Shown here: positions 1 through 64,000 of the stretch, in pieces | How the letters are laid out: each line of letters starts with the position of its first letter | Numbering within the stretch: position 1 is the stretch's first letter | Origin: a virus | Direction: 5' to 3' (one strand) | DNA: 64,000 nucleotides | Virus record (IMG/VR): IMGVR_UViG_3300032331_001766 | Location: 49,081-113,080 of that record | Translations under genes and position numbers: made by a program | The notes under the pieces: generated by a model | Told to the model about the DNA's origin: nothing | The model's input: only the letters and a program-made list of their open reading frames with translations | The model's database searches: none

Positions 1-357
1 TGCTCTATAGTTGCACACAATGTAATTTCTATAGGTGAGCAATATTCCTTAGATTCTGGAATAGACCTCGGATATCTACCAGTATATTTTGGCATTAATA
101 AATATAATGTTGGTGTTCACATGGGCGCACACGTAGATGCATATGATGGGGCTCAAGATGAATCTACTGTTTCTATGGTTATGTATTTAAATGATGACTA
201 CGAAGGCGGAGAGATAGAGTTTCCAGAGCATGGGATATCAATTAAACCAGAAGCTGGAAGCGTAGTCGTATTTGCCTCAAAGGGCGTTTTACATGATCCA
301 AAACCTACAATATCTGGAACTAAGTATATGATCCCCATATTCTTTTTCAAAAGATAG
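1..357 (+). CDS. 2OG-Fe(II) oxygenase, prolyl-4-hydroxylase-like (5' partial)
   Basis: Frame is open from base 1. HxD motif (HVD), YLNDDYEGGEIEF, KPEAGSVVVF and distal His (VLHDP). Confidence 0.85.
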   Translation, partial: CSIVAHNVISIGEQYSLDSGIDLGYLPVYFGINKYNVGVHMGAHVDAYDGAQDESTVSMVMYLNDDYEGGEIEFPEHGISIKPEAGSVVVFASKGVLHDPKPTISGTKYMIPIFFFKR

Positions 358-378
358 ATATTAGTATATAATAAAAGA

Positions 379-2118
379 ATGTCATACCAACTTAAAGTAA
401 TCAAGGATCAACCAGTAGGGTTTTGGGCCTTAGATGAAACTTCTGGAACTTCAGCTACAGACTCATCTGGTTGCGGAAATTCTGGCACATATACTGGTGG
501 AATTACAAATGGTCTTATGCCATTAATTCCAGGCGGACTTCAGGGTTCTTTAATTACTAGTTCAAAATCTATTTCGTTTCCAATAGTAAATAACTATTAC
601 GGAAGTTCTGGATATAAAAGCTTGGCAGATGTAAATTCATTAGATAACGATTGTTCTTTTGAAGTATGGTTTTACCCAAAATTTGCAACAACAAACGAGA
701 CTGTCATATTTGGTAACTCAACAAATCTAGTTGGTTTATTTTATGATTCTGGAGATATTGTATTTAAATTTGCTCAATATACTGCTAGATATACTTTACA
801 ACATATTTCAAAATCTCATCATATTGTTGGAACTTATTCACCTTCAGAAATTAAGCTATATATTGATGGTGAGATTAAAGCTACAACATCTATTACAGAC
901 CTTCCAAGCCTTTCTCAGACTGGTTTAACACTTAACGCTGGTCCAACCATAAGTGCATCAGATTCTTTTGTCATAGACGCCCCTGCGGTTTATAGACATG
1001 CATTACCTATATCAAAAATAATTAATCATTATTCTGAAATTCAGCCAATACCAGCACATCAAGTTGCATTTCCAGATAGCGGAAGAATATTTGAAATTCA
1101 AGATGATAATATATCTACAGCATATTCATATTCATATCCAGGAAACAAGCCATTAAATTATTTAATAACGGATGGACTTTACTATAATACAGAAGAACAA
1201 TATATCTCTCTTGTTAAATCAGATTTAGGTGGGGCATCGTCAATAGAAATTCTTGATTTTATTTCTATCCCTTCAGGAATTGAAGCTAACTCTTCTAAAA
1301 TTGAATGGAACGGATCAAATGGAATTGCAGTTTCAATAAATGATCAGCTATGCGTAAATGGCGGGGAGATTCCAAACTACTCAAAAAATAGCTTTTCTTC
1401 AGAAACTGGAATGAACATTAAGATAACAATATCTTCTTCCGATGTAAGCAAATATATTCCTAGACTATATGGACTTTCAATTACTCTGTACAAGGATCAG
1501 ACGGTCTTTGCTTCAAATTCTGCAGACTACATAAATCATTTAAGCACTGAGTCATTTACTCTAGGCAGTAAAAAATATCCAATACTGTCAAGGGATAGCC
1601 GAAATGGGGTTAAGACATTTAGTAGCTCTGGATTTAATTTAAATACAGAAGAACTGATTAGCACGGTAGAATTTTTCTACACCCCCTCAGCTTTGTCTAA
1701 CAGTGGACTGGTATCTTCAATTTCTGGAACAGGGGCTGCTTCAAATTACTCATGGATTACCGCTGGTACCGTAAGCAAGACTAACGTTGCTGGTATATAT
1801 GTAAATGGTGTAAATAAGACATCTCAGACATTAATATCAAACCTGTTCTCTGCGGGAGAGATTTACCATGTTGTAATTGTATACACTAGCCCTATATCTG
1901 GAGCATTAAAATTTAATTCATCGGCAGCTGGCTCAGTTTCTTCCACATATCAAAATATTGCCCTGTACCAGACGGCATTTGATGCCACAAAAGTATCTCA
2001 GCATTATTCTTTATACACACAGAGATCCATATCTTTGGCTGACGATTCGTCAATTACGATGACAGAAAACGGAACCTTTGTATATAACAATGACTGGCTT
2101 GTAATACAAAACATATAA
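379..2118 (+). CDS. LamG/concanavalin A-like domain protein, probable virion protein
   Basis: N-terminal PVGFWALDETSGT, SFEVWF, HHIVGTY, LYIDG and IDAPAVY motifs typical of LamG-like jellyrolls; Ser/Thr-rich. Confidence 0.7.
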   Translation: MSYQLKVIKDQPVGFWALDETSGTSATDSSGCGNSGTYTGGITNGLMPLIPGGLQGSLITSSKSISFPIVNNYYGSSGYKSLADVNSLDNDCSFEVWFYPKFATTNETVIFGNSTNLVGLFYDSGDIVFKFAQYTARYTLQHISKSHHIVGTYSPSEIKLYIDGEIKATTSITDLPSLSQTGLTLNAGPTISASDSFVIDAPAVYRHALPISKIINHYSEIQPIPAHQVAFPDSGRIFEIQDDNISTAYSYSYPGNKPLNYLITDGLYYNTEEQYISLVKSDLGGASSIEILDFISIPSGIEANSSKIEWNGSNGIAVSINDQLCVNGGEIPNYSKNSFSSETGMNIKITISSSDVSKYIPRLYGLSITLYKDQTVFASNSADYINHLSTESFTLGSKKYPILSRDSRNGVKTFSSSGFNLNTEELISTVEFFYTPSALSNSGLVSSISGTGAASNYSWITAGTVSKTNVAGIYVNGVNKTSQTLISNLFSAGEIYHVVIVYTSPISGALKFNSSAAGSVSSTYQNIALYQTAFDATKVSQHYSLYTQRSISLADDSSITMTENGTFVYNNDWLVIQNI

Positions 2119-2180
2119 TTTTGTCATAAGGCATGACAAAAACTAGACTTATATCCAGGATAATGGTAAAATAAAACACT

Positions 2181-2525
2181 ATGGACTTCAATAAGATAAA
2201 CACAAAGGTTTTAGACGAAGAGTCAACGCTGGGCATTTATGTCTGGGAAATGCCAGACGGCAGATGGATTGGCGATGACGACGGCAATTATCTATCTATT
2301 ACATCTAAAAAGAATAATAGATCACGCATGGATGCCTTGGCTAGAGAAGTAAGATCTTATGGAATTCATGAAGGGCAGCCGCTTTTTCTTTCAGCAAGAA
2401 GAAAAATTGATGATGAAGAATTTCTTTATCAGAGCCAAAGACTTAACCTGGGCTTAGTTCCAGACCCACTCGATATTGGAAATTATAAAGATGAAATGAA
2501 AAAGTTAGGTAATCTAAGGGGTTAA
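2181..2525 (+). CDS. Hypothetical protein immediately upstream of portal
   Basis: 114-aa ORF with its own promoter, ending 1 nt before the portal start. Confidence 0.7.
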   Translation: MDFNKINTKVLDEESTLGIYVWEMPDGRWIGDDDGNYLSITSKKNNRSRMDALAREVRSYGIHEGQPLFLSARRKIDDEEFLYQSQRLNLGLVPDPLDIGNYKDEMKKLGNLRG

Positions 2526-2526
2526 A

Positions 2527-4107
2527 ATGGAATTCATGCATGAAGAAGACTCACAAAATATTATTGATATTTCTAATACTGCAGACTGGTTTTCTTTTAA
2601 AAAAGAAATAACAACAAGCAACGACCCATTTGCTATAGACGTTGAAGAATTAAAAAAGTTTAAAGGTCTAAGCCCAGCATTTCGTAGAAAAATGAATCGT
2701 GATTTTTCAAAGTCATTTTCTGGAATTGATGGAGTTACAACACAACAGAATTTATTGGCTCAAGCAATTACTGGCTACGCAATGTTCGATCTTATCGAGC
2801 CACCATATAACCTAGAATACCTTTCAAAAATTTATGAAGTTTCAACATATAACTATGCTGCAATTAATGCAAAGGTCTCTAACATTGTTGGTTTAGGATA
2901 CGACTTTATTGAAACAAAAAAAACCAATGATGCGTTTGATGCAATAGAAGATGAAAAAGTTTTGGCTAGAGCACGTAAGAAGCTTGGTAAGCTTAGACAA
3001 GATATGCAAGAGTGGTTAGATACAACAAACGATGAAGATACATTTACTCAAACTTTAATTAAGGTCTATACAGATTTAGAAGCTACTGGAAATGGGTTCC
3101 TAGAAATTGGTAGAACGACATCAGGCAATATTGGTTACATTGGGCATATTCCAGCAAAGACAATGAGAATAAGAAGATTGCGTGATGGCTTTATTCAATT
3201 ACTTTATGGCAAGGCTGTGTATTTCCGCAACTTTGGAGACTCAGAAACATTGAGTCCAATTACTTCACAAGAAGAAAGACCTAATGAAGTTATTCATTTT
3301 AAAAAGTATACTCCTATGAATAACTACTATGGAATTCCAGACATCATTGCCGCACAGACAGCGTTGGCTGGTAACGAATTTTCTGGTAGATATAACCTAG
3401 ACTACTTTGAAAATAAAGCGGTCCCAAGATATATTATTACAGTAAAGGGAGCAAAGCTTTCACCAGAATCAGAAAGAAAACTTCTTGAGTTTTTTCAGGT
3501 TGGATTAAAGGGCAAAAATCACAGATCTCTTTACGTTCCGCTACCAGCAGATACCCCAGACTCTAAAGTTGAATTTAAAATGGAGCCAATTGAAGCTGGC
3601 AATCAGGAAGGCTCATTTGAGAAGTATCGCAAATCAAATAGAGACGAAATCCTATTAGCTCACCGTGTGCCAATTAATAAAATTGGAACCCCAGAAGGAC
3701 TAAGCCTGGCAAATGCTCGTGATGCAGATAAAACATTTAAAGAGCAAGTATGCCGACCAGCCCAAATGATTCTAGAAAAGAAATTAAATAGAATATTTGA
3801 AGAAAAAACAGATGCCCTTCTACTTAAATTTAATGAATTAACATTGACTGATGCAGATACTCAGTCTAAAATTGATGAGCGTTATTTAAGAATGCAGGTA
3901 ATTGTTCCTAATGAAGTTAGAATTAGAAATGGCTGGATCCCACTTGATGGCGGAGATAAAGTCATAGAATTAAAGCCTCAACAAGCAGCAGAACAATCAG
4001 CCCAGGCAGGCAAGACAAGAGCACGGGATGGTGAAAGAGCTGCAAATTCACCAGATAAATCTGGAGAAGGAAGAAATGCAAAAGGCGACGGGAGCAAGGT
4101 AGAGTAA
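2527..4107 (+). CDS. Portal protein
   Basis: DLEATGNGFLEI, NEVIHFK, YYGIPDI, YFENKAVP, ILLAHRVP and PNEVR motifs of HK97/PBSX-family portals; lies upstream of protease and capsid. Confidence 0.93.
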   Translation: MEFMHEEDSQNIIDISNTADWFSFKKEITTSNDPFAIDVEELKKFKGLSPAFRRKMNRDFSKSFSGIDGVTTQQNLLAQAITGYAMFDLIEPPYNLEYLSKIYEVSTYNYAAINAKVSNIVGLGYDFIETKKTNDAFDAIEDEKVLARARKKLGKLRQDMQEWLDTTNDEDTFTQTLIKVYTDLEATGNGFLEIGRTTSGNIGYIGHIPAKTMRIRRLRDGFIQLLYGKAVYFRNFGDSETLSPITSQEERPNEVIHFKKYTPMNNYYGIPDIIAAQTALAGNEFSGRYNLDYFENKAVPRYIITVKGAKLSPESERKLLEFFQVGLKGKNHRSLYVPLPADTPDSKVEFKMEPIEAGNQEGSFEKYRKSNRDEILLAHRVPINKIGTPEGLSLANARDADKTFKEQVCRPAQMILEKKLNRIFEEKTDALLLKFNELTLTDADTQSKIDERYLRMQVIVPNEVRIRNGWIPLDGGDKVIELKPQQAAEQSAQAGKTRARDGERAANSPDKSGEGRNAKGDGSKVE

Positions 4108-4162
4108 TTATTACTCAACCACTTATTTGCCTTTTGATGTATACGAGTATAAAATTAAGCAT

Positions 4163-5482
4163 ATGAATATTGAAAAATCACAATGGTCCAGTAATGGAGA
4201 TAACTTACATTTATCTATTCCATTTACTAAGGTTAACCGTGAAAAAAGAACAGTATCAGGCTTTGCTACGCTAGACAATGTTGACCAGACAGGCGATGTT
4301 GTAACAGCAGAGGCAAGCACAAAAGCATTTGAAGGTTTCCGTGGGAACATTCGTGAAATGCACGGATCGCTTGCAGTTGGTAAAATGTTATCATTTAAGC
4401 CAGAGACATACTATGATCCAATTTCAAAGAATTTTTATAATGGAATTTATGTAACAACATATATTTCAAAGGGTGCACAAGATACATGGGAAAAAGTTCT
4501 AGACGGAACTCTTTCAGGATTTTCAATTGGCGGAAAGATTACAGAGTCAGATAACGAAGTCAATAAAGCAAATGGAGAAACTGTTCGTTTTATTAAAGGC
4601 TATAGCCTAATTGAGTTATCAATTGTAGACTCACCAGCAAATGAATTATGTAATATTATTTCATTTGAAAAGGTAAATGGCCAGATGATTGCCAAAGGTA
4701 TTGCAACTGAAGTTGTAACAGAAAACATCTTTTATTGCGAAGAAAGCGACTCAGTTTTTGTATCAACAGAAAAAACATTTGATTCACCAGTTTCTGGTAA
4801 GCCAGCAACATTAATCGGTTGGGTTGAAAGTTCAGATACAAATAAGTCAAAAGAAATAGATAAGATTCTTGCTTCATTTAAGAAGTCAAGATTGTCGTTG
4901 CCTGATACACAAACAATTGCAAAACAGGCAAACGCAGAAGGAGGTAATGAAGTGTCAGAAAATACAGAAAACGTAGTAGTTGAAGAAACTACAGCCGTTG
5001 AAGAGACTCCAGTTGTTGCAGAAGAAGCAGCACCAGTTGTCGAAGAAGCTCCTGCAGAAGAAGCAGCAGCAGACGCTCCTGCCGAAACTCTGGAAAAAGC
5101 AGCCGACGTATCAGAAGTTATGGTTGATGAACCTGATTTTGCAAAAATGTTAGGCGATCTAAAAAACTTTTTCTCAGAAACTCTAGAAAAGTCAAACAGC
5201 ACAAGCTCTGCTGAATTTACAACAGTTAAAGAAACTGTTGAATCATTTAGCAAGTCTGTTGAAGTAAAGCTTTCAGAGCAGGCAGAAGTAAACAGCGCAT
5301 TAGCAAAAGCTATTGAAGAAATCAAGAACACGATTGATGGCGTACAAAAGCGTGTCGATGCAGTAGAATCAGAGACTGCAGTAAAGAAGTCCTCAGATCT
5401 TGGCGGATCTCAGGAAGTAACAATCAAAAAATCCAAATGGAACGGTTCTTTCCTCGGTTCCGTGAACGAAATATTTAACTAA
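4163..5482 (+). CDS. Prohead protease-scaffold fusion
   Basis: RTVSGFAT...VDQTGDVV, IREMH, GTLSGFSIGG and ELSIVDSPAN (HK97-type protease), followed by an acidic Ala/Glu/Pro-rich and coiled-coil C-terminus. ATG 4163 chosen because it follows a -35/-10 promoter. Confidence 0.9.
   Translation: MNIEKSQWSSNGDNLHLSIPFTKVNREKRTVSGFATLDNVDQTGDVVTAEASTKAFEGFRGNIREMHGSLAVGKMLSFKPETYYDPISKNFYNGIYVTTYISKGAQDTWEKVLDGTLSGFSIGGKITESDNEVNKANGETVRFIKGYSLIELSIVDSPANELCNIISFEKVNGQMIAKGIATEVVTENIFYCEESDSVFVSTEKTFDSPVSGKPATLIGWVESSDTNKSKEIDKILASFKKSRLSLPDTQTIAKQANAEGGNEVSENTENVVVEETTAVEETPVVAEEAAPVVEEAPAEEAAADAPAETLEKAADVSEVMVDEPDFAKMLGDLKNFFSETLEKSNSTSSAEFTTVKETVESFSKSVEVKLSEQAEVNSALAKAIEEIKNTIDGVQKRVDAVESETAVKKSSDLGGSQEVTIKKSKWNGSFLGSVNEIFN
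4952..5482 (+). CDS. Putative nested in-frame scaffolding protein (internal GTG start)
   Basis: AAGGAGGT (4938-4945) lies 6 nt before an in-frame GTG at the start of the acidic region. Confidence 0.6.
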   Translation: MSENTENVVVEETTAVEETPVVAEEAAPVVEEAPAEEAAADAPAETLEKAADVSEVMVDEPDFAKMLGDLKNFFSETLEKSNSTSSAEFTTVKETVESFSKSVEVKLSEQAEVNSALAKAIEEIKNTIDGVQKRVDAVESETAVKKSSDLGGSQEVTIKKSKWNGSFLGSVNEIFN

Positions 5483-5496
5483 GGTAGGTATAAAAA

Positions 5497-6543
5497 ATGA
5501 GCAATGATTTATTAAAAGATATTGCATCTGGTACAACAGCAACAGGTACATTTGCTTCCACTACAGGTGGAACAGGTACTCACGTCGCTTCCGAAAATGG
5601 AAACGGTGGTTTGTTAAACCCAGAGCAATCAGCTCGCTTTCTAGACTACATGTTCGATTCAACCGTAATTGGTAAGGTCGCACGTACAGTCCGCATGAAG
5701 GCAGACACAACCGAGATTGATCGTATTGGTGTTGGCGAGAAGCTTATGAAGCTCGCTACAGAAGGAGATAACACAGCTACAAATGCTGCAGTTACTTTCT
5801 CAAAGATTTCTCTCACAACTAAGAAGCTTCGCTTAGATTGGGAACTTTCAACTGAGTCTCTAGAAGACAACATTGAAGGTCCAGATCTAGAAGATCACAT
5901 CGCAAGAATGCTTGCAACACAAGCAGGAAACGATATCGAAGATGTTATCCTTAACGGTAACACAGCATTAACAGGAGATGCACTTTACAAGGCATTTAAC
6001 GGTGTAGTAAAGAAGGCTAAGACCTATGGTCGTGTAGTCGATGCAGCTGGAGCTGGCATTTCACGTGCCACATTCAACTCAGCACTTAAGGCACTCCCAC
6101 GTAAGTACAAGCAACGTCGTACAGACCTTCGCTTCCTTGCTGGATCAAACTTGATCCAGGATTACTTATACAACACATCACAGAACATTCAGAACGTTAA
6201 CCCACAGGACATTGCTTCAGGCATCATCCGTGGAGATGTTCCAGTTCTTGGTGGACCAGCAGGATATGTAGCTCCATACGCATTTGGTATTCCAATCGTT
6301 GAAGTTCCACTTCTTCCAGAAACACAGACTGGTGACTACTCAGCAGCAGCAGGATCACACGGTGACGTGCACTTAACATTCCCAAATAACGTTGTTATTG
6401 GTGTTAAGCGTGACGTAACTGTTTACCGATTCTTCTGGCCACGTAAGGACTCAATTGAGTACACAATGTATACTCGTGTTGGCGTCCAGATCGAACAAGC
6501 AGATGCTTGGGTCGTAGTAAAGAACGTTAAGGTTGCTTCTTAA
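5497..6543 (+). CDS. Major capsid protein (HK97 fold)
   Basis: GGLLNPEQSARF, LSTESLEDNIEG, EDVILNG and GIPIVEVP; follows the protease; codon usage typical of a highly expressed gene; followed by a terminator. Confidence 0.93.
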   Translation: MSNDLLKDIASGTTATGTFASTTGGTGTHVASENGNGGLLNPEQSARFLDYMFDSTVIGKVARTVRMKADTTEIDRIGVGEKLMKLATEGDNTATNAAVTFSKISLTTKKLRLDWELSTESLEDNIEGPDLEDHIARMLATQAGNDIEDVILNGNTALTGDALYKAFNGVVKKAKTYGRVVDAAGAGISRATFNSALKALPRKYKQRRTDLRFLAGSNLIQDYLYNTSQNIQNVNPQDIASGIIRGDVPVLGGPAGYVAPYAFGIPIVEVPLLPETQTGDYSAAAGSHGDVHLTFPNNVVIGVKRDVTVYRFFWPRKDSIEYTMYTRVGVQIEQADAWVVVKNVKVAS

Positions 6544-6564
6544 TTAATTTAAGAATTAATCACG

Positions 6565-6600
6565 GAAAGGCCCCCAATTAATTTTGGGGGCTTTTCATTT
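6565..6600 (+). terminator. Rho-independent terminator after capsid gene
   Basis: GAAAGGCCCCCAA-loop-TTGGGGGCTTTTC followed by ATTT. Confidence 0.85.
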
Positions 6601-6646
6601 AAATTCATCAATGCTATAATTAAATACCTAGAAAAAGGAGTAATAT

Positions 6647-7054
6647 ATGTCATTCGAGACATTAAAAGTTGCAGAACTAAGAAAGATCGCAGAAGATTTT
6701 GCGGTTGAAACAGAAGGTCTAAAAAACAAGGCGGATATTATTGCTGCCCTATCAGAAGAAGGCGTAACATATGCAGTCTATGCCAAAACTATAGAAAAGC
6801 TTGAAGAAGCAGAAGAAGAAGAAGAAGAAGCAGAAGAAATTCTTCCAAGATTTGATCCTAAGAAATCACAATCTAAGGATGATGTGCTAGTTAGAATGAC
6901 TAGAGCAAATTTTCGTTACGATATCATAGGATATACCTTTACAAAGGAGCATCCATTTATTGCAATGAAAGAAGAAGACGCACAAAAAATCTTTGATATG
7001 GAGGAAGGTTTCCGTTTAGCAACGCCAAGAGAAGCACAAGAGTACTACAGCTAA
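6647..7054 (+). CDS. Hypothetical protein with N-terminal Rho-N/HeH-like helical domain
   Basis: FETLKVAELRKIAEDF...GLKNKADIIAAL, then a poly-Glu linker; SD AAGGAG and TGCTATAAT promoter upstream. Confidence 0.6.
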   Translation: MSFETLKVAELRKIAEDFAVETEGLKNKADIIAALSEEGVTYAVYAKTIEKLEEAEEEEEEAEEILPRFDPKKSQSKDDVLVRMTRANFRYDIIGYTFTKEHPFIAMKEEDAQKIFDMEEGFRLATPREAQEYYS

Positions 7055-7068
7055 ACAAACCTAATTAA

Positions 7069-8052
7069 ATGGCAGAAGTTTATATTGAAAGTAATTTTCC
7101 AGTTAAAACAAAAATATTTTATGCTGGAGAAATTATTGACGCAGACGGTAGTGTTACAGCAGAAATTTATGACATTACCGAAGACCCTGCCATTGTACCC
7201 GCAATAAACCCAGGAACACTGATAACTCAATTGGTTGCGTCTAAGTCTGAATCAGACATTGGATCATATCAAATTGTTTTTCCATTTTCTCTTACAACTA
7301 GACCAAGAAAATTTAGAATTAAGTGGAGATATGCAATCAATTCAGAATTGGTAAATCATTTTACAACAGTAGATATTGTAACTCCATACATAGAGCTAGC
7401 TGATGCTATTGAAGATTTAGGATTTGGATCAGATTCGTCAGACCCAAATAACAAAACATATCATGAGTTAATTATGGCAGAAAAATGGGCTAGAAAAACA
7501 ATTGAAACTTACACTGGACAGCAATTTTATTTATACAACGATATACATGTTGTCTATGGAGATAACGCCGACTCGTTAAGATTACCTTTTAAAATTAATG
7601 AGATTCATGAACTTTATGAAAATGACATATTGCTATTAGATACTATTAATAATATTAACAATTGGAATTATGATACTCAAATATCAGAAAGCGGATTTGG
7701 AGTTAGAATAAATCGAGCAAGCATGTTAGACAATACTGTTTATACAGCAAATGGAATGGTTCCGCCAAGCATCAATGATACTTATGGTGGCGTATTTAAA
7801 AATGGTTCAGTTTATAGAATCCAAGGTGTATATGGATGGGACAGTGTTCCTGACGCAGTAAGCGAAGCATGTATATATTTAATGAAAGACTATTTTTCAA
7901 AAGATAAAACTTGGAGAGAAAAGTATATTGCTAGTTTATCTTCATTTGATTGGAATTTTAAGTACAACACAGGAGCTTTTGTAGGAACAGGTAATTTATA
8001 TGCAGATCAAATATTATTACCTTACGTCTTAACTCAAATGGTTGTAATTTAA
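7069..8052 (+). CDS. Head-to-tail adaptor
   Basis: ARKTIETYTGQQF and GVYGWDSVPDAVSEAC motifs; position after capsid. Confidence 0.7.
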   Translation: MAEVYIESNFPVKTKIFYAGEIIDADGSVTAEIYDITEDPAIVPAINPGTLITQLVASKSESDIGSYQIVFPFSLTTRPRKFRIKWRYAINSELVNHFTTVDIVTPYIELADAIEDLGFGSDSSDPNNKTYHELIMAEKWARKTIETYTGQQFYLYNDIHVVYGDNADSLRLPFKINEIHELYENDILLLDTINNINNWNYDTQISESGFGVRINRASMLDNTVYTANGMVPPSINDTYGGVFKNGSVYRIQGVYGWDSVPDAVSEACIYLMKDYFSKDKTWREKYIASLSSFDWNFKYNTGAFVGTGNLYADQILLPYVLTQMVVI

Positions 8053-8481
8053 ATGTTTGGTATAGTTGAAGCCACATTCTCAATGAGTCTTGACCTATAT
8101 AAACAGTCTGATTTACAAGATCCAAATACTGGTGCTATAAAAAAAGAATGGTCTTATGACAGCACAGTAAGTTGCTATGCCAAGGGTGTAATTAGCAATT
8201 CCTCTTCATCCAGATCTGGAGATAGACAAGCTTTTAATAATAGATATGAAAACGTACAATTTATTGATGTTCGTACAACAAATAAATTAAATACAAGATT
8301 TAAAATAACAAATATATGCGGTCCAAGTGGTAAACCAATATGGACTGAGCTAGATTACCCAACAGAAACACCAACAGTTTTTGAAGTTCTTGGATCAACA
8401 CCATTAACAGACGCCTTTGGAAATATTTTAGGATATAACTCAAGCCTAAAAAGATCGGAGAATCAGCAAATTGGACTCTAG
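8053..8481 (+). CDS. Head closure/stopper protein
   Basis: Synteny and a beta-rich 142-aa sequence (QDPNTGAIKKEW). Confidence 0.55.
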   Translation: MFGIVEATFSMSLDLYKQSDLQDPNTGAIKKEWSYDSTVSCYAKGVISNSSSSRSGDRQAFNNRYENVQFIDVRTTNKLNTRFKITNICGPSGKPIWTELDYPTETPTVFEVLGSTPLTDAFGNILGYNSSLKRSENQQIGL

Positions 8482-9259
8482 TCAATTATTAATGACAGCT
8501 GCCAGCGGACTTGAAAAGCTAATGGCTAACCCTACTAAGAATAATAAAAATTTAAGGGATAGCAGCGTGGCACAAATATCTGCTGCAATTTATTATAAGG
8601 CTAATGTTATTTCCCAATTGACTTCAAACACTGCATTTCAGAAAAAATTTAGAGAAGTAATATATGGACAAATAGAAAAAGATTTTGGAGACTATATTGA
8701 CTCTCAGGCAAGAACAAAGCCAAAAGCATTACACCATGTATATGAATGGGACAAGGCTGGTTCACCAGCAGCAAGACTATTTAAGTTAAAATCATTTGGG
8801 GATAACGCATTGTCGTTTAAAGTTGGATACGAATTTAAACTCTCTAAATCAAATGTTCCATCTCCAGCAAATTTTAAAAAATATAAGTTTGCTAATAAAG
8901 CATATGTAATGGAAAACGGCATACCCGTTACAATTGCTCCAAAGGCCGCTGAGAGACTTGTGTTTGAGGTTAATGGTTATACCGTCTTTATGCCTAAAGG
9001 TCGCTCTATTACCGTTTCAAAGCCTGGTGGAGGCGGTGCTACGCATCAGTTCAGACTTGCATACTCAAGATTCTTTAGAGGAAATTTAGCGGGAGATTCA
9101 ATTAGAAGATCTGGATTTCAACAATTATTTAATTCAAAAATGTCAAAAGCATTAAAGGTTCCAGGAGGAATATCAAGAGTTCAATATTCTTTCGCACCAA
9201 ATACAGTTAGAGCTCAAGCAAACTCAGCATTAAGTCAAGCATTTGGAGGATCACTATGA
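8471..9259 (+). CDS. Neck/tail completion protein (putative)
   Basis: Basic protein between stopper and tail terminator (FANKAYVMENG...IAPK); TTG start. Confidence 0.5.
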   Translation: MDSSQLLMTAASGLEKLMANPTKNNKNLRDSSVAQISAAIYYKANVISQLTSNTAFQKKFREVIYGQIEKDFGDYIDSQARTKPKALHHVYEWDKAGSPAARLFKLKSFGDNALSFKVGYEFKLSKSNVPSPANFKKYKFANKAYVMENGIPVTIAPKAAERLVFEVNGYTVFMPKGRSITVSKPGGGGATHQFRLAYSRFFRGNLAGDSIRRSGFQQLFNSKMSKALKVPGGISRVQYSFAPNTVRAQANSALSQAFGGSL

Positions 9260-9768
9260 CAGTAGATTATAAAGCAGATGCAATGCTAGAAGTCCGCAAA
9301 TATTTGTGGGACTCATTGGCTACAATAGGAATATTTGATGAAAATAATTATTATAGCGATAACATTGGAACTACAATAATTCCAATTATTCCAGTACAGC
9401 AACAGCCAGAACTAAATCAATTCTTAAGCGGAAAGAAGCACATAGTCTATGATAAGGTAGGAATGTCATATGAGGAGAACTGGGTCATATGCTGCGAGCA
9501 GATCTTGTTTACAATCTATTCAACAGATGTATCTGAGATAGCAGAAATTAGAAACTTTATGACAGATTTATTTAGAAGAATAGACGAGTCAGCAAGAGAT
9601 GTAAACTTGTGGGATGGAATGTCTAATAAATTCAAATTCCATAGCATCTTTATTTCTGACATATCTGCCACAACTCCATCTGAAGAACTTCAAGGCTTTC
9701 TATCAGCAGATGTCATCCTTGAAATTAAATACTCAAGATACTCTGATATACAGGGCAGATTTATCTAG
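9256..9768 (+). CDS. Tail terminator protein (putative)
   Basis: Acidic 170-aa ORF directly before the major tail gene. Confidence 0.55.
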   Translation: MTVDYKADAMLEVRKYLWDSLATIGIFDENNYYSDNIGTTIIPIIPVQQQPELNQFLSGKKHIVYDKVGMSYEENWVICCEQILFTIYSTDVSEIAEIRNFMTDLFRRIDESARDVNLWDGMSNKFKFHSIFISDISATTPSEELQGFLSADVILEIKYSRYSDIQGRFI

Positions 9769-9879
9769 TTTGCCTTAAGGCTCAAAATGGCTTATTATTA
9801 TACCAGAGGAAAGCGGCCTAGCCAGCCAAAATTTTAGAATACAACTTAATATAGATTTTTATAAACAGGAGGTTTTACA

Positions 9880-10572
9880 ATGGCAACATTTAATAATGCC
9901 AAGAACATTCTCGTAGGTGCTTCACCACTGTTCCTTTCAACAAAGGATTCAACTGATGGAACATACGCCGAGAACATGGAGCCAGGCTCATCAGCTGGAG
10001 TTGCATATCCATCAGCAGCATCTTATACAGATGCTTTGAACTCAGCAACAACAAAGTTTCGTAACGTAGGTTACACAAACAATGGTCTTCAGATTACTTA
10101 CAACCCATCATACGGTTCAGTAACAGTAGATCAGCTTCTTGATACAGCTAAGCTTTTCAAGGAGTCAATGGAAGTTATGATTGCAACAGAAATGACTGAA
10201 GGTACTCTTGAAAACGTACTAACAGTATTTGGTCAAGGATCTTCAACTCTTACAACTGAAGCTGGATACACATCAGGTACAGCTGAAGGAAAGAAGACAC
10301 TTGGTCTTGCAGCAGGAGCTCTCGGTGTTCAGCCAACAGAGCGTCAATTAATTGCAGTTGGTCAGTCACCAACAACAACTGATGGAACTAATACAGAAAG
10401 AACAGAGCGTATTTATTATGCACGTCGTGTTCTTTCAGTTCAGCAATCAGCATTCTCATTAGCACGTAATAATCCAACCACATTCCCAGTAACATTCCGT
10501 CTGCTTCCAGACGGCAATACAGCATACGCTGGCCAGGAATACGGTAAGATTATTGACCGTGTTATTGCATAA
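9880..10572 (+). CDS. Major tail (tube) protein
   Basis: NILVGASPLF, NVGYTNNGLQITY, VDQLLD and FPVTFRLLPD; strong SD; followed by a terminator, chaperones and the TMP. Confidence 0.88.
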   Translation: MATFNNAKNILVGASPLFLSTKDSTDGTYAENMEPGSSAGVAYPSAASYTDALNSATTKFRNVGYTNNGLQITYNPSYGSVTVDQLLDTAKLFKESMEVMIATEMTEGTLENVLTVFGQGSSTLTTEAGYTSGTAEGKKTLGLAAGALGVQPTERQLIAVGQSPTTTDGTNTERTERIYYARRVLSVQQSAFSLARNNPTTFPVTFRLLPDGNTAYAGQEYGKIIDRVIA

Positions 10573-10590
10573 TTTAATACTTTAAATTAC

Positions 10591-10623
10591 GGAAACCCCC
10601 ATTGATATGGGGGTTTTCTGTTT
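10591..10623 (+). terminator. Rho-independent terminator after major tail gene
   Basis: GAAACCCCCAT-TGAT-ATGGGGGTTTTC followed by TGTTT. Confidence 0.8.
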
Positions 10624-10678
10624 GTGTTAATAAAACCCTTTTGTTATAATAATAAAGACATATCCATAGGAGGATAAA

Positions 10679-11011
10679 TTGGCAACTACAGTATATGACG
10701 TAGAAGAAATTACGTTACAGAATGGCGCAACAGTTAACCTTAAGCCATTAACAATTAAAGAACTACGCAAGTTTATGGCTGCTATCTCCAAAACTGGAGA
10801 AGCAAAAACAGAAGACGAAACACTAACAATTCTTATTGACGCTTGTGCAGTAGCATTAGAAAAGCAATTACCAGAATTGGTAAAAGATCGTGACGCATTT
10901 GAAGATGTTTTAGACGTTCCTACCATCAACCGCATTCTTGAAGTTTGCGGAGGAATTAAGATGGACGACCCAAACCTTCTAGCGGCAGCGGTTCTGGCTG
11001 GTCAGAACTAG
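10679..11011 (+). CDS. Tail assembly chaperone (gpG-like)
   Basis: Lies between tail tube and TMP; TTG start after GGAGG; ends just past the slippery heptamer. Confidence 0.85.
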   Translation: MATTVYDVEEITLQNGATVNLKPLTIKELRKFMAAISKTGEAKTEDETLTILIDACAVALEKQLPELVKDRDAFEDVLDVPTINRILEVCGGIKMDDPNLLAAAVLAGQN

Positions 11012-11340
11012 ATTTAGCCGCTTTAGAGGGAGAAGTTTTTCTTTTAGGTAATTGGAAAAATTACGCAGAGATAGAAGAAAATCTTTCAATGCCAGAACTT
11101 ATTCAAACATTGAAGTCAATGCAAAAAACGGAATCAGAGAAAAGAAAATTTTTAGCTGGAATCCAAGGTGTTGATATAAATGATGAACAAGAAGAAAAAG
11201 AAGGTCCTACCTTTGAAGATATACAAAGAAGAGCACTTGGCATACATGCAAGCGGAGATGATATAACATCACTTCAAGGAGCATTAGCAGCACAAAGTGG
11301 ATTTGGTATCGGAGCTGGATTAGGATACACCAGGGAGTAA
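10679..11340 (+). CDS. Tail assembly chaperone, long form (gpGT-like) via -1 frameshift at 10969-10975
   Basis: C CCA AAC heptamer; the -1 frame is open from there through the 11089-11340 ORF (PSSGSGSGWSELDLAALEGEVFLLGNWKNY...MPELIQ). Confidence 0.85.
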
Positions 11341-11349
11341 AATAGATAA

Positions 11350-14300
11350 ATGGCTGATGAGCAAATTGTAACCAATATAGTTGCAACCTCAGATTTTTCA
11401 AGTCTCATTGCCGATGTGCAACGGACCACAGCAGCACTATCTAAATTACAGTCACAACTAGCTTTATCAAATACAGCATTAGCGAATCAGGCTGGCCAGA
11501 TACAAAAAGGTTTTGGAGAAACTCTAAGATCAACTGGCCAGTTTACTTCGCATTTTGTTACTGTTGGATCAGAGGTAGATAGATTTGGTAAAAGCCTTGA
11601 TTCTGGAAGATTAAAGTTAAGAGATTATTTTAAAACTTGGCAAGATCACACAAAAAGTTCTGGCGGATTAATTAGAGGTTTAGCAAAAGAACAGGTTGCA
11701 TTACAGCAATCTATAGTTCAATCGCTTGGTAAAACTGCAGATGGAATGCAGAAGTTTAACGTACACGTTAAGACTGGGCTAGATGAAGTAGCAAACAGAA
11801 CTGCATTAGCAAAGAAAGAAATGCAGATATACAACAAGGTTATTCAAGACGGCGGAAATCAAATTATTAACTGGGGTAAAAATACTCAGTGGGCTGGTCG
11901 TCAGTTAACAGTAGGACTCACAGTTCCAATAGCAGCATTTGGTGTGGCTGCATCAAAAGCATTTAGAGATGTTGACCAAGAGCTTGTTAGACTTACAAAG
12001 GTTTACGGTGGGCTTTCTGCAACTAGCGCAGTAGAGTTAGCTAAAGTTAGAAAAGATGTTTCTGCAACAGCTAAAGAATTAGCTGCAGCATATGGAGCGT
12101 CGTACAAAGATACAATTGCATTAGCAGCAGATATTGCAGCAACTGGTAAACAGGGCAACGAGCTGCTTCAGTCTACAAAAGAAGCAACAAGACTTTCTAT
12201 TCTTGGAGAAGTAGATAGACAAGAAGCTATGAAAGCAACTCTTGCAATTCAATCAGCATTTAAAAAGAATACAACAGAGCTTGGCAAATCAATTAACTTT
12301 CTTAACGCAGTTGAAAACCAAACCTCAACAAGCCTTGCAGATTTAGTTGAAGCTATACCAAAAGCTGGACCAGTAGTTAAAGCACTTGGCGGAGACATAG
12401 AAGATTTAGCACTTTATCTTACAGCTATGCGTGAAGGCGGAATTAACGCATCTGAAGGAGCAAATGCTTTAAAGTCAGCATTAGCATCTATCATTAACCC
12501 AACTAAAGTTGCTAAAGAAATGTTTCAAGGATTTGGAATTGATTTAGGTGGGATAGTAACAAAAAATGCTGGAAACTTAACAGGAACTATATTAGAGATT
12601 CAAGCAGCATTAGAAACACTAGATCCTCTTAAGAAATCACAGGCAATTGAGCAGTTGTTTGGTAAGTTCCAGTTTGCAAGAATGAATGCTTTATTTGAGA
12701 ATTTGGGTAAGCAGGGTAGCCAGACTTTACAGGTATTAGATTTAATGAAAGCAAGCTCACAAGATCTTGCAAATGTGGCTGGACGAGAATTAGCACAAAT
12801 TACTGAGTCTGCTTCTGGTAAATATAGAAGAGCATTAGAGTCATTAAAGGCAGACTTAGCTAAAGTAGGAGAGCAGTTCTTAACAATTCAAACATTCTTT
12901 ATTGAATTAGTAGATAAAATAATTAACTTTGTAAACAAATTACCAGAGCCTATTCAAAAAGTTCTTACATTGCTAGCTGGATTCACTGCAGCAGCGGGTC
13001 CACTTATTATGTTAACTGGTGTATTTGCTAACTTCTTTGGATATGTAATTAAGGGAATTGGCCATCTAAGAGCTTTATTTAAGGGCGGCGAAGGATTTAA
13101 ATTATTAACACCTCAAATAATAGCTGCAAATCAAGCTGGAAGTTTAATAGAAAAAACATTTTATAGCGATGCTCAAGCAGCAGCGACATTAGCTAATGCC
13201 CTAAGTAATTTAAATAATGAATTTAATCTTCTATACAATAAAGCAAACAACATTGCGCCAGTAGCACCAGCAATTTCAACAATGGCAAGCACCATGATGT
13301 TGCCAGGCGGAGCAACAGAAAGAGTTGTAAATAAGCAAAGCTCAATGCTAGGCAAGCCTTATTCAAGAGATATGTCTCATATGATTCCTTCAAAAACTGG
13401 ACAAGCAGGAACAATGTTTGGAGTTCTTCCTGGAACTGCTCCAGTAAATAAAAGAATTAGTAATAACCCACAGATCTATGCAGCAGGAGATTTGCCAGAT
13501 GTTCCTGGATTAACTAATGTTAATAAAGTTTCAACAGGTGTTGTAGCAGCAGAAGCTGCTAAATGGCACTCAATGACTGCAGCAATTGCAATGCAATCAG
13601 ATGCAGAACTTACAGCATTGAAACAAGAAGTTGCTGCAACTGGAACAATTACACATGAATTGTCTTCTTCATACCAGGCATTGTTGCCTAAGATGACTGA
13701 AGTTATTCAGAAAGCTGTTAAAGAATCAGAGTTAATTGTTGCTCAGACACAATCTGGTAAAATAACGTTAGATCAAGCAAGAGCAAAAATCACTGCGCTT
13801 AATGCACAAATAGAAACATTATTAGCATCAACAGCACAAGGAGTTGCAACAGCACAGGGAAGATCTATTAATGTTGGAATGGTTCCATTAACAAATCAAC
13901 CAGCTGTATCTCCAACTGGCAAGAGCAACATGAAAGAAATGTTCCACAAGAGTGCTAACGCAAATCTTATTAATAAAATAGCTGGCGTACTTGGAGTAAG
14001 AACTTCAGGCGGAGGATACAGCACTGAAACAACAATGCCAAAGAGATTTGCAGAAGGTGGATTTGTACCAGGAACTGGAAACACAGATACTCATCCAGAT
14101 TCACTACCTGCTGGATCTTATGTTGTAAATAAAAAGTCTTCTGAAAATCCTATGTATAGACCTATACTTAGAGCAATGAAAACTGGAATTAGATTTAGCA
14201 AGGGTGGAGAAGTACCAGTCGTACTAACACCAGGAGAGTTTGTTGCTGACCCACAAACAGCAAGAGAAAACGCACCAGTTCTAAGATCTATTAATGCTGG

Positions 14301-17300
14301 TAATTATGCTGTTGGCGGAACAGTAAGTATGAATAAAGTTAACTATGGAATTTCACCAAACAAGCAAAGAGTAAAGAGCCCAGCAATCATTGAAGATGCT
14401 TTAGCTAAAGTTATTGCATTTAACACAGATAAAAACTATGCTAAAAATAATTATACTGGTGCAGTATTAAATGACTCATGGGCAATATATGATGCAATAA
14501 CTTCTGCAACTGGAAGACCAGCAGATCCAAAAGAAGCAATTTCAATTGCAGAAGCAATGGAAGAAGAAGCAAGATCAGCATCGACCTTTGGCGGAGTGCT
14601 AGATGAAAATGAATATCGTAAAGTCGCTAAAGAACAGATGACTACATGGAAAAAGAAACTTAAAGAACAGTATCCTTCTATAAGACTTACAAGTTCTAAC
14701 AAAAGACAAAATGCAACTGATCCAACTGTCAGAAAATTAATTTATGCAATGATGCTTAAGGATAAAAGATTTAGTAGAGATTACCTAAAAACGCTAGATG
14801 TTTCTGAAGGCGGAAATGCAGTAAGAGCACACAGAGATCAGCTTTCTCAGTCTAAGAATAAGAATAATCCTTATAAGTATTTAAGAGCAGCCGTTGTTAC
14901 TCCAACAAATGTTAATTATGAAAGTAAGCAACTTCAGGATTATTATGGTATGGAAAACTATGAAGATAGAGTTTCTGCTGGACCAGTTCGTGCAGAGCAA
15001 GATGCAAAAAAGCTTCTTAAAGGTGTTGGTTTTAATTCACTTTCTTCATACGAAAAATATTTAAAAGAAAAGAAAGAAAAAAAGGAAGCAGCAAAGAAAC
15101 CTAAAAAGTATAAAGAGTTTTTAGCAGCAAGAACTTTAGGCAAGCCAGCGTTGTTTACACCAGCGTTTGCAGGAGCTATTAGAAGAAATAAGGGCGGAAT
15201 AATACCTGGACTAGCATCATCTGTTATTAATAGACTAACTAATAGATGGCCTGGTAAAAAGCAATTCTATCCACAGGGCTACCAGTACATGCTTGGTAAT
15301 CAAGATCCACTTCATGGTCCACTTCAAATTGGAATGTCACAACAACTTGCAAGACATTCTGGGTATGATCCAAAAGATGTATCACTTCAAAGAGGTGTTG
15401 TATTTAGAGATGATAGGTTTAGTAGATTAAACATTATGCCTCAGTTCCTTACTGGAACAGCAGAAGACCGTGGCAGATATGCAACATCACAATACATGTC
15501 TGGAAACCTAGATATTATGGGACAAATGGAAAGATTGGGTAATCACCCTCTCGGACCAATTGCTGCAATGAAAACTCAACAGAAAAAGTTTAGCGGAAAA
15601 TTATTTAGAGGAATTAAATTAGATAGAACATTTAAGGGTCTGCCAGAAGATTTAATTGAAGCAATTAAAATGGCAAGAGTTACTGGAGATGCTTCACCTT
15701 TAATTGGCAAAGAATTCATTATGCGCCGATCATCTTGGAGCAAGAGCCAAAACATAGCAAGCTACTTTGCGCCAGGGAAAAATGTAGACCCAGAATCATT
15801 GCTTATAGAAGCTGCTGTAAAAAATAGAAATATTTTACCAGCAGGAGACATGTTCCCAGATAAAGTTTTCCAGGCTCCAGGAGGACAAAATTGGGGCGGT
15901 GGAAGATTTAATAATGGATATAGATCAGAACAAGAAGCAATATTTGGTGGCAAGTTTAAGATAGTAGGATTTGATAAAGGCACTCTTCAGGTACAAACAG
16001 TTGTCGATGGAGCAAGAGAAGATGGCGGACCAACACAAGCTGGCAAGTCTTATATAGTTGGAGAAAATGGTCCAGAAATATTTATTCCAGAAACAAATGG
16101 AAATATAGTTCCAAATGCTGGAGTAAGCGGATCTAGAAAAACAGGCGCTATGGTTGCAAACTATGGTGCAAGCATGGCTGGGTATGGAATTGCAAGCAAG
16201 TTAGCTCCAGGAAATATGTTGGCACAAATTGGTGGCGGATTATTAGGCGATGTAGCTGGAAATATGATGTACAACAAGATAATGAATATTGGTCAAGCAG
16301 CTGGATCAGCAGCAAACAAAACTTCATTATTAACAAAAGCTTTCCAATTCTTTATTAAGATGCCTGGACCAGTTAAGTTACTTGCTGCAATTGCTGGAGT
16401 AGGAATGGCAATTCAAGCAGTCAATAAAAAAATTGAAGAGCATAGAAGAATTGTTAATTCAGCATTTGGATTAGAGGCTTCAACTGTAGCAAAGCTTGGA
16501 CTACAGTACACAACCCTTGAAGATAAGATGAAGGATTATCGCAAGGCACAAGATTTAGCAAATGCTTCTGCTGCAGCGTTTAAATATACTACAGATAAAG
16601 TTGGCGGAGCTCAAGGAATAGATATGACTCAAGAAGAGCTAGATGCTCTTAAGAAGTCATCAAAGAAAGATTTTAAAACAGAAATATCAATGTTTAATAC
16701 AGCAGGCGGGAATGAAGTTATTCAAAAAGCTACACAGCTTAAAGCAATGTTTGTATCATCTGGAATGGCAGTACAGGATGCAAATGAATTAATTTATGCA
16801 TTAATATTAAACTCTAATAAGGCAGAAAGCGCATTAACCGCACTTGGAGACAAAGGATTTGGTTCAATTCAAGATAAGGGTACAGCAGCAGCAGCAACAC
16901 TTAAAACATACTACTCCGTTATTGCAAAAGGAAATACTGATCAAATTGGTAAATCCGTTGATTCCGCATTAAATGCATATATAAATCTAGAGACATCTTT
17001 AGTTAATATAAATGATAAGACAAAGCCTATTGTAACTGAATCAGAGGCATACCTAAAGGTTCTTAATAAAATAAAAAATAGCAATGCTGGGAATGCAGAG
17101 TTAGGTGATGAAATTTATCTAGCACTTTCTAAGCAGAATGCTGAGCTTGGTAAGATAATAAATACCACAGACACATTTGCATCTGTAATGGCAAAGGTTA
17201 AATTAAGTACTTCAGGCCTTTCGTTAGACCTTGCAAATATGGGATCATCTGCTGCAACTGCTCTTTCAATAGTAGTATCAAAGCAACAAGATACTCTAGG

Positions 17301-18789
17301 ATCAACAACTGGCCCCTTTGCCAAGCTTGCAAGAGATATTCAAAACACTGGAAAAGCAAGTGCTGATCAAATTGTAAAAACTTCACAGATTTCTGCAGAT
17401 GCATTAAATAAGCAGATAGATTTACATAATAAGAATATAAAAAAGATTAAAGAAGAAGCGGATGCCAGAAAGAAGGCATTAGACGAACAGCTTTCAGATG
17501 AGACAACATTACTTCAAATTAAAAAGAAGCAGATGGAATATGCTGATGCAGTTGCCGCTGGAGATATGTCTAGAGCTGCACAAGCGCAATTAGATATACA
17601 GGCTTTAACAAGAGCTCAAGAAGTTACTGTAGCAAAGCGATCAATTGACGACAAGGCTGAAAAAGATATTAAGGCTCAAGAAGCTGCAATTGATGCGTTA
17701 AATAAAAAGCTTGATGGACTTCAAAAAACAGTAAATGCTGCACAAGCAAATGCATCTGCTGCACAAAAGAAATCTGCTGACCTTCAGTCAATGATGGATG
17801 AACTAGTTGCATTAACTGTAGCTGGAGCGGATGGAGTTGACTCAAAAGAATCTGCACGTAGAGATGCACTTGTAAATAAATTAACAAAGGCTGGATATAA
17901 AGATATTGCTTCTAAGATAACAGGAGCAGTTGGCGGAAGATACGAAGGCAGCACGTTTGTTCCTTCAGGAGATAAGTTAGCAGAATTAAGCAAGGGTTCA
18001 TTTAATGATGCATATAATGCTTCAAAGAAAGCTTTGGCAGTTTACATAACAGATCCAGAAACAATAGCTTTATTAGGTGGATTAGGAAAGGGAGAGACTC
18101 CTGGATTCCAGCCACCAAAGGGAACACCAAAAACTCCTATTATTAATCCTAAAACTCCAGTAAAAGATGTTTCAAAAGAAAAGACAATTCTTGATGCAGC
18201 AAAAGCTGCAGCTGGTGGGAAAAAACAAACAACAATGGTTAGCATTAATGATATTGCTTATGAGATATTTAAGTACGGCAACTCACAGTATTTGATGCCA
18301 AAGGGCACAAGCGGAAGTGAAATTTATGAATACCTATTTGCAAATGGAGCAGTTACTAGAGGTAAACGAGTAACTGACTTAAAGAGAAACTATAGCATAG
18401 GTGGACTAGTATTTGGAGCAGGAACTGCAACATCTGATTCAATACCAGCAATGCTTTCAAATGGAGAATATGTAATTAATGCTGGAGCAGTAAGTGCATA
18501 CGGCAAAGAAGTATTTGATCAATTTAATAGTAGAAAGTTTGCTACTGGAGGAATGGTTAATCCTTCATTTAGTGTTCCTTCTGGAGCAGTCTCACTTGGC
18601 AATAACATGGGTTCACGATATAATGGTGGAGGACAGGTTTACAATTACAGCGCAGGAGGAATTGTCATTAATCCAGCGCAAGGACAAAATGAAAAACAAA
18701 TTGCAGAATACGTAGTTTCAATTATGGATGCAAAAAATGGCTTAAGAGCAGCAAGCACTGGAGATAAAGGACGGTACCTAAGAACATGA
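11350..18789 (+). CDS. Tape measure protein with embedded ADP-ribosyltransferase-like domain
   Basis: 2479 aa, helical, after the chaperones; TP901-type core (QWAGRQLTVGLTVP...EGANALKS); internal LFRG/SSWS/EQE motifs; GG..GAGTATSDSIPAMLSNGEYV near the C-terminus. Confidence 0.93.
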   Translation: MADEQIVTNIVATSDFSSLIADVQRTTAALSKLQSQLALSNTALANQAGQIQKGFGETLRSTGQFTSHFVTVGSEVDRFGKSLDSGRLKLRDYFKTWQDHTKSSGGLIRGLAKEQVALQQSIVQSLGKTADGMQKFNVHVKTGLDEVANRTALAKKEMQIYNKVIQDGGNQIINWGKNTQWAGRQLTVGLTVPIAAFGVAASKAFRDVDQELVRLTKVYGGLSATSAVELAKVRKDVSATAKELAAAYGASYKDTIALAADIAATGKQGNELLQSTKEATRLSILGEVDRQEAMKATLAIQSAFKKNTTELGKSINFLNAVENQTSTSLADLVEAIPKAGPVVKALGGDIEDLALYLTAMREGGINASEGANALKSALASIINPTKVAKEMFQGFGIDLGGIVTKNAGNLTGTILEIQAALETLDPLKKSQAIEQLFGKFQFARMNALFENLGKQGSQTLQVLDLMKASSQDLANVAGRELAQITESASGKYRRALESLKADLAKVGEQFLTIQTFFIELVDKIINFVNKLPEPIQKVLTLLAGFTAAAGPLIMLTGVFANFFGYVIKGIGHLRALFKGGEGFKLLTPQIIAANQAGSLIEKTFYSDAQAAATLANALSNLNNEFNLLYNKANNIAPVAPAISTMASTMMLPGGATERVVNKQSSMLGKPYSRDMSHMIPSKTGQAGTMFGVLPGTAPVNKRISNNPQIYAAGDLPDVPGLTNVNKVSTGVVAAEAAKWHSMTAAIAMQSDAELTALKQEVAATGTITHELSSSYQALLPKMTEVIQKAVKESELIVAQTQSGKITLDQARAKITALNAQIETLLASTAQGVATAQGRSINVGMVPLTNQPAVSPTGKSNMKEMFHKSANANLINKIAGVLGVRTSGGGYSTETTMPKRFAEGGFVPGTGNTDTHPDSLPAGSYVVNKKSSENPMYRPILRAMKTGIRFSKGGEVPVVLTPGEFVADPQTARENAPVLRSINAGNYAVGGTVSMNKVNYGISPNKQRVKSPAIIEDALAKVIAFNTDKNYAKNNYTGAVLNDSWAIYDAITSATGRPADPKEAISIAEAMEEEARSASTFGGVLDENEYRKVAKEQMTTWKKKLKEQYPSIRLTSSNKRQNATDPTVRKLIYAMMLKDKRFSRDYLKTLDVSEGGNAVRAHRDQLSQSKNKNNPYKYLRAAVVTPTNVNYESKQLQDYYGMENYEDRVSAGPVRAEQDAKKLLKGVGFNSLSSYEKYLKEKKEKKEAAKKPKKYKEFLAARTLGKPALFTPAFAGAIRRNKGGIIPGLASSVINRLTNRWPGKKQFYPQGYQYMLGNQDPLHGPLQIGMSQQLARHSGYDPKDVSLQRGVVFRDDRFSRLNIMPQFLTGTAEDRGRYATSQYMSGNLDIMGQMERLGNHPLGPIAAMKTQQKKFSGKLFRGIKLDRTFKGLPEDLIEAIKMARVTGDASPLIGKEFIMRRSSWSKSQNIASYFAPGKNVDPESLLIEAAVKNRNILPAGDMFPDKVFQAPGGQNWGGGRFNNGYRSEQEAIFGGKFKIVGFDKGTLQVQTVVDGAREDGGPTQAGKSYIVGENGPEIFIPETNGNIVPNAGVSGSRKTGAMVANYGASMAGYGIASKLAPGNMLAQIGGGLLGDVAGNMMYNKIMNIGQAAGSAANKTSLLTKAFQFFIKMPGPVKLLAAIAGVGMAIQAVNKKIEEHRRIVNSAFGLEASTVAKLGLQYTTLEDKMKDYRKAQDLANASAAAFKYTTDKVGGAQGIDMTQEELDALKKSSKKDFKTEISMFNTAGGNEVIQKATQLKAMFVSSGMAVQDANELIYALILNSNKAESALTALGDKGFGSIQDKGTAAAATLKTYYSVIAKGNTDQIGKSVDSALNAYINLETSLVNINDKTKPIVTESEAYLKVLNKIKNSNAGNAELGDEIYLALSKQNAELGKIINTTDTFASVMAKVKLSTSGLSLDLANMGSSAATALSIVVSKQQDTLGSTTGPFAKLARDIQNTGKASADQIVKTSQISADALNKQIDLHNKNIKKIKEEADARKKALDEQLSDETTLLQIKKKQMEYADAVAAGDMSRAAQAQLDIQALTRAQEVTVAKRSIDDKAEKDIKAQEAAIDALNKKLDGLQKTVNAAQANASAAQKKSADLQSMMDELVALTVAGADGVDSKESARRDALVNKLTKAGYKDIASKITGAVGGRYEGSTFVPSGDKLAELSKGSFNDAYNASKKALAVYITDPETIALLGGLGKGETPGFQPPKGTPKTPIINPKTPVKDVSKEKTILDAAKAAAGGKKQTTMVSINDIAYEIFKYGNSQYLMPKGTSGSEIYEYLFANGAVTRGKRVTDLKRNYSIGGLVFGAGTATSDSIPAMLSNGEYVINAGAVSAYGKEVFDQFNSRKFATGGMVNPSFSVPSGAVSLGNNMGSRYNGGGQVYNYSAGGIVINPAQGQNEKQIAEYVVSIMDAKNGLRAASTGDKGRYLRT

Positions 18790-19250
18790 TAATGCCAAGA
18801 GGATCCATCCTTCAAATAGAAGCTAAAGATTTATTAGCAAGTCCAGCTGGAACCAGCTTAGTTTGGAATAAGGTTACAGAGCACAATAGATCTGCTTTTG
18901 ATATGAGCCCAATGAGAATTGAGCGCACACAAAGAATGTCCAATGGGTCATTAAGAAAGTTTTATATTGCAGATAAATATAGATTTAACTTAGGCTGGGA
19001 CATGCTTCCTTCATATAGAACTCTAACTGTTGACGGTGCATGGGGAGCAGAAGACCTAAGATCTTTTTATAATAGCGCAGAAGGCCAGGGCACATTTAAG
19101 ATTCGTGTAAACTTAGCAAAGACTGGATCAAACCAAGAGTCAAGTGGATATGAAGAGTACACAGTAAATATAACTGGATGTAACTTTGCAATTGCTAAGC
19201 GTGGGCTACAGCCACATTGGAGTGTATCTCTCTCACTGGAAGAAGTATAA
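18786..19250 (+). CDS. Minor tail protein (distal tail protein-like)
   Basis: Directly after the TMP; RMSNGSLRKF and terminal WSVSLSLEEV. Confidence 0.65.
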   Translation: MIMPRGSILQIEAKDLLASPAGTSLVWNKVTEHNRSAFDMSPMRIERTQRMSNGSLRKFYIADKYRFNLGWDMLPSYRTLTVDGAWGAEDLRSFYNSAEGQGTFKIRVNLAKTGSNQESSGYEEYTVNITGCNFAIAKRGLQPHWSVSLSLEEV

Positions 19251-22200
19251 TGATTACTGCATCCGATGATTTAAAAAATGTATTAAAGCAAAATGTCTCA
19301 GTAAAGACATCTACTCAGACTACCATCGAATATAATATGAACTCATTAATTGATGGTATAACTGTCACATCTACAAATACAGATACAGAGTATACAAACA
19401 AAATTGAAAATTGGCCAAGCGGAAAGCCAAACCCATTTAAAAAACTTTTTCCAATGGATTCAGTTATTAAACCATTTAGACCATTAAATCCTGGAATCAG
19501 ATATTTTATATTTAATACTAATGATCCTTATAAAGCTATAATTGATCCACGTAAAATTTCTTACCCAACAGCAAGTCCTAGAACTTACTATCCAGGAATA
19601 TCAACTTTTTATAAATATTGGGTAAGCCCAGAAGGTTCAAATGCTAATCTTACAGTAACATACAAACAAACTTCATCAACAGGCGGAAACAAAGCAGCAC
19701 TTGCAAATAAGATAATTATAAGATTTGAAAAATATCATCAGCTTCCTTCTGGATACACTGTAACAATTACACCAGTAACTGGATCTCCAATAACAACTTC
19801 TACATATACAGCAGATTCTAATGGACAAGCTGCAATATATTACAACGGAACTACGTGGACAAATATTGCACCATCAGAACCAGTTTCATATGCTTCACCG
19901 CAAGAAATTAAATCAATTACTTTAAATGCAACAAATCCAAGCGGCACAAATATAATTGGAGTTATAGAGTTATCTGCTAGATGGATAAAAGATATATCTT
20001 CAGACATTATAGATTTTTCTGTAAACAAAGAATCTTCTGATTCAGCAGATGGCATTCTTCCAGTTGGAATTGTAACAGCCAATACCTTAAGCATAAATTT
20101 AGTTAAATATGATCAGACAGCTCTTAAGTATGTAAACTATAATAGAGAGTCTACCTCTTTTGATAGCACACTCACCTACCTTGCAAAGAATGCTGAAATT
20201 AAAACATACATAAATGTTCATCATGCAGCAGGCTCAATAACAAACGGATCTGATAAATACGATAAGCTAATCCAAGGAACATTCTATATTGACTCCTCTG
20301 AAATTGGAGAATATGGAGATGTATCTTTAACTGCGTTAGACTCAGCAAAGTATCTAATGGAAACTTATGCCCCAGAGATTATATGCGAAGACTATCCAGT
20401 TACTGCAATATTTAGAAGACTACTAGACTCAGTAGGGTTTTCTAATTACGGATTTAACATTAAAGATAACGAAACATCTGTACCCACAATTCAGTATTGG
20501 TGGAGCGATGGAACGCTAACTGTATGGGAAGCAATACAAGAATTATGTAGAGATATTCAAATGAACGCATTTGTAGATGAGAATAACATTCTTCAATTTT
20601 ATAGCAGAGACTACATATATGATGCAAGTACTAGAACTACCAACTGGGGATTTAATTATGCCACCGACGGCACAACCCTTGCAAACATAGTACAGTTCTC
20701 ACAAAAAGAAGTTTCATCAGCAAACTCAGTAAAGGTTTTATGGCAAAGCCCATTGACATCAAACTACAATGGAACATCTGGCCCACTCTGGGAATCAGCA
20801 GAAGCATTTCTATCTGCAGGTGCTTTAAGAAAAACAATTACAGCAAACTCAAATGCAGCAAGTACCGAGCTTTCTATTGATACAGTTGTGCTCGATAACT
20901 ACTCTTTACAATACAGTTTATATAATTTTCAAGGATACGTTCTTATTGATTCTGAAATAATAGAGTTTGATGCAATTGAATATCAGTATACAGATCTTTC
21001 TAATGCACCTCAAGTAGCGTGGCTAACATCTCAGTCAGATGTAAGCAAATATCGTGCATTATCTAAACCAGGATATGCAGATCCTAAGCTTCCAGAAACT
21101 GCATACTTTAAGCCATCAGGCAGATACAGAGTTAAAACCAGAGGGGCGCTTGGAACAACACCAGCATTTCATGCTGCAACAGCAAATACAAGATTAAGCG
21201 AATGGTCTCAATATACAAACAATGGATCTGGTAAAGTCGGTTCAATTACATCAATACCACTAGACCCGTCAACAGCAAATAAATATAAATCATATTTAAC
21301 AATATCTAATACTAATACTGCAGCAAAAAGTTATAGCTTAGCTTATAGGCCATTTAGCGCAGTTACAATTCCATCTAGCACAAACGTAACTGTAACTGGA
21401 GAAAGCGGAACAGTAACAGTAAAGAGTTACACAGAATCGTATTTTAGTTTTGGAACAACATTATTTATTCAATCTGATATTACTGATACAAAAGGAAAGT
21501 ATCCAAAGCAAGGTGGAGGTCTAGGATTCTTTGTAAATTCTTCTGGATCAGATGGCTACTTTATTTTATTAGAAACATTGTCTTCTGCTGCTTCAACTGG
21601 ACAAAAAACAATTAGAATAGCAAGAATGAAAGCTGGCGTACTTACAACTTTAACTGATAGCCAGAAGACTGATCAAAAAACTTTATCAGCAGTATTTGGA
21701 AATCAGTCACACATTATAGATGTAAAAGTAAAACTATTAGGTAAGTTTATTTATATAGATGCATATATAAATGGATTTAAAATATCCGCAGTAGACCAAG
21801 CAACAGCAGCCAATGCTGGCCTAATAGCTCCAACAACAAACGCTGGACTAATTTGCCACCTACCAAGCACTACTGGAATATATGATTATATATATGGAAT
21901 TGATATATCAAAAGCTAAATATATTTCTGGAACATCAAATATTTATCAAGGACAATTTTCAAACGATTTAGTCGAGACTGCTTTCGGAGACATCATATAT
22001 AATGCAAATACTTCAGAAGACGGCATACCAGTAACTAAGACCTCGATAGATGAATTTGGAACTGTGGTTAGAGAGATAGCTAAGGTTACAACTAAGTTTG
22101 ATAGCCGACCAGCATATCCTCTTAAATGGACAACAGGCATGAATAAGTTTGCAAAGATACTTGGTTCAAAAGTTTCAAACTTTGGCGGGGAAGCATACGT

Positions 22201-22597
22201 GCTAAACAATTCATCATCTACTATTCCTTTGGCAGATGGAGGATTTTCAAACTTCTATGTATACGGAAACACATTAGGTCAATCGGGGCAGCTAGAATAT
22301 TCAACAGATGAGTCTGCAGAATATGCAAACAAAGAGCCTGTCGTATTTGAATCTAAATGGATTCAGTCTTTGTCGGATGCAAAAGCTTTGGCCACATGGA
22401 TTAAGCAAAAAGTTATAAACAGAGGTAAGATTGTAGAGCTTTCAATATTTGGAAATCCAATTATTGGGGTTGGTGATATAGTTACAATTAATTATCCTTA
22501 TAATGGATTTGCGGGCACCGAAAAACTTATTGTTACAAACGTTAATCAGTCATACTTTGAAGGATTGGAGACTACCATTAGCTGCAGAACCCTGTAG
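19250..22597 (+). CDS. Large minor tail protein (baseplate hub-like)
   Basis: TVWEAIQELCRDIQMNAFVDENNILQF and C-terminal IFGNPIIGVGDIVTI motifs; ATG 19250 overlaps the upstream stop (TAATG). Confidence 0.7.
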   Translation: MITASDDLKNVLKQNVSVKTSTQTTIEYNMNSLIDGITVTSTNTDTEYTNKIENWPSGKPNPFKKLFPMDSVIKPFRPLNPGIRYFIFNTNDPYKAIIDPRKISYPTASPRTYYPGISTFYKYWVSPEGSNANLTVTYKQTSSTGGNKAALANKIIIRFEKYHQLPSGYTVTITPVTGSPITTSTYTADSNGQAAIYYNGTTWTNIAPSEPVSYASPQEIKSITLNATNPSGTNIIGVIELSARWIKDISSDIIDFSVNKESSDSADGILPVGIVTANTLSINLVKYDQTALKYVNYNRESTSFDSTLTYLAKNAEIKTYINVHHAAGSITNGSDKYDKLIQGTFYIDSSEIGEYGDVSLTALDSAKYLMETYAPEIICEDYPVTAIFRRLLDSVGFSNYGFNIKDNETSVPTIQYWWSDGTLTVWEAIQELCRDIQMNAFVDENNILQFYSRDYIYDASTRTTNWGFNYATDGTTLANIVQFSQKEVSSANSVKVLWQSPLTSNYNGTSGPLWESAEAFLSAGALRKTITANSNAASTELSIDTVVLDNYSLQYSLYNFQGYVLIDSEIIEFDAIEYQYTDLSNAPQVAWLTSQSDVSKYRALSKPGYADPKLPETAYFKPSGRYRVKTRGALGTTPAFHAATANTRLSEWSQYTNNGSGKVGSITSIPLDPSTANKYKSYLTISNTNTAAKSYSLAYRPFSAVTIPSSTNVTVTGESGTVTVKSYTESYFSFGTTLFIQSDITDTKGKYPKQGGGLGFFVNSSGSDGYFILLETLSSAASTGQKTIRIARMKAGVLTTLTDSQKTDQKTLSAVFGNQSHIIDVKVKLLGKFIYIDAYINGFKISAVDQATAANAGLIAPTTNAGLICHLPSTTGIYDYIYGIDISKAKYISGTSNIYQGQFSNDLVETAFGDIIYNANTSEDGIPVTKTSIDEFGTVVREIAKVTTKFDSRPAYPLKWTTGMNKFAKILGSKVSNFGGEAYVLNNSSSTIPLADGGFSNFYVYGNTLGQSGQLEYSTDESAEYANKEPVVFESKWIQSLSDAKALATWIKQKVINRGKIVELSIFGNPIIGVGDIVTINYPYNGFAGTEKLIVTNVNQSYFEGLETTISCRTL

Positions 22598-22621
22598 TAT
22601 TCCAAATGGTATAATGATAAA

Positions 22622-23005
22622 ATGAGAATTCCAATACAACAAATCGTAGACGCAGCACCAATTGTTATTGACGAGAACGATCCAGATTTAGTTTTTCTTA
22701 ATCCAAAAAAAGTAATAACAACTAAAAATGGAAAAGCGGTATACGATAAATATGTTGGATATGTACCAGGCGGAGACGGAGGAAATGGAGGAGGAGATGG
22801 CCCACCAGAACCACCAGAGCCACCAAAACCACCAGTTAAACCAGATATACCAAGTTTAAGTGATATAGAAAGTATTACTTACGAACAATATTATGATTCT
22901 TCAAATAAGGCTAGAATTAAAGCTATAATTAAAATAAGAAATTCTAGCTCAAAGGCACAAGAAGTAGAAGGGGTAGATGCTAGGATATATGACCCTAGCT
23001 CATGA
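22622..23005 (+). CDS. Hypothetical tail-region protein with Gly/Pro-rich linker
   Basis: GGDGGNGGGDGPPEPPEPPKPPVKP; promoter immediately upstream. Confidence 0.6.
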   Translation: MRIPIQQIVDAAPIVIDENDPDLVFLNPKKVITTKNGKAVYDKYVGYVPGGDGGNGGGDGPPEPPEPPKPPVKPDIPSLSDIESITYEQYYDSSNKARIKAIIKIRNSSSKAQEVEGVDARIYDPSS

Positions 23006-23006
23006 T

Positions 23007-23930
23007 ATGATAAAAGGAACTTATATTTTTAAAGAGAACGGCATAGAGGTTGCACGTTCATCTAATGTTATAACAAAATTTGGAAAAAGATTTCTTACAA
23101 ATTTTATAGCTGGCAATGTTGACTTTAACAATAAAGATTTAGCCATAGGAATTGATTCAACTGCGGCTACGGTTAATGATACAAGACTAGGATTTGAGTT
23201 CTATAGATTACCTGTAGAATTTGGATCAACGGATATTCAAACAACAGGCGGAACAACAACATATTCTGTTGTATATAAAACAACTATACCTGTAGATGTG
23301 TCTGGAACAATATCAGAGGTTGGCTTATATCCATCAACAAGACTTTCTACAAACAACTACGATAGTAAATTTTTAGCAGACTTTAATAGCTACTTAGACT
23401 GGTATGATCCATCTGGTAATCATCCAGCAGTATCTACAACTGGTCCAAAAATTGGAGACAATGTTATTACAATGACTTCAAATGGAACATCTACAAAAGA
23501 ATACACATTACCTTTATCTGGATTAGATATATCAGGATATAGCGTAAACGATTCTATTAAGCTAGCTTATTACAAAAACGATGCAAATCTTGAAAAGATA
23601 GTTATTAAATTTTATAGCTCAGACACAGACTACTACTATTATAATTTAGCTGCAGCTTCTGGAACTGGGTATAAGATAAGCAGCGACATTTTGCTAAGCT
23701 CATTAGTGGCATTTGGTTCACCAAATAAATCTGCAATAAATAAAATTGGAATAGTAATTGATCCACTATCATCCGCAACAACTGTTGGTCTTGACGGACT
23801 AAGGATAAATGATGAAGATACCTTTGACCCAATCTTTGGAATCATTAGTAGATCTGTTTTAGGATCAGCATTAACAAAATTAGCTGGAAGACAAGTAGAC
23901 ATAGAGTATCGGTTAGACTTGGGATTCTAA
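23007..23930 (+). CDS. Tail/baseplate protein
   Basis: NVITKFGKRFL...LAIG...DTRLGFEFYR...ISEVGL, resembling tail collar/fibre-base domains; start at MIKGTY. Confidence 0.55.
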   Translation: MIKGTYIFKENGIEVARSSNVITKFGKRFLTNFIAGNVDFNNKDLAIGIDSTAATVNDTRLGFEFYRLPVEFGSTDIQTTGGTTTYSVVYKTTIPVDVSGTISEVGLYPSTRLSTNNYDSKFLADFNSYLDWYDPSGNHPAVSTTGPKIGDNVITMTSNGTSTKEYTLPLSGLDISGYSVNDSIKLAYYKNDANLEKIVIKFYSSDTDYYYYNLAAASGTGYKISSDILLSSLVAFGSPNKSAINKIGIVIDPLSSATTVGLDGLRINDEDTFDPIFGIISRSVLGSALTKLAGRQVDIEYRLDLGF

Positions 23931-23931
23931 A

Positions 23932-26241
23932 ATGGCATATGAGGATTTACTTAAAGATACGAGTGCGGTAGCACCAGATGATAATAACAAGTTTATTATC
24001 ACTATACTCGACCTTAATTTAAGTACTACATATCCAATTCAGTTTAGATGGAAATATAAAGACGGAACATTTGGTAAATGGTCTACATCTAAACTATTAA
24101 CAACTCCTGGAGAATCGTTTCCAGATACACCAGGATTTTCCCAGACAGACGTAGTTGGCGGTCCAGAGTATATCAAAGTAACTTGGGGCGGATTAAATGC
24201 TTCTGGAAATGCATTTACAAATTATGACAGAATAGATGTTTATATATCTGGTTCGCCATTTGATGGGTCTAAACCAGCAGCATCTTTTAAAACTCCTGGC
24301 ACACAAATATTAAAAGCGCCTCAAGGCGAGTATCTTGTTGCATTATATGCGGTATCAGTTGCTGGTACTCGCTCAGCAGTAAGCGCAGATTTCTCAGTTA
24401 TAGTAACTGCACAAGGCGAAACAATTGAGACACCAACAAACCCAAATGGTTTTTCAATAGATAGAGTCCTGGGAGGAATATTAGTTAATTGGGCTGGTAC
24501 ATATGCCAATGGAACATTCACAGGATTTGAGGCTATAAAAATATATGTCGGTACAAGTGCAACTGCAACACCTGGCACATATAAAGAGGCTGGTGTTTTA
24601 ACAGGAAACAATGTAAAAAATACAATAACTATTCCAGTTGATGGAACCTATGTTAGATATAATCTACCAGTATACGTTCATGCAGCAGCAGTAAATAAAA
24701 ATGCAGTTGTTGGCACACTACAACAAAATGTCGCAAGCGATTTACTTGGCGCAAGATCTGCAATATCTTCTGATTTGGCAGATGAGATTATTACAAATGC
24801 TAAATTAGTTGCAGACTCAGTAACTGCAACAAAAATTGCATTAGGTGCAATTACAGAAGTTAAAATTGATACTGGCGCTATAACAGCAGCAAAAATTGCT
24901 GCGGGTGCAGTTACAGAAACTAAAATTGCAGATAATGCTATTAGCTCTCCTAAAATTGTAGCGGGAGCAATTGATGCTGGTAAAATTGCAGCAGGAGCAA
25001 TTACGGCAGAAAAAATAGATGCTTTAGCAATTAGCGCAGATAAAATTCAGGCAAATGCAATTACCTCAGATAAAATTGTTGCTAATGCTATTACTGCTGG
25101 TAAAATTAATGCATTAGCAATTACTTCAGAAAAAATTGCAGCAGATGCTATTACTGCAACTAAAATTAAAGCAGGAGAAATTGATGTTTTAAAACTAGCA
25201 GCTGGAACAATATCTGTCAATAATTTAGAGTCTGGAACAATAACAAGTACTTCCTATATACGAGCAGGTAGCAAAAATATTTCCACGGGACTTGGCGCAA
25301 GAGTAGAAATTTCTTCAGCAGCAATTGAAGACGGAACAGTAGATATTGCAGCAGGACTTTATGTTTATAATTCATCTGGAGTTGCAGTATTAAGTGCTCC
25401 GCTGTCTGGTGGATTAACAATTCAAGGCGGAGGAACATTTACTGGAGACTTGTCAGTAGGTTCTGGATCATCTAAATTTGGATCAGACTCAAATGGTATC
25501 TGGCTTGGCTCAGATACATATTCAACTAACTCAACATTTCGTGTAAGCAGAAGCGGATATATGACAGCAAACTCTGGAACTGTTGGAGGCTGGAGTTTAA
25601 CTGATAGCTATATGCAAAACGGCGCTGGTACATTTAAAATTAGTAGCGCAGACTCTGCAGTTTATGTAGGTAACAGTGCAAGTACACATATTAGAATTAG
25701 TGCATCTGGTGGAATTGCAACATATAATGGCGGATCTCAAGTTTCAGGATTTAATTTAAGTACTGATGGGACATTAACATTAAAAGGAAGTATTACTGCA
25801 ACTACTGGATATATTGGAAACCCAGCATCTGGAAACTCTTGGACAATTGGTTCTGATGGAATAACATCTAATGGATCTGCAAAAATTCAAGTTGGTGATT
25901 ATACAATTACTAGCGTTAGCAATACAGACTTTACTATATCACAAGCAAGTAATGGTTATAATTTATTAAAGACTGAATCAGTTTCTGGGGCTACAGATTC
26001 CCCATTAAGAATATTTCTTGGAAATAGCATAAGACAGGTTGAGGTAGCAAAACCAGCTCAAATATCTGGAAACGGAACTTCTAATTATGATGGATATAAT
26101 GCAACAACTACAAATGCTTATAGATCTGGTGGACTTAGAAATATGTATACTGTTTCAAAGAGTAACTTAATTTCATCAATATATCCTTCCGCCTCAAATG
26201 GAGACGTTCTTTTAGTTTATGATTCAACAGTAGGTATTTAA
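23932..26241 (+). CDS. Tail fibre protein (Fn3-like domains plus 10-aa repeats)
   Basis: Fn3-like beta modules, tandem AGAITAEKI-type repeats and a Gly/Ser/Thr-rich C-terminus. Confidence 0.75.
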   Translation: MAYEDLLKDTSAVAPDDNNKFIITILDLNLSTTYPIQFRWKYKDGTFGKWSTSKLLTTPGESFPDTPGFSQTDVVGGPEYIKVTWGGLNASGNAFTNYDRIDVYISGSPFDGSKPAASFKTPGTQILKAPQGEYLVALYAVSVAGTRSAVSADFSVIVTAQGETIETPTNPNGFSIDRVLGGILVNWAGTYANGTFTGFEAIKIYVGTSATATPGTYKEAGVLTGNNVKNTITIPVDGTYVRYNLPVYVHAAAVNKNAVVGTLQQNVASDLLGARSAISSDLADEIITNAKLVADSVTATKIALGAITEVKIDTGAITAAKIAAGAVTETKIADNAISSPKIVAGAIDAGKIAAGAITAEKIDALAISADKIQANAITSDKIVANAITAGKINALAITSEKIAADAITATKIKAGEIDVLKLAAGTISVNNLESGTITSTSYIRAGSKNISTGLGARVEISSAAIEDGTVDIAAGLYVYNSSGVAVLSAPLSGGLTIQGGGTFTGDLSVGSGSSKFGSDSNGIWLGSDTYSTNSTFRVSRSGYMTANSGTVGGWSLTDSYMQNGAGTFKISSADSAVYVGNSASTHIRISASGGIATYNGGSQVSGFNLSTDGTLTLKGSITATTGYIGNPASGNSWTIGSDGITSNGSAKIQVGDYTITSVSNTDFTISQASNGYNLLKTESVSGATDSPLRIFLGNSIRQVEVAKPAQISGNGTSNYDGYNATTTNAYRSGGLRNMYTVSKSNLISSIYPSASNGDVLLVYDSTVGI
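24781..25230 (+). repeat. 30-nt/10-aa coding tandem repeat in tail fibre
   Basis: About 14 imperfect copies of (A)xA[IV]TxxKI; AAAATT recurs every 30 nt. Confidence 0.85.
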
Positions 26242-29200
26242 ATGGGAATGTTTTTAAAAGATTCTTCAGGAACATTTAGAAGTATTCCAAAAATATTTTT
26301 AAAAAACTCTGATGGCACATGGAGAGGTGTAGTTTCTGCCTACTTAAAAGATTCACTAGGAACATGGAGACTATTTTTTGGTGCAGAATACTTAAACCCT
26401 TCTGTGCTATTTGAGCCAGCTTTAGTATCAAATGACTCCATTGGTAGATTTAAGCAAGGCTCGACTTTAAGTTTAGATAGAGGTATATGGGACGGAAGCC
26501 CAACATCATATTCTTTAACAATTCAAGGTACTTTAGATAGTGGCGCTACCTGGACTGATTTTGCAACAGGATCTGGAACAAGTGTAACTTATCTTTTAAA
26601 TATAAGTGATGTGATGTATCCTTCATATTCATTTAGAGGTAAAGTAGTTGCAACAAATACTTATGGGTCTACAACTTTTTATACATTAATAACACCATCA
26701 ATATTAAGTTTGCAAATAAATGGAATCGTATCTTTACCAACTCAAAATGGAGCAACATTCTCTTGGACAGTAAATCCTTCAACTTCAGGATATAGAGCTT
26801 CCCAAAGAATAGAATTTTATTCAGTTTCAAATCCGTCGGTAACTCCAGTATATACATATAATGTTCCTACTAATTCAGCAAACTCTGCAGTAGTAAGCAA
26901 TGCAGCTCTTACTACATCAACACAATATAATGCTGTCATAAAAATTGTTTCTTTAGATAGCTCTAATACAGTTAACTTTAGCAGCGATATATTATTTACT
27001 ACAGCATCTTCTTTGGTAAATACAGTTGCTCCATCAATTACTGGAACAAAACAAGAGGGACAAACAGTCACAGCTAATCCAGGAACCTGGTCTGGAAATG
27101 GAACAATTACTTATGCATATCAATGGCAGTATGCAGTGCAAACTGCTGGATCTAATTATTCTTATTATGATATACCAGGAGCTACTGGAAGCACTTACTT
27201 TATACCTTATAACTATAATGAAACATATGTTGATAAGGGAATAAGGCTAAAGGTTACAGCAACTACAGTAGATACTCCAGGAGGAGTAATTGCTTATTCT
27301 CAAAGCTATGCAGTTGCAGATTTTGCAGTTCCAGTTGGAACAGATGATACAGTTACATTTTCACGAGATTCTTCCAGTAATTATAATTTTTCAATAACAA
27401 ATACAGGAACTTGGACTGGTACTCCAACATCTTATAGATACCAATGGTATACATACGAGTCAACATTTGGAGGAAACTATTCCTGGTTTCCAGTATCTGG
27501 AGCAACATCTAGTACATTTAATGCTTCAGGAGTAAAGTTATTTGAAATTATGCCAATTGTTTGGGCTTCAAATCCTGGAGGAGAAAGCGATACTGGATAC
27601 AGTTTAACTAATACAAATGGAACTAGACCTGCTGGTAACATAGGATCTATATCTGCAGCTGCAACACAGGTAGTAAAATATACCGCTCCAATCATTGGTT
27701 CTTTTTCTGTTACTGGTGGAGCTGGATCTATAACATATAGTTATTCCGTAACTGGAGATGATCCAACCAAAACATTAGCAATATCTTATTCTGGTGCAGC
27801 TACAGGTAGTTTTACTCCAGCAGCAAGCGGATCTACGCAGACTGGTCTGGCCGCAGGAACATATAACTTTGTTTTAACTGCAACAAACTCCGTAAGTGGA
27901 AATAGTTATTTTGTAACATCAACAGTTGCAAATATTATTGTAACAGCACCACTAACAGCTCCAGTAAATACTTTAGCCCCAGCAGTAACTCCAGTAACTG
28001 GAACAGCTGGAGTAACAACATACACTTCAACAACTGGAACATGGACTGGAAACCCAACACCAACTTATGCTTATCAATGGCAAACCAACGATCAAGGTTC
28101 TTTGTGGGTTTCTATATCTGGAGCAACTTCATCTACATATTCTCCAGCTAGTAATTATACTTCTGTATATAATAATACATTAAGGTGCAGAGTTACTGCA
28201 ACAAATAGCCAAGCTAGCGTTGCTGCATTTTCTAATGAAGTTGTAGTTAATACACCTCAATATACAGTTACATATGATTATCAATCAGCCACAGGAGGAA
28301 ATACAACAGCTTCTGCTACTGTAAATGCTGGTTCATCAACATCTCTTCCAACCCCAACTAGAACAAATTACACATTTGGTGGATGGTATACAGCAATTAC
28401 TGGTGGTACATTTATTGGAAACGGGGGATTTGCTTATACTCCAACAGCAAGCATTACTTTATATGCAAGATGGACAGCCATAAACTGGACAGTGAGTTGG
28501 GATGCAAATGGTGGAACCGTTAGCCCAACATCAAACACTGGAATACAGGGTTCAACAGTAACTGCGCCAACACCTACCCGTACAAACTTTACATTTTTAT
28601 ACTGGAGAGATTCTTTATCTGCAGTAAGCTATCTGTATCAGCTAAGCGCAGGCGGAACATGGACACAATCACAAACTATAACATTCTATGCTTGGTGGCA
28701 ACAAATTACATATGTTGTTACCTATAATGCTAACAGTGGAACCGTTAGCCCAGCATCTGCAACAGTAAATGCTGGATCTGCAACAACGCTTCCTACTCCA
28801 ACAAGATCTGGGTTTACATTTAATGGATGGTATACAGCAGCATCTGGGGGAACCTTAGTAGGAGCAGCAGGAGGATCCTATACACCAACTGCAGCAATTA
28901 CACTATATGCACAATGGACTGCAGTAGTAGTTAACTACACTATGACTTGGAGAGCAAATGGTGGTTCTAGCGGAGATCAAACAACAGGGCCGTTTGCATC
29001 AGGCAGTGCACATACTGCACCAAGCCCAGGAACAAGGGCTGGATACACATTTGCTGGTTACTACGACACAGCTTCTTTAGATTTTACAGTTGGGCCAATT
29101 GCATCTGGTGGAACTTATACTCCAACAGCTAATACCACACTACAGGCAAGATGGACTGCAATAGTTCCGAGCATTACTCAAATTGTTGTTTCTGGAAACG

Positions 29201-29523
29201 TAACTGCGGGAGTTACATGTGCAGTTACTGGGACAAATATGGGCTCTATACAGTATACATTTTATGCCAGAGATACAGGCACAAGCGCTTGGACTCAAAT
29301 TTCTGCTGGTACTGCAGCTCCATCTAGCGCAACATCTGCAAGCATTTCTACAACTGGTTCTGTAGGAACTTTGCCAGATCAATACTATGTTGATATGCAG
29401 CCATTTTTTGGAGCAAGATCTACATCTGGAGCTAATGGGGGAACTGGAACTGCTGGTACGCTAAGATCTACATCTGGAAGTCCAAAAAATAATCAATCAG
29501 GATCGGTAACGGTAAACTTCTAA
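26242..29523 (+). CDS. Virion adhesin/fibre with Ig-like and InlB B-repeat (Listeria-Bacteroides repeat) domains
   Basis: Repeated NTxAPxxTG...GTWxG...YAYQW modules, then four YxVTYxANGG...PTPTRxxYTFxGWY...TLYARW repeats (about 28261-29160). Confidence 0.75.
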   Translation: MGMFLKDSSGTFRSIPKIFLKNSDGTWRGVVSAYLKDSLGTWRLFFGAEYLNPSVLFEPALVSNDSIGRFKQGSTLSLDRGIWDGSPTSYSLTIQGTLDSGATWTDFATGSGTSVTYLLNISDVMYPSYSFRGKVVATNTYGSTTFYTLITPSILSLQINGIVSLPTQNGATFSWTVNPSTSGYRASQRIEFYSVSNPSVTPVYTYNVPTNSANSAVVSNAALTTSTQYNAVIKIVSLDSSNTVNFSSDILFTTASSLVNTVAPSITGTKQEGQTVTANPGTWSGNGTITYAYQWQYAVQTAGSNYSYYDIPGATGSTYFIPYNYNETYVDKGIRLKVTATTVDTPGGVIAYSQSYAVADFAVPVGTDDTVTFSRDSSSNYNFSITNTGTWTGTPTSYRYQWYTYESTFGGNYSWFPVSGATSSTFNASGVKLFEIMPIVWASNPGGESDTGYSLTNTNGTRPAGNIGSISAAATQVVKYTAPIIGSFSVTGGAGSITYSYSVTGDDPTKTLAISYSGAATGSFTPAASGSTQTGLAAGTYNFVLTATNSVSGNSYFVTSTVANIIVTAPLTAPVNTLAPAVTPVTGTAGVTTYTSTTGTWTGNPTPTYAYQWQTNDQGSLWVSISGATSSTYSPASNYTSVYNNTLRCRVTATNSQASVAAFSNEVVVNTPQYTVTYDYQSATGGNTTASATVNAGSSTSLPTPTRTNYTFGGWYTAITGGTFIGNGGFAYTPTASITLYARWTAINWTVSWDANGGTVSPTSNTGIQGSTVTAPTPTRTNFTFLYWRDSLSAVSYLYQLSAGGTWTQSQTITFYAWWQQITYVVTYNANSGTVSPASATVNAGSATTLPTPTRSGFTFNGWYTAASGGTLVGAAGGSYTPTAAITLYAQWTAVVVNYTMTWRANGGSSGDQTTGPFASGSAHTAPSPGTRAGYTFAGYYDTASLDFTVGPIASGGTYTPTANTTLQARWTAIVPSITQIVVSGNVTAGVTCAVTGTNMGSIQYTFYARDTGTSAWTQISAGTAAPSSATSASISTTGSVGTLPDQYYVDMQPFFGARSTSGANGGTGTAGTLRSTSGSPKNNQSGSVTVNF

Positions 29524-29714
29524 TGATAAATAATGATGTTAAAATAGATTTTATTAAACAACACCAGGGAGAGAACCTTGTCCAAATTTCTTTAATACAG
29601 GATCAAATAAAGTTTACTACAGACCAAGTATTAATAGATGAATATAATAATAAAATTAGTGATCTTCTAGCTCAAAATACCGCTCTAGAATCATTAAAAG
29701 AAACACTCATTTGA
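29523..29714 (+). CDS. Small coiled-coil protein
   Basis: Coupled to the fibre gene (TAATG); similar to the next ORF. Confidence 0.6.
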   Translation: MINNDVKIDFIKQHQGENLVQISLIQDQIKFTTDQVLIDEYNNKISDLLAQNTALESLKETLI

Positions 29715-29763
29715 TGTTTGACCAGATCAAATACGAATGCTATAATATGAAAGGAGGCAAAAA

Positions 29764-29976
29764 ATGACATATGAATTAACAACACAGGAAAAGACTGATA
29801 TACTTAATCAGCACCTTAGAAATCTAGAACTATCTATTTATAACCTAACGTTATCAATTCTAGAAGAAGAGGCAAAGTCTACTCCAGAAGCAGCAATTCT
29901 TTCATCATATAACTCTGATCTTTCAGATTTAAATGCAAAGAAGACAGCTTTACTTGACGAATTAGCGTCTCTTTAA
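29764..29976 (+). CDS. Small coiled-coil protein
   Basis: TTGACC-17-TATAAT promoter and GGAGG SD. Confidence 0.7.
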   Translation: MTYELTTQEKTDILNQHLRNLELSIYNLTLSILEEEAKSTPEAAILSSYNSDLSDLNAKKTALLDELASL

Positions 29977-29991
29977 AGAATAGGATATATT

Positions 29992-30171
29992 ATGGATAAA
30001 GCGGAATTAGTAATTACCGCCTTACAACAGCGTATTGGTGAATTGGTATCAAGTTATGAAACTCAGGTTGCAATATTACGTGCAGAGGTTACTCAACTTC
30101 TTGAAAGAGAAAAGGCTAAAGATGAAGCTGTTCAAGAGTACTCAGACTCACTTAATAACCTCACCAACTAA
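29992..30171 (+). CDS. Small coiled-coil protein (59 aa, not in ORF track)
   Basis: MDKAELVITALQQRIGELVSSYETQVAILRAEVTQLL...; AGGA upstream; fills the gap. Confidence 0.7.
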   Translation: MDKAELVITALQQRIGELVSSYETQVAILRAEVTQLLEREKAKDEAVQEYSDSLNNLTN

Positions 30172-30517
30172 TTTCCCATCAGGCCTTGCTGTTAAAACAG
30201 ACAAGGGTACTTATTGGATTAAAGACGGAAAAAGATTTAAGTTGATCTCTGATAGAGCAACAAAGTCATGGTCTTTCCCAACCGTTAATGCAACCGAGTC
30301 CGCTATATCTTCAATGAAGATCGCAGGCAAGCTTGGATTTAGGGACGGGACCTTGATAAAGAATATAGCAGATGGTAAACTATATTTGATATCACAGAAT
30401 AAAAGAAGGCACATAATAGACCCAGATACATTTGAAAAATATGGATTAGATAGATCTAATATAATAGAAGTAAGCGAGTCTGAAGCCAATATGCACGAAC
30501 TAGGAGAAAATTTATAA
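30122..30517 (+). CDS. Hypothetical protein with two internal repeats
   Basis: GLAVKTDKGTYWIKDGKRFKL and GTLIKNIADGKLYLISQNKRRHI; start reassigned to MKLFK. Confidence 0.6.
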   Translation: MKLFKSTQTHLITSPTNFPSGLAVKTDKGTYWIKDGKRFKLISDRATKSWSFPTVNATESAISSMKIAGKLGFRDGTLIKNIADGKLYLISQNKRRHIIDPDTFEKYGLDRSNIIEVSESEANMHELGENL

Positions 30518-30945
30518 TGCCATTAGATCCATTTAAACCAATTACATTTAATGAGGGTGAACCTTTAGATCCCAACAAATTAAATGATATGCAAAAGAAT
30601 ACTAATGTGGCATATCAGGCATCAAATGTTGTATATAATTCAACATTAAATGCTCAGTCAAATCCTATTGTTCCAGTAATTAAAAGCGGTAACTTACAGT
30701 TTGGCAAGATGGCTGCTAAAGAAATTAAAACTTTAACACTCCCAAGCGACCTCCTTGTAGCAGGACTACCGACCCCACAGGTCGTTGCTTCATTTAGAAG
30801 CAAAGGTGCAAAAGATCAAATTGTAACAGTTAGTGTTCATGAAATTTCAACAAACCCATCAATCACAGTATATACAAGCACCGAAATAAGTAACTGCCTT
30901 GTTGACTGGATTGCAGTTACATACAAAGAAATAACTACTTCGTAG
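30517..30945 (+). CDS. Hypothetical protein, possible minor tail protein
   Basis: ITFNEGEPLDPNKLNDM N-terminus and a C-terminal VDWIAV beta domain resemble fibre/H-lectin-type ends. Confidence 0.45.
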   Translation: MPLDPFKPITFNEGEPLDPNKLNDMQKNTNVAYQASNVVYNSTLNAQSNPIVPVIKSGNLQFGKMAAKEIKTLTLPSDLLVAGLPTPQVVASFRSKGAKDQIVTVSVHEISTNPSITVYTSTEISNCLVDWIAVTYKEITTS

Positions 30946-30986
30946 TTGACAGCATAACTCAATATGTTACACTTAGGGTGTAACAT
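30946..30986 (+). promoter_or_regulatory. Promoter with overlapping palindromic operator
   Basis: TTGACA (30946-51), 16 nt, TACACT (30968-73); perfect inverted repeat ATGTTACAC-N5-GTGTAACAT (30964-30986). Confidence 0.6.
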
Positions 30987-30987
30987 C

Positions 30988-31012
30988 AAAGTCACGCACC
31001 CGTGACTTTTTT
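30988..31012 (+). terminator. Rho-independent terminator at the end of the structural module
   Basis: AAAGTCACG-CACC-CGTGACTTT followed by TTT. Confidence 0.75.
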
Positions 31013-31029
31013 CGTATAAAGGTATATAA

Positions 31030-31839
31030 ATGTCTAACGATTTAAAATGGATGATATCATCTGATCAGCAGTTCCCATATCAAGACGACAAAGCAATTGA
31101 GCTTTGGTTCAAGGTTATGAAGTGGTTTAAGCCAGATGTGGTTGATTACGCTGGAGATACAGACGATCAGGCATGCTACAGTAAGTACACAGAGGGACGC
31201 TCTGCAGAATTTTTAAAATTGCACAAGGATGAGAATGGACAACAGATTGTTCCACTTATGCAGCACGAAGCAAAGCTTGCAAGAGATTTTTATGCAAAGA
31301 CAAGAAAGATTGCTGGCAAAGACGCTCAGCTGTTTTCTGCTTTAGGAAATCACGACATCAGAGTATTTGATTATATTGATGCCAAGCTTCCAGATTATAT
31401 TAATGCGGTAACGCCAGAAACTTTATGGAGCCTAGACTCATTGGGCTACGAGTATATCTATTACAATGAACTACCTAAGCGCAGATTTGGAGACATGCAT
31501 ATTCATCATGGTGTTGCTATTTCTCAAAATGCTGGAGAGTCTGTTAAGAAAGACATCGACAACTTCGGGGTTTCTTTAATTAGAGGACACTCGCACAGAG
31601 CTGGAGTTATGTATCAGACTTATGAACTTCGCAATAACGGTAAGGGTGAAATTCTTCGTGGCTATGAGCTTGGACATATGTGTGATGAGAAGAGTGATGG
31701 AATGAAATACTCAACTACACACAACTGGCAGAAGGCTTTTGCTATTGCTCATATTGTAAATGACTATCCACACATGCAGTTAATTCATATTAACCAAGAT
31801 TACTCATGTGTTGTCGACGGGAAAACATTTACTTTATGA
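31030..31839 (+). CDS. Calcineurin-like metallophosphoesterase
   Basis: SDQQ(DxH-like), GDTDD, LGNHD, HHG and GHSHR motifs. Confidence 0.88.
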   Translation: MSNDLKWMISSDQQFPYQDDKAIELWFKVMKWFKPDVVDYAGDTDDQACYSKYTEGRSAEFLKLHKDENGQQIVPLMQHEAKLARDFYAKTRKIAGKDAQLFSALGNHDIRVFDYIDAKLPDYINAVTPETLWSLDSLGYEYIYYNELPKRRFGDMHIHHGVAISQNAGESVKKDIDNFGVSLIRGHSHRAGVMYQTYELRNNGKGEILRGYELGHMCDEKSDGMKYSTTHNWQKAFAIAHIVNDYPHMQLIHINQDYSCVVDGKTFTL

Positions 31840-32024
31840 TGACCTGCGGTAGATGTAATGGTAGGGTTTTTATAGATAGAGTATTTTCTCAAAAACTACA
31901 TATGGAATTGTTTTGCGTAATGTGCGGAAAACGATGGATGATTAATAAAGAAACGAATGCGCTGGCAAAATGTCTAGATCAAAAGGAAAGTCTACACGCA
32001 AAAAGTTTCTCTATTTCTTCTTAA
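31836..32024 (+). CDS. Small zinc-ribbon protein
   Basis: CGRC...CVMC; start at MMTC. Confidence 0.7.
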   Translation: MMTCGRCNGRVFIDRVFSQKLHMELFCVMCGKRWMINKETNALAKCLDQKESLHAKSFSISS

Positions 32025-32452
32025 ATAAGAAGTTGCATAAGGTGCTTAGGGCATCTCGTGCAAAAGATGAGATTATTGCTTGGTGTTATCCAGATAAGAA
32101 AAGAGTTCTATATTCTTATTCTCAGGTTAATAAGCACATGGAAAATGCATACTCAATGGTGCAGGTTGGAAAGATCTTAAATAAACATAAGATTACAATT
32201 GAGGATTATATCTTAGACGGCAAAATTAAAGAGCCACAAAGATTATATCCAATAGGAAATCCAGAAAGCACATGGTCTAAGTATATGTTTAGTGAAGCAG
32301 ATATATTTGATCTTCACCAATTTATATTAGACTCAGGGTATGCCTCTGAGATGCCATCAAAAAATGAATTATCAGCTATTCTCAAAAACAATTTAATACT
32401 GTATACTAAGACCGAAGAGGGCAAGTTTGTCCCAGTATGGAAGGCGGAGTAA
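31970..32452 (+). CDS. DNA-binding protein (HTH)
   Basis: AYSMVQVGKILNKHKITIEDYILDGKI resembles MerR/excisionase-type HTH. Confidence 0.55.
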   Translation: MSRSKGKSTRKKFLYFFLNKKLHKVLRASRAKDEIIAWCYPDKKRVLYSYSQVNKHMENAYSMVQVGKILNKHKITIEDYILDGKIKEPQRLYPIGNPESTWSKYMFSEADIFDLHQFILDSGYASEMPSKNELSAILKNNLILYTKTEEGKFVPVWKAE

Positions 32453-32658
32453 TGTCAGAGACCAAGGTAAAGGTGGACTTGTCGTTCACACGCAATTTAG
32501 GAAACTATGAAAGTATCAAGATAGGTATTGGAGTAGAAGATACAATTCGTCAAGGCGAAAATGTAGATACCGCAACTGAAAGAGTATATAAGTTTGTTGA
32601 AGATAAGCTTATTGAAAAAACTCGTGAGGTAGAGGAAGAGCTAAAGCGTGGCAAATGA
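32452..32658 (+). CDS. Conserved phage hypothetical protein
   Basis: FTRNLGNYESIKI motif; coupled start. Confidence 0.65.
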   Translation: MSETKVKVDLSFTRNLGNYESIKIGIGVEDTIRQGENVDTATERVYKFVEDKLIEKTREVEEELKRGK

Positions 32659-32971
32659 GAAAGAGCCATATGTACTAATTGGGCTGTACGAAACTTTGTA
32701 TAAAGAGAAGTATGGCAAGAAGCCTACCATGAATAAGTTTCGTGAAAAGTGGGCCATGAAGGATGTCATAGATAGCGTAGGCCTTGACCGAGCTAAAGAG
32801 ATTTTGATATACTACTTTACTCTTACTAAAGGCGGACACCCATTGCAGTTCTTTTTCTACAATTTTGATAGACTAAATACTGCAATTATGGAAGTTGAAA
32901 AGGATAAAGAAAGACGTCGTTTGTTGCTAGAAGAAACGAAAAATATGGTTCAAAGAGGCGGAATAGAATGA
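32648..32971 (+). CDS. Hypothetical protein upstream of helicase
   Basis: GTG start; coupled to dnaB. Confidence 0.6.
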   Translation: MANEKEPYVLIGLYETLYKEKYGKKPTMNKFREKWAMKDVIDSVGLDRAKEILIYYFTLTKGGHPLQFFFYNFDRLNTAIMEVEKDKERRRLLLEETKNMVQRGGIE

Positions 32972-34215
32972 ACACAGAAGCAACACTAATCTCAGCAGTG
33001 TGTAAGAATAAAGACATAAGTACTCTACTTGCTGATAACGTAGATGATCTATTTACCTCTCACAAAGATATCTGGGAAGGCTTAAAGTCATATTACTATA
33101 AATTTAAAGCAGTGCCAGAAGCGGGAGTGCTACTTGAGAAGTTTAAAGATTTTGAGATTGATACTAATGTAAAAGCTGAAACTGGATATTATTTAGATAA
33201 GCTTAAGAATGAATATCTTTCTAATAGACTTAAGAATATTATTATTAAAAGCGGTTCAATGCTTAAAGAAGATGCCGCATCAAGAGTTTTATCAGAAATG
33301 CAAGCACAGCTAGCTTCTCTTAGTAAGTTTACAAGTAATGTTCGTGATTTAGATATTACAGATGCAGACAATGCCATTAAACATTTTGAAGCAACAAAGG
33401 TTCGTTCTGTTGAAATGGGCGGATCTCCTGGAATTAAAACTGGGTTTGAAGCAATTGATTTAGCATATCCAACAGGAATGGCTCCAGGACATTTAATTGT
33501 TGCTATTGGTTGGCCAGGCCGTGGTAAGACATGGTTTACATCCTATCTTGCATGCAAAGCATGGGAGCAAGGATTTAAGCCTATGATCGTATCACTTGAA
33601 ATGTCGCCAGAAAATATGCGTGACCGTATCTATACTATGTTGGGTTCTGGTTTATTTAAAGCTAGCGAATTAGCAACTGGAGATATTAATATTGATGATT
33701 TTAGATCATGGTCTAATAAGAAGTTTGAAAACAAAAATGGCTTTGTCCTTGTATCAAATGAGGGAATGGCAGAAGTTACACCAGCAACTATTCAAGGAAA
33801 GATTGACCAGCATAAGCCAGATCTAGTTATTCTTGATTATCATCAGCTATTTTCAGATAACAAAAAGAGCATGGGTGCTACAGAGCGTAACATGAATATC
33901 TCTCGTGAGTTCAAGATGCTTGCTATGACAAACAATATTCCAGTTATTGATATTACTGCAGCAACCATGGATGACGTTTCAGATCAAGACAACCCTCCGA
34001 TGCTTTCTCAGGTGGCATGGTCTAAGGCCATTGAGTATGATGCTGATATGGCTATCGCTATTCATAAGTACACTGGCACTCAAATGATTGAAGTTGTTTC
34101 AAGAAAGAATAGACATGGACAAGAGTTTGGGATGTATCTAGACTGGGATATCAATCGTGGTATCGTCAAAGAGATTTATGAAAATCCTTTTGCGAATGAC
34201 GCACAAAAGAATTAA
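32968..34215 (+). CDS. dnaB: DnaB-like replicative helicase
   Basis: Walker A GWPGRGKT, SLEM, ILDYHQL, AIEYDAD and KNRHG. Confidence 0.95.
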   Translation: MNTEATLISAVCKNKDISTLLADNVDDLFTSHKDIWEGLKSYYYKFKAVPEAGVLLEKFKDFEIDTNVKAETGYYLDKLKNEYLSNRLKNIIIKSGSMLKEDAASRVLSEMQAQLASLSKFTSNVRDLDITDADNAIKHFEATKVRSVEMGGSPGIKTGFEAIDLAYPTGMAPGHLIVAIGWPGRGKTWFTSYLACKAWEQGFKPMIVSLEMSPENMRDRIYTMLGSGLFKASELATGDINIDDFRSWSNKKFENKNGFVLVSNEGMAEVTPATIQGKIDQHKPDLVILDYHQLFSDNKKSMGATERNMNISREFKMLAMTNNIPVIDITAATMDDVSDQDNPPMLSQVAWSKAIEYDADMAIAIHKYTGTQMIEVVSRKNRHGQEFGMYLDWDINRGIVKEIYENPFANDAQKN

Positions 34216-34498
34216 AAGATTTCAAATCGATGTTGAGTTTGGGGATAACGCACAGTTAATAAGCTTAAGGCCTCAGTATGAAAATTTATTAATACATGAT
34301 ATGAGGTCTAAGGGATACGTCAGGGTACTTGACATAGACCCAGCTTTTTCGGTAGAATTCACAGGTGAAACATGGAAGTTCTTAATGACTCTCCATGGCG
34401 TATACGTAGGAAAGAAGAAGGCATGGCAATCAGAGGGCATAATACAAAGCAGGTTGATACCACGCAATATTCCCCAGCGCACATTAAGTCAATATTAA
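34196..34498 (+). CDS. Hypothetical protein
   Basis: ORF between helicase and primase, overlapping both; start at MTHKR. Confidence 0.6.
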   Translation: MTHKRIKRFQIDVEFGDNAQLISLRPQYENLLIHDMRSKGYVRVLDIDPAFSVEFTGETWKFLMTLHGVYVGKKKAWQSEGIIQSRLIPRNIPQRTLSQY

Positions 34499-35421
34499 AA
34501 TCAATTGGCTTGGAGATAGTTGGAGAAACAAACAACGATTTCCTATGCTACTGTCCATTTCATTCTAATAGACACACCTCCAGCTTTAGCGTAAGCCGTG
34601 AAAAAGGAGCATTCATTTGCTTTAACCCCTCATGCGGAGAAGCTGGAACCCTACTTGAATTAGTAAAGCGCACAATGCACAAGAATGATTTTGAGTCTAT
34701 GAGATTTATATCATCAAAAGAAACGGAAGCCCTAGAGAATTTTGATGAACTACTTAATGATGCTATAGCCGACACACCCACCTTTCAAGAATTTCCACAT
34801 GAGACTTTAGTTAAATTAAATGATGATCTAGTTACCGAATGGAAAGCTCAGAAGTATTTTGAGTCTAGAGGAATCAATATGGATTCAGGTAAACATTTTA
34901 ATTTAGGATATTCAAAAAATATGGATATGGTAACGGTTCCAGTTCATAGTCCAGACGGAATGCCAATTGGTATTGTTGGAAGATCTATTGAAGGAAAGTC
35001 ATTTAAAAATAGTACCAATCTTCCAAAGAGCAAGACATTATTTAATGTTCACAGAGCAAAGAAAATTGGAGACCATGTAATTGTTGTAGAGTCCAGCTTT
35101 GATGCAATTAGAATTCATCAGGCTGGCTTTCCAAATGTTGTTGCAACCCTAGGAGGGTTTTTGTCAACAGAGCAACATCATTTACTTAATAGATACTTTA
35201 ATAGAATAACTATAATGACAGACTCAGATTTAGCTGGCAGAGAGTTGGGCTTGAGCATAGCTAATAAATTAAGAATGAAAGACATCTTGTGGTCCTCTTA
35301 CTCTTATGGTAAGATATACCCACATGATGCAAAAGATGCAGGGGATATGACTGATGAAGAAATTAAAACCTGTATTAAAAATGCTGTATCCGATATAGAA
35401 TACAGATCTTGGAATCAATGA
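34423..35421 (+). CDS. dnaG: DNA primase (CHC2 zinc finger plus TOPRIM)
   Basis: CPFH...CFNPSC, VVESSFD, VATLG, DSDLAG and KDAGD. Confidence 0.93.
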   Translation: MAIRGHNTKQVDTTQYSPAHIKSILKSIGLEIVGETNNDFLCYCPFHSNRHTSSFSVSREKGAFICFNPSCGEAGTLLELVKRTMHKNDFESMRFISSKETEALENFDELLNDAIADTPTFQEFPHETLVKLNDDLVTEWKAQKYFESRGINMDSGKHFNLGYSKNMDMVTVPVHSPDGMPIGIVGRSIEGKSFKNSTNLPKSKTLFNVHRAKKIGDHVIVVESSFDAIRIHQAGFPNVVATLGGFLSTEQHHLLNRYFNRITIMTDSDLAGRELGLSIANKLRMKDILWSSYSYGKIYPHDAKDAGDMTDEEIKTCIKNAVSDIEYRSWNQ

Positions 35422-35475
35422 TATAATAGTAATACAGATGGATATATACCATCAACTATATAACAAGGAGAAAAA

Positions 35476-36153
35476 ATGGGAATCGTAAAAGGTTTAAAAG
35501 ATTTAAATAAAGTAATGGATAAGCCACAGTCTTCAGGTGGTTCAGATGGAGTTAAGGCACGTTGGGCCAAACTAGAGGATGCAGAGAGCGTTAAGATTCG
35601 TTTTCTCCAAGAACTAGATCCAGACTCACCAACATATGATGAAAAATTAGGTCTGGGATTTATTGCCGTTGAGCACACAAACCCGAAAGATTACCGTCGC
35701 AAGGCGCTATGTTCTATGGAAGACCAAGGTAAGTGCTACGGTTGCGAACAGCATCGCAAAGATTATAAAGCTGGTTGGAAGGGTCGCTCACGTCTATACA
35801 TTAATGTTTTAATTGATGATGGAAAAGAAGACCCATATGTTGCAATTCTTTCACAGGGATCAAGCGGAAAGACAATTACTCCTACATTAATTGAATACGC
35901 TGGTGAAATGGGTTCAATTACAAACCTTATGTGGCGCATTAAACGCTCAGGTACTAAGACAGACACAAGTTATACAATTATTCCATTGGCAAAAGATGAG
36001 TCTAAGTTTGACACATCTTCTTTGGAATTGTATGATTTAGAAACAACAGCAGTTAGAGACATGCCATACACAGAGCAAGATGCATTTTTTGCTGGTGAAG
36101 GCGGAAACAATAGCGAAGATTCATCTTCAACAGATTCAAATCTAGCCTGGTAG
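35476..36153 (+). CDS. Single-stranded DNA-binding protein (gp32-like)
   Basis: KIRFL, H..C..CYGC zinc motif, IKRSGTKTDTSY and an acidic C-terminal tail ending in an aromatic residue. Confidence 0.8.
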   Translation: MGIVKGLKDLNKVMDKPQSSGGSDGVKARWAKLEDAESVKIRFLQELDPDSPTYDEKLGLGFIAVEHTNPKDYRRKALCSMEDQGKCYGCEQHRKDYKAGWKGRSRLYINVLIDDGKEDPYVAILSQGSSGKTITPTLIEYAGEMGSITNLMWRIKRSGTKTDTSYTIIPLAKDESKFDTSSLELYDLETTAVRDMPYTEQDAFFAGEGGNNSEDSSSTDSNLAW

Positions 36154-36158
36154 TTTGT

Positions 36159-36182
36159 TGGGGAGCAGGCAACTGCTCCCCA
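36159..36182 (+). other. Stable GNRA hairpin between ssb and tRNA-Leu
   Basis: TGGGGAGCAG-GCAA-CTGCTCCCCA: 10-bp stem, no U-tract. Confidence 0.7.
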
Positions 36183-36185
36183 TAT

Positions 36186-36258
36186 GCCAGAGTAGCCCAG
36201 CGGTAGAGGCGGTAGACTTAAAATCTATACAGCGTGGGTTCGAATCCCACCTTTGGTA
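36186..36258 (+). tRNA. tRNA-Leu(TAA), short variable arm
   Basis: Acceptor GCCAGAG/CTTTGGT, anticodon loop CTTAAAA, T-arm GTGGG-TTCGAAT-CCCAC; no encoded CCA. Confidence 0.9.
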
Positions 36259-36278
36259 CACAATAGAAAACGGCGGAC

Positions 36279-36485
36279 ATGATTAGTTTAGAAATACCAG
36301 ATCCATTTGAAACCTTTGTTTCAAATAAATACAAAAACTTTAAAGGCATGCTTTATGACTTCTTTGGACAAGAATGGCATATGAATTGCGGTTGTTGTAA
36401 TGAAGATTTATACGCACCAACAAAAAAGATTATGACAAAGATTAGACTTTATCATACTAGAAATGAATGTACAGGCGGATACTAA
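36279..36485 (+). CDS. Small Cys/His-containing protein
   Basis: CGCC...HTRNEC. Confidence 0.6.
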   Translation: MISLEIPDPFETFVSNKYKNFKGMLYDFFGQEWHMNCGCCNEDLYAPTKKIMTKIRLYHTRNECTGGY

Positions 36486-36628
36486 TGAGCGAGATATGCA
36501 ATAAATACGGTTGCAGTTTTGAGCTGGACCTTGACGGTCAAGTCACATGTTCATCTTGTGGAGCAATGGATGATGACAAACAAACAATTTCTTTAGAACA
36601 TTTTGAAAATCAGGTGGACTTTGAGTAA
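36485..36628 (+). CDS. Small zinc-binding-like protein (47 aa, not in ORF track)
   Basis: MSEICNKYGC...TCSSCGAMDDD; coupled on both sides. Confidence 0.6.
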   Translation: MSEICNKYGCSFELDLDGQVTCSSCGAMDDDKQTISLEHFENQVDFE

Positions 36629-39600
36629 TCAGTTTACACACCTTCACGTTCATTCATACTATTCATTAATGGATGGACTAAATTCACCTAAAGAATTATG
36701 TCAAGCTGCATTAGATGCAGGGCAGACAGTAATTGCAATTACAGACCATGGAACATTGTCTTCACATCGTGAAATGCAGATTGCTGCAAAAGAATTAGGT
36801 ATCAAGCCAATACTTGGAGTAGAAGCGTACATATCTCCTACAGATAGATTTGATCGCTCTTCTAAAACAGATAAATCAATTCAAGCCTACAACCACATAA
36901 TATTGTTGGCTAAAAATAAAAAGGGATTAGAGAATATTAACAAGCTCCAAGAGCTTGCATGGAATGAAGGCTTTTATCATAAGCCACGTATCGATAGAGA
37001 GGTTTTAAATGAATACAAAGAGGGCATTATTGTTCTTTCTGGATGTCTTAATGGGCTTATTTCGAAGTGCATTGAAAAAGGTGAGTTCAAAGAAGCAAAG
37101 CTTATCCTACAAGATTTTAAGAAAAATTTTGCTGAGGATTTCTATATTGAAGTGCAGTCTCACAATCCCCAAGAAATAAATTCAAAGCTTCTTGAATTAG
37201 CGGATGAGCTTAAGATTAAAGCGGTGGCAACTGGAGATGCTCACTTTGCTAAAGAAGAAGATAGAATTCTAGAAGAGGCCATGCTTATCTTGTCTACATC
37301 CCCAAAGTTAGATAAGGATTCAGACTTTGATATGTCTAGAAATATAAAAGACATGCTAGATAGATTTAATTACTTATATCCTGACCGTAGAATATCATTC
37401 CAGGATATGAATTTATTTATCCAGAGCCGCTCAGAAATTGAGGCTGATTTTAATAAGGCTGGAATTGCTCGTACAGATATTTATGAAAATACAATGGAAA
37501 TTTCTAATAAGGTTGGAGACTATGACTTCTATCAAGGCCTAGACCTCCTACCAGTCCCAAAGACCGATGCTGATGATAAGCTTAGAGAGATGACTCTAAA
37601 GGGCTTAGAGAGGCTTCAGAAGGCTTCTGATGAGGTTTATCTGGCACGTGTAGAAGAAGAGCTATCGGTAATTGCCTCTAAAAACTTTGCCTCTTACTTT
37701 CTAGTTGTTGGAGATATGATTAATTGGGCAAAAGAAACTGGCATCCGTGTAGGTCCAGGACGTGGTTCTGCAGCAGGTTCCCTAGTCTGCTACGCCCTTG
37801 GAATCACAGACGTGGATCCAATTAAATATAACTTATTGTTCTTTAGATTTATTAACCCAGAACGTAATGACTTTCCAGATATTGATACAGACTTTGAAGA
37901 CCGTCGTCGTAAGGAAGTTAAAGAATATTTAAAGAAGAAATTTAAACACGTAGCATCTATTTCAACGTATACTTATTTTAAAGATAAGGGTGTAATTCGT
38001 GATGCTGCTCGTGTATTTATGGTTCCACTTCAAGAAGTTAATCGTGCAACAAAACAAATTGATACCTTTGAAGATTTTTTAAGTTCACCAAATACAAAAG
38101 AATTTAGAACTAAGTACCCAGAAGTTGTTTGGCTTGCAGATAGATTACGTGGTCGAATTCGTTCAGTAGGAGTACACGCAGCAGGTGTTGTTGTAGCTAA
38201 AAATGATCTTAGAAACTATGCTCCAGTAGAGTCTCGTGAAGATGCACAAGATAAAGTTTCTGGAAGAATCCCAGTTGTTGCTTATGATATGGATACTGTC
38301 GCCGACATTGGATTGATTAAGCTTGATGCTTTGGGTCTAAAGACTCTTTCTGTTATATCAGACACATTAGAGTCAATTAAAAAAAGAAAAAATAAAGATA
38401 TTAATTTATCAGAATTAAAAATGGATGACCCAAAAGTTTATCAGATGCTAAGTGAGGGATATACAAAGGGTGTGTTTCAGGCAGAAGCAACTCCATATAC
38501 AAACCTTTTAATGAAAATGGGTGTAGACAAGTTTGAGGACCTTGTTGCTTCTAATGCACTAGTTAGGCCAGGTGCAATGAATACTGTAGGAGCTGCTTAT
38601 ATAAATAGAAAGCATGGAAGAGAAGCAGTTGACTATAGTCATGTTCTTATGAAAGATTTTACAGAAAACACATATGGTGTTATCATTTATCAAGAGCAAG
38701 TTATGCAGGCATGCGTACACTTGGGAGGAATGTCTTGGGCAGAGGCTGATAAGGTCCGCAAGATTATTGGAAAGAAAAAAGATGCAAAAGAGTTTGACCA
38801 ATTCAAAGATCAGTTTGTTGCTGGGGCTTCAAAACACATTACTCAGAAAAAAGCAGAGGCGCTTTGGCACGACTTTGAAGCGCATGCTGGTTATTCTTTC
38901 AACCGCTCCCATGCTGTTGCTTACTCTATGCTTAGTTATTATACTGCTTGGCTTAAGTCCTATTATCCTCTTGAGTTCATGTTTTCAATTCTTAAAAACG
39001 AAAATGATAAAGATGCGAGAACAGAATATTTAATTGAAGCTAAAAGACTTGGACTTAAAATTATGCTTCCGCATATTAATGAGTCTGAAATTTATTTCTC
39101 ATTGCAGGATGAAGGTATTCGTTTTGGCTTAGCCGAAGTTAAATTTATTTCTGATAGTATTGCAAATAAAATTATGGACTTAAGGCCATTTAAAGACTAT
39201 TCTGATTTTATTGATAAGGCTTCTAAAAAGGGAAGCGGTGTTAACAGTCGTGCAATTGCAGCGCTTAATGCTATTGGTGGCGCAGCATTTCCTGATAACC
39301 CAAGATCTGGTTTAGAAAAAGATAGTTACTACGAATATCTTGGCATACCTACTTTTAATTTGGCTGGCATTCCTCCAAGAATTAAAGCACAAGCTAGACC
39401 AATCGAAGAGTTTGATGACCTCGGTTCTTTTGTTATGTTTGGTATGGTAAAAAGTATTAAGCGAGGAACTGGCTGGGCGAGAGTAGAGCTAGTAGATGAA
39501 ACTGGAACTATTGGTCTGTTTCACAATGAAGACACTCAAATTGAAACTAATCAGATGTACTTCATTCTTGTAGGTGACAATAGAATTGCCAGATACATTA

Positions 39601-39896
39601 AGGTAAATGAAATTGATCCAAATGGCTCTGATCTTTTTGTAGACTACTTATATAGAAAAGAATATGATTTAGAGGAAGATGAATATATGGTTGTTAATTT
39701 TAATCCATATAAAACAAAGGCTGGCAAGATGATGAGCCATATTGTACTAAGTAATAAAGAAAAAGAGCTTACAAGAGCAATTGTTTTTCCAACTATGTAC
39801 AAAATGTCTTTAGCTAAAATGCGTGAAGGCATGAAGTGCAAAGTTGTTCTTTCAAAATTAGATGATGGAACATTAAATATTAAGGAGATATTATGA
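36621..39896 (+). CDS. dnaE: DNA polymerase III alpha subunit (DnaE-type)
   Basis: PHP domain HLHVHS, TDHG and GDAH; GPGRGSAAGS, PDIDTDF, HAAGVV, KLDALGL and YSFNRSHA. TTG 36621 start is inferred. Confidence 0.96.
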   Translation: MSNQFTHLHVHSYYSLMDGLNSPKELCQAALDAGQTVIAITDHGTLSSHREMQIAAKELGIKPILGVEAYISPTDRFDRSSKTDKSIQAYNHIILLAKNKKGLENINKLQELAWNEGFYHKPRIDREVLNEYKEGIIVLSGCLNGLISKCIEKGEFKEAKLILQDFKKNFAEDFYIEVQSHNPQEINSKLLELADELKIKAVATGDAHFAKEEDRILEEAMLILSTSPKLDKDSDFDMSRNIKDMLDRFNYLYPDRRISFQDMNLFIQSRSEIEADFNKAGIARTDIYENTMEISNKVGDYDFYQGLDLLPVPKTDADDKLREMTLKGLERLQKASDEVYLARVEEELSVIASKNFASYFLVVGDMINWAKETGIRVGPGRGSAAGSLVCYALGITDVDPIKYNLLFFRFINPERNDFPDIDTDFEDRRRKEVKEYLKKKFKHVASISTYTYFKDKGVIRDAARVFMVPLQEVNRATKQIDTFEDFLSSPNTKEFRTKYPEVVWLADRLRGRIRSVGVHAAGVVVAKNDLRNYAPVESREDAQDKVSGRIPVVAYDMDTVADIGLIKLDALGLKTLSVISDTLESIKKRKNKDINLSELKMDDPKVYQMLSEGYTKGVFQAEATPYTNLLMKMGVDKFEDLVASNALVRPGAMNTVGAAYINRKHGREAVDYSHVLMKDFTENTYGVIIYQEQVMQACVHLGGMSWAEADKVRKIIGKKKDAKEFDQFKDQFVAGASKHITQKKAEALWHDFEAHAGYSFNRSHAVAYSMLSYYTAWLKSYYPLEFMFSILKNENDKDARTEYLIEAKRLGLKIMLPHINESEIYFSLQDEGIRFGLAEVKFISDSIANKIMDLRPFKDYSDFIDKASKKGSGVNSRAIAALNAIGGAAFPDNPRSGLEKDSYYEYLGIPTFNLAGIPPRIKAQARPIEEFDDLGSFVMFGMVKSIKRGTGWARVELVDETGTIGLFHNEDTQIETNQMYFILVGDNRIARYIKVNEIDPNGSDLFVDYLYRKEYDLEEDEYMVVNFNPYKTKAGKMMSHIVLSNKEKELTRAIVFPTMYKMSLAKMREGMKCKVVLSKLDDGTLNIKEIL

Positions 39897-40099
39897 GCGT
39901 AACAATTGAAGAAATAATGCCGACATTGACGGCGACAAAAGTTTTAGTTTCTATTTTAGAAACACTGGAGAAAGCGGAAGTACCTCTTTCTACATTTGTA
40001 AGCATGCAGTCAGAAGACCGTGAGCTTGAAGTAAATTATAATGGAGAAAAAGATTTGATTGTCTTTTCTTTAAAAAAGGCAGATGAAGTTAATGAATAA
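39893..40099 (+). CDS. Hypothetical protein
   Basis: Coupled ORF after dnaE. Confidence 0.6.
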   Translation: MSVTIEEIMPTLTATKVLVSILETLEKAEVPLSTFVSMQSEDRELEVNYNGEKDLIVFSLKKADEVNE

Positions 40100-40439
40100 T
40101 AATGAATTAGTTACAGATTATGGTTTAGATGCTCTAGCAGCATTATTGCATGAGACTGCAATTGAAAAAGGTTTCTGGGAAGGTGAATATTCCTATGATA
40201 AGCTAGGAAATAAACTTGCCTTAGTGCATTCAGAAGTTACTGAAGTTCTAGAAGCAATTCGCAAAAACAAAGGCTCAGAAGAAGTTGTAGAGGAAATGGC
40301 CGATGTAATTATTAGGCTGTTAGATATTTATGCAGCAATGATGAATGAAGGGTCTGTAACACACAGCCTAGATGAAATTTTAGAAAAGAAAATTAATATA
40401 AATAGTAATAGGCCAAGGCTTCACGGCAATTTATTTTAA
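40092..40439 (+). CDS. MazG-like nucleotide pyrophosphohydrolase
   Basis: LALVHSEVTEVLEAIRK...EEMADVIIRLLD...KININSNR. Confidence 0.85.
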   Translation: MNNNELVTDYGLDALAALLHETAIEKGFWEGEYSYDKLGNKLALVHSEVTEVLEAIRKNKGSEEVVEEMADVIIRLLDIYAAMMNEGSVTHSLDEILEKKININSNRPRLHGNLF

Positions 40440-40469
40440 TGCTATACTATAACAAAAGAGAGAGATTAC

Positions 40470-41474
40470 ATGACAATTGCAATAGATGATATATTAGCAA
40501 AGCTAGATCCAAAAACTAGAAATAGAGTGACCGCTGCACAAGATGTTGTTGTTCAAAAACAATTGACACCAAGTATTGGTTTAAACATGGCACTCAAAGG
40601 CGGCCTTGGTTACGGCAGACAAGCTTTAATTTGGGGCAATAAGTCTGCAGGAAAATCCTCATTTTGTTTACAGATGATTGCATTAGCTCAGCAAGAAGGA
40701 AAGACATGTGCTTGGATAGACGCAGAAGACTCGTATGATCCAGAATGGGCAGAGCATTTAGGAGTTGATTCATCTTCCCTTATCCACTCTAAAGCTAAAA
40801 CAGTTAATGATATGGTTGACGTTGCTACAAAACTAATGGATGCTGGTGTGGATGTAATTGTTGTTGATTCAATATCAGCACTACTACCAGCAATTTACTT
40901 TGAAAAAGATGGAAACGAATTAAAAGATCTGCAAGATACAAAGCAGATTGGCGCAGAAGCAAAGGATATGACTCACGCAGTCAAGATGTTAAATTATGCA
41001 AACAAAAATACATTACTCATTCTTATATCGCAGCAAAGAAATCAATTTGGATCTATGCATGCAAGCCACATCCCAACAGGAGGAATGGCTGTTAAGTTCT
41101 TCTCCTCTACCGTCATCAAGCTCTGGTCTTCAGAAGCTGAGGCTAATGCTATTAAGGCTGGTGTTAAAGTTGGCGACAAGATTATTGAGCAAAGAGTTGG
41201 AAGACCCGTCAACTGGATTATTGATTACAACAAACTCGGTCCCCCTAACCTCTCTGGCCAATACGACTTCTACTACCAAGGAGAATCTCTTGGTGTCGAC
41301 AGAGTTGGAGAGACACTAGACGTTGCAGAAATGTGCGGAATAGTTGAAAAGGGTGGAGCATGGTATACAGTAAATGGAGAGCGTTTTCAAGGTCGTGCAA
41401 AAGCTGTTGCATATCTAAGAGATAACCCAAAGGTTGTTGGAACTTTAATAGGTGAAATTCATGCCAGATCTTAA
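40470..41474 (+). CDS. recA: RecA-like recombinase
   Basis: GNKSAGKS, WIDAE, IVVDS, TGGMAVKFFSS and GIVEKGGAWY. Confidence 0.93.
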   Translation: MTIAIDDILAKLDPKTRNRVTAAQDVVVQKQLTPSIGLNMALKGGLGYGRQALIWGNKSAGKSSFCLQMIALAQQEGKTCAWIDAEDSYDPEWAEHLGVDSSSLIHSKAKTVNDMVDVATKLMDAGVDVIVVDSISALLPAIYFEKDGNELKDLQDTKQIGAEAKDMTHAVKMLNYANKNTLLILISQQRNQFGSMHASHIPTGGMAVKFFSSTVIKLWSSEAEANAIKAGVKVGDKIIEQRVGRPVNWIIDYNKLGPPNLSGQYDFYYQGESLGVDRVGETLDVAEMCGIVEKGGAWYTVNGERFQGRAKAVAYLRDNPKVVGTLIGEIHARS

Positions 41475-41649
41475 TGAGTTTTTGAATCCTAAAATAAAAT
41501 CCAAAGACTATAATCTTGAGAAGATAGAAGGACTACGTGCATGCAATAAATGTGATGAAGATGTTTCTGGAGCTTTCTGGGACCCAATTGAATTAGTTAT
41601 GTCATGGAAATGTTCTAAGGGACACGAAACTATTTTTAAGGTGCAATAA
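41461..41649 (+). CDS. Small zinc-binding protein
   Basis: CNKC...CSKGH. Confidence 0.6.
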   Translation: MPDLNEFLNPKIKSKDYNLEKIEGLRACNKCDEDVSGAFWDPIELVMSWKCSKGHETIFKVQ

Positions 41650-41954
41650 TGTCAGAGAGATCAGAAGTAGAAAGAGATGGAGCTAAGGCTCAAAAGAATT
41701 CTGGCAGAGGTGATTATCAAAAAGGTGATGCTAAATGGAATCAATTCTTAGTAGATTACAAAGAGGCATCAAAATCTTTTACTTTAAATAAAGATGTTTG
41801 GGCAAAAATATGTACTGATACATTTAAAGTCAGCAGAGACATGCACCCAGCATTAAAAATTATTATAGGAAACGAATCAAAAGTCAGGCTTGGTATAATT
41901 GAATGGGCAGTTTTAGAAGAATTGATAAAGTTTTGGGAGGCAGAACATGAATGA
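41649..41954 (+). CDS. PD-(D/E)xK nuclease, Holliday junction resolvase-like
   Basis: E...NSGRG..KGD...VDYKE...SFTL pattern. Confidence 0.65.
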   Translation: MSERSEVERDGAKAQKNSGRGDYQKGDAKWNQFLVDYKEASKSFTLNKDVWAKICTDTFKVSRDMHPALKIIIGNESKVRLGIIEWAVLEELIKFWEAEHE

Positions 41955-42831
41955 TTTAAATAAAACAGTTATCTATCCTAAAGTAGTTGTATATCATAAT
42001 CTAATAAATGACCCTAAAAAAATTGCTGACATGCTAGAAGCAAATAGAGGTCTAAAAGAAAGCAACCACCATCTAATTCCTTGGAGAGACTGGAGTCCAA
42101 TGGGTGAAATTATGAATGTTGATCTTCCAGATAAACTAAATGAAACAGAAGACCAGGAAAAAATAAATCAAGAAGAGCGTTTAAATGATATAAACAATGC
42201 ATTTATTGCTGCATCAAATGATTTTTTTGATATGTATTCAAAGGAAGATGGTTGGCCAGAATTTGTTAAACATTTTGATAGATCAGTTGAGCCATGGAAC
42301 AGAAGTGGAATGTCTTTTTTAAGATATGATCCAACAAGATATAATTATGATGTAAAAAATAATAAGCCAGGATTAGCAATGGATTACCATACAGACCATG
42401 CAGAATTTAATGAAAGATATCCAGGCAAAAAGTTTGTTGTAACTGTTACAATGTATCTTAATGATGAATATGAGGGTGGAGAAATTTCATTCTTAGATGA
42501 ATCTAGTGGTTCTATTACAAATTATAGACCAAAAGCTGGGGATGTGACTGTTTTCCCTTCTGGATATCCATATTTTCATGGTGTGCTTCCAATATTAAAT
42601 GGAGACAGATATCTACTCAGAATGTTTTGGTCTTGGTATCATGAGGGAAGCCCAGAGTGGCATGAGGGATACAATAAGTACGGCGAAGAAGAGTGGACAA
42701 AGATGGAGAATGAAAGAAAAGAAATTGAGTTTAACTCTGGTAAATATCATCGTGTTGTAATTTATCCAGGAGAAGAATTTGATCCATCTACACAAAGGTC
42801 TACGCCATTTTATGTAAAGGAAATAAGATAA
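41947..42831 (+). CDS. 2OG-Fe(II) oxygenase, prolyl-4-hydroxylase-like
   Basis: YHTD, MYLNDEYEGGEISF, RPKAGDVTVFPS, YFHGV and GDRY; complete HxD..H..R set. Confidence 0.9.
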   Translation: MNDLNKTVIYPKVVVYHNLINDPKKIADMLEANRGLKESNHHLIPWRDWSPMGEIMNVDLPDKLNETEDQEKINQEERLNDINNAFIAASNDFFDMYSKEDGWPEFVKHFDRSVEPWNRSGMSFLRYDPTRYNYDVKNNKPGLAMDYHTDHAEFNERYPGKKFVVTVTMYLNDEYEGGEISFLDESSGSITNYRPKAGDVTVFPSGYPYFHGVLPILNGDRYLLRMFWSWYHEGSPEWHEGYNKYGEEEWTKMENERKEIEFNSGKYHRVVIYPGEEFDPSTQRSTPFYVKEIR

Positions 42832-42935
42832 TGGATTTGTTTTTATTAGGATTTTTAAGTGGATTAGTTTTTGGTTATGGCATGGGGCTATTAATTGATA
42901 GATGGGATAAGAAGATTAAAAATGACGGAAGATAA
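42831..42935 (+). CDS. Small single-TM membrane protein (34 aa, not in ORF track)
   Basis: MDLFLLGFLSGLVFGYGMGLLIDRWDKKIKNDGR; coupled start. Confidence 0.55.
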   Translation: MDLFLLGFLSGLVFGYGMGLLIDRWDKKIKNDGR

Positions 42936-43260
42936 AAATACACTAGAGTTAATCAGTAATATTACTGAGTTTAATGATCTTCATGAGTTTATGCAGGATG
43001 AGCATTTAGATAAAGCCCTGGCAGTTGTGGTAAAATTATTAATGAACCCAGATGTACCATCAGCAAAGGCCCCAATGCTTATCATGGAGCTTCAGGCAAT
43101 GTCCACTAAGTTTGCAGTACTTGCTTCTGTATACTCTACAATTGCAAAAGACAAAGCTGGCACGGCTAACAATAACAAGAAGAACATTTATTATTCAGTA
43201 AAGGAGTCCATAGACAAACTTGTAGATGCACTTAAATATGTCGTTAGGTATAATTCATAA
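42922..43260 (+). CDS. Hypothetical helical protein
   Basis: Start at MTEDK; coupled to the Cas4-like gene. Confidence 0.65.
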   Translation: MTEDKNTLELISNITEFNDLHEFMQDEHLDKALAVVVKLLMNPDVPSAKAPMLIMELQAMSTKFAVLASVYSTIAKDKAGTANNNKKNIYYSVKESIDKLVDALKYVVRYNS

Positions 43261-44051
43261 TGGGTAGAGATATAGTAAAGAATCTTAAGTTTAAAAAGCA
43301 CACTGGAAAGTTTTTTGACCCAGAACGCTTTGCACAATTACTAGATGATTCTTATAAGAATACAAAACGTGCTGATGGGTCTATGACAAAAAAATCATTT
43401 AGCCCAAGCTCACTTGGCTACGGTCATGGAAAGTGTCCAAGATATTGGTACATGGCTTTTTCTGGTGCAGTTTTTATTGATGATAACGATGCTGTAGCAG
43501 TTGCTAATATGGCTCAAGGAACACAAGCACACGAAAGACTTCAAAAACTTATATCTACAATGCCTGAGTGGAGAGCGGAAGAAGAAGAAATTGTTAATGA
43601 GTATCCGCCAATTCGTGGGTTCATAGATTTAATAATGGAGTATGATGGCGAAACTGTAATTGGTGAAATCAAAACAGCAAAGCAAGAAGTTTGGGATACA
43701 AGACAGTCAGAAATGAAGTCTTCAGCAAACCATATGCTTCAACTGCTTACCTATATGAAATTAAAGAATGCCAAAGAAGGTTTTTTCTTATATGAAAATA
43801 AAAATACCCAAGAGATCCTAATCATTCCTATTTCAATGAATGATAAAAACAAAAAGATTATTGAGGATGCTTTTCTTTGGATGCAAGAAGTTTATGATAA
43901 CTTTAAAGAAGGCGATCTTCCAATGCGTCCAGCAGGTTCATCAAAGTCTAAGATGCCATGCACATATTGTCCAATTAAAAAAGAATGTTATAGTAAAGAT
44001 ACTCCAGTGGGAACGGTTCAAATAGAGCTGTATGAGACACCAACAATATGA
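43260..44051 (+). CDS. Cas4-like/RecB-family exonuclease
   Basis: SPSSL..CPR, GTQAH, GFID, EIKT, QLLTY and CTYC...C. Confidence 0.85.
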   Translation: MGRDIVKNLKFKKHTGKFFDPERFAQLLDDSYKNTKRADGSMTKKSFSPSSLGYGHGKCPRYWYMAFSGAVFIDDNDAVAVANMAQGTQAHERLQKLISTMPEWRAEEEEIVNEYPPIRGFIDLIMEYDGETVIGEIKTAKQEVWDTRQSEMKSSANHMLQLLTYMKLKNAKEGFFLYENKNTQEILIIPISMNDKNKKIIEDAFLWMQEVYDNFKEGDLPMRPAGSSKSKMPCTYCPIKKECYSKDTPVGTVQIELYETPTI

Positions 44052-44326
44052 TTTGTTATAACAAAGAATGTGCTAAAGATTTTGAGTCAAAGACTCACAA
44101 TCAAAAATATTGTTCTGATGAATGCTGTAGAATTGCAACCAATCGCAGGATTATGGAAAAGTATTATGAAAAGAAAGCAATTAGAAACGGATCTATTCGT
44201 GGCTGTAGAAAATGTAATCTTAAGCTAAGCAGATACAATCAGGGAACTTTATGCTCATCATGTGAAAAGAAGAGCACGGCTTCAGAAAGAAATAAGTTGC
44301 TTGGAATGATAGATGAAATTAGCTGA
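44048..44326 (+). CDS. Cys-rich zinc-binding protein
   Basis: C..C..QKYCSDECC and CRKC..CSSC. Confidence 0.65.
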   Translation: MICYNKECAKDFESKTHNQKYCSDECCRIATNRRIMEKYYEKKAIRNGSIRGCRKCNLKLSRYNQGTLCSSCEKKSTASERNKLLGMIDEIS

Positions 44327-44879
44327 GCTTATAAAGACCAAGGCTCACAGGGTTCTTGGCATAGATGCATCAACTAATTCAATCGCATTCTGTCTAATGG
44401 AAAATGATGTCCCTTTAAAATGGGGCAAGGTAGAACTTTCTGGATCAGACATATATGAAAAAATACATGATGCTAAAATAAAAATGCATGCGATGCTAGA
44501 AGAACTTAAGTCTGATTACATTGTAGTTGAGGGCGCAGTTCTTGTCAGATCACCTGACGCTGTAATAAAATTGTCTTATGTCTACGGAGTTGTTATTGCT
44601 GAGCTTATGTCTACTGGTGCTAAGGTTATTACTATTAGTCCTACCGCTTGGCAGGCATATATTGGCAACAAAAATCCGACAAAAGATGAGAAGTCTGCAA
44701 TAAGATTAAAAAATCCAGGTTACGCTGACTCATGGTATAAAAATCAATTACGAAATATGAGAAAACAAAGAACTGCAGACTACTTTAATAACAAATACAA
44801 TATAATTTTAACAGACTATGACGTAGCAGATTCATTTGGAATTGCTCATTACGCCAATAAGGTTTTGACAGAGCGATGA
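44313..44879 (+). CDS. RuvC-like Holliday junction resolvase
   Basis: VLGIDAS, VVE, PTAWQ and DVADSFGIA. Confidence 0.85.
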   Translation: MKLAELIKTKAHRVLGIDASTNSIAFCLMENDVPLKWGKVELSGSDIYEKIHDAKIKMHAMLEELKSDYIVVEGAVLVRSPDAVIKLSYVYGVVIAELMSTGAKVITISPTAWQAYIGNKNPTKDEKSAIRLKNPGYADSWYKNQLRNMRKQRTADYFNNKYNIILTDYDVADSFGIAHYANKVLTER

Positions 44880-45022
44880 AATTATATCAAAGCAAGGATT
44901 GGCTGTCTCGTAGATATGTTATACAAAAAAAGACTGTAACAGAAATAGGTAAAGAGTGTGGTGTATCTGCTATGACAATACAAAGATACTTAGAGCAGTT
45001 TGGGCTAATTAAGAAAAGATGA
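44876..45022 (+). CDS. Small HTH DNA-binding protein (48 aa, not in ORF track)
   Basis: YQSKDWLSRRYVIQKKTVTEIGKECGVSAMTIQRYLEQFGL; ATGA overlaps at both ends. Confidence 0.75.
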   Translation: MKLYQSKDWLSRRYVIQKKTVTEIGKECGVSAMTIQRYLEQFGLIKKR

Positions 45023-45714
45023 AGTTCTCACATAAGGTTTTTCATATTGAAGGTAATGAAGAAAGATATTCTAAGGTAAAGTCTATAAATGACTACCTAC
45101 ATTCATACTCAAAGCTTTTAATAACTCCAACAATTAAAATATCTTCTATTGAAGAATATACTGAGTTTTTAAAAAATAACCCAAGCTTTGTGCCAGATCC
45201 ATATGGATATAGTCTTCATGGTGAACAGGGCTGGAGGTATGGAGAGATAGGAATTTGGGCAAGCAATTGGACTGCATGGCATAACTTCCTTGAGTCAGAC
45301 TCAGACTACTTAATTCTTATGGAAGACGACATTGTATATTCAGATGGATTTATGGATATGATTATTAATTATATGAAACAGCTTCCAGAAAATTGGGATG
45401 CCTTTCATGCTTTTTCTCCAGCAGATCAGTTTGGTAAATACAATCATTCTCATGATATTGATGCAGATGATGTATGTAGGTGCTATCAGGACTGGTCTTG
45501 CTTATGTTATATTATAACAAAGGAGGGTGCTCAAAAGCTTATTGATAACTCTAATAGATTTAATCTTCCATTAGACTGGTATATGTTTAGGCAACAGCAT
45601 ATATTTAACACTTACACAATTAAACCATCATCAGAATTTCCATGTACATTGTTGCCAACTGAATCAACATTTCAAGCTAAACAGAAAAGAGAAATAATAA
45701 ATGGGATACTCTAA
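45019..45714 (+). CDS. Glycosyltransferase family 25-like
   Basis: GEIGIWASN..AW, LILMEDD, CYIITKEGAQKLI and PLDWY. Confidence 0.82.
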   Translation: MKFSHKVFHIEGNEERYSKVKSINDYLHSYSKLLITPTIKISSIEEYTEFLKNNPSFVPDPYGYSLHGEQGWRYGEIGIWASNWTAWHNFLESDSDYLILMEDDIVYSDGFMDMIINYMKQLPENWDAFHAFSPADQFGKYNHSHDIDADDVCRCYQDWSCLCYIITKEGAQKLIDNSNRFNLPLDWYMFRQQHIFNTYTIKPSSEFPCTLLPTESTFQAKQKREIINGIL

Positions 45715-46225
45715 TCCAGAAAACAAGCCATGGGCACAGCAAAAAATAATTGAGTTAAAGCCAACAACCGTGCTCGATGTAGGAGCTGGCCAAGGAACCT
45801 ATTTAAACTTAATCAGAGATGGTTTGGGTGCGGGAGTAATAGTTAATGCAGTAGAAGTATGGCAGCCATATATAGATGAGTTTAATCTTTTAAATAGATA
45901 CGACAAGCTGTTTCCAATTGATGTCAGAGAGATGACTAATTTCGAGTATGATCTTGTAATACTTGGAGATGTGCTTGAGCATATGTCAGAATCAGATGCA
46001 TTAATTTTATGGGAAAAAATCTCAAAGCAGGCCAAGTACGCAATGATATCTATTCCTATTGTTCATTACCACCAAGATGCAATTAATGGTAATCCTTATG
46101 AGGTCCATGTAGAAGAAGACTGGACAGTTGAAAGAGTCTTAGAAAAATTTAGCCATATTATTGAGCATAAGAAGTTTGAGGTGACTGGTACATTTATTGC
46201 GGAGTTTAATAATGACAATTCCTAA
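45701..46225 (+). CDS. Class I SAM-dependent methyltransferase
   Basis: VLDVGAGQG, AVE and YDLVILGDVLEHM. Confidence 0.88.
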   Translation: MGYSNPENKPWAQQKIIELKPTTVLDVGAGQGTYLNLIRDGLGAGVIVNAVEVWQPYIDEFNLLNRYDKLFPIDVREMTNFEYDLVILGDVLEHMSESDALILWEKISKQAKYAMISIPIVHYHQDAINGNPYEVHVEEDWTVERVLEKFSHIIEHKKFEVTGTFIAEFNNDNS

Positions 46226-46931
46226 AATAATTTGGCAGACATATAAAGACCCAGTAGATACGTTGGCACCATACATGAATGATGCAATGCAAACCTGGAA
46301 AGATTTAAATCCAGAATATGAGCATAGATATATGGATGATAGCCAAGCTGGGCAATTTGTTTTAGAAGAGTACGGTCAAAAATGGTATGATATTTTTATA
46401 AGTTTACCAGTTGGAGTAATGCGTGGAGATCTATGGCGTTATATGATTATATATAAATATGGTGGAGTGTACGCAGATTTAGACACTGAGTGTTTACTCC
46501 CGATATCTTCTTGGATTCTTGAAGATAAAGAGTTCATTGTTTGCCCAGAAACTTCTGAACATTTTTGTCAGTGGACATTTGCATCTACACCTGGAAATGT
46601 AATTTTAAAATCAGTATTAGATTTAATTAAAGATAGATTATTAAATCCAGAGTATGGATCCCCGCATTTTGTGCATACTCATACTGGCCCAGCTATATGG
46701 ACTGATGGAATTAATAAAGCTTTGGGATTAAATGTAGATAATTTAATTAGTGACTACCTATTGTTAAATTCTTCTGATAATGCTAAACTGTATAAATTCC
46801 ATTGCTATGGCGGAGAAGAATGGCGTATATTTCATTTTGAATCAGTAAAGCATATTTATGGTAGCCAAAAATGGAATGATGGAAATTACGTACAATGGAT
46901 TGAAGACCCAATAGTGAAAGGTACTAGATAA
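46212..46931 (+). CDS. Glycosyltransferase, DXD sugar-binding family (GT32/OCH1-like)
   Basis: IPKIIWQT, DLWRY...YGGVYADLD and TGPAIWT. Confidence 0.9.
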   Translation: MTIPKIIWQTYKDPVDTLAPYMNDAMQTWKDLNPEYEHRYMDDSQAGQFVLEEYGQKWYDIFISLPVGVMRGDLWRYMIIYKYGGVYADLDTECLLPISSWILEDKEFIVCPETSEHFCQWTFASTPGNVILKSVLDLIKDRLLNPEYGSPHFVHTHTGPAIWTDGINKALGLNVDNLISDYLLLNSSDNAKLYKFHCYGGEEWRIFHFESVKHIYGSQKWNDGNYVQWIEDPIVKGTR

Positions 46932-47272
46932 TGGCGGGATACCCAGAAAAAGAAAACGGTTATCAGATGTGGGTAACTGATTTGCAATTAATTTCAACAG
47001 ACGCACCATCTGGAGACAGAATAATTAGAGAGTGTCTTGAAATTGCAGAGATGTTAATTAAAAAGAATATATCGTATGGCGACTCAGCTTTGAGTCCAAT
47101 TCGTATATTTTCTCAGGCAGATAATCAAGAGCAGATTAAAATACGTATTGATGACAAGATCAACCGAATTAAAAACGGATCAGGCTTTGCAGGAGACAAT
47201 GATATCGAAGACATGATTGGATACCTAATCCTGCTTAAAATAGCCAAGAAACTTGCTATTTCAGTCGACTAG
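46931..47272 (+). CDS. DUF1599-like (nucleotide modification-associated) protein
   Basis: KKNISYGDS...IRIDDKINRI...DMIGY motif. Confidence 0.7.
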   Translation: MAGYPEKENGYQMWVTDLQLISTDAPSGDRIIRECLEIAEMLIKKNISYGDSALSPIRIFSQADNQEQIKIRIDDKINRIKNGSGFAGDNDIEDMIGYLILLKIAKKLAISVD

Positions 47273-47287
47273 AAGTATAATAAATCT

Positions 47288-47821
47288 ATGTCTGAAATAG
47301 AGCCAGCAGTACACTTTGATAGAATGAACAAGGTAGTTGAAGAACTACTGAAGGGTAACTCTGCTAGCCAAATAGCAACGCTTACTGGGTTTTCCCGCAA
47401 AGAAGTACTTGAGTTCATTGATGAGTGGAAGTCTGTAGTACACAATGATACAAGCCTTAGAGACCGTGCTAAAGAAGCAATATCTGGGGCTGATCAACAT
47501 TACGCTATGATGATTAAAGAAGCCTGGAAAACCGTAGAAGATGCTGACACACAAGGCCAGCTTAATGTTAAAGCTGGAGCATTAAAGTTAATTGCTGATA
47601 TTGAAACAAAAAGAATTGGTATGCTTCAGTCGGTAGGCGTAATTGAAAATAATGAGCTTGCATCGCAGGTTGCTGAGGCTGAAAGAAAACAAGAGATTTT
47701 AGTAAAGATACTTAAAGAGGTAACTTCTTCATGCCCTAAATGTAAGATGGATGTAGCCAAAAGATTATCACAGGTTACTGGAGTAGTAGAGCCTATATTT
47801 ATAGATTCGGAAGTTTCATGA
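47288..47821 (+). CDS. HTH protein, probable terminase small subunit
   Basis: N-terminal HTH (LKGNSASQIATLTGFSRKEV), helical body and CPKC; upstream of TerL. Confidence 0.55.
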   Translation: MSEIEPAVHFDRMNKVVEELLKGNSASQIATLTGFSRKEVLEFIDEWKSVVHNDTSLRDRAKEAISGADQHYAMMIKEAWKTVEDADTQGQLNVKAGALKLIADIETKRIGMLQSVGVIENNELASQVAEAERKQEILVKILKEVTSSCPKCKMDVAKRLSQVTGVVEPIFIDSEVS

Positions 47822-50352
47822 CAGAAACATTTAAAAGAAGATTATTTATTTTTGATTTAGATGGTGTTTTGGTTGATAGTAAAAAAATACATTTTAATTC
47901 TTTAAATACAGCATTAGAAAAAATTGATCCAAAATATTTAATATCTGAAGAAGATCAGTCAACTATGTTTGAAGGCCTTCCCACTAAAGAAAAGCTAAAA
48001 CTATTAACTAGTTTACGTGGTTTACCAGAAGAGCTTTATGAAAAAATATGGGAAGAAAAACAAAAGCAATCTATAGTATATTTTAAATCTTTAGAAAAAG
48101 ATAAAGAACTTATAGAACTTTTTAAAATAATTAAAGAGTATCATGTTGATATAGCAGTCGCAAGCAACTGCATAAGGGAGACCGTTGAAGCATGTCTTAC
48201 ATCATTAGGATTAATTGATCTAGTTGGCTTATATTTAAGTAATGAAGATGTAGTACAACCAAAACCAAACCCAGAAATTTATACAAAATGTATAAGTCAT
48301 TTTGTGTGTCATCCAAACTATACAACCATATTTGAAGATAGTCGTGTTGGAAAAATTGCAGCTATTGCAAGTGGAGCACGTTTAATAGGCATAGAGAATA
48401 GAAGCTCTATAAATAAAGAAACTATTTTTAAAGCATTAAATGAAGAAAGAAGAAAAATAAATGTATTAATTCCTATGGCTGGCGAAGGCTCTAGATTTAC
48501 AAAAGCTGGTTATAAAGATCCAAAACCAATGATAGATGTAAATGGTAAATCTATGATTAACCTAGTACATGATAATATTAATTTAGATGCTCATTATATT
48601 TTTATTGCAAAAGATGAACACGTAGTTAAATATAATTTAGAAGATCATATTAGTTCATTTTGTAGTAACTATACAATTATAAAACAAGAAGGTAGACTTG
48701 AGGGTGCAGCAAAAACTGCTTTACTTGCTAAAGATCTTATAAGTAATCAAGATCATTTATTGATTGCAAATTCAGATCAGTATATAGATTGGGATAGTAG
48801 TAAAACTATAAATGATTTTATAAGGTCTGGAGTAGATGGTGCTATATTAACTTTTAAAGCAACAGAAGAAAAATGGTCTTATATTAAAGAAAATGATGGC
48901 ATAGTAGAAGAAGTATTTGAAAAAATAGTTGCAAGCGATAATGCAACTTGCGGTGTATATTTTTGGAAATATGGATCTGATTTTATTAAATATGCAGAAA
49001 AAATGATTGAAAAAAATATTAGAACAAATAATGAGTTTTATATATGTCCAGTTTATAATCAAGCTATTGAAGATCAAAAAATTATTTCTTTTTCTGAAGT
49101 AAAAGAAATGCATGGCTTAGGTACACCAGAAGATTTAGATTCTTATTTAAAATATTTAGATATAAGAACTGATATTAGAAATAAAAATTACACAGAAAAA
49201 ATATTTGAAATATCTGAAGATGAATTTTTTGTTAAATATAAAAATCCAGAGTATGAGATATATGATAGAGAATTATCAAATAATCCTGGATATAAGTATT
49301 ATGACTATGATGCTGAAATGGTTAAACTTCCAGATGCCACACTACTTGAAAAATATCAAGAGCGCACACGTAGATGGGTTTTAAATCCAATAGTGACTAA
49401 AATTCATAATTCTAATGAGGTTTCTTATTTAGAAAGATCAGTATATCTTGTGCCATATCATACAAGATTTTTTCATGTTTATTTAGAAATTCTTCCAAAG
49501 ATTTTTATTTTAAAAGAAAAAGATCCTAACTTTAAACTTATAATGTTTCATGATGAAGAATTAAATGAAGATAAAATTTTTCCAAGTTTATTAGGCAATT
49601 ATAATAAAAAAAATGGAAGAGAATCCGACGGTAGAGCTTTAAAGTTTTGGTTAGATAAACTAAATATAGACTATGAATGTATAAATTTAGAAACCTTAAA
49701 GGATTATAATTTAAAGTTTAAATATTCATATGTATTTTATGAAGCTATTAGAAATCAAAATTTAATGGATATTGCAAAAAAATATGATGAAAAATTTTTT
49801 AATGGTCCAATAGTATATAAAGATTTAAAAAAATATCATCCACATGAGATATTACAAAGAGGAGATTCTAGCGTAGATGTAGGTACAAATAGATATTTAA
49901 AAAAAGCAATAAATGATTTTATTAATATAAATAATTTAGATGTAAAAAATGAAAATAAAAAAATATATATATCTAGAAAAAATTATGTTAGATCTCACAA
50001 AAATGAAAAAGATATAGAAAACTACTTTATTTCAATTGGATACGAATCCGTATGCTTGGAAGACTTTGATCCAATAGAGCAAATACAAATATTTAGAAAG
50101 TCATCAGATATAGTTTGTTATTTAGGATCATCTATAATAAATGCATATTTTATAAATCATGAAGCTAAACTAACCATATTGGCATTAGATTCAGATAGCG
50201 ACGCAGAGTTTAATAAAAATATGCTTGGATACTATAGTATGCAAATTCAAGATCAAAAAATCAATAAAAAATTTATAAACATACCTCAATTTTTTAATGA
50301 TGATGTAAGTCATTTCTTTAATAAAGAATTGGAGAAAAATAATGGAGTTTGA
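47818..50352 (+). CDS. Fusion protein: HAD phosphatase + sugar-phosphate nucleotidyltransferase + GT61-like glycosyltransferase
   Basis: FDLDGVL, KPNPEIY and FEDS (HAD); LIPMAGEGSRF..PKP, ANSDQ, NEFYICPVYN and GLGTPEDL (NTP transferase); FFHVYLEILPK, KIYISRK, EQIQIF and GSSIINAYF (GT61/DUF563-like). Confidence 0.8.
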   Translation: MTETFKRRLFIFDLDGVLVDSKKIHFNSLNTALEKIDPKYLISEEDQSTMFEGLPTKEKLKLLTSLRGLPEELYEKIWEEKQKQSIVYFKSLEKDKELIELFKIIKEYHVDIAVASNCIRETVEACLTSLGLIDLVGLYLSNEDVVQPKPNPEIYTKCISHFVCHPNYTTIFEDSRVGKIAAIASGARLIGIENRSSINKETIFKALNEERRKINVLIPMAGEGSRFTKAGYKDPKPMIDVNGKSMINLVHDNINLDAHYIFIAKDEHVVKYNLEDHISSFCSNYTIIKQEGRLEGAAKTALLAKDLISNQDHLLIANSDQYIDWDSSKTINDFIRSGVDGAILTFKATEEKWSYIKENDGIVEEVFEKIVASDNATCGVYFWKYGSDFIKYAEKMIEKNIRTNNEFYICPVYNQAIEDQKIISFSEVKEMHGLGTPEDLDSYLKYLDIRTDIRNKNYTEKIFEISEDEFFVKYKNPEYEIYDRELSNNPGYKYYDYDAEMVKLPDATLLEKYQERTRRWVLNPIVTKIHNSNEVSYLERSVYLVPYHTRFFHVYLEILPKIFILKEKDPNFKLIMFHDEELNEDKIFPSLLGNYNKKNGRESDGRALKFWLDKLNIDYECINLETLKDYNLKFKYSYVFYEAIRNQNLMDIAKKYDEKFFNGPIVYKDLKKYHPHEILQRGDSSVDVGTNRYLKKAINDFININNLDVKNENKKIYISRKNYVRSHKNEKDIENYFISIGYESVCLEDFDPIEQIQIFRKSSDIVCYLGSSIINAYFINHEAKLTILALDSDSDAEFNKNMLGYYSMQIQDQKINKKFINIPQFFNDDVSHFFNKELEKNNGV

Positions 50353-52144
50353 TTTTAGTGACCTCATAGATATATTGGACGGCGAAGAGTTTGATGAGCG
50401 TCCAGTAGATCTTCGCACATTTGTACAAAGCCCAAACTATCTAGGATTACCACCATTGTCTGAACATCAATATACTTTAATTGAAAAAAGTTCTCAGATA
50501 TACAAAGAATCGACATTGATTAAACTTTTGGGCAATGAAGAAGGAAAAAGAATGTTTAAGCAGACTGCCAATGAGGTTGTTGCTCAATTAGGCAAGGGAT
50601 CTGGCAAGGATTACTGCTCTACTATATCTGTAGCTTATATAGTATATTTACTATTGTGCTTAAAAGACCCAGCTACTTATTACGGAAAACCTCCTGGAGA
50701 TTCAATTGATATTATTAATATTGCAATTAACTCTCAGCAAGCACAGAATGTTTTCTTTAAGGGATTTAAAACAAGAATTGATAAATCCCCCTGGTTTGCT
50801 GGCAAATATGAATCTAAAGCATCTGAAATCAAATTTGATAAAGCAATAACAGTATACTCAGGACACTCAGAGAGGGAAGCATTTGAGGGGTACAACGTTA
50901 TTGTTGTCGTGCTTGATGAAATATCTGGTTTTGCAACAGAGAACACTACTGGGCACGAGCAGGCAAAAACAGGAAGCGCTATTTACGATATGTATAGGGC
51001 ATCCGTTGACTCAAGATTTCCAGACTTTGGTAAAGTTATTTTGCTTTCTTTTCCTAGATATAAAAACGATTACATACAGCAAAGATATGAAGATGTGGTT
51101 GCGGAAAAAGAAGTTGTTGTTAGAACGCATCATTTTAAGTTAGACGAAGACCTTCCAGATGGAACTACTGGTAACGAGTTTGATATAGATTGGGAAGAAG
51201 ATCATATAATTTCTTATAAGTATCCTAGGATGTATGCTTTAAAAAGACCAACATGGGAAGTTAATCCAATAAGAAAAATTGATGATTTCAAGGTTGCTTT
51301 CTATAAAAATTCAGTTGACGCATTAGGTAGATTTGCCTGTATGCCTTCAGATGCAGTAGACGCATTTTTTAAGTCCAGGGAAAAAGTTGAGAAAGCTTTT
51401 AATATTGGTAACTTGGCTGTAGATCATTTTGGAAGAATAGAAGATTGGTTTAAGCCAGACCCAGAAAAGAAATATTTTATACACGTGGACTTAGCGCAAA
51501 AGCATGACCATTGTGCAGTAGCGCTATCACACGTAGACAGATGGGTAAATGTTAAAATCACAAACGAATACTCTCAGCCAGCACCAATTGTAAGTGTTGA
51601 TGCTGTTAGATATTGGACACCAACCCCAGATAAATCTGTAGATTTTACTGAGGTTAAAGACTATATTATTTCATTAAAAAGTAGGGGATTTAACATAGGT
51701 GTTTGCACATTTGATAGATGGAACTCACACGACATGATGCAGCAGTTAAAACAATATGGAATTAATACAGAAATTTTATCTGTTGCTAAGAAACATTACG
51801 ATGATATGGCTATGATTGTTTTAGAAGAAAGATTAAATGGCCCACATATACCACTATTAATTGATGAATTACTTCAGCTAAAGATTATGAGAGATAGGGT
51901 AGATCACCCAAGAAAAGGTTCTAAGGACTTAGCCGATGCTGTTTGTGGATCTATATTTAATGCAATAAGTAGGACAAGGCCAAACATAGACCAAGAAGTT
52001 AATATACATACGTATGAATCTATGTCATATGATAATGATTTTGGAGTAGAGAAAAAAGAAGAAGAGTATGTACAGAATATGATTAGGGCCCCAAGGATGC
52101 CACAAGATTTAAGAGAAGCAATGGATAGGATGCAAATAATATGA
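50342..52144 (+). CDS. Terminase large subunit
   Basis: LGKGSGKD, VVLDE and LLSFPR; nuclease domain HVDLA..D, FDRWNS and DHP..GSKDLADAV. Confidence 0.92.
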   Translation: MEFDFSDLIDILDGEEFDERPVDLRTFVQSPNYLGLPPLSEHQYTLIEKSSQIYKESTLIKLLGNEEGKRMFKQTANEVVAQLGKGSGKDYCSTISVAYIVYLLLCLKDPATYYGKPPGDSIDIINIAINSQQAQNVFFKGFKTRIDKSPWFAGKYESKASEIKFDKAITVYSGHSEREAFEGYNVIVVVLDEISGFATENTTGHEQAKTGSAIYDMYRASVDSRFPDFGKVILLSFPRYKNDYIQQRYEDVVAEKEVVVRTHHFKLDEDLPDGTTGNEFDIDWEEDHIISYKYPRMYALKRPTWEVNPIRKIDDFKVAFYKNSVDALGRFACMPSDAVDAFFKSREKVEKAFNIGNLAVDHFGRIEDWFKPDPEKKYFIHVDLAQKHDHCAVALSHVDRWVNVKITNEYSQPAPIVSVDAVRYWTPTPDKSVDFTEVKDYIISLKSRGFNIGVCTFDRWNSHDMMQQLKQYGINTEILSVAKKHYDDMAMIVLEERLNGPHIPLLIDELLQLKIMRDRVDHPRKGSKDLADAVCGSIFNAISRTRPNIDQEVNIHTYESMSYDNDFGVEKKEEEYVQNMIRAPRMPQDLREAMDRMQII

Positions 52145-52374
52145 GTCAGTACCAAGAAAAAGCTAAAGAGTGTAAATGTTGTGGTAAACATGTGCCCTTA
52201 CCTACAGTTTTAAGAGAATATAATGGGCTTATGCTTTGCCCAACTACATTTTCTAATGTAATGGAATATAAAAGATTATGGTTAGTAATTGGTAATAGGC
52301 CACAAGGAAGCATACGCAAGCATTTTTCTGAATATGTACAGCAGATTGTTGAAAGCTCAATAAATGTTGAATAA
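52141..52374 (+). CDS. Small zinc-binding-like protein
   Basis: CKCC...LCPT; coupled to TerL. Confidence 0.6.
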   Translation: MSQYQEKAKECKCCGKHVPLPTVLREYNGLMLCPTTFSNVMEYKRLWLVIGNRPQGSIRKHFSEYVQQIVESSINVE

Positions 52375-52456
52375 AATTTATGCATATATCTATATAAAAT
52401 ATTTTAAAATTAAATTAAAGTTTAAAAAAGAAAAGGGTAAAAGGTTTATATACTAA
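52364..52456 (+). CDS. Small basic peptide (30 aa) ending RFIY (not in ORF track)
   Basis: MLNKIYAYIYIKYFKIKLKFKKEKGKRFIY; its stop overlaps the next ATG. Confidence 0.45.
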   Translation: MLNKIYAYIYIKYFKIKLKFKKEKGKRFIY

Positions 52457-53457
52457 TGTTTAATAAAAAATATAAACTAGAATATCAAAATACAGATAGG
52501 CTATCGTCTTCCATACTCTTTGGAAAAACTAAAAGCTATTCTCCATCATTATCTGATATTCAAGAAATTTACTTTAATGATATGAACGAAATAAGGCTAT
52601 CAGATTTATATTATGGCATAGAAAATGGTAGCGATATCGGGATTAACTATCAATTAAACTCATATGGATACAGAGGTCCTAGCCCTAAAGTAACTAACGA
52701 CATACTTACTTTAGGATGCTCACAGACTTTTGGAATAGGTATCAAAGACTACGGTAATACTTGGCCAGCGATAGTGTCTTATTCATTAAATTTAAATTAT
52801 ACAAATTTAGCAAAATCTGGTAGTTCAATTGATTCTCAAATAAGAAGAGCTTTTGCTTATTTTAAAAAATTTGGTAATCCAAAGCATATCTTTGCAATTT
52901 TCCCAGATTTTCAAAGAGTTGAATTTCCTTCTAATTACAAAACATTAGTAGCAGATAAGAGTATTAAAACAAAAAAACAGGGTGGACTAGCCATAAAACA
53001 TTTTAAAGATTTTGATCAGATTCCTAAAGTTTCATCAATGCCTCACGACTCTAGAGATATATTTACAGAAGAGCTTTGCTATTTTAGATCTGCACAAAGC
53101 ATACTTATGCTAGAACAGTATTGTGAAATTGCAGGTATAAATTTTATTTGGGGAACTTGGTCAGAAGAAGATGAAGATTTAATATTAAAATTAAAAGAAA
53201 TTAATAATTCATCATATAAAAATTTTATACCATTACATAATTATAAATGGATTAGAAATTATGAAACACAACAAGAAGAATTTTATGATAAAACTTATAA
53301 AGATTTACATCCAGTTAAAAGCAATTGTCATAATGAGCATTCAAGTTTAGAAGATTTTTATATTGCATTGGATAAAAAATATAACTTTTCTACAGCTCAT
53401 TCTGGAGTTCACAGGCACATGCATTGGGCAGAAACAATAGTAAATAATATAAAATGA
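52456..53457 (+). CDS. SGNH/GDSL hydrolase-like protein
   Basis: NSYGYRG, LGCSQTFG, NLAKSGSS and terminal AHSGVHRHMHWA. Confidence 0.65.
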   Translation: MFNKKYKLEYQNTDRLSSSILFGKTKSYSPSLSDIQEIYFNDMNEIRLSDLYYGIENGSDIGINYQLNSYGYRGPSPKVTNDILTLGCSQTFGIGIKDYGNTWPAIVSYSLNLNYTNLAKSGSSIDSQIRRAFAYFKKFGNPKHIFAIFPDFQRVEFPSNYKTLVADKSIKTKKQGGLAIKHFKDFDQIPKVSSMPHDSRDIFTEELCYFRSAQSILMLEQYCEIAGINFIWGTWSEEDEDLILKLKEINNSSYKNFIPLHNYKWIRNYETQQEEFYDKTYKDLHPVKSNCHNEHSSLEDFYIALDKKYNFSTAHSGVHRHMHWAETIVNNIK

Positions 53458-54875
53458 TAATATTAGGAATAAATGAAACATCTCATGATGCATCTGCATC
53501 TTTAATTAGTAATGGAAATATATTATTTGCAGGTCATGCTGAAAGATATAGCAAGCAAAAAAATGATTGGTATGTGAATGATAATTTAATAAAAGATGCT
53601 TTGCAGTATGGCAGACCAGATCATATAGCCTACTACGAGAAACCCCTTCTAAAGGCCTCCAGGCTGGCATTAAGGGGTGGTCTAGGTGACTGGAAACCAA
53701 GGTTTAATATTGACGGCATACCAAGAAAATCTTTTAGTCACCACTACTCCCACGCAGCAGCGGGATACTATACAAGTGCATTTAATGATGCTGCCATCGT
53801 TGTTCTTGATGCAATAGGCGAATATAATACCTCAACAATTTGGGTTGGAGAAGGTGATAAGATTACTTTAAAGTATAAGCAAAACTATCCTGTTAGTTTC
53901 GGCTTGTTTTATTCTGCTTTTACACAACTAATTGGACTAATGCCAAACCAAGAAGAATATATTATGATGGGTATGGCTGCATATGGAGACTGGCAAAAAT
54001 ATTATAAAAAAGTAGATGATTATTTTCCAAGTTATGATAAACAAAAATATAATTTTCATAAAGGAATTATTGATTGGGGATGGGTTTCAGAACAAGATAA
54101 ATTTGATATAGCAGCAGCAGTTCAAGTGGTATACGAGCAAAGGCTAAATCAATTTATGCGTATGGCAAAATCCTTGACTGGTAAAAATAATTTAGTATTT
54201 ATGGGTGGATGTGCACTTAACTCATCAGCAAATACATTGCTGTGGAAAATATTTGATATGATTTGGATTATGCCAAACCCTGGAGATGCTGGGAGTTCTC
54301 TGGGCGCTGCTGCTGCACTCTATGGCAAACATGTTGAATGGAAAGATCCATACCTTGGTTATGATTTAGGTGGAAAATACCCTATTCAGAAAATTGTTGA
54401 CGGTATATTAAAAGATGGAATAGTAGCAATAGCAACAGGTAGAGCAGAATACGGTCCAAGAGCATTGGGAAACAGAAGCATCCTTGCAGATCCAAGAGAT
54501 CCAAACATTAAAGACAAAGTTAATTTAATTAAACAAAGAGAACTGTTCAGACCTTTTGCACCAGTAGTACTTGCTGATCACGCACACAAATGGTTTGATA
54601 TGGATTTTGAAAGCCCATATATGCAATACACGGTTAAGTGTCTTCAACCCGATAAGATTCCTTCTGTAGTCCACAGAGATGGAACCTCAAGAGTTCAAAC
54701 AGTAACAAGAGAGCAACATCCAGGTTTATACCGTGCAATAAATAAGTTCTATTTACAAACAGGCGTTCCCGTATTGCTAAATACAAGTTTAAATATTAAG
54801 GGTCAGCCATTGCTAAATGATGAAAACGATATTTTACAATGGGAATCACAGTATGGGGTAAAAATTTTAAGATGA
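53454..54875 (+). CDS. Carbamoyltransferase (NodU/CmcH family)
   Basis: HDASA, ERYSKQK, HHYSHAA, MGMAAYG, GGCALN, PGDAG, EYGPRALGNRSILA, RELFRPFAP and LNTSLN. Confidence 0.95.
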   Translation: MIILGINETSHDASASLISNGNILFAGHAERYSKQKNDWYVNDNLIKDALQYGRPDHIAYYEKPLLKASRLALRGGLGDWKPRFNIDGIPRKSFSHHYSHAAAGYYTSAFNDAAIVVLDAIGEYNTSTIWVGEGDKITLKYKQNYPVSFGLFYSAFTQLIGLMPNQEEYIMMGMAAYGDWQKYYKKVDDYFPSYDKQKYNFHKGIIDWGWVSEQDKFDIAAAVQVVYEQRLNQFMRMAKSLTGKNNLVFMGGCALNSSANTLLWKIFDMIWIMPNPGDAGSSLGAAAALYGKHVEWKDPYLGYDLGGKYPIQKIVDGILKDGIVAIATGRAEYGPRALGNRSILADPRDPNIKDKVNLIKQRELFRPFAPVVLADHAHKWFDMDFESPYMQYTVKCLQPDKIPSVVHRDGTSRVQTVTREQHPGLYRAINKFYLQTGVPVLLNTSLNIKGQPLLNDENDILQWESQYGVKILR

Positions 54876-55879
54876 GAGACTTTGAAACAATAGCTTCAGT
54901 AATGTTATCAAAAAATAGTGGACATTTGCCGTTGTTAAAAAAACAATATAAAGAGTATGATTATGAAGAAGAAGTGATAGATCGTTTATTTTTTAACAAT
55001 TTAGATAAATCATATATATTAACTTCTCATAATATACTAACTGAAGATAATGTAGAAATTTCTAATGAATTTTTTTACAAGCTTAATTCATCATTTTATA
55101 GATCAGAAGAGTTTTATAAATCTCCAGATATTATATTTTCTGGATGTTCTTTTACTTATGGAATGGGTTTAAAAGAAGAAAGTTTATGGACCGACCTGCT
55201 TGCCAAAAAAATGAAAAGTGGTTATATTAATCTAGGACTTCCTGGTAAATCAGTTTCATCTATAATAAATAATTTGTATTCATATTTTAGAGAATACGGT
55301 AAGCCTAAATATATTTTTTGTTTATTCCCTAACTTTCATAGATTTGAGTTACCAATTAATGAACAAATTATTATTTCACAAAGGAATTTAAATAATACAA
55401 AATATAATTCAAGTCCAATATTTTATGATGATCCGATAGATGCTGGCGGATATCTTCAAGATATTATAATTGATGATACAAACTTATCAGAAAAACCAAA
55501 GTATTCAAAAAAGCCCCACGTAGCAGAAGATATTCTTTCAATAGATATAACATACTGGACGGCAATAAAACACATACTTTCTTTTGAACAGTATTGTGAG
55601 GCAGCTGGAATAAAATTGTTCTGGACTACATGGGATAAGGATTTAAATTTAGCAATTAATTTAATTAAAGATAAATACCCAAATCAATATAAAAATTTTG
55701 TTTTATTAGATGAAAAATATGATTCAGATTGTCACGATGAAGAAAAACAAAAAAACCTACTGCTTTGGGATTTAGCTGGTGACAGAGATCGTGGAAACGA
55801 TTATGCACATCCTGGAGTACATTTTCATATACATGTGGCAGAAGCTTTCCATAAAGCATTACCCATTGACGAAATTTAA
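54872..55879 (+). CDS. SGNH/GDSL hydrolase-like protein (paralogue of 52456-53457)
   Basis: NSSFYRS, SGCSFTYG, NLGLPGKS and DRGNDYAHPGVHFH; start at MRDFE. Confidence 0.65.
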   Translation: MRDFETIASVMLSKNSGHLPLLKKQYKEYDYEEEVIDRLFFNNLDKSYILTSHNILTEDNVEISNEFFYKLNSSFYRSEEFYKSPDIIFSGCSFTYGMGLKEESLWTDLLAKKMKSGYINLGLPGKSVSSIINNLYSYFREYGKPKYIFCLFPNFHRFELPINEQIIISQRNLNNTKYNSSPIFYDDPIDAGGYLQDIIIDDTNLSEKPKYSKKPHVAEDILSIDITYWTAIKHILSFEQYCEAAGIKLFWTTWDKDLNLAINLIKDKYPNQYKNFVLLDEKYDSDCHDEEKQKNLLLWDLAGDRDRGNDYAHPGVHFHIHVAEAFHKALPIDEI

Positions 55880-55894
55880 TTATATAGATATACT
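55866..55894 (+). promoter_or_regulatory. Sigma70-type promoter for tRNA
   Basis: TTGACG-17 nt-TATACT. Confidence 0.65.
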
Positions 55895-55904
55895 TTAACA
55901 ACTA

Positions 55905-55978
55905 GTGCCATTAGCTTAGTTGGTTAAAGCCCCGAACTCATAATTCGGTAATCGTAGGTTCAAGTCCTACATGGCACA
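55905..55978 (+). tRNA. tRNA with CAT anticodon (likely Ile2; elongator Met possible)
   Basis: Acceptor GTGCCAT/ATGGCAC, CCGAA-CTCATAA-TTCGG and GTAGG-TTCAAGT-CCTAC; C4-G69 and C5-G68 pairs. Confidence 0.88.
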
Positions 55979-56000
55979 CAGAAAGGTATATAATAATACT

Positions 56001-56285
56001 ATGGATAACGATGAGAAGCTAGACCACTACCTTGAAATAGGAGCTGTAGAGGTTGCTGGAATTCAAGAAGATGGTGAATTCCTTTATGAGATTACAGCAA
56101 AAGCAAAAGATGTTGCACCAGAGCTTTGGGAATCACATATTGAATATATAGACAATACAATATTGGATCTATATGAAAAAGGATTAGTTGAAATAGAATA
56201 CAATGAGAATTTAGAAGCATCTATTAGTGTTTCAGAAGAAGCAAAATCAATACTAAGATCTTATGGGATGTATGAAGATGATTGA
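56001..56285 (+). CDS. Acidic hypothetical protein
   Basis: The ORF-track start lies inside the tRNA; ATG 56001 follows TATAAT by 6 nt. Confidence 0.7.
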   Translation: MDNDEKLDHYLEIGAVEVAGIQEDGEFLYEITAKAKDVAPELWESHIEYIDNTILDLYEKGLVEIEYNENLEASISVSEEAKSILRSYGMYEDD

Positions 56286-56790
56286 TTCAGGGATTAAGCT
56301 TTCAGATGGAATATATCTTTACAAAAATTTTTATCCTGATGTTGAACAAATAGATAGCTTATTAAGTAGCGTCACCGATTGGGACTCTCATGGCAACTAC
56401 GAGCCAAACGATCATACTGATGAATTTTGGAAAGGCAAGCTAAGCCCAGACTTTATAGATAAAAGGTTTCATGAGTATATTATTAACCTGATAGCTCCAG
56501 AATATTGGATCCTTAGTCATAGTAATTTTATGAAGCTTGGCCCAGAGGATAATTGTCCAGTTTATAATAACAATATCCCAAAGGAGTTTGAGTATATATT
56601 AGCATACTACGCTGGTAATTTTACTGGTGGAGCTATAACATTTTTAGATGCAGACATAACTTATCAGCCAGAAAGAAATGATTTAATTTTATTTAAGCCA
56701 ACAAGCATAGATATAAGTAAGGTAAAGTCTGGTACTAGATATTCATATCTAGATTATTTAATTAAGCATCCAGGCTACATTATGGTTTAA
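56278..56790 (+). CDS. Degenerate 2OG-Fe(II) oxygenase-like protein
   Basis: YKNF, YAGNFTGGAITF, YQPERNDLILF and SGTRY are retained; HxD and the distal His are absent. Confidence 0.6.
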   Translation: MIDSGIKLSDGIYLYKNFYPDVEQIDSLLSSVTDWDSHGNYEPNDHTDEFWKGKLSPDFIDKRFHEYIINLIAPEYWILSHSNFMKLGPEDNCPVYNNNIPKEFEYILAYYAGNFTGGAITFLDADITYQPERNDLILFKPTSIDISKVKSGTRYSYLDYLIKHPGYIMV

Positions 56791-57494
56791 TGTTGATGGC
56801 GATCACAGATTACATTCATCCATGTGCCATTAGCTTTTCTGTCTAGATCTTCTTGAGTTCCCCACGCAGGAAATGTTCCTGGATTCTTATCAGCTCTTAA
56901 AGAAAAATTACTGTATACATATCTAATGCCAGAAGATATAGGGTATGTACCATGCTCGTAAGGTGCTTGAGCCCAATGCATAATTAAATCTCCAGGTTGA
57001 ACTTTTACAACTAAACAATCTTCAATAGGTTCTTTTGCGGGAGTTCCGTCAGGATTTATGTGTGGATAAAAAACTTCTCCACCCTCAAATTCTCCAAAGT
57101 AAACACAGACACCGTAAGACAATGCACAGCAAGTGTGCCACCTGTCTTCTTGGGTTAATAGGTCATCCATTCCTTCACCAGGATTGTCGTTGTGAACAAA
57201 CATTCCTTCGTCCCCTGGACGGAGAACGGCTAAATTTTGCTGAGGATGTATAACAAACTCTGGTGCAAGAAACTCTGATATCTGATCCCAGATCCTAATT
57301 AGCTCTGGCATCTGAGGACCTTCTTTGTCATTGTACCAGTCAATGGTGTTGACATCGGTATTAAAAGATTCTGGTCTTTTTTTGTATGGTTCCATCAGAT
57401 CATTTATATATTTAATATCCTCTTTAGATATAAAATTTTTGTAATGGAATACTTTATCTGCATAGTTAATTAAATTAGGGTTATCTGAGAACAT
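56787..57494 (-). CDS. 2OG-Fe(II) oxygenase, prolyl-4-hydroxylase-like
   Basis: VHND, YFGEFEGGEVFYP, QPGDL, YEHGT and GIRY. Confidence 0.88.
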   Translation of the reverse strand: MFSDNPNLINYADKVFHYKNFISKEDIKYINDLMEPYKKRPESFNTDVNTIDWYNDKEGPQMPELIRIWDQISEFLAPEFVIHPQQNLAVLRPGDEGMFVHNDNPGEGMDDLLTQEDRWHTCCALSYGVCVYFGEFEGGEVFYPHINPDGTPAKEPIEDCLVVKVQPGDLIMHWAQAPYEHGTYPISSGIRYVYSNFSLRADKNPGTFPAWGTQEDLDRKANGTWMNVICDRHQH

Positions 57495-57568
57495 ATATCA
57501 ATTTTAGCATATTTAAATTCGAAACAGCTATAGACAATTTTATAGCAAGATGATATTATTAAGCACAA

Positions 57569-57640
57569 GCCTTCGTAGCTCAGAGGAAGAGCAAAACACT
57601 TCTAATGTTTAGGCCATAGGTTCGAATCCTATCGGGGGCA
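57569..57640 (+). tRNA. tRNA-Arg(TCT)
   Basis: GCCTTCG/CGGGGGC, AAACA-CTTCTAA-TGTTT and ATAGG-TTCGAAT-CCTAT. Confidence 0.9.
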
Positions 57641-57644
57641 CAAT

Positions 57645-57718
57645 GCGGATGTTGCATATTGGTAGTGCCTCTGCCTTCCAAGCAGAAGGGGTGAGTTCGA
57701 TTCTCATCATCCGCTCCA
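57645..57718 (+). tRNA. tRNA-Gly(TCC)
   Basis: GCGGATG/CATCCGC, TCTGC-CTTCCAA-GCAGA, U73 and encoded CCA. Confidence 0.93.
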
Positions 57719-57720
57719 AC

Positions 57721-57793
57721 GCTCCTATAGCTCAGTTGGTAGAGCAGCAGACTTTTAATCTGCGGGTCGATGGTTCGAGACCATCTGGGGGCA
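57721..57793 (+). tRNA. tRNA-Lys(TTT)
   Basis: GCTCCTA/TGGGGGC, GCAGA-CTTTTAA-TCTGC and GATGG-TTCGAGA-CCATC. Confidence 0.92.
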
Positions 57794-57819
57794 CTTAGTA
57801 GAAATGGTATACTTAAATT

Positions 57820-58869
57820 ATGGATAAAATATTTATTTCAATGGGAAGCTATGATGAAAAATACCTATATCAAACTATAGGTAGTGCTGTATCAAATGCT
57901 AAGTTTCCTGAAAATATTGTAATCGGAATACATAACATTCACCCAAATGATGTAGAGTATGACCTTGGAATATACAAAGATCACGTTAGATTTTTAAATA
58001 CTCCCTACCCAAATCCAATGGGGACTGGATATGGAAGACTGTCCGCCAGCCTACTTTGTCCAAAAGATTGTAAATATATTTTTCAGGTGGACGCACATAT
58101 GCTATTTGAAAAAAATTGGGATGAAGATATTCTTTTTAGATATAAAGAAATTAAAAAAGAGCACGATAAAGTTATTATAACAAAATATTTAATGTACTGG
58201 AATGAAATAGATGGTAAAGTAAAAATATTTAATAATGGTGAATATGTAGAATGCGATCCATACAATATGCCTAACACAACTCTGCCAACACATGTTCCAG
58301 CAAGTTTAAAGTATGATTCAATTGAGGGTTGTATTAATTACAGGTTTCCGTCCATGATTGGCTATCAGGACAATTGGTCTGAATCAGATACATATAAAGA
58401 ACAAGTTGGGGTTTCTGGACATTTTATGTTTACGGAATCTTCTTCAATCAAAGAGTTACTATATGACCCACTGGTTACTTGGGCGGCAGATGAAGTAATT
58501 TTTTCTTTAAGAGCACATACGAGAGGATACAAGGTTGTAACTATAAGGGAAGTAATTGCTTGGCACATGGATAAACAATTTAGAGCTGATCCAGCATCTG
58601 GTATAGATTTTATGAAATATTCAGATGAGTATAAAAAGAAATTGGCCGACGAGTATGATCAATTTTTTTATCATGGAATGAGAAGGATTAAAGACTTAGT
58701 TCTTGGAGATGAAGTAGGATTCTGGGGAGCCCCAGACCGAGAAACGTTAAATAAATACCATGAATTTGCAGGTTTTGATTTTGCTGGTTTTTATAATGCC
58801 CTGAAGATTGACCTTCAAAAAGACAATGGTAATGCTCGTGCTCTCAATATCATGTATGATATAATTTAA
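57820..58869 (+). CDS. GlcNAc transferase, Skp1-hydroxyproline Gnt1/GT60-like
   Basis: IFISMGSYDE, G.GYGR, YIFQVDAHMLFEKNWDE, SGHFMF, YDP..WAADE..FSLRAHTRGY and AWH match the Gnt1-like GlcNAc family pattern. Confidence 0.8.
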   Translation: MDKIFISMGSYDEKYLYQTIGSAVSNAKFPENIVIGIHNIHPNDVEYDLGIYKDHVRFLNTPYPNPMGTGYGRLSASLLCPKDCKYIFQVDAHMLFEKNWDEDILFRYKEIKKEHDKVIITKYLMYWNEIDGKVKIFNNGEYVECDPYNMPNTTLPTHVPASLKYDSIEGCINYRFPSMIGYQDNWSESDTYKEQVGVSGHFMFTESSSIKELLYDPLVTWAADEVIFSLRAHTRGYKVVTIREVIAWHMDKQFRADPASGIDFMKYSDEYKKKLADEYDQFFYHGMRRIKDLVLGDEVGFWGAPDRETLNKYHEFAGFDFAGFYNALKIDLQKDNGNARALNIMYDII

Positions 58870-58871
58870 GG

Positions 58872-59321
58872 ATGGAAGAATTAATAGCAGCCCTGAAAAA
58901 ATGGCAAGCAAACTCTGTGGTGTTTTATAGCACTGCACATGGTTTTCATTGGAATGTAGAAGGCCCATTGTTTACACAGTACCACACATTCTTTGAAGAG
59001 ATATACACAGATGTATATGGAACAATTGATACAATTGCAGAGTGGATTCGAAAGTTTGATACACCAGCACCTTATTTATTACAAGATTTTATTGCATCTC
59101 AGACATATGGTGATGTTCAGCTAGACTCTAACTCACCACTTGCAATGTCAAGACAACTTTTGTCAATGAATGATGTTATGATTGAAAGCATTAAGCAAAT
59201 GTTTGACGTTGCTACAATTCAAAAAGAACAAGGTCTTGCAAACTTTTTAGCAGATAGACAAGACAAACATCAGTTCTGGGGATGGTGGCTTAAATCATCT
59301 CTTAAATCAACAATTAACTAG
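58872..59321 (+). CDS. dps: Dps/ferritin-like protein
   Basis: HGFHWNVEGPLFTQYHTFFEEIY...DTIAEWIR. Confidence 0.92.
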   Translation: MEELIAALKKWQANSVVFYSTAHGFHWNVEGPLFTQYHTFFEEIYTDVYGTIDTIAEWIRKFDTPAPYLLQDFIASQTYGDVQLDSNSPLAMSRQLLSMNDVMIESIKQMFDVATIQKEQGLANFLADRQDKHQFWGWWLKSSLKSTIN

Positions 59322-59330
59322 GAGATAAAA

Positions 59331-59945
59331 ATGTCAGCAGTACAAGGCTCAGCAGCAAGATTAGTAGAAGTAGCATTAGGCGAAATTGGATATATTGAAG
59401 GTCCAAAAGATAACGAAACAAAGTACGGTAAGTTTACAAAATCAAATTTTCAACCATGGTGCGGAAGTTATATTATGTGGTGCGGAAATGAGGCTGGCGT
59501 AAAGATTCCTAATACAGTTTACACTCCAGCAGGTGCACAAGCATTTATTAAAGCAGGAACATGGCAGCCAGTAGAAACAGCTGCACCTGCAATTGGTGAT
59601 ATAGTTTATTTTGATTTTCCAAATGACGGCGTAGACAGAATTTCTCATGTAGGAATTGTTGTTGCAGTTAACACAGATGGCACAGTTGATGTCGCAGAAG
59701 GAAATACTAGCCCAGATAAAAAAGGAGATCAAAGAAACGGCGGACAGGCATGTCTTAAGAACCGTGCATACAAAAAGAAGAATGGCTCAAAGCTTCGCAA
59801 GTCACAGCCAGTATTTATTGTAGGATTTGGACGCCCAGCATTTGGTAATCCAGTTAAAACAAAATCAGATAAACCAGCAGCAAAGGCGGCACCCGTAAAG
59901 AAAGCGGCTCCTGTAAAGAAAGCTGCAATTAAGAAGCCAATGTAA
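59331..59945 (+). CDS. CHAP-domain endolysin with Lys/Ala/Pro-rich tail
   Basis: NETKYG, PWCGSY, GDIVYF and SHVGIV..EGNT. Confidence 0.85.
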   Translation: MSAVQGSAARLVEVALGEIGYIEGPKDNETKYGKFTKSNFQPWCGSYIMWCGNEAGVKIPNTVYTPAGAQAFIKAGTWQPVETAAPAIGDIVYFDFPNDGVDRISHVGIVVAVNTDGTVDVAEGNTSPDKKGDQRNGGQACLKNRAYKKKNGSKLRKSQPVFIVGFGRPAFGNPVKTKSDKPAAKAAPVKKAAPVKKAAIKKPM

Positions 59946-60349
59946 TGTACGAATACCATGTTAAGAAAGTAACTAATGTTGTAGACGGAGATACAATAGA
60001 CGTAGAAATTGATTTAGGTTTTGACATATCATTTAGTTCAAGAGTCAGGCTGGCTGGAATTGATACTCCAGAAAGCAGAACAAAAGATAAAGCCGAAAAA
60101 GCTTTAGGACTTGAAGCTAAAGAATATGTAAAGTCTAAGATTAAAGATGCTAAAGATGTTGTTATTAAGACAGAGAAGATGGATTCATCAGAAAAATATG
60201 GACGCATTTTAGGATGGCTTTATTTAGATGGATCTAAAGTTTCAGTCAATGAACAAATGATTGCAGATGGATATGCCTGGGGCTACTTAGGAGAGACTAA
60301 AGTCAAAGACTTCGAAGCGCTTGCAAAAATTAGGGCTAAAAAGAAATAG
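59945..60349 (+). CDS. Thermonuclease (SNase-like)
   Basis: VVDGDTI, RVRLAGIDTPE and EKYGRILG. Confidence 0.92.
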   Translation: MYEYHVKKVTNVVDGDTIDVEIDLGFDISFSSRVRLAGIDTPESRTKDKAEKALGLEAKEYVKSKIKDAKDVVIKTEKMDSSEKYGRILGWLYLDGSKVSVNEQMIADGYAWGYLGETKVKDFEALAKIRAKKK

Positions 60350-60376
60350 ACTTTAAAAAAGTTTTTTGATATAATG

Positions 60377-60437
60377 ATATACGGGTCGCCTTCGGGGGCC
60401 CGTATATTAATTTATTTGCTTATAAAGGAGAAATAAA
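60377..60437 (+). promoter_or_regulatory. Structured hsp20 5' UTR, ROSE-like RNA thermometer candidate
   Basis: TGATATAAT (60367-75); long C-UUCG-G hairpin (60377-60407); UUGCU next to SD AAGGAG inside a second hairpin. Confidence 0.5.
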
Positions 60438-60857
60438 ATGGTACAAACATACACATGGGACCTTTTCAAGGATCCCTTTTTTATTGGTTTCGATAACACA
60501 TGGAGCCGTTTAAATTCAGTTCACAATATAGCATCACATCAGGCATACCCACCATACGATATCATTAAGCTAGATGAAGATTCATTTAGAGTCGACCTTG
60601 CAGTTGCAGGCTTTGATAAAAAAGATATTGACGTGTCGGTAGACAACGGAACCTTAATTATAAAAGGAGAAGTTGGAGAAGGAGCAGAGGGAGAAGTTAT
60701 TCATAAGGGCATTGCCACAAGAAAATTTACTCGCACATTCGCTCTTGGTGAATATATGGAAGTAACTGGTGCAGATTTTCTAAATGGAATGCTACATATT
60801 AATGTAGAAAGAATTGTTCCAGAAGAGAAGAAGCCAAAGACTATTAAAGTCAAGTAG
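60438..60857 (+). CDS. Small heat shock protein (Hsp20/IbpA-like)
   Basis: YPPYDI, LAVAGF, HKGIATRKFTRTF, NGML and PEEKKP. Confidence 0.95.
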   Translation: MVQTYTWDLFKDPFFIGFDNTWSRLNSVHNIASHQAYPPYDIIKLDEDSFRVDLAVAGFDKKDIDVSVDNGTLIIKGEVGEGAEGEVIHKGIATRKFTRTFALGEYMEVTGADFLNGMLHINVERIVPEEKKPKTIKVK

Positions 60858-60870
60858 TAGTATAATAGAA

Positions 60871-60957
60871 ACCTGCATCCCTTCATCGGGCAGTCGCAGG
60901 TAAAATCGAGGGTCGCTACCCCTTGGATGGGACCTGAGCAAGTCTATAAACGGCTCA
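60871..60957 (+). ncRNA. Candidate structured RNA (two hairpins plus H-type pseudoknot)
   Basis: GC-rich island after TATAAT (60861-66) with ACCTGC/GCAGGT, CGAGGG/CCCTTG, GAC/GTC and TGAGC/GCTCA pairings. Confidence 0.4.
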
Positions 60958-60977
60958 TATAAATTTAAGGGGAAAAG

Positions 60978-61766
60978 TTGAATATTCATTGGATGCAAAG
61001 ATTCGATGGTAGTAACCCAAAAGAACTTAGAACTCTTTCAAATGTATTAGACTACTCTGGATACTACTCTGTTTTAACAGTCTATCATTCAAAGCTACCA
61101 GACTATTGGATAAAAATAGCAAATATAATAAATCCAGAACATAAATTAAAGTACATGATTGCAATGAGAACTTATGCAATTAGCCCAGAATACTGTGCAA
61201 TGGTCTGCGAAGGATTTAGTGAAATATCTCCCCAAAGATTGATCCTAAACGTTGCTGCTGGAGATATACATTCTGATGAAACAAGCAGGTCAGACGTTGT
61301 GGCTATATCTGAGCTTTTAAGAACACATGATGATCGAGTTAGATATACTGCTGAATGGCTAGAAAAGTTTACCTCCCTACCATTATTAAAAGATAAGCCA
61401 GAAATAGTTGTAAGCGGAACCTCTGAAGAAACAATCATAAATGCAAATAAATATGCTGATGCACATCTTTCAATGTATTCTAGCTACAAAGAAAAGCTAA
61501 AAGATTCTATTAAAACAAATAGGAAAATGGTGTCTAGTCCAATAATAATACGTGACACTAAGGCGGAGGCAGAGGATATATACAACCAATTACCAGACGA
61601 TATGGGTAAAAGGTCTTGCCTTTTTGGTACAGAAAATGAGATAATAGATACTATTAGCTCAATGAAGTCTGAAGGAATTACAGACCTTTTGGTTAGTAGA
61701 GTCCAAATAGATGATCAGCCCTATAGAATACATGGAATGGTAAAAAAAATAAATGATATCAGCTAA
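60978..61766 (+). CDS. Luciferase-like (LLM class) flavin-dependent monooxygenase, compact
   Basis: GYYSVL, LKYMIAMRTYAISP, RLILNVAAG, PEIVVSGTSE and LFGTENEI resemble the SsuD-like fold. Confidence 0.75.
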   Translation: MNIHWMQRFDGSNPKELRTLSNVLDYSGYYSVLTVYHSKLPDYWIKIANIINPEHKLKYMIAMRTYAISPEYCAMVCEGFSEISPQRLILNVAAGDIHSDETSRSDVVAISELLRTHDDRVRYTAEWLEKFTSLPLLKDKPEIVVSGTSEETIINANKYADAHLSMYSSYKEKLKDSIKTNRKMVSSPIIIRDTKAEAEDIYNQLPDDMGKRSCLFGTENEIIDTISSMKSEGITDLLVSRVQIDDQPYRIHGMVKKINDIS

Positions 61767-62343
61767 TGAAGTAAAAAAAATGATTGAAGATGCTAGGATT
61801 AATAAAAAAATATTGCATTTAAAATCAATGTTTTCAAATGTTCCAACATGGGATAAATTTATTAAACATTTAGATCATCATTTTAATACCGTTCCAGAAG
61901 GTCCAAAAGAAGAGTCTGATGAATGGCATATAATACATAATGGTACTGTTGCTAAGCCTGGATATTATTTTCATGTAAGAGACGCTATATCAAATTATGA
62001 ATTTACCTTTTTCCCAGAATCTGAAAATGTAGTTAATTTTTTTAATGAAGTTTATAATGAAAAAACTAATGGTGGTGGAACTTTTTTAAATATAGTTGGA
62101 AATGGAATGCTAGTACCAACTCATATTGATAATGTAGATAGCGTATTTTGGCAATGTCAGGGATCAACAGTTTGGGAAGTATTTTTAAACAAAGATGATC
62201 AAGGTAAGGGAATTCCACCAATACAAACAATAACTGTTGAACCAGGGGATATAATTGTTGTTCCTTTGGGTGTATTCCACGGATTAAATCCACATGTTGC
62301 AAGAGCAGCAATAGCTTTTAGATATCAGGAGGCGGAAGAGTAA
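61753..62343 (+). CDS. JmjC/cupin 2OG oxygenase
   Basis: THIDNVD..FWQCQGSTVW...VEPGDIIVVPLGVFH. Confidence 0.8.
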   Translation: MISANEVKKMIEDARINKKILHLKSMFSNVPTWDKFIKHLDHHFNTVPEGPKEESDEWHIIHNGTVAKPGYYFHVRDAISNYEFTFFPESENVVNFFNEVYNEKTNGGGTFLNIVGNGMLVPTHIDNVDSVFWQCQGSTVWEVFLNKDDQGKGIPPIQTITVEPGDIIVVPLGVFHGLNPHVARAAIAFRYQEAEE

Positions 62344-62344
62344 G

Positions 62345-62530
62345 ATGCCAGTATATGAATATAAGTGCTCTTATGATGACGCACACCCATTAATGTCAGT
62401 ACATAGATCAATTACAGATAGTGATCCAGGATATACATGTGCTGAATGTGAGTGTAATATGATAAGACATTTCACTCCGTTTGGCATACAGTTTAAAGGC
62501 ACTGGTTTTTACAAAACTGATAACGCTTAA
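62345..62530 (+). CDS. FmdB-family zinc-ribbon protein
   Basis: MPVYEYKC...CAEC...FKGTGFYKTD. Confidence 0.88.
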   Translation: MPVYEYKCSYDDAHPLMSVHRSITDSDPGYTCAECECNMIRHFTPFGIQFKGTGFYKTDNA

Positions 62531-62603
62531 CTTTAATTAGATATATCAACATGCTATAATTACTAAGTAAACAAAAATATTGTTTTACTTAGGAGATCCT
62601 TAG

Positions 62604-64000
62604 TTGACTAGAAAGTTTAAATACTTTATAACCAGCCTTTTTATAATTGGCTGGCTTTTCCTTTTTGGACCAAGTGTTGCGTATGGTGATGAAGTACCAG
62701 CGCCTGCAGAACAAGTAGTTGTAAGCCCCGCACAACAAGCTGTTAATACAGCACTTGCTACCGCAACCATAGAAGTAGCACAAGCAGCAGCAGCATCAGA
62801 CACAGCAACTGTAACAATAGCAACTGCTGTCCAAGCAGTAACAGCATCTAATACAGCCGTATCTGCAGCAAATACTGCGGTTACTGCTGCAACTACTGCG
62901 GTAGCGGAAGTTTCAAATGTATCACCACTTGTAGAAACTGCAACGGCGGTTGTGCAAGCAATTACTTCAACAGTAGCATCAGTTACACAAGCCGTAGCCG
63001 CAATACCAGTAACGGCTACAACTCAAACACCAGAAGTCGCTACAGCACAAGAAGTTGTTACAGCAGCAACCACTGTTGTTGAGTCTGCAACTACATCCTT
63101 AACACAAGCAGTTGCTACGGCAGCAACTCCAGCAGGATCACCCGTTCCATCTGTTACCGTAGAGCAAGTTTCTACAGCAATTGCAACAGAAGTTGCTCAA
63201 TCAGAAACAGCAACAGTTTTAGTTCAAGCAGCTCAGACAGCAATAGACACAGCAACTGCAACAGTTTCTACAGCAACTACGGCGGTGGCAGCAGTAACAC
63301 CTGCACGTACAGAGGCTCAAACACAATTAACCCAAGCAAACGTAGCAATTAATAACGCCCAGGATGCAGTTAATGCTCTCGCAGCAACTATTGGCACCAC
63401 AACAAACGTTTTAGCAAACACAGATGATGCTGGTGTACGTATGAATCTACCATTTAATTTACGTATGGGAAACACTGTTTATAACAATGTGTATGTAGGT
63501 TCAAATGCAACTATTACTTTTGGCGTAAATGAAGGACAAAATTATTATTCAACACCTACTGCTCCTTCGATTTCTATAGCAGGATATGATTGGACTACAT
63601 GGAGTAATGGCTCTGGAGTTACCTACTCAACAACAACTAACACCCTTTCAGTTGCTTGGGATGTTCGTGTATATCCTTTAAGAACTGCTGATACTCAAAT
63701 GACTCAAATTAGATTTAATGCAGATGTAAACCCAGCAGATGGCGCATGGCAAGCAGATGTAAGTGTGACTGGGCCAATACCAAATGGTGCTAGGTTTAAC
63801 GTAAGAGAGACAACTGGGGGTGCCGTAACAGCTATTGCTAATACAAGCACCACAACAGGTTTTACTGGAACAATCACTCAGGGCTCCGCATTTACTCCTA
63901 CCCCTGATCCAGACAATGCAACAGTCTTGGCAGCAATTGATACAGCAAATGCACAAATTGCTACATTAAACTCAGCAGTTACTGCTATTGTTGCAACAAA
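62604..64000 (+). CDS. Large secreted Ala/Thr/Val-rich protein (3' partial, not in ORF track)
   Basis: TTG start after AGGAG; signal peptide MTRKFKYFITSLFIIGWLFLFGPSVAYG/DEV; frame appears open to the window end; contains a DDAG..MNLPF..VYVGSNATITF beta domain. Confidence 0.8.
   Translation, partial: MTRKFKYFITSLFIIGWLFLFGPSVAYGDEVPAPAEQVVVSPAQQAVNTALATATIEVAQAAAASDTATVTIATAVQAVTASNTAVSAANTAVTAATTAVAEVSNVSPLVETATAVVQAITSTVASVTQAVAAIPVTATTQTPEVATAQEVVTAATTVVESATTSLTQAVATAATPAGSPVPSVTVEQVSTAIATEVAQSETATVLVQAAQTAIDTATATVSTATTAVAAVTPARTEAQTQLTQANVAINNAQDAVNALAATIGTTTNVLANTDDAGVRMNLPFNLRMGNTVYNNVYVGSNATITFGVNEGQNYYSTPTAPSISIAGYDWTTWSNGSGVTYSTTTNTLSVAWDVRVYPLRTADTQMTQIRFNADVNPADGAWQADVSVTGPIPNGARFNVRETTGGAVTAIANTSTTTGFTGTITQGSAFTPTPDPDNATVLAAIDTANAQIATLNSAVTAIVAT

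Follow-up and report, generated by a model that had tools for sequence, protein, structure and literature searches.

T4 Alt is the phage precedent for an ADP-ribosyltransferase (ART) and modifies a host protein. Pedulla et al. are said to have described in 2003 tape measure proteins (TMPs) of mycobacteriophages with embedded peptidoglycan-hydrolase motifs, and Jamet et al. reportedly described in 2017 polymorphic toxins of phages that are fused to MuF. Such hydrolase motifs are also attributed to mycobacteriophage TMPs by Piuri and Hatfull 2006, as cited in PMC9024508, and gp96 of Thermus phage P23-45, a TMP of 5002 aa, has a virion RNA polymerase as its fusion partner (Chaban et al. 2024, PMC10770324). 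Phage polyvalent proteins, large virion proteins that combine several unrelated enzymatic domains and are delivered with the DNA, are the subject of Iyer et al. 2017 (cited in PMC7824862), and MuF-VIP2 fusions are found in PMC7302621.

According to a 2025 structural paper on lambda, no TMPs but those of T5 and lambda are known to be cut, by a catalyst that is unknown (PMC12617516). T5 pb2 is cut after R1127 (PMC10038345) and matures to pb2* and pb2C (Linares et al. 2023, PMC10038345; Boulanger et al. 2008), the cut parting an enzyme-bearing piece from the ruler and the cleaved piece staying in the tail tip, from which it is expelled first. Lambda gpH is converted to gpH* and gpHC (Hendrix and Casjens 1974, as reviewed in PMC12617516) by a cut whose site is unmapped and which takes off about 14 kDa (PMC12617516). 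Both pb2C (92 aa) and gpHC dock in the hub (PMC10038345, PMC12617516).

We analysed a window of 64,000 nucleotides (the whole stretch of DNA under study) from an uncultured phage of 113 kb that encodes a TMP of 2,479 residues. A preliminary description had picked out nine [F/Y/R]xxGG motifs in this protein and had taken them for cleavage or release sites and/or recombination joints of a modular polyprotein that carries exchangeable effectors.

The tape measure protein and its repeated motif

The protein matches PF10145 (PhageMin_Tail) at residues 239-438 with 99.5 bits versus a curated cut-off of 33.2 (E 2.9e-28), and PHROG TMP families with a best E of 4.7e-124. Its gene is the longest of the tail module, with portal, protease, capsid-like and adaptor genes upstream and genes for a minor tail protein and fibres downstream (distal tail and hub proteins, 18786-22597); the directly following gene is an ordinary small tail-module ORF, and no chaperone identity was found for two small ORFs upstream (10679-11340). 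Pfam searches with five sub-regions of the TMP gave nothing besides PF10145, and when the gene was compared with 50,697 phage records by megablast, no near relatives in cultured phages emerged; the TMP family comprises at least 594 IMG/VR loci. All homology breaks among the homologues lie downstream of about residue 900, leaving the ruler part conserved (Table 1). The Gly-rich hydrophobic stretch that we read from the sequence at residues 1595-1700 is variable among homologues and, by analogy to the hydrophobic stretch of T5 pb2 (PMC10038345), is likely membrane-inserting.

Table 1. Features of the TMP gene, with positions in the window and residues of the TMP.
Feature	Position	Strand	Residues	Remarks
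TMP gene	11350..18789	+	2479 aa	one ORF (P0001), TP901-type
Conserved N-terminal ruler part	11350..14037	+	1-896	homologues 55-90% identical
Joint 1, KRFAEGG and hook module M1	14038..14142	+	898-904 (KRFAEGG)	
Motif FAEGG	14047	+	900	
Joint 2, IRFSKGG and short hook module M2	14185..14274	+		M2 reads ..VVLTPGEFV..
Motif FSKGG	14194	+	949	
Joint 3, YAVGG .. NYG	14296..14352	+		left fence of cassette site 1
Motif YAVGG	14305	+	986	
Insert 1	14353..15177	+	1002-1276	orphan variable cassette
Joint 4, IRRNKGGIIP	15178..15207	+		right fence of cassette site 1
Motif RNKGG	15184	+	1279	
Insert 2, ART cassette	15208..16005	+	1287-1552	within about 1280-1556
Joint 5, AREDGG and GExGPE module M5	16006..16131	+		
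Motif REDGG	16015	+	1556	
Gly-rich hydrophobic stretch	16132..16449	+	1595-1700	read from sequence
Joint 6, KRNYSIGG and hook module M6	18379..18537	+		M6 contains ..TSDSIPAMLSNGEYV..
Motif YSIGG	18391	+	2348	
Joint 7, SRKFATGGMV	18529..18558	+		C-terminal cassette site
Motif FATGG	18538	+	2397	
C-terminal piece	18538..18786	+	2397-2479	8.6 kDa; joints 8 and 9 (YNGGG, YSAGG), terminal helix
Motif YNGGG	18619	+	2424	
Motif YSAGG	18646	+	2433	

All nine motifs lie where the preliminary description had placed them, within the single ORF, and the four small modules that it had quoted as following several of them are present as well. The nine are a selection, since the protein holds 33 GG dipeptides, a moderate enrichment over the 20 expected, and Gly-rich linkers naturally contain GG. 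That nine copies picked out of 33 reflect mere chance and composition is nevertheless hardly credible: [FYR]xxGG occurs 11 times versus 1.9 ± 1.3 in composition-preserving shuffles (0/2000 reach 11), breakpoints of homology are enriched about ten-fold at the motif, and a logo that is position-specific over 8 residues, defined at five sites, is conserved in >100 homologues. The pattern [FYRKLH][NAS]xGG gave a similar result, with 10 copies versus 1.3 in shuffles. Clusters of the motif are held by three Gly-rich stretches (residues 880-1000, 1279-1600 and 2340-2479), and the consensus across about 200 homologous TMPs is [KR]-[FLYMR]-[NA]-x-G-G-x-[VI]. The nine copies are heterogeneous, consisting of a short linear core, after which a hook module (..P.xL..GE[FY]V..) stands in some of them and a GExGPE module in a single one. 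As the copies within the gene have no DNA repeat worth the name in common, the conservation is at the peptide level, and a recent internal duplication is ruled out as origin of the repeats.

Joint 6 together with M6 is conserved in nearly all homologues, and M6 is paralogous to M1, an M6 query also matching about residues 897-940 in many of them. In cultured phages M6 matched 554 records at E <= 1e-3; among the 40 matches listed nearly all are annotated as TMP, and actinophage TMPs are the most frequent ones among the matches listed, phages of Gordonia, Mycobacterium and Arthrobacter being represented. The Douge TMP is matched twice (E 2e-15) by copies about 400 residues apart and the JBD30 TMP at residues 1019-1087, a homologous segment that, by the prediction in the JBD30 paper, forms a hook made up of two helices and a beta hairpin (PMC11445458). 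The Arg-C site R1066 given for JBD30 (PMC11445458) was set aside as evidence, being a PeptideCutter prediction. With joint 5 as tblastn query the TMPs of Serratia, Vibrio and Pseudoalteromonas phages were matched.

The JBD30 hook fits a purely structural role of the joints, which we regard as a serious if tentative possibility: the GG-x-[VI] core would start a turn and a strand and would open hook modules or staple the TMP trimer between its coiled coil and looped-out domains, the cargo would stay covalently on the ruler, as the RNA polymerase of P23-45 gp96 appears to do, and cassette boundaries would meet the motif simply as the edge of a conserved scaffold. In the AlphaFold model M1 and M2 contain short beta strands and helices (at joint 2 a short beta hairpin and helices, pLDDT 55-74), the +3 position of the logo is V or I at every site, as expected for a strand, and the enzyme of P23-45 is described as fused to its TMP (PMC10770324). 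Other features are harder to reconcile with such a role, as the core also occurs without any hook directly ahead of CHAP and ART cassettes, the cut in T5 falls inside the same motif, and the basic or large residues strongly kept at positions -4 and -3 (R at -3 in 98% of homologues at joint 5) fit a recognition site better than a turn. At joint 4 the logo has R/Y at -3, N at -2, GG and I/V at +3.

Two of the nine motifs, at residues 2424 and 2433, stand in tandem, and FNRGGMVPGYVRGGG-type runs are present in relatives. Copies 9 residues apart cannot all be productive cut sites and probably form a structural element, their spacing resembling a repeat structure. For at least those copies the tandem arrangement favours a structural role, a point against cutting.

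Exchange of cassettes at the motif

The preliminary description had placed three of the motifs at the edges of two inserts, and the alignments of homologues bear this out: homology breaks at about residue 1001 and is regained at 1272-1290, and the restart of several alignments falls exactly on 1556. At least 12 cassette types that are unrelated by BLAST occupy cassette site 1, a count that depends on a strict rule (core only, >= 60% mutual coverage), since loose single-linkage clustering merged all cassettes. On the left of this site the median cross-type homology ends at residue 1001, directly after joint 3, and in most types the end falls directly after a GG motif or a GG..NYG element (equivalent element in 10/12). 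On the right the median restart is residue 1278, just before or at [RKFYL]NxGG in 10/12 types. Many homologue alignments also break at residues 946-959, at joint 2, and DNA-level breakpoints of related loci lie inside the motif of joint 1.

At joint 7 homologues carry inserts of 240-1356 aa exactly at residues 2396/2397. Each of these begins a short way behind M6 with [RK]-[FL]-A-x-GG, or in some with a variant of it, and a second such motif stands ahead of the C-terminal tail, so that the inserts are bracketed by a duplicated FAxGG. The C-terminal piece is conserved as a unit behind the inserts and would by its position be analogous to T5 pb2C and lambda gpHC. Variable domains of homologous TMPs are thus bounded by the motif at three sites, which supports the reading of the motifs as recombination joints between exchangeable cassettes.

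We then compared breakpoint positions with random ones. Protein breakpoints have a median distance of 11 residues from the motif versus 114 for random positions, and 26% of 386 clusters, which were counted without phylogenetic independence, are no more than 3 aa away from a strict motif versus 2.5% at random. At the DNA level, for which joints were studied in IMG/VR loci, the median distance is 37 nt versus 476 at random, and 29% of 42 clusters from independent loci lie within 9 nt versus 2.1%. As breakpoints end at the last conserved residues, part of this coincidence is expected for any conserved linker. Single pairs show the exchange directly: P0081 and P0085 combine flanks that are 95-100% identical with unrelated cassettes and break exactly at GG on both sides, and P0017 and P0014, with equally similar flanks and unrelated cassettes, have their left break after GG..YG and their right break at GG. 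P0009 is a mosaic, about 90% identical over residues 1-900, 15-38% over 921-1280 and about 60-90% over 1600-2479. Placing the 12 types on trees requires at least 49 changes of cassette type for the N-terminal tree and 53 for the ART tree. Taken at the level of sequence, these comparisons have shown that cassettes are replaced, added, dropped and relocated whole at the motif among related phages, and the TMP may therefore be regarded as a ruler with a train of exchangeable cargo.

The same data could mean that the motif serves mainly for recombination, letting co-infecting phages exchange cassettes in frame, and matters little once the protein is finished. Related loci that are at least 90% identical as DNA cease to be so within the motif codons or beside them, identity of the flanks extends right up to the GG, and the cassette type is strongly incongruent with both flanks. 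We consider this explanation improbable, however, as the intragenic copies are conserved at the level of the peptide, the 5-8 residues of a core would offer too little fixed DNA for homologous recombination, and the motif is kept in the TMPs of T5, lambda, JBD30 and Douge, all of which are without a cassette array.

Cargo of the inserts

The ART catalytic core of insert 2 comprises about residues 1369-1552, where R1420, S1462/S1464 (S-x-S) and E1527/E1529 (E-x-E) follow each other in this order and are invariant in 40 aligned sequences. A Foldseek search with the AlphaFold model of the ART region (pLDDT 76) gave 33 PDB matches at E <= 0.001 (best 6e-6), and the matches listed are all R-S-E ARTs. 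VIA gave Z of about 10 over 143-153 residues for the model and, against Certhrax (4fk7), Z 10.1 with an rmsd of 3.4 Å over 143 aligned residues. At E <= 10 Pfam returned no ART family (e.g. PF03496) for insert 2, and a PDB sequence search with the ART region returned no match; as neither a curated sequence model nor a PDB sequence matched, the assignment to the ARTs is based on fold and triad. As modelled, insert 2 is an R-S-E ADP-ribosyltransferase fold with predicted activity.

Members of this ART family were located only inside TMPs, with no standalone homologue. A first locus scan with the ART alone as query returned one locus, and among 81 loci chosen by the N-terminus only 11 have the ART. 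In P0059 it occupies a different site, again between FAKGG and YANGG. The ART cassette is thus optional and portable.

Insert 1 has relatives only in P0002-P0007 (78-94%) and P0119 (34%), seven among the long proteins. No standalone homologue was found and no Pfam, Atlas or fold match, the Foldseek search with the AlphaFold model of residues 893-1300 (pLDDT 49.6) being empty with a best E of 1.0. A weak match to DUF7263 (E 0.14) was disregarded. The insert had been called non-helical, a label that does not agree with the low-confidence AlphaFold model, which is mostly helical; insert 1 is probably a helical cassette.

The predicted ART is the one enzymatic domain identified in the 2479-aa TMP, and relatives add CHAP, LysM or OmpA, CHAP/LysM being among the cassettes at their C-terminal site. 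The proposal of exchangeable effectors therefore holds for the ART fold and for the CHAP, LysM and OmpA modules of relatives, and not for insert 1, for which neither relatives outside these seven proteins nor a fold were detectable. The proposed phage analogue of polymorphic toxin delivery is a loose one. By the criteria of Zhang et al. 2012 (PMC3482391) a toxin domain varies at the C-terminus of a conserved trafficking part, whereas here it is internal cassettes that vary and the extreme C-terminus that is kept. No pool of standalone cassettes was found, nor an immunity gene in the ORF directly downstream, an ordinary small one of the tail module.

Possible cutting at the joints and comparison with known systems

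The cut site of T5 pb2 reads ..VPR/AEGG.. (slash, position of the cut), followed by ..MGEHGTEVVTP. Residues 1127-1151 of T5 pb2 and 1556-1580 of the TMP (REDGG..GENGPE) are identical at 11/25 positions without gaps, and the family HMM of joint 5 matches T5 pb2 at 1127-1164, R1127 aligning with R1556, with 12.2 bits (best of 1000 shuffles, 5.4 bits). Joint 5 conforms to the pattern of the pb2 site, that is a large or basic residue, two residues, GG and then a GExGxE module. In lambda gpH the Gly-rich C-terminal region contains FATGG (733), a hook (..EPAGIVHRGEFVF..) and YATGG (778), and a match to the family hook HMM covers residues 753-789. If gpH were cut at 733/734, the piece released would have a computed mass of 12.5-12.7 kDa; since both the cut site and the protease of lambda are unmapped, lambda cannot confirm the motif as the site, and it is the motif that predicts the lambda site. 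The analogy, drawn from a single mapped site, that of T5, and from profile matches that are short and weak (about 12 bits), makes cutting at the TMP joints plausible. The head maturation protease (4127-5482) was set aside as the cutter, its specificity having no tie to the motif. Tails assemble separately from heads.

Weighing these findings, we consider the odds about even that the motif is a conserved inter-module joint of siphophage TMPs that fences swapped cassettes and of which some copies are maturation cut sites. Some joints would be cut like R1127/AEGG of T5 pb2, most likely joint 5 (R/EDGG, 1556) and joint 7 (before or within FATGG, 2397), and cutting of every copy would be unnecessary. 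The pieces would be held non-covalently in tail lumen and tip; upon opening of the tip the C-terminal piece would exit first, followed by ruler and cargo, so that enzyme modules would reach the host envelope or cytoplasm before the DNA, where the ART may modify a host protein much like T4 Alt. Three or six folded domains of 25-30 kDa would have to fit in the tail lumen, which weighs against this scheme.

In a wider reading, which we find rather unlikely, the joint would be a general self-processing code of siphophage TMPs (T5, lambda, actinophages and the present family), and giant TMPs would be polyproteins, with cutting at most joints while the tail is assembled. Defined, rapidly exchangeable free enzymes (ART, wall hydrolases, other cassettes) would then be injected before the DNA at each infection, and the code would predict a cut of lambda gpH near F733/A734.

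Compared with the TMP described here, T5 pb2 has one joint and one small C-terminal piece, whereas the present protein has nine motif copies and at least 3 cassette sites, two of them mid-protein; the order of hydrophobic stretch and GExGxE module is reversed between the two. Lambda gpH, in contrast, is without inserted cargo. Mycobacteriophage TMPs likewise hold enzyme modules inside the TMP, but these are described as single small wall-hydrolase motifs and not as motif-fenced arrays with an enzyme of cytoplasmic type such as an ART. P23-45 gp96 is, as the TMP here would be, a vehicle for an enzyme acting inside the host, yet it is a single N-terminal fusion, and the text of the paper contains no cassette exchange, joint motif or proteolysis (PMC10770324). 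MuF toxins and polyvalent proteins are also virion proteins with interchangeable enzyme or toxin domains, including ARTs, and enter the host with the DNA; they are packaged in the head and vary in their C-terminal domains, whereas here the carrier is the TMP of the tail and the variable domains are internal, each fenced by the motif. With R-S-E mono-ADP-ribosyltransferases of the C3, Vis and Certhrax types the modelled ART has in common both the fold (Z about 10) and the catalytic residues (invariant R, S-x-S, E-x-E), but it is without a Pfam or PDB sequence match and confined to TMPs.

One short motif thus marks the cut of T5, sits in the cut region of lambda and fences swappable modules in TMPs of uncultured phages. 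If the joints are uncut, it still serves in practice to mark where TMP domains end and where cargo can be exchanged; if they are cut, bacteria would receive ready-made proteins by a second modular route, the tail lumen, beside the head-packaged proteins such as T4 Alt and the MuF fusions.

The tape measure gene and its glycine-rich motifs

The tape measure protein (TMP) matches PF10145 (phage minor tail/TP901 TMP) with residues 239-438 (99.5 bits, Pfam), and several PHROG tape-measure families match it as well. Upstream of the TMP gene are those for the portal, the head protease, a capsid-like protein and an adaptor; downstream are the gene for a 1,126-residue minor tail protein and fibre genes. 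The record containing the window, 113,080 bp from IMG/VR, is rated complete; a DNA-level search of cultured phages revealed no close relative of the TMP gene. Directly upstream, the usual place of tail assembly chaperones with their frameshift, two small ORFs are found. Most probably the TMP starts with a ruler (residues 1-896), to which a cargo region (897-1556) is joined; a membrane-type stretch (1595-1700) comes next, then a second helical region and, at the C-terminus, a hook with docking piece. The putative membrane-type stretch is Gly/Ala/Met-rich and hydrophobic, immediately follows a GExGPE module, varies among relatives and is similar to the membrane-inserting stretch of other TMPs; in T5, however, the hydrophobic stretch is located on the opposite side of the joint.

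Coordinates of the TMP gene and associated features in the window
Feature	Window position	Strand	Residues	Remarks
TMP ORF	11350-18789	+	2,479	7,440 nt, single ORF
ART fold (R-S-E) inside TMP	15454-16005		aa 1369-1552	conserved triad, fold match
Two small ORFs	10679-11340		110 and 83	directly upstream of TMP gene
Hydrophobic stretch	16132-16449		aa 1595-1700	after GExGPE module
YNGGG..YSAGG	18610-18666			exact 9-residue spacing

The preliminary description had listed nine [FYR]xxGG-type motifs, here termed joints 1-9 (FAEGG, residue 900; FSKGG, 949; YAVGG, 986; RNKGG, 1279; REDGG, 1556; YSIGG, 2348; FATGG, 2397; YNGGG, 2424; YSAGG, 2433). All nine are present at the residues and nucleotides it gave, as are the four follow-on modules it quoted; the positions are thus correct, but the set had been chosen among 33 GG dipeptides, with 20 expected. 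The motif itself is clearly enriched: [FYR]xxGG occurs 11 times (1.9 expected), a number reached in none of 2,000 composition-preserving shuffles, and [FYRKLH][NAS]xGG ten times (1.3 expected), the copies being concentrated in three Gly-rich stretches. That they merely reflect chance in a glycine-rich protein is thus highly improbable.

Site-by-site alignment of ~200 homologous TMPs (145 from protein searches, 81 IMG/VR loci) resulted in a core with a basic residue at -4, F/L/Y/M/R at -3, N/A at -2, any residue, two Gly, any residue and V/I at +3; at joint 5 position -3 is Arg in 98% of the sequences. Joints 1 and 6 each begin a ~45-residue hook module (..G.G...D..P..L..GE[FY]V.. plus helices), joint 2 begins a shortened hook and joint 5 the GExGPE module, whereas joints 3, 4, 7, 8 and 9 consist of the bare core. 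The spacing of joints 8 and 9 is also found in relatives (FNRGG..YVRGG, e.g. ~aa 1197-1212 of the homologue P0081), which points to a small structural repeat and not to individual cut sites.

Exchange of cassettes at three sites

The proposal that variable domains of homologous TMPs are bounded by these motifs was borne out at three sites. The insert at site 1 (residues 1002-1276) is common only to six near relatives and one TMP with 34% identity; 126 homologues instead have cassettes of similar length that fall into at least 12 types unrelated by BLAST, a count that varies with the threshold chosen. On the left, the median end of cross-type homology lies directly after the GG motif or its xxGG..NYG extension in most of the 12 types, and on the right homology restarts (median) directly before or at [RKFYL]NxGG in 10 of 12. 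Pairs with near-identical neighbouring sequence resolve the edges to a single residue: in P0081/P0085 (99.6% identity in the next domain) identity changes to no similarity exactly at GG on both sides, and in P0017/P0014 (98.8%) the left-hand switch follows a GG..YG element and the right-hand one is at GG. The close relative P0009 is ~90% identical to the window TMP over residues 1-900 and ~60-90% over 1600-2479, but only 15-38% over 921-1280.

At site 2 (residue 1556) REDGG is the exact restart point of several alignments with relatives lacking the ADP-ribosyltransferase (ART). Relatives contain 240-1,356 additional residues at site 3 (between residues 2396 and 2397), including CHAP, LysM or OmpA-like domains; these inserts mostly start with [RK]-[FL]-A-x-GG shortly after the hook module that follows joint 6, and the conserved C-terminal tail is preceded by another [FY]AxGG copy. 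CHAP (PF05257) and LysM (PF01476) domains are found in P0021, P0057, P0061, P0094, P0101 and others (3,300-3,800 residues), those looked at having a large insert at the C-terminal joint; an OmpA-like domain (PF00691) is found in P0020 and P0082.

Breakpoints were quantified as ends of HSPs with ≥85% identity (PAM30 scoring) internal to both proteins. Although the last conserved residues are where alignments are prone to end, 26% of 386 protein breakpoint clusters are at most 3 residues away from a strict motif, as compared to 2.5% for random positions (median distance 11 versus 114 residues). In separately fetched IMG/VR loci, 29% of 42 DNA breakpoint clusters are no more than 9 nt from the first Gly codon of the motif (2.1% for random positions; median 37 versus 476 nt). 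A tree built from the N-terminal part requires at least 49 changes of cassette type and one built from the next domain 53, the minimum for 12 types being 11 and shuffled labels giving ~70; these counts and those of the breakpoints are phylogenetically non-independent. Despite kinship and alignment ends, the effect size and the single-residue examples stay clear. The joints are thus conserved boundaries where in-frame recombinants between related phages survive. That the motif mainly serves as a recombination device is nevertheless improbable: its codons themselves contain many DNA breakpoint ends, but intragenic comparison of the copies revealed no meaningful DNA repeat in common, indicating conservation at the peptide level.

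Contents of the cassettes

Insert 2 lies between joints 4 and 5; alignment of 40 sequences showed its R1420-G1421, S1462, S1464, E1527 and E1529 to be invariant. The top Foldseek matches of its AlphaFold model (pLDDT 76) are exclusively R-S-E ARTs (Vis, C3, Certhrax, HopU1, Tre1; best E 6e-6), and VIA-align gave Z ~10 over 143-153 residues, covering model residues 90-273. Sequence models (Pfam families, PDB sequence search) did not detect the domain. An exhaustive profile-free search found it confined to TMPs (43 clusters). Being present in only 11 of 81 IMG/VR loci selected on N-terminal similarity, the ART is an optional cassette; ART-less loci among L002-L081 have ~200-800 unrelated residues between ~q950-1150 and q1515-1700. 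In the P0059 lineage the ART is located near the C-terminus (~aa 1840-2110, between FAKGG and YANGG) instead of mid-protein, indicating that the cassette can move between sites. Strict motifs occur at similar positions in P0044 and P0124.

For insert 1, between joints 3 and 4, neither standalone relatives nor Atlas neighbours were found, and its AlphaFold model, which is poor and mostly helical, gave no fold match in Foldseek, rendering its earlier designation as non-helical doubtful.

Relation to the processed tape measure proteins of T5 and lambda

Only for the tape measure proteins of T5 and lambda has cleavage been demonstrated (PMC12617516). In T5 pb2 cleavage after R1127 frees an enzymatically active C-terminal piece that remains in the tail tip and is the first to be expelled (PMC10038345). 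The T5 gene reads ..VPR/AEGG.. (slash, cut) then ..YQMGEHGTEVVTP, i.e. motif plus GExGxE module as at joint 5, with 11 of 25 residues identical to window residues 1556-1580 in an ungapped alignment. An HMM of the family module matches T5 residues 1127-1164, placing R1127 opposite R1556 (12.2 bits; best of 1,000 shuffles, 5.4 bits). As [FYR]xxGG occurs only twice in the 1,219 residues of pb2, its coincidence with the cut is unlikely to be accidental. Upstream of the cut, the region of residues 1085-1127 includes a degenerate hook-like stretch (..ASSGELSYL..), and the order hook, ~20 residues, joint is the same in pb2 and in window residues 2348-2401.

Lambda gpH contains FATGG (733), a hook (..EPAGIVHRGEFVF..) and YATGG (778), and is matched by the HMM of the family hook with 11.6 bits (versus 7.4). 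A ~14 kDa peptide, gpHC, is removed from its Gly-rich region, site and catalyst being unknown (PMC12617516); a hypothetical cut at 733/734 would release 12.5-12.7 kDa. Two hook modules are present in the Douge TMP and one in that of JBD30; at the corresponding segment of the latter, the JBD30 authors predict two helices and a hairpin that form a hook. The module occurs in 554 cultured-phage records, mostly from actinophages, and among the 40 listed almost all carry a TMP annotation.

From the likeness to T5 we consider it an even chance that maturation cuts the window TMP at least at joints 5 and 7. A purely structural linker is a possible, if less favoured, explanation: copies nine residues apart (2424/2433; tandem runs in relatives) resemble a structural repeat, V/I is always found at +3, as in a strand, and the TMP-fused RNA polymerase of P23-45 is described as a fusion, with no processing in the paper's text, all three arguing against cutting at every joint; the T5 cut, by contrast, falls within the motif. 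If the TMP is cut, its pieces would exit the tail ahead of the DNA on infection, and the ART would act on a host target, as suggested by T4 Alt and P23-45.

Our literature search found no paper tying one joint motif to both cassette boundaries and the T5 cut, nor one describing an ART inside a TMP. Enzymes embedded in TMPs are already known, as are the cleavage of the T5 and lambda TMPs and exchangeable toxin domains on virion proteins (MuF fusions, polyvalent proteins).

Follow-up and report, generated by a model that had tools for sequence, protein, structure and literature searches.

On balance, we judge it probable that an optional in-frame cassette in the tape measure protein (TMP) of a freshwater phage is a divergent R-S-ExE mono-ADP-ribosyltransferase (ART) of a C3/VIP2/HopU1-like kind, which is carried in the tail, uses NAD+ and is delivered to modify host proteins before phage expression. 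To our knowledge, the only phage ARTs known to act at the start of infection are head-packaged ones, namely T4 Alt and, as an inferred case, the MuF-VIP2 fusions, and our search of the literature found no published ART within a TMP. If the reading is true, an NAD-dependent enzyme in the tail protein that leaves first would constitute a second route of host take-over ahead of expression. It would also mean that a siphovirus TMP enters the cytoplasm in part, a question of DNA-ejection biology. As the cassette is optional between near-identical phages, natural pairs with and without it (L076/L077) exist and the question is testable.

The tape measure gene and its surroundings

The phage is uncultured and of siphovirus type, with a genome of 113 kb. 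Positions are those of the window, the 64,000-nucleotide stretch of this genome that was analysed, and all features described lie on its plus strand. A single stop-free frame at 11350..18789 encodes 2,479 residues. Its protein matches the TMP signature domain Pfam PF10145 (PhageMin_Tail) at aa 239-438 (E 2.9e-28) and the tape measure family PHROG 10030 (E 4.7e-124), and ten more TMP PHROGs also match. The gene order is portal (2527-4107), tail tube (9880-10572), two small ORFs, the TMP frame and large downstream ORFs, so that the frame stands where a TMP is expected, behind the tail tube and chaperone positions and ahead of the distal tail genes, and it is the largest gene of the tail module. 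The tail tube gene (9880..10572), which immediately precedes the chaperone-like ORFs and the TMP, has a weak match to Pfam PF25681 (Phage_TTP_17; E 6e-4, under the curated cut-off). The two small ORFs (10679-11011 and 11089-11340; together 10679..11340) had no match in a Pfam search and are candidate tail assembly chaperones by position alone. By PF10145, the PHROG matches and gene position, the ORF at 11350-18789 is the tape measure protein gene.

Two hydrophobic segments are present in the TMP, one at 12958..13062 (aa 537-571; Kyte-Doolittle 19-aa window peak 1.85) and the other at 16348..16434 (aa 1667-1695; peak 1.57), the latter preceded by a Gly-rich stretch. Both had been pointed out in an earlier sequence-only reading of this DNA, which took them as a topology that could place the ART in the cytoplasm. 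The segments are there, but as a means of cytoplasmic placement the argument is weak because about 1,100 aa lie between them, more than the ART alone. The same reading had guessed an actinobacterial host; the phage genome encodes a WhiB protein, which lends this further support, and the host is probably an actinobacterium.

Layout of the cassette and its conserved motifs

The optional cassette occupies 15184..16014 (aa 1279-1555), from an RNKGG motif to just short of an REDGG motif. Its edges were set by comparing L076 with L077 and L102 with L112, and by L062. They agree with the domain range proposed from the sequence alone, which ran to aa 1560. The break in composition proposed for this region is real: in blocks 1301-1400 and 1501-1600, the share of helix-formers (A+L+E+K+Q) is only 0.25-0.28, compared with 0.4-0.5 in helical parts of the TMP, and that of G+P is as high as 0.19-0.26, compared with about 0.08. 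Re-indexing of the single 2,479-aa ORF placed the LFRG, SSWS and SEQEA motifs exactly where they had been claimed, with LFRG at aa 1418-1421, SSWS at aa 1461-1464 (nt 15730) and EQEA at aa 1527-1530. Direct DNA repeats were sought at the cassette edges, and only chance-level matches were seen.

The ART catalytic core, as delimited by structure alignment, spans 15457..16005 (aa 1370-1552; 183 residues; model residues 106-288). Within it, R1420 (15607..15609) belongs to an [LF][FYH]RG motif on strand beta-1 (predicted strand 148-159, model numbering), and the helical segment ahead of this Arg strand carries a Y-x-x-G-[DN]-Y pattern in the alignment. S1462 (15733..15735) is the first Ser of S-[WF]-[ST], the S-T-S equivalent, at the end of predicted strand 191-200. 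E1527-Q-E1529, the ExE motif (15928..15936; E1527 at nt 15928 and E1529 at nt 15934), stands at the start of predicted strand 265-278. All four residues (R1420, S1462, E1527 and E1529) are invariant in 45/45 aligned relatives, which are 35-77% identical, with a mean column identity of 43%. An R...SxS...ExE pattern taken alone could be a chance product, but the invariance in 45/45 relatives shows that in the TMP domain it is not. The motif of S1462 is atypical for an S-T-S in that Trp or Phe replaces Thr; among the 45 relatives, position +1 is W in 42 and F in 3, and position +2 is S in 43 and T in 2. The ExE motif is preceded, at the position of an ARTT loop, by a variable loop (15886..15927, aa 1513-1526) that has 5-16 residues among the 45 relatives and the lowest pLDDT in the core (56); it fits an ARTT-type specificity loop.

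An N-terminal sub-region of the cassette (15184..15456, aa 1279-1369) is conserved along with it. It contains the motif N-x-D-P-x-H-G-x-L-x-I-G (15298..15333, aa 1317-1328), whose eight specified residues (N, D, P, H, G, L, I, G) do not vary in alignments A2 and A3 and which lies 117-137 aa upstream of the FIMRRSSW strand. This motif was found in 71/74 ART-bearing loci vs 0/63 ART-less loci. The sub-region is modelled with low confidence within the cassette (pLDDT about 50-56); when folded alone, it gave a mean pLDDT of 59 and a pTM of 0.27, too poor for structure search. Right behind the cassette lies an R-x-x-GG ... VGE-x-GPE module (16015..16110), with weak matches to PHROG 1538/30701 and NCBIfam NF047706. 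The module also occurs in the ART-less loci L062, L120 and L071, where it follows unrelated sequence.

Predicted fold of the domain

An AlphaFold2 model was built for aa 1265-1570, and its core has a pLDDT of 86-95. In a Foldseek search against the PDB, every match at E<=1e-3 was an ART, and all 50 entries listed by VIA-align were ARTs (Z 9.1-7.3). An unfiltered, Foldseek-independent search of 48,161 PDB chains returned ARTs as its top 24 matches (Z 9.1 to 4.8), including HopU1, C3, Certhrax, Vis, iota, VIP2 and SpvB, and unrelated folds followed with Z of 3.9 or less. Model residues 106-288 aligned with HopU1, C3, Certhrax, iota Ia, CDTa, Vis, VIP2 and SpvB at Z 9.1-8.1; the alignments with these ARTs of the same fold had rmsd values of 3.3-4.0 A over 133-152 residues and a sequence identity of 8-17%. 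Most of the named structure matches in BFVD were ARTs of phages, among them MuF/portal fusions and proteins of ModA/Alt type. The predicted structure has the split beta-sandwich core of an ART with a helical segment first, and in the model each of the three motifs lies on the predicted strand that carries it in ARTs.

AlphaFold plus Foldseek had been proposed as a check on the domain, with failure to predict an ART fold as a refutation; the check yielded a predicted ART fold. An R-S-ExE ART domain within the TMP, as the sequence-only reading had it, thus agrees with the predicted fold, the invariant catalytic residues and the identity of the TMP. The closest folds are of C3/VIP2/HopU1 type (Z 8-9); the reading had named the motif signature after cholera toxin, but cholera toxin, LT and pertussis toxin match the model at Z of about 2.8-2.9. 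Scabin (Z 3.5) and Arr (Z 3.4) also rank low in the fold search. Support from structure for the ART assignment is middling, with Z about 9 and rmsd about 3.6 A.

Sequence searches

Pfam searches with the whole TMP and with the domain alone gave no ART family, and no ART was matched when the window's protein was searched against NCBIfam, PHROGs and PDB sequences. An HMM of the domain alignment matched none of the PDB chains. PF03496 (ADPrib_exo_Tox; gathering score 23.4 bits) had no match in the six-frame genome and none to the window's protein at E<=10, and 3/45 relatives touch it at E about 0.07 only. As the gathering score is not reached, the domain is no member of PF03496 by the family's own threshold; in its predicted structure, it is a divergent clade of the PF03496 fold class. 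A sequence relationship to T4 Alt could not be shown, as hhalign of alignment A2 against the lone Alt sequence, a weak single-sequence template, gave a probability of 0.33. The ESM Atlas gave leads to DUF4765, PF03496 and Mod_ADP_RT clusters at 0.81-0.85, which are sub-threshold and were not used as evidence. Sequence methods link the domain to no curated ART family, and the assignment therefore rests on predicted structure. Judged by these searches, the putative ART clade is a sequence orphan missed by current HMM libraries.

Occurrence among relatives and the mosaic centre of the TMP

A search of 1.84 billion proteins gave 43 representative homologues, mostly TMP-like proteins of 1,200-3,700 aa, and all 45 relatives of the domain lie within giant TMPs. 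No convincing free-standing homologue was found; three short matches look like fragments, or like the C-terminal end of TMPs of a lineage in which the cassette lies close to that end. The domain had no match in 50,697 cultured-phage records, and a scan of GTDB species genomes with two peptide patterns detected no copy in a prophage. In IMG/VR, the TMP N-terminus is common to about 550 loci, of which about 57 have the ART, and the freshwater phage group carrying the domain is abundant.

An alignment of the TMPs of relatives had been proposed to see whether the domain is swapped or absent. Among the best 80 TMP loci, with TMPs 69-94% identical over the first 600 residues, the cassette is present in 17 and absent from 39 complete TMPs. 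A tree of the N-terminal TMP part requires at least 3 gains or losses of the cassette, and in a second TMP lineage the cassette lies near the C-terminus. L076 and L077 have flanking DNA that is about 94-96% identical, and their centres differ by the cassette. L076 also has an extra 0.6 kb relative to L077 upstream of the TMP; this segment holds a 216-aa ORF, for which the window has nothing but a short flanking match, and it bears no apparent relation to the ART.

Pairwise BLASTP with relatives delimits a mosaic TMP centre of exchangeable modules at 14182..16014 (aa ~945-1555): identity is about 65% over the N-terminal ~940 aa, after which homology does not resume before aa ~1555-1690. A module map of the relatives reveals many unrelated module types at aa ~960-1260, and a Pfam search of the alternative central modules of ART-less relatives gave no family. 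By analogy with Rhs, CdiA and MuF toxins, we tentatively suggest, as a possibility we would not yet back, that the TMP centre is a polymorphic cargo bay in which recombination swaps modules bounded by short x-x-x-GG motifs between phages that are otherwise near-identical. The ART would then be a cargo injected into the cytoplasm before the DNA to disarm or reprogram the host, and N-x-D-P-x-H-G-x-L-x-I-G might be a cargo-specific device for release or translocation.

Proposed mechanism and alternative explanations

The predicted toxin-like fold and the retention of the catalytic residues suggest that the phage probably brings a ready-made host-modifying enzyme into the cell with its tail contents. 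We infer a course of events in which the domain has catalytic activity with NAD+ and, being part of the TMP, would ride in the tail lumen in a few copies per virion. Exit of the TMP from the tail would expel the ART ahead of the DNA. On reaching cytoplasmic NAD+, it would modify one or more host proteins, with arginine the most likely acceptor given the ExE motif and with the choice of target presumably set by the variable loop before ExE. Host take-over or counter-defence could thereby begin before any phage gene expression. A folded domain of about 20 kDa in several copies is a tight fit in a tail lumen of about 4 nm, so the ART may need partly unfolded storage. Documented roles of TMPs are those of trans-envelope conduit and carrier of cell-wall hydrolases, not of cytoplasmic enzymes (PMC12617516).

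That the motifs occur by chance and the predicted fold is artefactual, so that there is no ART at all, would be in keeping with the shortness of R, SxS and ExE and with a Z of about 9, which exceeds only moderately the 7-8 given as background for models that lack a clear match. We regard this as extremely improbable, as the unfiltered search placed ARTs in 24 consecutive top positions with a sharp drop after them, the three motifs are invariant and on the correct strands, and the helical segment before strand 1 has Y-x-x-G-[DN]-Y, as ahead of the Arg strand. Hardly more credible is a domain derived from an ART but catalytically dead, which in the tail lumen or the trans-envelope conduit would act as a structural spacer, a plug or a binding domain. 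Curated ART HMMs do not match the domain, its S-T-S motif is atypical, and for many inserts in TMPs no enzymatic role is known. Dead enzymes usually lose their catalytic residues, however, and here the Arg, the Ser and both Glu are kept throughout relatives as little as 35% identical; the 39 complete TMPs of close relatives that do without the module argue against an essential structural role.

Two further explanations retain an active enzyme and are each unlikely, to a similar degree. In one, the ART works late in the producing cell and its ride in the virion is incidental or purely structural. TMP synthesis occurs late and in the cytoplasm, where the co-substrate NAD+ is, and documented TMP-borne enzymes work in the cell wall (PMC12617516). 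Furthermore, no companion gene for an ADP-ribosylhydrolase or macro-domain protein was found in the phage genome, so that with no such off-switch the ART would already be active in the producer. For this purpose a free-standing gene would suffice, yet the domain is found inside TMPs only, and the TMP location is kept even at another position in the second TMP lineage. Such confinement to TMPs across lineages points to selection for coupling to the ejected protein. In the other, NAD+ is used differently, for ADP-ribosylation of DNA, RNA or small molecules or by an NAD+ glycohydrolase, for example against NAD-dependent defence. The R-S-E scaffold also occurs in Scabin, which targets nucleic acids, and in Arr, which targets small molecules, and the unusual Trp/Phe in S-x-S together with the conserved N-terminal sub-region would allow an atypical substrate. 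The best structures (Z 8-9), however, are all protein-modifying (HopU1, C3, Certhrax, iota/CDTa/VIP2, SpvB, ExoS/T and Tre1). An ExE that does not vary is typically seen in arginine-specific protein ARTs, such as iota, C2, VIP2, ExoS, ART2 and T4 Alt. We favour a protein-modifying ART delivered with the tail contents.

Comparison with known systems

The domain resembles C3, VIP2, iota Ia, CDTa, C2-I, Certhrax, Vis, HopU1 and SpvB in its predicted fold, including the helical segment before strand 1. As in C3/VIP2-type ARTs, strand beta-1 carries the Arg, the core strand after it bears a Ser motif, and a variable loop precedes the ExE. It differs from them in having S-[WF]-[ST] instead of S-T-S, in lacking a PF03496 match and in the extra conserved N-terminal sub-region of about 90 aa with its N-x-D-P-x-H-G-x-L-x-I-G motif. 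In addition, it is built into the middle of a phage structural protein, and no bacterial system secretes or injects it.

T4 Alt is a capsid-packaged ART that is injected with the DNA. The TMP domain is similar to Alt and ModA/ModB in concept, as an R-S-ExE phage ART that would be borne by the virion and available before expression; unlike in Alt, the carrier is the tail tape measure and not the head. The copy number of the domain would be that of the TMP, which is lower than that of Alt. Studied phages have three to six TMP copies per virion, with six in Ur-lambda (PMC12617516). The MuF-VIP2 fusions of Microbacterium, Gordonia, Mycobacterium and Stenotrophomonas phages offer another parallel: here, too, a virion protein has an ART domain joined to it that some close relatives lack. 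Percival has the ART and its close relative Floof is without it (PMC7302621), and gp16 of AXL1, a MuF-VIP2 fusion, was detected in virions (PMC9206674). In contrast to the TMP domain, MuF-VIP2 ARTs are C-terminal on a head protein and match VIP2/PF03496 by sequence; the TMP ART is internal, with TMP sequence on both sides, and a sequence orphan. MuF polymorphic toxins bear their toxin C-terminally, behind an N-terminal MuF (SPP1 gp7) domain for head morphogenesis; such an identity was ruled out for the present protein, the carrier being a TMP and the ART internal instead of C-terminal.

Enzymes embedded in TMPs have precedent in the peptidoglycan hydrolase motifs inside the TMPs of TM4, phiIPLA35, T5 (pb2) and others, as relayed in PMC12617516. 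These share with the present domain a catalytic module embedded in a TMP, which in our case too would be brought to the host by tail ejection. The TMP hydrolases act on the cell wall outside the membrane, whereas an ART requires NAD+ and thus needs access to the cytoplasm.

The tape measure protein and its embedded domain

The parent record is a 113,080-bp IMG/VR virus rated complete by CheckV, and the window (GC ~36%) is its right-hand 64 kb. A single uninterrupted frame on the + strand (window 11350-18789; 2,479 aa) is the tape measure protein (TMP). It matches PF10145 at aa 239-438 (Pfam, E 2.9e-28) as well as eleven PHROG tape-measure families (best E 4.7e-124), and on its 5' side lie the portal gene, the tail tube gene and two small ORFs in the chaperone position. 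A sequence-only reading had placed an ADP-ribosyltransferase (ART) domain within this TMP, between two hydrophobic segments. Re-indexing returned its motifs at identical positions (R1420 at nt 15607, SSWS at nt 15730, E1527 at nt 15928 and E1529 at nt 15934), and both hydrophobic segments were recovered (aa 537-571 and 1667-1695). Elsewhere in the window, 3' of the TMP gene, a 1,093-aa protein with four Listeria-Bacteroides repeat domains (26242-29523; PF09479, E 1.8e-37) is a probable tail fibre or adhesin, and GC falls to 0.256, against ~0.35 nearby, at 48001-50000 inside an 844-aa ORF (47818-50352).

Predicted structure identifies an ART fold

Neither the TMP nor the excised domain matched an ART in Pfam, NCBIfam, PHROGs or PDB sequences. 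Exhaustive HMMER searching of 1.84 billion representative proteins gave 43 homologues of aa 1265-1570, most of them TMP-like proteins of 1,200-3,700 aa. We then modelled the domain (aa 1265-1570) by AlphaFold2 from an alignment with 40 homologues, obtaining a mean pLDDT of 74, with 86-95 in the core. When this model was compared with the PDB by Foldseek, all matches at E<=1e-3 were ARTs (Vis, C3, Certhrax, CDTa, HopU1, Tre1). VIA-align re-scoring of 50 entries gave Z scores of 9.1-7.3, every one for an ART, with model residues 106-288 (TMP aa 1370-1552) aligning over 128-172 residues, mostly at ~3.0-4.3 A. The cleanest of these model-based tests is a Foldseek-independent search of 48,161 representative chains, in which ranks 1-24 were all ARTs: HopU1, a Listeria ART effector, Certhrax, C3, Vis, CPILE-a, Tre1, VIP2, SpvB, C2-I, an Rhs toxin, XopAI, ExoS, ART2.2, the ART-like domain of anthrax lethal factor and SidE/SdeA. 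After rank 24 the Z score drops from 4.8 to <=3.9, and unrelated folds appear from there. The predicted fold bears out an ART domain in the TMP in all three structure searches.

Cholera-type enzymes (LT, pertussis toxin) reached Z scores of only ~2.8-2.9, and the modelled domain is therefore grouped with the C3/VIP2-like branch; the R-S-ExE class proposed from sequence stands, and its cholera-toxin-like label gives way to the higher-scoring C3/VIP2-like matches. Among predicted viral structures, named matches were mostly phage ARTs (free-standing, MuF or portal fusions, ModA/Alt types), none labelled as a tape measure. Because Pfam's own threshold for PF03496 was not reached (the best value among 45 relatives was E ~0.07, in 3 of the 45), we place the domain outside that family, as a divergent, sequence-orphan clade of the ART fold class.

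An alignment of 45 distinct IMG/VR domain sequences (35-77% identity) showed R1420, S1462, E1527 and E1529 to be invariant, with R1420 in [LF][FYH]RG and S1462 in S-[WF]-[ST]. The R, S and ExE motifs fall within predicted strands or at their ends (model residues 148-159, 191-200 and 265-278), the positions that they occupy in R-S-E ARTs. Across the alignment, the length of the loop immediately preceding ExE ranges between 5 and 16 residues, and this loop has the lowest confidence within the model core, a behaviour that would be expected of an ARTT substrate-recognition loop.

The ART module is an optional cassette

Among 550 IMG/VR loci related to the first 600 residues of the TMP, ART presence was tested in the best 80 (69-94% identical). 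Seventeen carried it, and in 24 the contig ends before the ART position is visible. The comparison with relatives that the sequence-only reading had suggested, for a swapped or missing domain, found the cassette absent from the other 39, all complete TMPs. On a phylogeny built from the first 900 residues, presence requires at least three changes. The module is an optional TMP cassette. Two loci, L076 (2,417 aa, ART) and L077 (2,134 aa, no ART), share ~94-96% DNA identity on both flanks, and the central segment is swapped (L076 nt 12703-14638 versus L077 nt 12703-13747). In the related locus L062, ~68 aa stand where the window's TMP has residues 1120-1555. L076 also holds, among its virion genes, an inserted 216-aa ORF (L076:4605-5255) that neither the window nor L077, ~94% identical elsewhere, contains; its sequence resembles a free-standing homing endonuclease.

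An R-N-K-G-G motif (aa 1279) opens the cassette, which ends immediately ahead of R-E-D-G-G; after this comes a VGE-x-GPE module (aa 1556-1576). ART-less relatives have this module too, but preceded by unrelated sequence. The cassette has no DNA direct repeats at its edges in the window. It is bracketed by two of the x-x-x-GG modules that recur along the TMP (window 14047-14330, 16015-16110 and 18391-18660), some of which are followed by D-S-[IL]-P-A...G-E-[FY]-V or V-G-E-x-G-P-E. In two members of a distant TMP lineage (P0008 and P0022; N-terminus 37-40% identical), the same cassette lies close to the C-terminal end and is flanked on either side by a copy of the C-terminal GG module.

Upstream of the cassette, comparison with loci L060-L139 revealed a patchwork at aa ~945-1278 (window 14182-15183), with at least 10 unrelated module types at aa ~960-1260 among close relatives, none with a Pfam match. 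These combine freely with ART presence or absence: one occurs with the ART in L102, L114 and L006 and without it in L092, L112 and L077, and the module immediately 5' of the cassette is common to L102 and L112. Within the cassette's first ~90 residues, whose models are of low confidence whether built in context or for this part by itself, N-x-D-P-x-H-G-x-L-x-I-G is invariant (aa 1317-1328; window 15298-15333). This motif, which has no known counterpart, accompanies the ART at a fixed distance in 71 of 74 loci and occurs in none of 63 ART-less loci.

Proposed role and alternatives

The TMP physically includes, as an optional part, an ART fold with intact conserved catalytic motifs. We propose that the cassette would be expelled together with the TMP, reach cytoplasmic NAD+ and ADP-ribosylate one or more host proteins ahead of phage gene expression, the modified residue probably being arginine because of the ExE motif. 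That the hydrophobic segments place the ART in the cytoplasm is a possible but weak argument, since they are ~1,100 residues apart, and several copies of a folded ART would be a tight fit for a tail lumen. Lambda TMP is present in six copies within the tail lumen, and several TMPs carry peptidoglycan hydrolases (PMC12617516). We also considered that the ART acts in the producer cell, that it modifies a non-protein substrate or is an NADase, that the module is structural and catalytically dead, and that the resemblance to ARTs is due to chance.

ARTs borne by virions include T4 Alt and MuF-VIP2 fusions; of the fusions, AXL1 gp16 has been found in virions (PMC7302621, PMC9206674). In our full-text literature searches, no publication turned up that reports a TMP with an internal ART. 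The nearest published precedents are ARTs carried by the phage head, whereas here the carrier is the TMP; the enzyme class and the strategy of virion-delivered ARTs are known, and the carrier and the sequence clade are new.

Host and habitat

The cassette was found neither in the cultured-phage collection searched nor, using two search patterns, as a prophage cassette in species-representative bacterial genomes. A WhiB-family gene (PF02467, E 1.7e-13, above the Pfam cut-off) lies outside the window at G000:C1:1154-1327 (locus L140); in a control of 14 genomes the family matched in Corynebacterium only. The nearest cultured TMP N-termini, at ~36% identity, belong to Streptomyces and Gordonia phages. 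Together these two lines of evidence favour the actinobacterial host guessed earlier, which we infer to be likely. Large shares of the window were found on contigs from several freshwater metagenome studies.
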